NCBI GenBank assembly: GCA_029838215.1
Contig: JALGVI010000083.1
Coordinates: 1-14,746 of the forward strand
Direction of reading: 5' to 3'
Length of the DNA: 14,746 nucleotides
Source: Candidatus Helarchaeota archaeon
GTDB taxonomy: Archaea > Asgardarchaeota > Lokiarchaeia > Helarchaeales > RDOG01
In this document: one piece after another, positions 1 to 14,746 of the stretch
How the letters are laid out: the number at the start of each line of letters is the position of its first letter
How positions within the stretch are numbered: the stretch's first letter is position 1
Translations under genes and position numbers: made by a program
Notes under the pieces: generated by a model
Seen by the model: the letters and a program-made list of their open reading frames with translations, nothing else
Told to the model about the DNA's origin: nothing
The model's database searches: none

Positions 1-95
1 CTGCCACCCACCCTCATTCCAGTATAAGTTTTCCCATCATGTTCCTTGACATCATCATAAGTTAATTTTTTATTCTTGATTGCCAGACCATTCAC
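1..95 (-). CDS. 5' part of a conserved uncharacterised protein, runs off the left edge
   Basis: Manual minus-strand translation from 95: VNGLAIKNKKLTYDDVKEHDGKTYTGMRVGG, open to position 1; in-frame TAA upstream at 116-114. The YxDxKxxxGxxYTGMxVG pattern matches my recollection of a small uncharacterised prokaryotic family (unverified). Start uncertain: GTG at 95, or CTG at 86 behind the SD-like GGACGTGA. Confidence 0.55.
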   Translation of the reverse strand, partial: MNGLAIKNKKLTYDDVKEHDGKTYTGMRVGG

Positions 96-331
96 GTCCT
101 TTTCTAAAATGAATTAACAAGTAAATAACAACAAATTTTTCTCATTAAAATGGTTTAAGTTATTTGTCAGAATTTTTTCTGAGCTAAACCCGATACAAAA
201 TAAGTAGAGAGAAAGCTAAATCTATTTTTCAACCAGAATGGCATTTTCTAAAGCCGGTTTGAACCTAAAAACAAATTTTTTGAGTACGAAAAAAAAATTT
301 CCTAACATTTAAAAGGCTGAAGGCGAATTGA

Positions 332-424
332 ATTTTGAACATCCACAGGTGTAGTATGATGAGGAATTGCGTTCACGTTTAATGATTCTTTTTGCGAAGC
401 ACCGTTAGTGGATTTTCTCAAAAT
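332..424 (+). other. Long imperfect hairpin upstream of hisG (possible cis-regulatory leader or small RNA)
   Basis: Nested pairings: ATTTTGA 332-338/TCAAAAT 418-424, ATCCAC 341-346/GTGGAT 408-413, GGTGT 348-352/GCACC 399-403, AGGAAT 362-367/ATTCTT 385-390, CGTT 370-373/AATG 381-384. TATA-like TTTAAAAG at 308-315. Confidence 0.35.
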
Positions 425-428
425 CTGG

Positions 429-487
429 TTTTATATCATGATTTTTTCTAATTATATACCTGTATTTCGTGATTTAGTTACAAGGAG
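429..487 (+). promoter_or_regulatory. Candidate archaeal TATA boxes and Shine-Dalgarno of hisG
   Basis: TTTTATAT 429-436, TTATATA 452-458, and AAGGAG 482-487 located 9 nt before the ATG at 497. Confidence 0.5.
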
Positions 488-496
488 AAAAATAAA

Positions 497-1462
497 ATGA
501 ATATTTTACGATTTACAATTCCAAAAGGATCGTTGGGTAAGGCAACAAAGCAGATTCTTAAAGAAGCAGGACTAGGTCTTCGGGGAAGTGATAGATCTTA
601 TCGTCCCAAAATAATAGATGCTGAAATCGAGATCAAGATCTTACGTCCTCAAGAGATTCCCACGATGATTGCACAAGGTGCGCACGACCTCGGAATTTCA
701 GGAAATGATTGGGTGGACGAGACCTCCGCCAACGTGGAAAATATTCTTGACTTGGAATATGGTGGAATTAAGTTGGTCTTGGCGGTTCCCAATATTTGGG
801 ATGAAGTGCAAGATCTTGCATCTTTAATTAAGTTCTGTGCAAGTAGAAATAAACCACTCAGGATCTTTACAGAATATATCGCTACAACCATTGAATACTT
901 GAAGAAAAATCCCGAATATGCACGCCTTTATGGGGATGATGATCCTCTCGTGTTAACACCCTGGTCGCGGACGGGAAATAATTCAAATGTATGCATCATG
1001 CTTTCCTTTGGTGCAACAGAAGCAAAACCACCCGAAGATGCAGAAGCTATTATTGATGTAACTGAAACAGGCACGACGCTTGAAGAAAATAATCTGAAAA
1101 TCATTGACGTGATTAAAACTTCAACGGCACACCTACTTGCAAATAAAGAAGCAATGCAAGACTCGTGGAAACGCGAGAAAATCGAAGACATAAAGATGCT
1201 CTTGCGTGGGGTTGTTGAAGCGCGTAATAAACTCCATGTTTTCATGAATGTTCAAAGGAGCAATTTAAAAATATTATTAGAAAAATTACCCGCATTAAAA
1301 CGACCAACGATCTCGCCACTTTATGGTGATGACGATTGGGTCGCCATAAATACCATAATTCCGAAAAAGGACTTCATCAGTCTAATTCCCACGTTAAGAA
1401 GATATGCTCAAGGCATTGTTGTATATGAACCACGACAAATTCTTCCTTTCGATTCCTCATGA
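497..1462 (+). CDS. hisG: ATP phosphoribosyltransferase, long form with C-terminal regulatory domain
   Basis: IPKGSL N-terminal motif, LRPQEIP, DLGISGxDW, LDLEYG, SFGATEAKP, AIIDVTETGTTLEENNL, C-terminal LPALKRPTISPL domain. Heads the his cluster. Confidence 0.97.
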   Translation: MNILRFTIPKGSLGKATKQILKEAGLGLRGSDRSYRPKIIDAEIEIKILRPQEIPTMIAQGAHDLGISGNDWVDETSANVENILDLEYGGIKLVLAVPNIWDEVQDLASLIKFCASRNKPLRIFTEYIATTIEYLKKNPEYARLYGDDDPLVLTPWSRTGNNSNVCIMLSFGATEAKPPEDAEAIIDVTETGTTLEENNLKIIDVIKTSTAHLLANKEAMQDSWKREKIEDIKMLLRGVVEARNKLHVFMNVQRSNLKILLEKLPALKRPTISPLYGDDDWVAINTIIPKKDFISLIPTLRRYAQGIVVYEPRQILPFDSS

Positions 1463-1474
1463 TTGACGAGACGA

Positions 1475-2764
1475 ATGAAAATGATGAGAATTCTTACAGA
1501 AAATGAATTTCGCACGAAATATCTTGATGAGATTAGAAAACGCTCCACGTTACAGTTTGACGAGATTGTCGAAAGCGTGAAATCCATCATATCCTCTGTA
1601 AAAGAACGAGGCAATGCAGCTGTTCAAGAATTCACGCTAAAATTTGATAATGTTGAAATTCATGATTTGAAAGTCTCACGTGAAGAAATTCAACAAGCCT
1701 ATGAAACCGTTGATGACGATTTCATAAATGCAATAAAAATGGCAGGAACTAACATAAAAAAGTTCCACGAAGCTCAAATGCCAAAAGAATTATGCGTTGA
1801 GACACAGGAAGGAGTTCAAGTAACACGGATAATTCGACCGATTGAATCCGTTGGTTTATACGTGCCTGGAGGACGCGCATCATATCCTTCAAGCGTGTTG
1901 ATGGTGGCCATTCCAGCTCTAGTTGCGAAAGTTCCAACAAGAATTCTTTGCACGCCTCCAAGTAAAAATGGCATTGATCCACGTGTTTTAGTTGCAGCCG
2001 CAGAATCGAAGGTAACAGAGATTTTCAAAGTTGGAGGAGTACAAGCCATTGCAGCGTTGGCTCACGGCACGGAATCCATTCCAAAAGTTCAAAAAATCGT
2101 GGGTCCGGGTAATAAGTTCGTTACGGTTGCAAAAACATTGCTTCAGTCAGAAGTAGGCATTGATTTGCCCGCAGGTCCAAGTGAGATATTAATACTTGCA
2201 GATGAATCAAGCAATTCAAACTTTATTGCATTGGACTTGTTATCTCAAGCAGAACATGACCCAAATGCAATGTGCTTCCTCATTTCAACTTCAGATAAAG
2301 TCGCGGCCTCGACCATTCAGGTACTTGAAAATAGATTTGATCAATTCGAACGAAAGGAAATCATCCAAGAAGTGCTCGAAAATAATCTATTCATTATTAC
2401 CACGAAAAATATTGAAAGTGCAGTGCAATTAACCAATGAAATTGCACCAGAACATCTCGAGATTCAGACTGGTGAACCAGAATCAATATTGCCGAAGATA
2501 AAGAATGCAGGAGCGATCTTTCTCGGTCCGTTTTCACCCGTGGCTGTTGGCGATTATTCCGCAGGTTCAAATCACGTATTACCCACGGGAGGCACGGCAC
2601 GGTTCTTTTCGGGATTAAACGTGTTCGATTTTCTAAAGCAAATAGAAGTCGTCAAGTGTACCAAGGAAGGATTAAAAAAACTCGAAAAAACAACGGTAAC
2701 CATTGCCGAAAAAGAAGGATTAACAGCCCATGCACGATCCGTAACGGAGAGATTCATGAAATGA
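1475..2764 (+). CDS. hisD: Histidinol dehydrogenase
   Basis: VGLYVPGG, YPSSVLM, GGVQAIAALAHGTESI, KIVGPGN, IDLPAGPSE, DLLSQAEHD, IAPEHLE, GDYSAGSNHVLPT. Start could be TTG 1463, ATG 1475 or ATG 1481. Confidence 0.97.
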   Translation: MKMMRILTENEFRTKYLDEIRKRSTLQFDEIVESVKSIISSVKERGNAAVQEFTLKFDNVEIHDLKVSREEIQQAYETVDDDFINAIKMAGTNIKKFHEAQMPKELCVETQEGVQVTRIIRPIESVGLYVPGGRASYPSSVLMVAIPALVAKVPTRILCTPPSKNGIDPRVLVAAAESKVTEIFKVGGVQAIAALAHGTESIPKVQKIVGPGNKFVTVAKTLLQSEVGIDLPAGPSEILILADESSNSNFIALDLLSQAEHDPNAMCFLISTSDKVAASTIQVLENRFDQFERKEIIQEVLENNLFIITTKNIESAVQLTNEIAPEHLEIQTGEPESILPKIKNAGAIFLGPFSPVAVGDYSAGSNHVLPTGGTARFFSGLNVFDFLKQIEVVKCTKEGLKKLEKTTVTIAEKEGLTAHARSVTERFMK

Positions 2765-3879
2765 ACCCACGAAAATTACTAAGCAAGAACCTTAAGGAAT
2801 TCAAGCCCTATACGGCAGGAGCATCCCTTCCTGATATAGCTCGGAAGCTCAACATCACGATTGATGAAATCGTGAAGCTAGATGCCAATGAAAATTTTCT
2901 TATAGATAAAAAATGGTTACGAACAAAGTTCATTGAAGCAGTAAACCGAACTCCTGTCATTATATACCCCGATAAATATGCAATTGACGCGCGTGAAGCC
3001 CTTGCCCGAAATCTAAAGTTTGATCCCGACAATCTATTGATCGGAAATGGCTCTGATGACCTGTTGCTGACGCTATATCATTCATTCACGGATACTCAAA
3101 GTCAGGTTTTAACCATCCATCCAACGTTCTCAATGTATAAATGGTTCGCAAATATAATGGGATGTGAATACATCGAAATACCCTTGAAACGAAATGATTT
3201 TAGTCTTGATATCGAAAAAATTCTCAGCACGGTTACAAAACGAACCAAATTGATAATCATACCCTCACCAAATAACCCGACGGGTAACCAATTTCCACGT
3301 GATCAACTCCTAAAAATCATTAAAGAGACTGAAAGTCTGGTGGTCATAGATGAGGCTTATACTGACTTTTCGGGTGGTTCATTATTGGACCAAGTCCCAT
3401 CAAACCCGAATTTAATCATTCTTAAAACATTCTCGAAACTGTGGGGACTCGCAGGATTGAGATTGGGCTATGCCGTGGCAAGCAAAGAAGTCATTAACAT
3501 TTTAAGAGTCGTACAAGTTCCTTTCACCACGAATGTGGTATCACAAGCATTAGTTCCATTGATGCTTGAAGAGCAAGAATATATTTCCAGCGTAGTTACA
3601 AGGGTAATCGAAGAAAGGGAATGGCTAGAAGAACAACTTTCAGAACTACCTAACATAAAAGTGTATCCTTCTAACGCGAACTTCCTGCTAATTGAGGTTC
3701 GTTCAGGAAACGTGAAAATAACTGAAATCATCGAAGGGTTATTCGAGCAAGGAATACTCATTAGAGACCAGTCAAAATTGAAAGGACTGGAAAATTGTGC
3801 AAGGATAACCGTTGGAACGCGTGAAATGAATGAAAAACTAATCAAGGGACTTAAAAAATTTTTAAGAATCAAGAATTGA
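2761..3879 (+). CDS. hisC: Histidinol-phosphate aminotransferase (PLP-dependent)
   Basis: KLDANEN, IGNGSDDLL, SPNNPTG, VIDEAY, KTFSKLWGLAGLRLGY (PLP lysine), RITVGT. ATG 2761 overlaps the hisD stop (ATGA), so the track start at 2656 is too long. Confidence 0.95.
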   Translation: MNPRKLLSKNLKEFKPYTAGASLPDIARKLNITIDEIVKLDANENFLIDKKWLRTKFIEAVNRTPVIIYPDKYAIDAREALARNLKFDPDNLLIGNGSDDLLLTLYHSFTDTQSQVLTIHPTFSMYKWFANIMGCEYIEIPLKRNDFSLDIEKILSTVTKRTKLIIIPSPNNPTGNQFPRDQLLKIIKETESLVVIDEAYTDFSGGSLLDQVPSNPNLIILKTFSKLWGLAGLRLGYAVASKEVINILRVVQVPFTTNVVSQALVPLMLEEQEYISSVVTRVIEEREWLEEQLSELPNIKVYPSNANFLLIEVRSGNVKITEIIEGLFEQGILIRDQSKLKGLENCARITVGTREMNEKLIKGLKKFLRIKN

Positions 3880-3935
3880 TTACAATTTATAAGATTTGAA
3901 TGTGAAACTGAAAAATTGTCGAAGGGGATTTAAAA

Positions 3936-4532
3936 ATGCAACGAATTGGTAAAGCTGAAAGAAAAACGAAAGAAACGGACATTGAAATCACCGTCAATTT
4001 AGATGGAACAGGCAATTTCAAGCAGGATGTCCACGATATAGGTGGAGGTACAAAATTCATTCTTCACATGCTTGATAACTTCGCCCGACATTCTCTTATT
4101 GACATTGAAATAAAAGCAACAGCAGATTTGCCACATCACCTAATTGAAGACATGGGTATCGTTTTAGGTGAAGCCTTCAACAAGGCATTGGGTGATAAAA
4201 AAGGCATCAACAGGTTCGGCTGGGCATTGGTCCCCATGGATGATGTCCTCTGTCGCGTGGCACTTGACCTCAGCGGACGTATTTATTCTAACGTCGAACT
4301 TCAAGTCTTGGGTGAAACAATCGAAGACCTCCCATTATCACTGCTAAATCACTTCATAGAATCATTAATCAATCAAATGAAAATCAACATGCACGGTCAT
4401 GTCCTATATGGAGATGACAATCACCACAAGGTTGAATGCTTCTTCAAGGCACTTGCCCTGGCAATGAAATGGGCAGTCACGTTTGATCCGAGAAAAGCAA
4501 ACATGATTCCAAGCACCAAAGGTAGTCTCTAA
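3936..4532 (+). CDS. hisB: Imidazoleglycerol-phosphate dehydratase (monofunctional)
   Basis: RKTKETDI, HML, HHLIEDMGIVLGEA, VPMDD, NHHKVECFFKA metal-binding motifs. No N-terminal phosphatase domain. GAAGGGG SD-like at 3921-3927. Confidence 0.96.
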   Translation: MQRIGKAERKTKETDIEITVNLDGTGNFKQDVHDIGGGTKFILHMLDNFARHSLIDIEIKATADLPHHLIEDMGIVLGEAFNKALGDKKGINRFGWALVPMDDVLCRVALDLSGRIYSNVELQVLGETIEDLPLSLLNHFIESLINQMKINMHGHVLYGDDNHHKVECFFKALALAMKWAVTFDPRKANMIPSTKGSL

Positions 4533-5161
4533 TGCAAGTAAGAATAATCGATTACGGCATGGGAAATCTACGAAGCATCGGCAAGGCATGCGAGAAATTC
4601 GTGCCCGATGTCAAGATCATAAATTTCAAAAACCCGAATATTAAGTCATTAATAAAAACGGCTGATGTCCTAATTTTACCAGGGGTTGGGGCATTCCGCG
4701 ATGCCATTGCAAATCTTAAACCAATAGCGGAAAACATCGTTTCATATGCACGCGATGGCGGATATCTGCTGGGCATCTGCCTTGGATTCCAACTCTTTTT
4801 CTCGGAAAGTGAAGAAGGAGGACTTTACGAAGGACTGAACATATTCGAAGGTCGAGTGGTGCGCTTTCCCAATACGGTCAAGGTCGTTCCGCATATGGGC
4901 TGGAATACGCTTGAATATTATCGAAAGAGTGATCCAATGTTTGAAAACGTTCCGGAACACTCATACGTTTACTTCGTGCACTCCTACTATGCAAAACCCA
5001 AAGATAATAACATCATCATCACGCAAACAGATTACGAAGGCGTGAAATTTGCATCCACCGTGGGAAAAAACACGGTATACGCAACGCAATACCATCCGGA
5101 GAAATCCAGTAAAATCGGCTTGCAAATCTTGCAAAACTTCTTGAATTCATGTAGAAAATAG
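4532..5161 (+). CDS. hisH: Imidazole glycerol phosphate synthase, glutamine amidotransferase subunit
   Basis: IIDYGMGNL, LPGVGAF, GICLGFQ (nucleophile Cys), VPHMGWN, YFVHSY, QYHPEKS (His-Glu of the triad). TAATG overlap with hisB. Confidence 0.97.
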   Translation: MQVRIIDYGMGNLRSIGKACEKFVPDVKIINFKNPNIKSLIKTADVLILPGVGAFRDAIANLKPIAENIVSYARDGGYLLGICLGFQLFFSESEEGGLYEGLNIFEGRVVRFPNTVKVVPHMGWNTLEYYRKSDPMFENVPEHSYVYFVHSYYAKPKDNNIIITQTDYEGVKFASTVGKNTVYATQYHPEKSSKIGLQILQNFLNSCRK

Positions 5162-5225
5162 AAACGAATACTTGAACAGTAATAAAACAACGTCAAACGG
5201 ATTTCACGCCTTCACGTAAGGAGAG

Positions 5226-5546
5226 CTAAGAGATTATCATGTTCTTCTCTAAAGCATCTATTAAAAGAGAAGACTTATCTTTCATTCGATGAAATTCATC
5301 TGGCGTGTAACAAATAATATCAACGTGTTTTGGAAAATTGATTAATTTCAGTACCATGGACATTCTTAACACGAAGGGAATTCCCTTGAATTCATCAGAT
5401 ATGATGATGACATCAATATCGGAACCTTCCATTGCTTCACCTTTAACTCGAGACCCAAAAAGGATTATCTTATCTGGTTTCAATCGCTTTTTAATTATTG
5501 GGAGCGCTTCTGCCTTGAACTTCTTGATCCATGGATCATTCGTCAT
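5226..5546 (-). CDS. Minimal nucleotidyltransferase (MNT), antitoxin partner of HEPN
   Basis: IILFGSRVKG...GSDIDVIIIS (GS-x10-DxD) with later VDII, 106 aa; overlaps the HEPN gene by 11 nt. Confidence 0.9.
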   Translation of the reverse strand: MTNDPWIKKFKAEALPIIKKRLKPDKIILFGSRVKGEAMEGSDIDVIIISDEFKGIPFVLRMSMVLKLINFPKHVDIICYTPDEFHRMKDKSSLLIDALEKNMIIS

Positions 5547-5940
5547 CTTTTTCTTTCAACTCTGCATAATATTTTTCTAAATTCTTAAAAATACTCTTTG
5601 CGTGTTTCAATTTTGCCTTTACGATTTCCTCATCATACTCCTCATAGGGGACATGTTCCGCAATATCTGGATATCTAGCAAACATGTAATCAGGAACGAA
5701 ATCCATTAAATCTTGAAGCATGCTTTCAGGTAAATGTAAAATTCGCCCTAACTCATCTAAATAATGGATTTTGGGTATTTTCATTCCTCTTAAAGCTATT
5801 ATGGACTTAAGTAGTTTCTCAACGGCTTGATGAATTAGAAATGCAGCAATATCATAGCCTTCAATAGTTATATTTTTCTCCGCCATCTCTAAATCGTGAA
5901 CTGCTTGTTTAAACCATTTCACTGCTACATCCTTATTCAT
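5536..5940 (-). CDS. HEPN-domain protein (MNT-associated toxin)
   Basis: W..QA..DL..A, AAFLIHQAVEKLLKS, IPKIHYLDEL and ARYP are typical of MNT-linked HEPN proteins. ATG 5940 sits behind GAAGGAC, which makes it more likely than TTG 5955. Confidence 0.88.
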   Translation of the reverse strand: MNKDVAVKWFKQAVHDLEMAEKNITIEGYDIAAFLIHQAVEKLLKSIIALRGMKIPKIHYLDELGRILHLPESMLQDLMDFVPDYMFARYPDIAEHVPYEEYDEEIVKAKLKHAKSIFKNLEKYYAELKEKDDE

Positions 5941-6151
5941 GTTTTTGTCCTTCAAATAACTCTTGGAAATCCGTTAAAAGAATAGATGATCAATGAAGAT
6001 TATAATTTAATCGGGATCGCGACCATCCTCATTTCACATACAACTACTTCGGAATCACAAGGAATTGAAAAATTCTCTTGAATATTTAAAAAAATTTAAA
6101 ACAGCAGTTGAAAAGGGAGTAATCACTTTAGATTTGATATGATTTTTAAAT

Positions 6152-6174
6152 AAGAAAAGAAAAAAAAAGAGAGA
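6152..6174 (-). terminator. Oligo-T archaeal terminator candidate
   Basis: Minus strand reads TCTCTC-T9-CTTTTCTT directly after the stop codon at 6175. Confidence 0.55.
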
Positions 6175-6699
6175 TTATAATTCTTTTCCGCACTTGCTGC
6201 AGAATTGGGCATCTTCAGTTTCAAGATATCCGCAGTTGCGGCATCGAATCCTGATTGTCGAATCTTCAGAAGAAGAATCAAGGTCGTCAGAATCTTCAAA
6301 ACCCTTGCGGAAACCTTTTGCCTGAGCTTTCGCAATCGTTTCAACTGCTGGTGCTTGAGCTTTGGCAATCCTTACCTGCATCGGTGCGATTTCTTCGGCT
6401 ATTTCAGCCGATTCCTTAGCAAGTGTTTTTGCAATCTTCTTTCTATAACCAATTATCAAAAAAAGAACCGCCGCAATAATACACACAAAACCGGGAACGG
6501 CAAGCAAAGAACCCACCATCATCATGCTCATTCCTGATGAAGCTAACTGTGAAATTTGTTGAATTGGTAAAAAAGGATTACCAAATGCTTGCATGAATAA
6601 TAAATACCCAACGACTCCGAAAATACCACCCACGATTAGTAAAATTATTCCAACAACCATGGGAATTACTAAAATCGTTTTACTTGAAACCACCTGCAA
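6175..6699 (-). CDS. Two-TM membrane protein with C-terminal Cys4 zinc ribbon
   Basis: Two hydrophobic stretches (about aa 9-36 and 61-84), Ala/Lys amphipathic helix, acidic Ser/Asp linker, CRNCG-x8-FCSKCG. AAGGAGG at 6710-6704; start TTG 6699 or GTG 6693. Confidence 0.8.
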   Translation of the reverse strand: MQVVSSKTILVIPMVVGIILLIVGGIFGVVGYLLFMQAFGNPFLPIQQISQLASSGMSMMMVGSLLAVPGFVCIIAAVLFLIIGYRKKIAKTLAKESAEIAEEIAPMQVRIAKAQAPAVETIAKAQAKGFRKGFEDSDDLDSSSEDSTIRIRCRNCGYLETEDAQFCSKCGKEL

Positions 6700-6730
6700 T
6701 CGTCCTCCTTATCCTTAATTTAAATTAGAG

Positions 6731-6888
6731 AAAGCTTTTCGCATGATCTCATGCAGATTTCATGAGTTATTATGATGTAGCTAACTTGTTGTTAGCTTAT
6801 AATCTTATGCTTTAATGCAGGGAATTGAGCAAGGGTTTCACACGTAGTGGAGACATTAAATAATCGATGAATATTAGCAAAATTGCTA
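6731..6888. promoter_or_regulatory. Cluster of short inverted repeats upstream of the zinc-ribbon membrane gene
   Basis: AAAGCTTT 6731-6738; GCATGA-TC-TCATGC 6741-6754; CTCATG-N7-CATGAG 6748-6766; AGCTAAC-N5-GTTAGCT 6779-6797; TAGCAA-AA-TTGCTA 6875-6888. Confidence 0.35.
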
Positions 6889-6953
6889 GAGAGATGATTT
6901 TTAATAAAAAAATCATGGAAAAAAGAAGAGGAAAACTCGTGTCAATATCTAAA

Positions 6954-7685
6954 CTATCCGTTGGGTTTAACTATTTCGTTTCTTTTCGCCGTGAGCAATT
7001 TTTGGTTTTTTAGCAAGAACTTATGACCGAAACCTTTAAGATCGGCAAGTGGACCATCGACTCCTTTGGGATTTCCTGTTTTTGTGTATACGATTTTTGA
7101 TGCTTTAATTGCAGCATGCACGCCTTCAATTGACTTGAAATGTTCGATGAGCAACCTTGCCTTTTTAGGTCCAATATCAAAAAGTCCTTCAACGTAATAT
7201 TGTTGTCTTTCTTCGAGAGTCATTCGTTTTGGGGATGAGCGTGCGAGTATTAGCGGTTGTTCTTCTCTATTTGCCCGTAAGACGATTCTCGTGATGGCAA
7301 TTACGGTATCTTCAATGTTAATGGTTGGGATGATGGGAATCCGGTTCACTTGCGCAACGTGAGTGATGATACCATAAATGGACTGAGGGAGCATTTGTGA
7401 TTTAAAAGCGGATTTCAGGTTTTCAATGATGACGAGTGGTTCTTCATATGCTTCAGAGAGACGCATTAATTGCTCGAAGATATTTCTCGATGGACCTGTT
7501 ACGGACTGGACGAGATCCCTCCCTGTCTTGCGTTCGATTGCAATCTTATCCGAAATCACGTAATCCCCCACTTCAAGTTGTTGCACCACCACGTCCAAAT
7601 TTTCGTTTTTTCGTAGCAACTTGACGATTTTAGCGGGTTCTCGTTGGTCCACCAGTATTCGGAATTTTTGATTTGAGTCCACCAT
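6954..7685 (-). CDS. xpf: Stand-alone XPF/ERCC4-family structure-specific endonuclease with HhH2 domain
   Basis: ILVDQRE, LEVGDYVI, IAIERKT..D (ERKxxxD), GLFDIGPKKA and LKGFGHK HhH motifs. No helicase domain. Confidence 0.9.
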   Translation of the reverse strand: MVDSNQKFRILVDQREPAKIVKLLRKNENLDVVVQQLEVGDYVISDKIAIERKTGRDLVQSVTGPSRNIFEQLMRLSEAYEEPLVIIENLKSAFKSQMLPQSIYGIITHVAQVNRIPIIPTINIEDTVIAITRIVLRANREEQPLILARSSPKRMTLEERQQYYVEGLFDIGPKKARLLIEHFKSIEGVHAAIKASKIVYTKTGNPKGVDGPLADLKGFGHKFLLKNQKLLTAKRNEIVKPNG

Positions 7686-7750
7686 CTTGCTTCACAGAAC
7701 TTTAGCAAGAAATTTCTTATAAATAAAGAGATGCTAAATTCTTCAGAGCG
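7686..7750. promoter_or_regulatory. Compact bidirectional promoter between xpf and the DsbA-like gene
   Basis: 65-bp spacer with central CTTATAAATAAAG readable as a TATA box on both strands, each about 27-30 nt from an ATG with no SD. Perfect palindrome AAGAAATTTCTT 7707-7718. TTTAGCA 7701-7707 / TGCTAAA 7732-7738. Confidence 0.55.
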
Positions 7751-8362
7751 ATGAAACCTTTAAAAATAACAATTTTTTCGGATTATATCTGTCCTTTCTG
7801 TTTTTTAGCAAAAGAAGTCATGAAACGGGTTGATAGGAGCTTTGAGCTTGATGTTGAATGGAAATCCTACGAGTTACACCCTGTTGGAGAATGGATGCCC
7901 GATATCAATTCAGCATATATTCGCATGGCTTGGTTGAACGTTCAACGCATTGCAAGTGAAAACCATATTGACATTAAGCTGCCTTCGTATCTTTGCAATT
8001 CACGAAGAGCTCTTGAGTTGGCAGAGGTTGCCCGAGGTCATGGTGAAAATGAATTTCACGAATGCCATGAACGGATCTTTAATGCATATTTTCTGGAAGG
8101 AAAGAACATAGAAAAAGAAAACGTATTGTTAAAAATTGGAAGTGAAGCAGGATTGGAAGAAAAGGAAATGAAACAAGCCTGGAAGGACGAATCATTCCTA
8201 CCAATCTTACAAGAGAATAAAGAATATTTGCACGATCACGGAATCACGGGCGTGCCGACGTTTTTTATTGGAAGTCAAAATCCAAGCGTGATTTTTGGGC
8301 TGTATCCGCAAGAAAAGATTGAAAAAGTCATCAGGAAATACATGAAAACGATGCAAGAATGA
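7751..8362 (+). CDS. DsbA-family (FrnE-like) thiol-disulfide oxidoreductase, probably cytoplasmic
   Basis: IFSDYICPFCF (CxxC), SYELHP, NSRRALEL, GITGVPTF (cis-Pro loop). No signal peptide. Confidence 0.88.
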   Translation: MKPLKITIFSDYICPFCFLAKEVMKRVDRSFELDVEWKSYELHPVGEWMPDINSAYIRMAWLNVQRIASENHIDIKLPSYLCNSRRALELAEVARGHGENEFHECHERIFNAYFLEGKNIEKENVLLKIGSEAGLEEKEMKQAWKDESFLPILQENKEYLHDHGITGVPTFFIGSQNPSVIFGLYPQEKIEKVIRKYMKTMQE

Positions 8363-8396
8363 AATAATTACAAAAAAAGAGTAATGGAAGTAGAAT

Positions 8397-10904
8397 TCAC
8401 TCCGTGATGTGATTTTGTTGCATGTAATCAGTTAGGACCTTCACACCCTGTTCACTAAGCGAATAGAATCGGAAGTTTGAGGATTCTGCTTGCACGATCA
8501 GTTGAACTGCCATTCCAATATTGAGAATTTCTTCAATGATAATGGGATGTAGATTCGTGCGGGTCTGAATGCCATCTTTTCGGGATTGAAGGGAGTCAAG
8601 TAAATCTTTCATGACGAGATACGGAAAATAAAACTGTGGACCTTCAGTGGGCATTCCAAAAACGTAGAAATATTCTTCCAATGCAGTTCGTTGTGGAACT
8701 TGAGTGGTTTCAGGTGAGAATGCAATTGAGTTTTGAACGCGTATTTTGAGATCGTCATCCGTGAAATGTTCGGAGAGATCCGGAATGGAAAGGAATACGG
8801 GAAATGCTTCAAGAACATCAGGACGCTTGAGCAATGCTTGGGCTGGTGGGAGGTTTTTCAAGTATGTTATGCGTGGTTTTTGCTTTTTATTATGAGGATC
8901 GATCCCAAGAAGCGGAAGAAGAGTCTTGAGGTCGAAAGGATCTCGAACAGTCGTGGAAAAAATCGTTTCAAAATGTGCAAGAATGTGCGAAGGAAATGCT
9001 TCACTCGCGTGCGGAAGATCTTGAACCAAGCAAGTTCGTGTATGACGACAAAGAGTAAAAATCTTGTCGAATACCTTACAAGGTTTTCTGAAATCGCCTT
9101 GGAAGACTTGTTCAACATCGTTATATATGATAAATCCTTGCAATCCTTGATCTTGAAGAGTCAAAAGAATCTTGAATAGCAAGAGAAGACTGGCGGCTAA
9201 ATGATCGTTATAATAATGTTCGTCGATTTCGATAAGGATGGGTTCACGACGCACGAGTTGTTTCATTGGAATCTTTGTATTCTGCAGGGCGGAAGCGATA
9301 TATCCCTTTGACCAACTATCAAAAACGTGATGTAATCGTTGATATTCGCGGGCATCTCTTATATCCAAGTCTTTCACGTGGATCGCATTCAAGAGCTCCT
9401 GATTGATCTGACTTGGACCAGTATTGGGCGTTGAATTGCCAACAGTAACTTGCTTGTGTAACAAATCCATTATCTTATTCTTGAGGAGCGTGAGTGTTTG
9501 TGGCGTTAATGGAAATAGAGTTTCGATGATTTTTAGAGCGCATGTAGCATAATATTCAGGATCAATTCCTTCAGTATCGAAAAATCCGAAACTGGCATCC
9601 TGTCCTAGGCGCAATACCAAGAGTTGGGGAAAGATTTTAGCAAGATCGCGTAAGCGTTTCTTTTTAGTAATGATGATGCACGGTTTTTCCGCCTTTAACA
9701 AGTTATATAGTAGACATTCAGCAATACGTGAGCGGCGTTCGGGATGATCTCCCGAAATCAAGATGGAACCTTTAAGATGAGCTTCTAAGAGTCCAACTTT
9801 GGTTTCTGATACGGCCCAAGTAGGATCATAAGTCGTGCCGAAAGGAGTAAAATCATATCCCAAGTTAGTGGGCACGATGAACTGGGCATTGGGCACGTGT
9901 GAAAGTGACTTTTTAATGGTATTAGAAAGACGAAAAACGTTATTTATAACTTCACGCCCGGATAAGAGGAATTTATGCTCGGATTCAGGAAATGCGGCAG
10001 TCTTAATGAAATGAATGAGCTGAGGCTTTTTGAAAGGGACCACCTTAGACTCACGAAAACTAGAAGACGTGATTGCAAACAATCGCTGCCCTTGTAACGA
10101 TACTTGTCGCCAGAGACCTGCCCGAATGTCCGAGAAAATGCCATTAAACTTGCTCTGGACTGCCATCGTGGTGAAATAAATCGCCCCTTTCCAGACACCT
10201 GCGTGATCGTTTTTTATTATTTCGACATGCTTTTTCAAGTTTTTCTTAGAAATTTTTTTGCGTTCTCTCCAGGAAAATAGTGTTTTATAATTGTCTGGAT
10301 TCAGCGGTGCAATGTCTAACCAATAACTAAATGGAATGCGAGCTCCATAAAGTTGATCCACGACATTCTCAAATTTTCCCTCGATTTTAGATGGAAATTC
10401 CGTGATTTCATAGACTTTCATTCCATAGATCTCTTCATCACTCTCAAAAAATAAAACATCACCCTTTCCCATCCCATTAGAATTGTCGGGCTTCCAGAAA
10501 TAACAAGCCTGGGGTCGCAGGGGAGATATTCTTTCAATATCTTTTACTGTTGAAAGCCATGAAACCAAACTTGACCTGATATGAGGTTGAAGAAAGAAAA
10601 TTAAGGAACCAAAAATCGATAAAAATAAGGAATATCCCAATACCAGACTCAAGTAGATGTTTACGAAACCAAATAAACAAATGGGAATGAGGAATGAAGC
10701 TAAAGCAATACATCCTGAAATTATTAAACCATTAAAAGATACTAGAGGATTAGAAACAAATTTACGCTTTTTCCAAGTAATGCTAGACTTGAAAGTATTA
10801 AGTCCGGGAAATTCGCCCATCTCAAGACCGGCTTTAAGAACTTGTCGCATTAAAGCTGCTTGAGAAAAACGAGAATTCCCATTGAAATTCATCTTTTTTT
10901 GCAT
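8397..10904 (-). CDS. Membrane-anchored HerA/VirB4-like (DUF87-type) P-loop protein with degenerate catalytic motifs and C-terminal winged-helix-like segment
   Basis: Two TM helices (about aa 55-105). Secondary-structure spacing matches FtsK-HerA cores: SILISGDHPERRS at the Walker A position, KPCIII strand, FIIYNDVEQVF at the Walker B position, LKNLPPAQALL...AFPV at the C-terminal strand. ATG 10904 lies 6 nt after TGAGGTG, so it is preferred over GTG 10913. Confidence 0.6.
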   Translation of the reverse strand: MQKKMNFNGNSRFSQAALMRQVLKAGLEMGEFPGLNTFKSSITWKKRKFVSNPLVSFNGLIISGCIALASFLIPICLFGFVNIYLSLVLGYSLFLSIFGSLIFFLQPHIRSSLVSWLSTVKDIERISPLRPQACYFWKPDNSNGMGKGDVLFFESDEEIYGMKVYEITEFPSKIEGKFENVVDQLYGARIPFSYWLDIAPLNPDNYKTLFSWRERKKISKKNLKKHVEIIKNDHAGVWKGAIYFTTMAVQSKFNGIFSDIRAGLWRQVSLQGQRLFAITSSSFRESKVVPFKKPQLIHFIKTAAFPESEHKFLLSGREVINNVFRLSNTIKKSLSHVPNAQFIVPTNLGYDFTPFGTTYDPTWAVSETKVGLLEAHLKGSILISGDHPERRSRIAECLLYNLLKAEKPCIIITKKKRLRDLAKIFPQLLVLRLGQDASFGFFDTEGIDPEYYATCALKIIETLFPLTPQTLTLLKNKIMDLLHKQVTVGNSTPNTGPSQINQELLNAIHVKDLDIRDAREYQRLHHVFDSWSKGYIASALQNTKIPMKQLVRREPILIEIDEHYYNDHLAASLLLLFKILLTLQDQGLQGFIIYNDVEQVFQGDFRKPCKVFDKIFTLCRHTRTCLVQDLPHASEAFPSHILAHFETIFSTTVRDPFDLKTLLPLLGIDPHNKKQKPRITYLKNLPPAQALLKRPDVLEAFPVFLSIPDLSEHFTDDDLKIRVQNSIAFSPETTQVPQRTALEEYFYVFGMPTEGPQFYFPYLVMKDLLDSLQSRKDGIQTRTNLHPIIIEEILNIGMAVQLIVQAESSNFRFYSLSEQGVKVLTDYMQQNHITE

Positions 10905-10941
10905 GCATGCCACCTCAGGACATAAAAAATATTGAATTCAA

Positions 10942-10968
10942 GAAATGCAAGCACGAAACTTGCATTTC
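10942..10968. promoter_or_regulatory. Perfect 10-bp inverted repeat upstream of the HerA/VirB4-like gene
   Basis: GAAATGCAAG 10942-10951, spacer CACGAAA, CTTGCATTTC 10959-10968. Lies between the TATA-like TATTAAAAG (minus strand) and the SD. Confidence 0.5.
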
Positions 10969-10974
10969 CTTTTA

Positions 10975-11010
10975 ATACATGTTCGCAAGGTTGGGTGCTT
11001 CAACCATAGC
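10975..11010. repeat. Left copy of a long inverted repeat (IR-L)
   Basis: 10975-11001 ATACATGTTCGCAAGGTTGGGTGCTTC. Its reverse complement matches 14288-14314 at 26/27; looser similarity continues to 11010 (GCTATGGTT versus GCTACGGC). Confidence 0.9.
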
Positions 11011-11326
11011 TTGCTATTATTCAATCTTCAAATGAAGGTAATGAGTGTTCCAATCTCATATTTGCAAGGCACGGATGCACCCCGATTGAGGATCGAAAAA
11101 TTGAGATGAGAAAAAAAGGAGAAAATGTCGGAACTTTCTTCCTAAAAAAAACAACGCTCAAATCATTCTTTTAGACATTGAATGGAGTTTGTAGTGCGTG
11201 ATAAAAAAATTATGCTTACGTTCTTTTTGATCCTGAAGGGTAACCATTAACCTCAATATTTTCGTCTAAATACCATTATTTCTTGGAATAGAACTTGATT
11301 TAATTGTTGAAGTGAAAGATCATCTT

Positions 11327-11479
11327 GGTGCGGAAAAATCCCGCCGAGCAGCGTGTATTACAAAACGATACGGGGTTCGGGTCGAAGCAACCCGGATTTC
11401 GAAATCCAAACCTTCGGGTTTGGTCTCTACTTTTTTAAAATACACGCTCCCGGTGGAACCCGCGAGGGTCTCCACCCCC
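11327..11479. ncRNA. Unidentified highly structured element (candidate ncRNA or DNA hairpin cluster)
   Basis: About 54% GC by manual count in AT-rich flanks. A 10-bp perfect stem 11350-11359/11439-11448 encloses three abutting hairpins (11378-11394, 11394-11407, 11406-11423), with extra hairpins at 11330-11344 and 11452-11476. Confidence 0.55.
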
Positions 11480-11544
11480 ATTTTAAAAAATTTGGCTAGT
11501 TGGCTCAAAACACAAAAATTAATTAAAAAATACAGTTAGAATTC

Positions 11545-12932
11545 TCATTTTCTTCTAAATTTATTCTCTTGAAATTTCGGACGTTTTTTCAACTGGTTCA
11601 TTAAATAAAAGCCCAAGATTATCCCTGCAATGATCAATACGCTGTACTGGATCATTTCACTGAACGGTAGTAAGAGAGGAGGGTATTTAATTGTTGCAAA
11701 ATCGAATTCTGAAAGTAGATAAGAAGAATTTGTGTAATATACTTGATTACCCTGTTGGTATTCGGCAGAATCCCACAAATCCCCATCCTGCCAAATCCAA
11801 TGAACCGTATCATTGTAAACGCAAAAGCGAACCGCCCGAGGATCATTTAATGCAGGAAAATAAAGGATTCGTGGCACTTGCCAAGAATTTAAGATCGGAT
11901 CATGATGTAAATAAGTTAAAAAAGAACCCTGCAATAACCAATCAATATTAATGATGTTCCAAGTTGGATAAGTCACGTGAATACCTCCGATATCGTCCGC
12001 ATGTAATTGAGCTTGTAGAGGTCTCAATTGGTTCCGCGAATCCTTGATCAAGTAGAAAGATTCAATCCCCGAATCACCAGACCATGTATAAATCGTGAAA
12101 TTATCGAGATCTAACGATGGAGCGTTGGCAATGAAAAGATGACCTGACTCACCACGTTCGATATCAATGAAATGATCGCATGTCGTAGTTTCCATGATGT
12201 CATTTGATACAATGAGCGTGAGATTATCCGTGTAAGTAAGGCTCACGAGTTGTGGTGGTTTGACACCGGTCATCTTGATGTAGATATAAGAAAAAACGTT
12301 CCCCTGTGGTAGAAGCCACGTTTCCGTAAACGATCCTTGCTGCAAATATGTAAACATGTCAATTGAATAAATCAATTTATCACTCAACGTCTCAGCAGTT
12401 AAGTTGTGGGCTACCAAGCGATATTCCACGTATAATCCCGCAGACTTCACGTACGAGAAATAACTAAGGTTATTTGTGGCCCAAAAACCATAATTTTCAT
12501 CAGTCCAACGTGCATGAATTAGGCTTGATGCCACCGTGCAGTTGAACCACGTATCATTATTTTTAAATTAAGAATTCTGGCGTGGGACAAGTACAGAGAA
12601 CCGTTAATGAATTCTTCAGTAATATTGTAGATTAGCGTGGATTGTGTAGTAAATCCACTATCTGATTTCACGCCATGATGCAATCCTCGCTCATCGAGCC
12701 AACATGCTTGCACGTGTCCTGAAGAATTAACGGAAATATCTGGTGAGTAGCTTGCAATATCTCCAAATCCGACTTGGAATGCACGTGATGAAGGCAAGGC
12801 AGAGCTTGAAATGAAACGAGTTGTTACTAAAGGCATTTCTTCAGGTACGAGCAAGATAGTAGAAAAAAAAATGAATGAACAGAATATAAATAGAAAAAGG
12901 ATGAAAGTAGCACGAACACGATGGCGACTCAT
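11545..12932 (-). CDS. Surface glycoprotein with beta-propeller-like repeats, N-terminal signal/anchor and C-terminal TM; split by a -1 frameshift near 12561
   Basis: ORF 12932-12519 carries a signal peptide and SYSPDISVNSSGHVQACW. ORF 12534-11545 continues open upstream to 12567 in the -1 frame and ends in a TM plus basic tail. The joined product is 462 aa with 11 N-x-S/T sequons. ATGA-coupled to the upstream gene, with SD AAAGGTGA. Confidence 0.65.
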
Positions 12933-14257
12933 GAAATCACCTTTACAGGAACGACATTAAGTGGAATCAATTCCTTTCCATGACAAGACGGACACTCGAA
13001 ATTTTTAGCATCCGTAAGAGCCGTCAAGTAATCCACAACGTGAAAGCAATTCTGACACTGGAAATCGAATGCATGTCGTGAAGAACCATTTTCATTCAAG
13101 GATTTATTCCGGTGGCGTGAATTGACAAGAACCATTGCTAAAGTCAGGAAGCGATCAGAAAGTCGATAAAATTCCTTGTGCCGGTCATCCATGAACCCCA
13201 CGATAAAACCCTTGTCTTGAAGGCGATAAAGTGCTTGACGAATGGCAGATGAGGAATAATCAAGGACATCTTCGAACCGTGAATAAGCAAATTCATCCAA
13301 TCCATGCTTCATTTTCAAATAGCAGGCAAATCCGAGCAAGATCAATTCAAGTTCGGAACAGTCGTGATGGTGAAGGATGCGTTGAAGAATGGGATACTTT
13401 AATTTATAAGCATTAAGAGCTTGAAGTGCAAGAAATTTCGCTTGTTGAACCCTAAATGCTTGTTGGAATCTTAAAACCGCAGAGGCGTATAAGTGAAGAC
13501 GACATGTCACGATTCCACTTGCATTGAGCTCATATTTTGTAAGTGAGGATTTAATGTCGTTATAAGAGAGAAAATCTTGTATCTGTCGTAGGAAATTCTG
13601 GGCAGGATCGTGTTGGTTTCGGACCTTCATGGCACGTACGGTTATGGTGCACTTACCCTGGAAGATACGGTTATTCTTGAACATGACAAACACGCGCTTG
13701 GAGTTAAAATAACCCGAAAGAATTTTCTCCTGGAGCGTGATGGGTAAATATTCAGGAATGCGGGGGGTTCTATAAAACGTCTTTCGTGAACCCATGATGG
13801 CATTAAAAAGCTTACAAAGAATCAGGGGAAACGTTATGATATATTCTCTAAAATAACGTCGATGTCGTGCCTTTTTATAGGTCTTACGCCCACGATCATG
13901 ATGTGATACATTAAAAGAAATATTCAAAGAACGTGAAAACGATTCGATAAGTGCAAGTTGACGATGCTGGACGCGTATGATAAATTGTTTTGACCAGAGT
14001 GCATTGCCAAGACATAACCCCAACATGTATGCCATTGTGGGCGTGACCGTCAGGGGAAACGGTAGCGTGAGAATAGTTCCGGGATTTTCTTTCAAGCGAA
14101 CTTTTATCATTCGCTCCTTGACTTTTGGCATTAAATTTGGGAAGAAGCTCGTCCACTTGTCTTTCTCGGAGTTATAATATTGAAAACCCTGCCTGCTCAA
14201 TTCTATCGTGAGCCTTTTTTCGACAGCGGTGGTTTGGTCGTTGTTTTCTCTCTTCAT
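12929..14257 (-). CDS. Degenerate LAGLIDADG domain fused to TFE-alpha-like winged helix and Cys4 zinc ribbon; putative transcription factor
   Basis: AYMLGLCLGNA (aa 76-86) and RIPEY...ILSGYFNSKR (aa 166-188) are two LAGLIDADG-type helices. AIRQALYRLQDKGFI is the wHTH. FQCQNC-x17-CPSCHG is the Zn ribbon. SD GAGGGT lies 8 nt before the ATG. Confidence 0.65.
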   Translation of the reverse strand: MKRENNDQTTAVEKRLTIELSRQGFQYYNSEKDKWTSFFPNLMPKVKERMIKVRLKENPGTILTLPFPLTVTPTMAYMLGLCLGNALWSKQFIIRVQHRQLALIESFSRSLNISFNVSHHDRGRKTYKKARHRRYFREYIITFPLILCKLFNAIMGSRKTFYRTPRIPEYLPITLQEKILSGYFNSKRVFVMFKNNRIFQGKCTITVRAMKVRNQHDPAQNFLRQIQDFLSYNDIKSSLTKYELNASGIVTCRLHLYASAVLRFQQAFRVQQAKFLALQALNAYKLKYPILQRILHHHDCSELELILLGFACYLKMKHGLDEFAYSRFEDVLDYSSSAIRQALYRLQDKGFIVGFMDDRHKEFYRLSDRFLTLAMVLVNSRHRNKSLNENGSSRHAFDFQCQNCFHVVDYLTALTDAKNFECPSCHGKELIPLNVVPVKVIS

Positions 14258-14279
14258 GGTCGCTTACCCTCAAAGGAGG

Positions 14280-14314
14280 GCTACGGCGAAGCACCCAACC
14301 TTGCGACCATGTAT
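14280..14314. repeat. Right copy of the long inverted repeat (IR-R)
   Basis: 14288-14314 GAAGCACCCAACCTTGCGACCATGTAT, the inverse of IR-L. Lies 30 nt upstream of the LAGLIDADG-TFE start codon and abuts TATAAAT. Confidence 0.9.
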
Positions 14315-14517
14315 AAATCATGGACAACGAAGCATCATTTGCTAATCATTAATTCATTGGAGATCCTTAATGATCTTGTCGAAGCTTAAAAAAATACAAA
14401 AGAATGCAATTTTACTGGGGAAGAATCAAATATTTTTCATGAAGATGAAAAAAAATGAAATGCAAGTCTTCTTTTTTTCCGTTGATTATCTTTTTAATAT
14501 TTAGTACATGTAAGAGA

Positions 14518-14746
14518 TTAAAGTTCCAGCCGGGTAAGGAAGAACTCCTTGATTTTTCTCAGTTCTAAAACACGATTACCAACATCTGTCAGTGGCAACA
14601 CGTAAAATCGCCTTTTATCACGATCCCCGTCGTATTTCACGCTTTTTCGGGCTTTTAGATCATTGTACGGCTGATAGTCCATTGAAACAGGTATTATCTC
14701 GGGAAGCGCACTAAGGACTTCGACCAAAAAGGCTTTCTTATGGTCG
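14518..14746 (-). CDS. 3' part of an unknown protein, runs off the right edge
   Basis: The frame is open from 14745 (DHKKAFLVEVLS...) to the stop at 14518, so the TTG at 14727 is probably not the true start. No recognisable motif. Confidence 0.55.
   Translation of the reverse strand, partial: DHKKAFLVEVLSALPEIIPVSMDYQPYNDLKARKSVKYDGDRDKRRFYVLPLTDVGNRVLELRKIKEFFLTRLEL

Follow-up and report, generated by a model that had tools for sequence, protein, structure and literature searches.

An inverted repeat that opens with TATA-like boxes in a Helarchaeales gene cluster encoding a LAGLIDADG and TFE-alpha-like protein

Two inverted copies of a 30-nt sequence, each opening with a TATA-like octamer, were found in the 14,746-nt stretch of a Candidatus Helarchaeota contig analysed here in full (the window), and we tentatively read them as a private cis-regulatory element of this locus, placed against the TATA boxes of two units of a gene cluster that is conserved in Helarchaeales. 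The arms, IR-L (10972..11001, plus strand) and IR-R (14288..14317, minus strand), are complementary at 28 of 30 positions; the 27-mer recognized in the preliminary description corresponds to 10975-11001 and 14288-14314, with one mismatch, and its positions are confirmed. Because an 18-nt core with up to three mismatches is expected only 0.01 times in the shuffled window, the repeat is not a chance match. A 26-mer, with up to three mismatches allowed, occurs at just two sites, IR-L and IR-R, in the entire 3.62-Mb Helarchaeales assembly. The arms are identical in three sister assemblies, and the repeat is restricted to this species group.

On the minus strand, IR-R opens with TTTATACA (14317-14310) and ends 30 nt before the ATG (14257) of a gene for a 442-aa protein; GAGGG is found 9 nt upstream of this ATG. 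With this box at its beginning and the 30-nt leader and GAGGG downstream, the arm takes up the zone between TATA box and predicted start site, as had been proposed. IR-L opens with TTAATACA on the plus strand, reading rightwards to a structured GC-rich element, and its minus strand gives TATTAAAA, reading leftwards to the gene for an 835-aa membrane protein, whose likely start (10904) is 66 nt away. This agrees with the earlier observation that IR-L adjoins a TATA-like tract upstream of the latter gene and, on the plus strand, faces the structured element. A perfect 10-bp hairpin (10942..10968) is located between IR-L and the likely start of the 835-aa protein.

The 442-aa protein (12929..14257, minus strand), here called the regulator, joins a LAGLIDADG fold to a TFE-alpha-like module, and in this the initial reading was correct. 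An N-terminal domain (residues 1-70) is followed by a double-LAGLIDADG fold (residues 70-281; pI 10.6), a winged helix (residues ~326-369) and a zinc ribbon of the form CxxC...CPxC (residues 397-429). In the AF2 model (pLDDT 80.6), residues 70-281 adopt the double alpha-beta-beta-alpha-beta-beta-alpha fold with its two LAGLIDADG helices; structural comparison with archaeal homing endonucleases gave Z-scores of 15.9 for PI-PfuI, 15.0 for I-Tsp061I and 14.5 for I-DmoI, and Foldseek E-values reached down to 8e-6. Both catalytic acids are missing. According to our own mapping of the motifs, the catalytic position of motif 1 (G-L-x-x-G-[SNT]-[AS]) is N or S/T in all seven homologues, and that of motif 2 (S-G-Y-F-N-S-K) is K, or S or P in two of the seven. 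An active LAGLIDADG homing endonuclease is therefore rejected, the acids being replaced in both motifs of all seven homologues. An intron- or intein-borne gene, or a mobile free-standing one, was likewise rejected, since the gene is single-copy and keeps its neighbours (FEN1 and the surface-protein gene) across the order.

The C-terminal module aligns with the TFE of the same genome (a canonical protein of 170 aa) with an hhalign probability of 94.7% (E = 5.8e-8), and a profile of the last 120 residues retrieved TFE-alpha proteins (E = 1e-7 to 1e-3) from 1.8 billion sequences; nine of the ten that were checked exceed the PF02002 cut-off. The regulator itself has no PF02002 match at the Pfam curated cut-off, and only one of seven members of its family was matched (E = 0.12). 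The module has the same order as archaeal TFE-alpha and eukaryotic TFIIE-alpha (PF02002), namely a winged helix and then a C4 zinc ribbon, and is homologous to this family; it is different, however, in being C-terminal, after about 320 residues that include the LAGLIDADG fold. TFE-alpha proteins attach to the clamp and stalk of RNA polymerase and assist promoter opening. Members of the regulator family were found in six of seven Helarchaeales genomes and in none of the 114 other Lokiarchaeia searched.

The nearest counterpart in architecture is WhiA of Gram-positive bacteria (DUF199; PDB 3hyi, 8dy7/8dy9), in which a nuclease-dead double-LAGLIDADG domain, a helical linker and a C-terminal DNA-binding module act at promoters (PMC10243135, PMC3384342). 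Residues 70-281 of the regulator share the dead double-LAGLIDADG fold of WhiA (Z = 13.1-13.6), in both proteins a helical linker joins it to a C-terminal module, and the regulator, like WhiA, would act at promoters. However, no sequence relationship is detectable (8-15% identity in the structural alignments), and the regulator is archaeal and ends in the TFE-alpha-like winged helix and zinc ribbon. In WhiA, a sigma-4-like helix-turn-helix reads GACAC and the polymerase is contacted via WhiB (PMC10243135, PMC3384342); although the LAGLIDADG half matches, this helix-turn-helix is absent, and so an assignment of the regulator to WhiA was rejected. The comparison also bears on site length. The dead domain of WhiA makes backbone contacts only, and the separate helix-turn-helix reads 5 bp (PMC10243135), so a LAGLIDADG fold does not imply a 27-bp site; the earlier argument from the fold to a long site is weakened, in that the one studied transcription factor with a dead LAGLIDADG domain does not read bases with it (PMC10243135).

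The 835-aa protein (8397..10904, minus strand) has two transmembrane helices at the N-terminus, a HerA/VirB4/TrwB-type ATPase fold at residues ~370-720 and a C-terminal winged helix. Foldseek matched its model to HerA (4d2i), VirB4 (4ag5) and TrwB (1e9s) with E-values of 1.2e-8 to 1e-6, and the TM-score against the VirB4 C-terminal domain (4ag5) was 0.73 on the target; the model, of moderate confidence (pLDDT 60-85 in residues 370-720, 55.6 overall), thus points to a RecA-like fold of the HerA-FtsK superfamily. None of the four aligned homologues retains the Walker motifs GxxGxGK[ST] and hhhhDE, except for the aspartate. The loop corresponding to Walker A, which we mapped from the model as the one that follows the first strand of the fold, reads G-D-H-P-E-R-R-S and is different in every homologue, and the Walker B aspartate is followed by V, L or A instead of glutamate. 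The fold matches, combined with the degeneration of both Walker motifs, bear out the previous designation of a HerA/VirB4-like pseudo-ATPase. The protein is membrane anchored and has its ATPase fold in common (Foldseek E about 1e-8) with HerA/VirB4/TrwB and with Ced and Ted, the DNA-import systems of Thermoproteota (PMC9905601), a comparison that concerns the ATPase-fold protein alone; it differs from them in its degenerate Walker A, in the loss of glutamate from Walker B and in having a C-terminal winged helix. A Ced/Ted system combines a CedB-type ATPase with membrane and pilin proteins (CedA/CedA1/A2). CedB-like clusters occur among its language-model neighbours, which we mention as a lead only.

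Between these two genes, the surface-protein gene (11545..12932, minus strand) overlaps the regulator stop codon with its start. Its product is 489 aa long in three sister assemblies, and in the present assembly alone an 82-nt deletion at 12568/12569 divides it into frames of 137 aa and 329 aa. The frameshift layer suggested before is this deletion: the break is absent from the three sister assemblies, which carry the 82 extra bases, and homologues in two other genomes have an uninterrupted frame, so a programmed -1 ribosomal frameshift was rejected. With one N-terminal and one C-terminal transmembrane segment and 11 N-x-S/T sequons (4.0 +/- 1.7 in shuffles), the product looks, from its sequence, like a glycosylated, membrane-anchored surface protein, in agreement with the earlier call of a surface glycoprotein. 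The structured GC-rich element (~11318-11482, about 165 nt) is probably on the plus strand, judging from UUCG and GCGA tetraloops and G-U pairs, and TTTAATT is found about 25 nt upstream. On either strand its fold is more stable than those of shuffled sequences (z = -4.4 and -4.0), which upholds the structured part of the proposed RNA, but a search for relatives of this RNA found none.

The regulator, surface-protein and pseudo-ATPase genes are syntenic in related genomes. A relative with 40% identity has, all in one direction, the genes for the pseudo-ATPase, a 152-aa protein, FEN1, the regulator and the surface protein; FEN1, regulator and surface-protein genes are together in a 53% relative, and in three more distant genomes a pseudo-ATPase gene is within 10 kb of the regulator gene. 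The order in the present genome differs from both relatives, and FEN1, a helicase and a pseudo-ATPase paralogue consisting of the N-terminal part only are encoded on another contig. The neighbouring genes for replication and repair, FEN1 and the helicase, are accompanied by a weak DHH-domain match. As regards the co-occurrence of the components, which the preliminary description had proposed to check, three genes are linked in relatives, the RNA has no detected relative, and in a sister family without a detected regulator, relatives of the pseudo-ATPase were found in 34 of 103 genomes.

Neither the 27-mer nor an equivalent shared repeat was found at the partial loci of the two closest relatives (on two short contigs in the 53% relative, and within 10 kb on either side in the 40% relative), and in three further genomes a search for a shared promoter repeat gave low-complexity matches only. 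In two other Helarchaeales genomes, however, the promoter region of the regulator is itself repeated ahead of other units, a feature newly recognized here: it is present three times in one (G003) and twice in the other (G001). These repeats are genome-specific and unrelated in sequence to that at 10972-11001/14288-14317. The longest invariant run in G003 is 23 nt and comes immediately after the TATA box, although the third copy there is only 73% identical overall. Since the two closest relatives and the three further genomes were negative, a repeated regulator promoter is seen in three of eight organisms.

From these positions we infer how the two units may be connected, including promoter use, start sites, the binding factor and the sign of regulation. 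IR-R would extend over the TATA box of the regulator/surface-glycoprotein operon as far as its start site, and in IR-L the shared 22-nt block would lie across a TATA box, on its other side; this box could fire towards the pseudo-ATPase gene or, in the opposite direction, towards the structured RNA. Most likely a single sequence-specific factor would occupy both copies, for which the fusion protein of the locus is the best candidate, its very basic LAGLIDADG-like domain recognizing the site and its TFE-like winged helix and zinc ribbon contacting RNA polymerase. In archaea, the position of a site relative to BRE/TATA usually sets repression versus activation, and the sign predicted at each arm follows from this rule: a factor bound after the TATA box of its own gene would restrain or gate its production, and bound before the other TATA box it would activate the gene for the membrane component. 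TrmBL1 and SurR are archaeal regulators of this position-dependent kind, repressing from sites downstream of TATA and activating from upstream ones, and TFB3 of Sulfolobales is an alternative basal factor, a paralogue devoted to one gene set. None of the three, to our knowledge, has a homing-endonuclease fold or is a TFE paralogue, and in the present case the regulation is a proposed one.

Three other explanations of the repeat were considered. It may be a core promoter in duplicate, with TATA box and initiator used twice by TBP, TFB and TFE and no dedicated factor; IR-R would then drive the regulator operon and IR-L a plus-strand transcript, perhaps containing the structured RNA and the small frames at 11030-11180, and the two would share expression strength only. 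The conserved part is exactly a core-promoter span, from TATA to about +1, both arms face into the 3.3-kb segment, and the structured element is downstream of IR-L on the strand with the stable tetraloops. However, 22 specific bases between TATA and start are more than an archaeal core promoter normally requires, the structured element, at a distance of 320 nt, has TTTAATT as a TATA-like sequence of its own, and neither a reading frame nor an RNA downstream of IR-L is conserved in relatives. Direct reading shows no BRE-like purine-rich stretch on the plus-strand side of IR-L, which counts against this explanation and against the cis-regulatory reading as well. We consider this explanation rather doubtful. 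It is unlikely, too, that the repeat is a scar, i.e. a neutral inverted duplication that arose when an ancestral cluster (helicase, pseudo-ATPase, FEN1, regulator and surface protein) fell apart in this lineage and the pseudo-ATPase gene came to follow the surface-protein gene. The altered gene order, the location of FEN1, helicase and the pseudo-ATPase paralogue on another contig, and the restriction of the repeat to one species group, whose sister assemblies have identical arms, fit such an event, but a neutral 30-nt duplication would hardly begin at a TATA-like box in both copies, the arms are 93% alike while their flanks share at most short AT-rich patches, and the independent promoter repeats of G001 and G003 point to function.

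That 30-nt inverted repeats flank a 3.3-kb segment (10972-14317) in a rearranged cluster might also recall the termini of a non-autonomous mobile or invertible cassette, with its enzyme encoded elsewhere, but this is very improbable: the genome contains the two arms and no further copies, no frame of the segment has a transposase or recombinase match in Pfam (the regulator matched winged helix and zinc ribbon only), no flanking direct repeat is visible on direct reading, and the genes are conserved single-copy chromosomal genes across the order. The segment is collinear and in the same orientation in all four assemblies, so the inversion layer suggested earlier has no counterpart among them; a transposon or invertible switch, with neither enzyme, extra copies, target-site duplication nor both orientations, was rejected.

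The cis-regulatory reading, in its most specific form, makes the 442-aa protein a promoter-specific TFE-alpha paralogue, whose domesticated endonuclease domain would read a long asymmetric element between TATA and start and whose TFE module would load or block the polymerase, so that a private promoter code of Helarchaeales, rewritten in each lineage along with the protein, would switch a membrane-anchored VirB4/HerA-derived apparatus and its surface proteins; we regard this form as speculative and, as a whole, improbable. TBP, TFB/TFIIB and TFE/TFIIE are common to archaeal and eukaryotic transcription, and gene-specific paralogues of basal factors are known for TBP and TFB. We know of no gene-specific use of a TFE paralogue, and in the literature searched no TFE joined to a homing-endonuclease fold was found. 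If true, the pairing of a TFE paralogue with a fold that reads long DNA sites would amount to a novel means of directing RNA polymerase to selected promoters, and this in Asgard, the archaea nearest to eukaryotes. It would also mean that homing endonucleases were domesticated as transcription factors twice independently, WhiA of bacteria being the earlier known case. Through their linkage to FEN1 and helicase, the VirB4/HerA-like scaffold and the surface glycoproteins bear on the question of a DNA-exchange or cell-contact apparatus in Asgard archaea. IR-L and IR-R are a concrete pair of candidate sites, and the invariant block downstream of TATA in G003 is a candidate third.

A partial third copy of the repeat (12080..12097, minus strand) is located within the coding sequence of the surface protein. 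It corresponds to the TATA-proximal half, with 15 nt exact and about 21 of 30 positions matching overall; the 13-mer GATTTATACATGG occurs genome-wide just in this copy and in IR-R, and one sister assembly has a C-to-T change in it.

Within an assembly of 3.62 Mb in 170 contigs, the window corresponds to the complete contig C45, and the named relatives of its proteins come only from Candidatus Helarchaeales. Its left half contains a histidine-biosynthesis operon, a HEPN/nucleotidyltransferase pair, an ERCC4 nuclease gene and a DsbA-like gene; the HEPN/minimal nucleotidyltransferase pair (5226-5955), which is of the toxin-antitoxin type, adjoins the genes for a zinc-ribbon membrane protein and the ERCC4 nuclease. 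On the minus strand are the genes for the 442-aa regulator (12929-14257), a surface protein (11545-12932), whose start overlaps the stop of the regulator gene, and the 835-aa pseudo-ATPase (8397-10904). The 630-nt gap between the latter two holds a GC-rich structured element (about 11318-11482). Immediately upstream of the regulator is a GNAT acetyltransferase gene of about 370 aa (378 aa; window 14518-14745, and L002:8605-9741 in a sister assembly).

In the AF2 model, for which a seven-member alignment was used (pLDDT 80.6), residues 70-281 of the regulator resemble archaeal LAGLIDADG enzymes (Z 14-16) and WhiA (Z 13.1-13.6). Two LAGLIDADG-like motifs are recognisable, but other residues stand in place of the catalytic acids in every one of the seven homologues, and the domain is strongly basic (pI 10.6). 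A search of 1.8 billion representatives with the family profile recovered 21 full-length members and a tail of many 160-200-aa proteins matching positions about 318-442 only, of which nine out of ten passed the Pfam TFIIE_alpha cut-off; the same profile aligned with the genome's own 170-aa TFE at 94.7% probability. From the dead LAGLIDADG fold and these TFE matches together, it follows that the regulator is a TFE-alpha paralogue fronted by a dead homing endonuclease. The protein is single-copy in six of the seven Helarchaeales genomes, and searches of 114 other Lokiarchaeia did not find it; contig scans of metagenomes revealed no closer relatives, and a full-text literature search returned no paper describing a LAGLIDADG fold joined to TFE. 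PF02002 also matches a second, 407-aa protein of the genome (C149), a radical-SAM enzyme whose winged helix is N-terminal; it is unrelated and was discarded. A search with PF03876 did not find Rpo7.

The 835-aa protein has two N-terminal transmembrane (TM) helices and terminates in a winged helix. In a structural model of moderate confidence only, its C-terminal half matches HerA, VirB4 and TrwB (Foldseek E about 1e-8; TM 0.73 on 4ag5). Since the Walker A motif and the Walker B glutamate are absent from all four aligned homologues, the label "pseudo-ATPase" is a fair one. Sequence-profile searches of the PDB gave nothing significant for either this protein or the regulator, and the identities assigned to both in the preliminary description are borne out at the level of the fold.

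The gene cluster is real and conserved within the order. In the 40% relative (locus L025), genes for a helicase, a 156-aa protein, the pseudo-ATPase, a 152-aa protein, FEN1, the regulator and the surface protein follow one another in a single direction. FEN1, the regulator and the surface protein are also together in the 53% relative, with the pseudo-ATPase on a separate short contig, and in three more distant genomes a pseudo-ATPase, which is split in two of the three, is 5-8 kb away from the regulator, and FEN1 is located between the two or next to them. The cluster is broken in the window's own genome, where the remainder is on contig C34 (C34:1-10000, locus L030), which encodes a DEAD/ResIII helicase, 156-like and 152-like proteins, a pseudo-ATPase paralogue consisting of the N-terminal part only (321 aa, two TM), FEN1 and PolB; this stretch is the other half of the ancestral cluster. 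Distant pseudo-ATPase relatives of about 1,250 aa exist in 34 of the 103 genomes of a sister family in which the regulator was not found, which in part bears out the preliminary description's refuting condition that homologous genes occur independently. The window's genome and the 53% relative also share 13 identical nucleotides (CATCTCAATTTTT; window 11096-11120 and L023:100-125, E 0.07), in each case some 200 nt before the pseudo-ATPase gene.

The inverted repeat itself was confirmed. Its arms, IR-L (10972-11001) and IR-R (14288-14317), are complementary at 28 of 30 positions, and its 26-mer, with up to three mismatches allowed, has no further occurrence in the genome. The longest exact inverted match (19 nt, versus 12-20 nt in shuffles) makes the exact-match shuffle test a weak one, and the significance of the repeat therefore rests on mismatch-tolerant counts; for the 18-nt core, 0.01 occurrences are expected in shuffles. 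Read on the strand of the regulator gene, IR-R consists of TTTATACA and then 22 specific bases, and its end falls approximately at the expected position of an archaeal start site; the leader that follows, 30 nt up to the ATG, contains a GAGGG box. IR-L has the same sequence on the opposite strand, and its AT-rich end is usable as a TATA box in both directions: rightward it reads TTAATACA and faces the structured element, and leftward it reads TATTAAAA, which would place the 22-nt block immediately upstream of a TATA box for the 835-aa gene. A mobile cassette was considered for this arrangement and rejected on the absence of the 26-mer elsewhere in the genome. An invertible switch, which the preliminary description had added as a possible layer, was likewise rejected, as three near-identical sister assemblies contain both arms in unchanged orientation. 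Short AT-rich patches upstream of the arms (10921-10971 and 14423-14467) match each other in differing order (ACTTGCATTTC; a 19-mer at 84%), and may be remnants of a larger duplication or chance. A third, partial copy of the repeat (12080-12097; 15 nt exact) lies within the surface-protein coding sequence, where the encoded peptide is moderately conserved, and the copy is polymorphic among assemblies; its 13-mer is found elsewhere in the genome only in IR-R.

The repeat sequence does not accompany the regulator in the relatives compared. Neither the 27-mer nor any shared repeat was found in the upstream regions available from the two closest relatives (L001, L023 and L025; two short contigs for the 53% relative, 10 kb to each side for the 40% relative), and whole-genome searches of G004, G005 and G006 (three further genomes) with the regulator upstream region gave only AT-rich low-complexity matches. 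What does recur, in three of the eight organisms examined, is the repeated-promoter design. In G003, the regulator promoter region (about 155 nt) is present again 8 kb downstream at 89% identity, where a 47-codon Lys/Glu-rich frame comes next and then a longer frame running to the contig end, and a third copy (73% identical) precedes a GNAT gene on another contig. G001 has one additional copy of the region, followed by the ortholog of that small frame and by the gene for an 804-aa TM-anchored protein. This conserved frame of about 47 codons (L013:14328-14471 and L015:15514-15657), behind the second promoter copy in both genomes, starts with MRxxCNL, has a Lys/Glu-rich middle and ends with W-Y-x-Y-D-E-x-G-W. 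The promoter copies of G001 and G003 are more alike within one genome than to their counterparts in the other, and the longest invariant run among the G003 copies (23 nt) is directly downstream of the proximal TATA box, in the same zone as IR-R in the window. The TFE winged helix contacts the non-template strand in the zone just downstream of the TATA box (PMC13502027). Such a pattern of promoter copies across genomes is the one that a private promoter signature would be expected to produce. In the G001 locus AGAGTTTAAGCG occurs three times (L015:9421-9432, 14984-14995 and 15425-15436), twice at 25-50 nt downstream of repeated TATA boxes, and a close variant exists in G003 (L013:13824-13834); this could be a leader common to both, or a site. 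With 368 aa, the GNAT gene that follows the third promoter copy in G003 (L033:1754-2860) is close in size to the one upstream of the window regulator (378 aa) and is unrelated to it, their products showing no BLASTP similarity.

"Self-targeting" binding of the regulator to the candidate repeat site is a plausible hypothesis. In WhiA, the dead LAGLIDADG domain makes backbone contacts only, five bases being read by a distinct helix-turn-helix (PMC10243135), so the LAGLIDADG fold alone does not predict a 27-bp site.

Two further layers of the proposed module, a structured RNA and a frameshift, were not supported. Stable UUCG and GCGA loops in the structured element favour the + strand, whereas a T6 run within the element is awkward for an archaeal transcript. 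Rfam (E up to 1) and ARAGORN detected no known RNA families or tRNAs in the window, and a search with a covariance model of the element, covering six other Helarchaeales genomes and eight further loci, revealed no relative; the element is thus not a conserved partner of the regulator protein. An 82-nt deletion at 12568/12569, with a 3-nt ATT microhomology at the junction, breaks the surface-protein gene into frames of 137 and 329 aa; the gene is intact in three sister assemblies (the extra 82 nt being L002:11690-11771), which removes a programmed frameshift from consideration. The deletion could reflect variation within the population or a mistake in the assembly. The surface protein has a TM segment at each end and 11 sequons, against 4.0 +/- 1.7 expected.

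Follow-up and report, generated by a model that had tools for sequence, protein, structure and literature searches.

The window analysed in this study, the whole stretch of 14,746 nt, corresponds to contig C45 of a genome (G000) of 3.6 Mb that is 94% complete, and its proteins have their nearest named relatives in Helarchaeota/Helarchaeales. Within a 630-nt gap separating two minus-strand genes lies a GC island (11327-11480). Its GC content is 54%, whereas the flanks have 31% and 22% and the genome, in which the island is single copy, has 39%. No other 153-nt stretch of the window is as stable (-61.9 kcal/mol for the island vs. -47.3 kcal/mol for the runner-up). The island ranks second in structure among the 128 GC-rich intergenic islands of the genome, and folds better than 200 of 200 dinucleotide shuffles on either strand (z -4.39 on + and -3.96 on -). 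An earlier sequence-only reading had pointed to this island; its base composition and the z of about -4 on both strands bear this out, and all the motifs quoted in that reading were located in the sequence. The features of the locus are collected in Table 1.

Table 1. Features of the island and its surroundings in the window.
Feature	Position	Strand	Remarks
Membrane-anchored protein, labelled HerA/VirB4-like pseudo-ATPase by the sequence-only reading	8397..10913	-	label putative; not adjacent to the RNA in L123
Left copy of 30-bp inverted repeat	10972..11001	+	327 nt upstream of RNA start; 93% identical to 14288-14317
Archaeal TATA box	11299..11306	+	first T 29 nt before predicted start
Predicted non-coding RNA gene	11328..11480	+	~153-157 nt, start G11327 or G11328; from folding and reciprocal covariance-model best match with L123
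End-pairing helix P1	11329..11333 (5' strand), partner 11460-11464	+	alternative: local 5' hairpin 11330-11344
Core domain	11350..11448	+	P2 around three-way junction
Closing stem P2, 10 bp	11350-11359 / 11439-11448	+	pairing probability 1.0 at 37-65 C; inverted repeat I15
Hairpin P3, 12 bp	11371..11401	+	7-nt loop 11383-11389 of form C-NNN-GCA; conserved with L123
Hairpin P4, cUUCGg tetraloop	11406..11423	+	pairing probability 0.96-1.0
3' hairpin, GCGA tetraloop	11452..11476	+	predicted fold; excludes P1 and vice versa
Short T-run (T4), probable terminator	11481..11484	+	inferred; L123 has T5 at the same place
Membrane-anchored surface-protein gene	11545..12932	-	convergent on RNA; split by 82-nt deletion at 12568/12569
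442-aa LAGLIDADG-TFE-like protein (regulator)	12929..14257	-	tandem LAGLIDADG fold, winged helix, zinc ribbon (TFIIE-alpha-like); candidate target
Regulator promoter/leader	14255..14317	-	contains right repeat copy; P3-loop complement 14287-14293

The island lies tail-to-tail with an operon of the regulator and the surface protein, in which the regulator is the first gene, and is situated about 65 nt past the last stop codon of the operon both in the window and in a second locus, L123, described below. The structure of the regulator gave Foldseek matches to PI-SceI, I-OnuI, WhiA and TFIIE, and its gene was found in six of the seven genomes of the order and in none of the 154 other genomes of the class. 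The regulator encoded in GCA_054799095.1, an assembly that lacks the downstream contig, is 53% identical. The surface protein is intact (489 aa) in three sister assemblies; the split of its gene in the window is an 82-nt deletion relative to these assemblies and not a programmed frameshift. The left copy of the inverted repeat is a partial duplicate of the regulator promoter/leader, and its counterpart in L123, a 14-bp exact match, lies 316 nt upstream of the RNA there. Since part of the leader recurs 327 and 316 nt upstream in G000 and L123, respectively, the repeat, the operon and the RNA form a conserved layout. L123 also has several partial copies of the leader sequence. In the window, about 100 nt within 10915-11045 resemble the regulator promoter/leader (p 0.002) and include a 10-bp palindrome (10942-10968); this segment, which is followed only by a frame of 22-25 codons, is possibly a duplicated control region.

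On the other side of the island, the protein encoded at 8397..10913 gave no Pfam match and no significant PDB sequence match. A conserved Helarchaeales cluster (L049, L050, L051, L053, L055 and L123) comprises a helicase, small membrane proteins, a HerA-like protein that is split or fused, and a FEN1 paralog, usually near the LAGLIDADG-TFE gene, and is reminiscent of archaeal DNA-import clusters. Farther away in the window, a HEPN and nucleotidyltransferase gene pair typical of a toxin-antitoxin module follows the histidine genes (5226-5955).

The comparison with known RNA families suggests that the RNA is outside every catalogued family and is probably new and of narrow distribution. A search of Rfam 15 gave no match over the element at E ≤ 10, in agreement with the novelty proposed by the earlier reading, and the L123 copy likewise had no meaningful one; the literature search turned up no work on Helarchaeales non-coding RNAs. 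The earlier reading did not recognise the element as a tRNA, 5S, SRP or RNase P RNA. ARAGORN called no tRNA on the element, Rfam gave nothing, and the genome carries its RNase P RNA on C93, its SRP RNA on C88 and a permuted 5S on C27. The element is not the missing 5S, because the permuted 5S is present on C27, and covariance models built from the window element (R1) and from L123 alone (R2) gave no match to any of these three RNAs. This 5S rRNA gene with swapped halves, which Rfam missed, lies at about 24585-24750 of C27 (L162), and similar genes occur in five relatives (L115-L119). An acceptor-like pairing of 11327-11333 with 11470-11476 (6 of 7 pairs) was observed, with CCA at the end of the element, and is not common to L123. 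An interrupted or permuted tRNA was rejected, as ARAGORN was empty, no T-loop motif was present, and the closing stem was on inspection a perfect helix without the 3-4-3 bulges of a BHB motif. Uncalled by ARAGORN as well were tRNA-like genes with long or multiple introns elsewhere in the genome (C102 5100-5360, C97 8700-8900 and C1 37300-37480).

Several other identities were tried and rejected. For a hammerhead ribozyme, GAAA (11401-11404) and GUC (11423-11425) are in register, but neither strand of the element contains CUGANGA. The window copy has neither box C nor box D of a C/D box guide RNA, and no reading frame for a small protein is common to the window and L123 copies. An IS200/IS605 omega RNA or insertion-sequence end was discarded since the element is single copy and no such gene was recognised nearby.

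Concerning the fold, P2 closes a three-way junction with P3 and the UUCG hairpin P4 in the predicted ensemble, and the overall fold is predicted to be an interrupted rod with the junction at its tip. This differs from the cloverleaf described in the sequence-only reading, in which three back-to-back hairpins (11378-11394, 11394-11407 and 11406-11423) were placed inside the closing stem. These hairpins overlap at G11394 and at C11406/C11407, so that, having bases in common, they cannot all form at full length; the central palindromic one has a pairing probability of about 0, and forcing it costs about 9 kcal/mol. The four-way cloverleaf lies 6.5-9 kcal/mol above the minimum, and two hairpins at a three-way junction are predicted instead. 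The hairpin at 11346-11378, which had been taken as a possible switch, reaches only -6.4 kcal/mol with a probability of 0 and was rejected in that role. The GCGG-N7-CCGC 5' hairpin and the 3' GNRA hairpin of the same reading, on the other hand, were found at 11330-11344 and 11452-11476. The outer part of the rod has near-degenerate alternatives, namely the end-to-end P1 pairing and the separate 5' and 3' hairpins, which are 1.5 kcal/mol apart at 37 C. The predicted pairing probability of P1 rises from 0.14 (37 C) to 0.54 (65 C), and the end-paired rod is the energy minimum at 60 C. In L123, all six P1 pairs can form, compared with five of six in the window, with one G-C to U-A change; the P4 counterpart is much longer, and the 3' GCGA hairpin is absent in its window form. 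A long interrupted rod is also seen in the SRP RNA S domain, 6S RNA and 5S rRNA, the S domain having a three-way junction at its tip and 6S RNA a similar size, but this likeness is one of topology only, as the conserved motifs and the Rfam score of these RNAs are lacking in the element.

The strand had been left open by the earlier reading, whereas the promoter position, the T-run and the G.U exchanges relative to the homolog favour the + strand. The TATA-like box (11299-11305) and the TTTT (11481-11484) noted in that reading are present, and the distance from the first T of the box to GUGCG is an identical 29 nt in L123. Only 0.4% of genome positions have a TATA-like box exactly at -29, and among the GTGCG words this holds for just one of 14 in the window and one of 35 in L123; tRNA-Leu(CAG) of the same genome has a similar box upstream. 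At the level of the sequence, a putative promoter and terminator of its own, as expected for a trans-acting sRNA, are present as the conserved TATA box and the T-run. Because the wobble exchanges in P3 (G.U, G-C and A-U, relative to L123) keep the pairing on the + strand only, and because the promoter and the cUUCGg and GNRA tetraloops are on this strand, an RNA from the + strand is favoured, and we regard a + strand gene as likely.

The opposite view, that the regulator/surface operon mRNA carries the island at its 3' end as a cis-acting stabiliser or terminator on the - strand, is improbable. It would fit the nearly equal folding of the - strand, on which several A.C mismatches of the outer rod become G.U pairs, and the distance of about 65 nt to the stop codon in both genomes. 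However, a T-rich tract (11510-11535) lies on the - strand between the stop codon and the element, P3 would have four A.C mismatches on that strand, the operon-sense strand of L123 folds worse than the other (z -4.1 vs. -5.8), and there would be no explanation for the TATA spacing conserved on the opposite strand.

The homolog was reached by following the neighbouring proteins, after DNA and covariance searches of other Asgard genomes had come out empty. Full-length relatives of the surface protein were found in L056 and L123 only, and L056 ends before the RNA site. In L123, the RNA copy lies at 13185-13027 (-), downstream of and antisense to the same regulator-surface operon, in a segment that folds with z -5.8. 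The best match of R1 in L123 was 13040-13205 (-), with 10.7 bits and E 0.6, and the best match of R2, with tRNAs, rRNA, RNase P, SRP and IS ends as decoys, was the window element, on the + strand and nearly full length, with 13.9 bits and E 0.29. The matches are reciprocal best, although neither is significant alone (E 0.29-1.3); the alignment by sequence only is weak (z 1.9), and L123 came near the top, not at the top, in a structure-profile alignment. Both copies begin with GUGCG, are 153-159 nt long and end before a T-run. They share a hairpin of 11-12 bp, P3, which aligns without gaps and with 97% of cells paired; four of its pairs changed on both sides and four on one side, and the loop C-NNN-GCA was kept, a covariation between two independent sequences only, which does not amount to a formal test. 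In strain L059, one G.U pair of P3 is replaced by A-U. Taken with the conserved layout, these data make it likely that the window and L123 RNAs are homologous. The regulators of the two genomes are only 41% identical.

Beyond these two copies, the searches, which covered a sample of partly incomplete genomes, gave nothing further. BLAST against 400 Asgard genomes, a comparison that the earlier reading had envisaged, found no further homolog, and two 25-nt matches fall in coding frames. R1 found none in 150 genomes of the class and six other genomes of the order, and R2 found none in 150 genomes, with a sensitivity that is low since the copy in G000 itself was missed. A joint core model (R3) gave one match across the order, in G123, with E 0.23 and without the loop motif, and exact motifs in genome, viral and metagenome contigs were found only in unrelated coding sequence and terminators. 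Strong intergenic folds (z -3.7 to -5) also occur near the same Helarchaeales cluster in G128 and G123 (L049 6060-6250 and 1330-1500; L050 4340-4520). Such structured intergenic stretches of these two genomes were considered as homologs and rejected, as they gave no score with R1, R2 or R3. The proposal of a novel non-coding RNA in the sequence-only reading is supported by the lack of an Rfam family, by the archaeal spacing of the promoter and by the compensatory changes in a probable homolog that is syntenic. The island is likely to be a real, lineage-restricted gene whose product is tightly folded and about 155 nt long.

A different function had been offered in that reading, namely an ssDNA signal of the oriT or packaging type for the neighbouring HerA/VirB4-like protein. 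More generally, the island might be a DNA-level signal (oriT, packaging or attachment site) or a decayed mobile-element end, for which we see little probability. Around a central palindrome of 14 bp the element is quasi-symmetric, the model built from it also matches the reverse complement (E 1e-5), the 30-bp inverted repeats bracket the segment, and in L123 the 3' part of the RNA directly repeats the leader, in the manner of an attL/attR pair. Against this, the element is single copy and unrelated by BLAST to the multicopy IS-end hairpins of the genome, no transposase or integrase was recognised in the window, phage and plasmid collections gave no match, and the wobble-type covariation points to RNA. 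Moreover, the neighbouring protein has no GK[ST] at its Walker A position, and an oriT or packaging signal is unlikely because L123 keeps the element by the LAGLIDADG and surface genes while the HerA-like gene is found beyond the operon, at a distance of about 6 kb. In the window, no relaxase was recognised. As for mobile elements of this genome, a multicopy multi-hairpin repeat was observed mostly at contig ends (C103, C49, C28, C127, C154 and C96, together with C158) and is probably an insertion-sequence end.

The bracketing repeats also raise the idea of a bridge-RNA-like guide with which a recombinase, encoded at another place, would invert the segment between them. Between the two genomes the repeats differ, within each they agree, and the GCA of the P3 loop with adjacent stem bases complements the repeat in both. 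The likeness to IS110 bridge RNAs consists of the size and the partial complementarity to segment-bracketing repeats (PMC11208160). However, no recombinase was found near the element or in the genome, where a search for the IS110 transposase (PF02371) was negative at 94% completeness, nor were paired left and right guide loops identified. As the orientation of the segment is also the same in three sister assemblies, such a guide is very improbable.

The complementarity between the RNA and the regulator leader is strong in L123. In the window, a 9-bp leader stem (14303-14311 / 14255-14263) would bury the AUG, and such an AUG-burying fold is predicted in three genomes (window 14255-14311, L123 8500-8564 and L056 1395-1435), which makes the regulator leader a candidate cis-regulatory element in its own right. 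A 39-nt match with 79% complementarity joins the 3' strand of the L123 RNA and the 5' strand of its own leader hairpin. The score of this match is 67, compared with a maximum of 56 among 3144 control leaders, none of 300 shuffles was as good, and the cofold with the leader is -19.3 kcal/mol, compared with -1.3 to -4.9 kcal/mol for non-cognate pairs. In the L123 model, binding frees bases -8 to -3 and the AUG stays in a small hairpin.

In the window, the pairing involves a different part of the RNA. The sole exact 7-mer complement between the RNA and the leader is the P3 loop. The complementary word is present in 15 of 3144 leaders, and the pairing can be extended to about 27 bp; some unpaired 7-mer of the RNA finds a match in 37% of leaders. 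Taken as a whole, the fit does not reach significance (15 of 150 and 164 of 300 shuffles were as good), with rank 115 of 3144 and a cofold of -1.7. The L059 substitution G11375A breaks one predicted trans pair and, if the box at 14310-14317 is the regulator promoter, most of the matched stretch would be untranscribed.

The weak complementarity in the window is what a reading by protein binding, in place of pairing with the leader, would account for. The RNA could act, for example, as a decoy or ligand of the LAGLIDADG-TFE-like regulator, with a rod that mimics the repeated site; in that case, the resemblance to the leader in L123 would come from copies of a site bound by a protein. Long sites are read by LAGLIDADG folds, some of which are maturases that bind RNA. 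The LAGLIDADG maturase structures 1p8k and 2ab5 are among the matches of the regulator, and both genomes repeat leader sequence, in inverted orientation, about 320 nt before the RNA. But the window rod resembles the repeat only weakly and in the orientation opposite to that in L123, and the regulator is present in five other genomes in which no such RNA was found; we consider a decoy possible but rather unlikely.

Somewhat less likely still is an orphan stable RNA with a role unrelated to the operon, in which case the L123 complementarity would be a relic of local duplication. The lack of a significant target in the window genome, the several partial leader copies in L123 and the L123 duplex substitutions, only one of four of which is wobble-compatible, all agree with such a relic, whereas the element has kept its place, its orientation and its distances to the operon and the repeat in spite of the divergence of the regulators.

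Base-pairing regulation is the best-supported mechanism on account of the strong L123 match, with a window match that is much weaker. Probably, the RNA pairs with the message of the adjacent regulator and surface-protein genes and regulates them in this way; that it is specifically an antisense regulator of the regulator-gene leader is a tentative conclusion, which we place first, ahead of the decoy, the orphan function, the 3' UTR structure and the DNA signal, and with the recombination guide last. In this mechanism, a free-standing gene would give rise to a stable RNA of about 155 nt by + strand transcription from its own TATA promoter. The RNA would pair with the 5' strand of the regulator leader, whose hairpin buries the start codon, and the pairing would alter translation of the regulator, most simply by releasing the initiation region. 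The computations show the structure, the uniqueness of the element, the promoter spacing, the synteny, the compensatory pairs and the strong complementarity in L123; the homology of the two RNAs, transcription, binding in vivo and the direction of the effect are inferences. A bolder and rather doubtful extension is that the RNA is a dedicated switch that unlocks the translation-locked leader of a domesticated homing-endonuclease/TFE-like regulator and that the RNA, the leader and the repeats co-evolve as one control circuit. If this is true, the RNA would come from the opposite end of the module that the repeats bound, and the circuit would govern a cluster of surface-protein and DNA-handling genes.

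Asgard archaea are close prokaryotic relatives of eukaryotes. An RNA with a named adjacent candidate target would be a directly testable case of RNA-based translational control in these archaea, and it is tied to an unusual LAGLIDADG-TFE-like regulator; without a function, it would be one more orphan Asgard RNA. The weight of the finding is limited by the two independent sequences, the narrow distribution and the weak complementarity in the window genome.

Several known systems can be compared with this proposal. CopA/CopT-type plasmid antisense RNAs act by kissing loops and are cis-encoded and fully complementary to their targets. The likeness to the present case lies in a 7-nt hairpin loop that is exactly complementary to a single-stranded part of the leader, and the difference is that the RNA is encoded 2.8 kb away from the leader and is partly complementary. 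In the action of DsrA and RprA on rpoS, which are anti-antisense activators, a leader hairpin buries the initiation region and its inhibitory 5' strand is complemented by the RNA. Both features recur here, whereas DsrA and RprA are bacterial, Hfq-dependent and shorter, and the AUG release is only partial in the L123 model.

Archaeal sRNAs are known to pair at ribosome-binding regions (PMC5867862). Like the RNA proposed here, the trans-acting sRNA154, sRNA162 and sRNA41 of Methanosarcina mazei are intergenic, separately transcribed and stably folded, and their loops pair with mRNA initiation regions; the target of sRNA162 is the transcript of a transcription factor (PMC5867862). No Rfam link joins the Methanosarcina sRNAs to this RNA. 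Unlike for those sRNAs, the candidate target here is the first gene of an adjacent convergent operon, and the duplex predicted in L123 exceeds 30 bp.

Follow-up and report, generated by a model that had tools for sequence, protein, structure and literature searches.

A LAGLIDADG fold without catalytic acids joined to a TFE-alpha-like module in Helarchaeales: a candidate island-specific transcription factor

A gene of an Asgard archaeon encodes a protein in which a LAGLIDADG fold without catalytic acids precedes a C-terminal module that is homologous to TFE-alpha/TFIIE-alpha, with winged helix, helical linker and zinc ribbon in colinear order. We think it somewhat probable that this fusion is a domesticated, vertically inherited and promoter-selective alternative TFE, dedicated to one genomic island and working beside the housekeeping TFE. 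In the scenario that we propose, an intein-type LAGLIDADG domain would have lost both of its catalytic acids and become joined to a duplicate of TFE-alpha. The LAGLIDADG part may grip promoter DNA, and the TFE part, because most of the residues that contact the clamp and the stalk are conserved, is inferred to dock on the clamp and stalk of RNA polymerase; the targets would be its own gene and the operons of an island of DNA-handling and cell-surface genes, which it would presumably activate. TFE/TFIIE is known to act generally, without recognising particular sequences. If the proposal is true, archaea would have a new way of choosing promoters, by joining a conserved TFE copy to a fold that recognises long DNA sites. 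The family would then also be a second case, separate from WhiA in bacteria, of a LAGLIDADG endonuclease domesticated into a transcription factor, and could help to explain how DNA exchange or repair is controlled in Asgard archaea. A more far-reaching version, that of a sigma-like promoter-selective TFE that reads long, co-drifting promoter elements and switches on an island for DNA uptake and recombination, is tentative and, on balance, doubtful.

The preliminary description had pointed to the ORF at 12929-14257, which lies on the minus strand and encodes 442 aa; the ORF, its motif helices, N85, K187 and the cysteine pattern are all at the positions claimed (Table 1). It had also noted the lack of intein motifs, which agrees with a stand-alone ORF that has no match to an intein family in Pfam, and had been aware of no description of the fusion; a literature search of incomplete coverage gave no paper on a LAGLIDADG-TFE fusion. 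The protein is identical in three sister assemblies, one of which differs by two synonymous changes. Identity to the P0002 gene is 0.62, 0.73 and 0.36 at codon positions 1, 2 and 3, and in comparison with the closest relatives positions 1 and 2 are conserved and position 3 is near saturation, which indicates that the gene is maintained and its protein under selection. About 21 full or partial homologs were found among 1.8 billion representatives; about 22 homologs retain this architecture and, together with the codon-position signal, argue that it is more than chance. Searches of Pfam and PDB with the single sequence gave only PaaX-like and zinc-ribbon hints, and profiles were required for the assignments below.

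Table 1. Features in the window, which is the whole stretch of 14,746 nucleotides that was analysed (positions count from its first letter).
Feature	Position	Strand	Basis or remark
Histidine biosynthesis operon	497-5161	+	
HEPN and nucleotidyltransferase pair	5226-5955	-	
ERCC4/XPF nuclease gene	6954-7685	-	
Membrane-anchored degenerate ATPase-like protein with C-terminal winged helix; recurring island gene	8397..10913	-	HerA/VirB4-like, weakly supported
Second copy of the 30-bp element, 2 mismatches, inverted	10972..11001	+	60-90 bp from start of the degenerate ATPase gene; points to the GC-rich element
Downstream membrane/surface protein gene, overlapping the stop codon of the fusion gene	11545..12932	-	Split, 137 + 329 aa; intact, 489 aa, in sister assemblies
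Whole fusion gene, 442 aa: predicted nuclease-dead LAGLIDADG and TFE-alpha-like module	12929..14257	-	ATG start; AlphaFold2 mean pLDDT 90.3
TFE-type four-Cys zinc ribbon, aa 398-432	12962..13066	-	Conservation of Cys and aromatic residues
Linker helix, aa 369-396	13070..13153	-	AlphaFold2 model
TFE-type winged helix with R-x-x-L-Y motif, aa ~299-368	13154..13363	-	hhalign to TFE; conserved residues
Tandem (monomeric-type) LAGLIDADG fold, aa ~70-292	13382..14050	-	Structural matches, Foldseek, LAGLIDADG_3 profile
K187, second catalytic position, non-acidic	13697..13699	-	Acidic (Asp/Glu) in 0/24 homologs
Long basic beta3-beta4 hairpin of the first LAGLIDADG half, aa 116-143; candidate DNA-contact surface	13829..13912	-	Putative role
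N85, first catalytic position, non-acidic	14003..14005	-	Acidic (Asp/Glu) in 0/22 homologs; mostly Ser
N-terminal helix and beta strands ahead of the LAGLIDADG core, aa 1-66	14060..14257	-	AlphaFold2 model; 21% mean identity (weak); no assigned family
Promoter-like element, TATA-like box and 24 bp, ending 30 bp before the fusion start codon	14288..14317	-	30-bp repeat

That the N-terminal half adopts a LAGLIDADG fold, as had been proposed, is borne out by the AlphaFold2 model, by Foldseek and by structural alignment. The best structural match is PI-PfuI (Z 14.2, rmsd 3.4, 177 residues aligned; VIA), and I-DmoI (Z 13.0), I-Tsp061I (Z 12.9) and WhiA (Z 12.3 and 11.8) also match; Foldseek gave PI-SceI as the top matches, and LAGLIDADG_3 is detected in 6 out of 25 family members. 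By sequence, the nearest relatives are LAGLIDADG domains of intein or free-standing type in which a GDG or SEG motif is retained. Both LAGLIDADG helices had been described as lacking the catalytic acid. The register on which this depends is confirmed: when the protein is aligned by profile with an intein LAGLIDADG domain, the GEG and GDG of that domain fall on N85 and K187. As catalytic acids are required for cutting in the known LAGLIDADG mechanism (PMC3384342), and neither catalytic position carries one, the fusion protein should not cut DNA. Across the family the beta3-beta4 hairpin holds 5–13 Lys and Arg per ~32 residues, with R124 nearly invariant, and the long basic form in the first repeat is retained by all Helarchaeales members. 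Mean conservation is 23–27% in the LAGLIDADG domain versus 36% in the winged helix and 34% in the zinc ribbon, the most conserved regions of the protein.

In the C-terminal part, a wHTH is followed by a helix and by C401-x2-C404, Y410, A413, F420 and C422-P-x-C425. This is the TFE-alpha order that had been claimed, but the helix after the wing has 22 aa (369–390) and continues into a low-confidence loop, rather than having 30 aa. NCBIfam TFE models match 13–14 out of 20 family members (best E 6e-11), a search of PDB with the family profile ranked human TFIIE-alpha first and also found P. furiosus TFE, and the genome's own TFE is the top non-self match among 9,736 ORFs (E 9e-7). Alignment of the family to TFE by hhalign reached 98.4% probability over 114 columns, some of the TFE rows having been found using this family. 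With the model of the C-terminal domain, the best 13 Foldseek matches are TFIIE-alpha and T. kodakarensis TFE is 15th; the Atlas neighbours of a homolog's C-terminal domain are all TFE clusters, which we treat as a lead. In rigid structural alignment TFE scores Z 9.3–9.4, tied with many winged helices, and for the winged helix on its own TFE ranks no better than many generic ones. The assignment to TFE/TFIIE-alpha therefore rests on the whole colinear module: the preliminary claim holds at that level, and not for the winged helix alone, which is generic.

Conservation in this module is concentrated at a few positions. In the winged helix R340 is kept in 23 out of 25 members, L343 in 25 out of 25, Y344 and F/Y355 each in 24 out of 25 and F/Y363 in 24 out of 24, and in the zinc ribbon the four Cys and Y/F410 are present in 24 out of 24 and F420 in 22 out of 24. 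For T. kodakarensis TFE, R51, Y55, D59, F65, W75 and Y78 are listed as contacts of the clamp, and Y114, Y115, F127, D128, M131 and F135 as contacts on the stalk side, and the wing tryptophan contacts DNA (PMC7704642). The conserved columns match the clamp-facing R51, Y55, F65 and Y78 and the stalk-facing Y115, F127, M131 and F135; the position of D59 is D/E in 15 out of 25 members. The wing is ~5 residues shorter and has no equivalent of W75, and Y114 and D128 are not conserved. Only 17 residues follow the last Cys here versus 31–52 in most homologs, which keep the final TFE helix; this last helix of the two-helix TFE linker is absent from this copy and from three homologs. A search of this assembly for the cognate Rpo7 gene found none.

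The homolog with the highest identity, 53%, carries the label Candidatus Helarchaeales, and others carry Helarchaeota or Lokiarchaeota; our assignment to the order Helarchaeales is taken from these names. The fusion gene is single-copy in 6 out of 7 genomes of the order, the seventh genome being 82% complete. A restriction to Helarchaeales is ruled out by a diverged homolog in Candidatus Asgardarchaeia that shares both the architecture and the GYLNS motif; in the Asgardarchaeia members the R-x-x-L-Y motif has been lost, and their genes are not located in the island. The family was not found in other genomes among the 400 searched in the phylum; a search for related loci found no relative in viral contigs and nothing useful in GTDB contigs. 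Since a canonical TFE is present elsewhere in all 7 genomes of the order, the fused TFE module is a paralog, as had been suggested. In a tree built from 46 modules, no fused module falls within the canonical Asgard TFEs, and the grouping of the fused modules follows the host families, which rules out a recent duplicate of the host TFE; the two fused groups may share a single origin.

The fusion resembles several known systems and belongs to none of them. With TFE-alpha/TFIIE-alpha (PF02002, TIGR00373, NF004910; PDB 6kf4, 6pln, 5gpy) it shares the colinear winged helix, linker helix and zinc ribbon, the R-x-x-L-Y helix and the aromatic positions of clamp and stalk contact; however, it scores 35.4 bits versus a family cut-off of 149.5, has an N-terminal extension of 290 aa, a short wing without tryptophan and, in this copy, no last helix, and coexists with the canonical TFE. 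Membership as a TFE ortholog was therefore rejected, as it falls below the curated cut-off and a canonical copy is present in each genome. The label "WhiA-like" survives as an analogy in domain logic: as in WhiA/DUF199 (PDB 3hyi, 8dy9), a nuclease-dead tandem LAGLIDADG is followed by a domain of DNA-binding type, and the gene is retained by its hosts. Yet the C-terminus is a TFE module with a zinc ribbon instead of the WhiA helix-turn-helix, on which ground membership was rejected, identity is 7–14%, and the fusion is archaeal and narrow in range; no WhiA model is among the Pfam/NCBIfam matches listed for the family. Because intein endonucleases score as well as or better than WhiA, the fusion was likely domesticated independently of it. 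The fold and helix motifs of LAGLIDADG homing endonucleases (PI-PfuI, I-DmoI, PI-SceI; PF14528) are also present, but both catalytic acids and the following Gly are lost, there is no intein and the gene is not mobile; a stand-alone single-copy gene without catalytic acids and with a host-like tree was rejected as a member of that group. Sulfolobus TFB3 provides a functional analogy as a basal-factor paralog for DNA-damage and DNA-transfer genes (ups, ced), but it is a truncated TFB without a DNA reader of its own, is not homologous to the fusion and acts through other factors (PMC6101594).

At 13 other Helarchaeales loci the fusion gene has recurring neighbours: nine loci carry a FEN1 paralog, eight a surface protein of ~815 aa, six a membrane-anchored degenerate ATPase, six a Hel308-like helicase and five a DHH protein; XPD-like and RadA/RadB-like genes recur as well. 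The island is split in this genome, with the ATPase and a membrane gene in the window and the rest on another contig (C34), which carries PolB, FEN1, Hel308, RadB, RadA, XPD, a small GTPase and several membrane proteins without known family. The canonical FEN1 and Hel308 lie elsewhere in the genome, and the copies on that contig are paralogs. The degenerate ATPase is weakly linked to HerA by its match to HerA chains (E 0.048) and by HerA_C in a homolog (E 0.005). TFB3-controlled ced genes belong to DNA-damage and DNA-transfer regulons (PMC6101594, PMC11823120), which the content of the island recalls; the ATPase assignment is weak, and the likeness to Ced is proposed as one of gene content.

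With up to 7 mismatches allowed, the 3.6-Mb genome contains the 30-bp element upstream of the fusion gene only twice, and both copies begin with a TATA-like box. At 8 out of 13 loci the upstream region of the fusion gene shares elements of 14–156 bp with another intergenic region of the island (scores 16–112), a count in which related genomes are not independent; several of the segments are AT-rich, and they vary from one genome to another. None of 120 random promoters reached a score of 16, and the maximum for non-island regions in these genomes was 11.8. In four of the eight sharing loci, the copies stand at a similar distance ahead of a TATA box and are oriented like the operon that follows. 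No single motif common to all fusion-gene promoters was found; RGTRCTY after the TATA box (4/14 versus 8/1,580) and GTTAGAG before it (3/14 versus 0/1,580) were picked from the same sequences and are only leads. Judged by sequence comparison, the shared elements show that the fusion gene is co-regulated with the island; the identity of the regulator does not follow from the sharing.

Several points would weaken the reading of the fusion as an alternative TFE, namely the lost W75 equivalent, the missing last helix and the generic winged helix, the Asgardarchaeia members that lack R-x-x-L-Y and lie outside the island, and the differences of the shared, sometimes AT-rich, elements from genome to genome. 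Part of this evidence could be claimed for a repressor or a competitor of TFE, which would bind the same promoters and block initiation at the TATA-to-start region or at the TFE/Spt4-5 clamp site without opening DNA: the DNA-contacting tryptophan of the wing is gone, the last helix is truncated in this copy, and the 30-bp element spans the TATA box and the next 24 bp, a typical position for a repressor. We nevertheless consider this role unlikely, and the joint conservation of clamp- and stalk-facing surfaces, which a simple steric repressor would not need, counts against it. It is also rather unlikely, in our view, that the protein is an alternative TFE in which the LAGLIDADG part serves as a scaffold or clamps DNA without specificity, with promoter choice left to a partner or to the winged helix, as proposed for WhiA. 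The poor conservation of the beta strands (23–27%) and the lack of a motif common to all promoters fit such a role, as do the precedents of TFB3, working via other factors (PMC6101594), and of WhiA, whose LAGLIDADG domain may not be a sequence reader (PMC3384342), a precedent that may also be held against the alternative-TFE reading; the long basic hairpin kept in all Helarchaeales members and the co-drifting sites, which would fit a co-evolving sequence reader, speak for direct recognition instead.

A role outside transcription, in which the protein would bind DNA as an accessory to the machinery for recombination or DNA uptake in the island and would reuse the TFE part as a generic winged helix and zinc ribbon, is suggested by the neighbouring FEN1, Hel308, XPD and RadA paralogs and degenerate ATPase, but appears improbable for a family whose best-conserved positions are polymerase-facing aromatic residues. 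Strongly disfavoured, and of very low probability, is the reading of the protein as a homing endonuclease, active or recently decayed, that belongs to a mobile element with the 30-bp inverted repeats as its boundaries. These repeats do bracket the fusion gene and the next gene, and the nearest LAGLIDADG relatives are intein and free-standing endonucleases with intact motifs. However, no homolog has the acidic catalytic residue, the gene is single-copy with a tree that follows its hosts and strong conservation at the protein level, its orientation is the same in three sister assemblies, the viral contigs searched contained no relative, and the elements shared in other genomes are promoter copies in direct orientation and not ends.

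Some further observations concern the surroundings of the gene and of its relatives. The split in the downstream membrane gene is an 82-bp deletion at ~12568 relative to the sister assemblies, which rules out a programmed frameshift. A GC-rich, strongly folding element (11320-11485, plus strand; z -5.1) lies ~320 nt downstream of the second 30-bp copy, and its sequence is the same in a sister assembly; near the fusion gene, this element included, there was no match to Rfam or to a tRNA, and the element is possibly a non-coding RNA. The histidine operon, the HEPN/nucleotidyltransferase pair and the XPF gene appear to be ordinary content of the window. Sister assemblies diverge beyond the upstream GNAT-like gene, one of them having DprA and GmrSD genes there, which suggests that the region upstream of this gene may be a variable insertion site.

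In one Helarchaeales genome (G003), a 156-bp near-identical copy of the fusion-gene promoter stands before the gene for the ~815-aa surface protein. The neighbourhood of the Asgardarchaeia homolog holds a Cas6-like gene, a small GTPase and a leucyl aminopeptidase. Several Lokiarchaeia genomes encode stand-alone diverged TFE-alpha paralogs of 164–187 aa besides the canonical TFE. Of the 301 Asgard genomes searched, 143 have the family of degenerate ATPase-like proteins that end in a winged helix; it has no family name, and its gene is often found beside a Hel308-like gene and is sometimes split in two.
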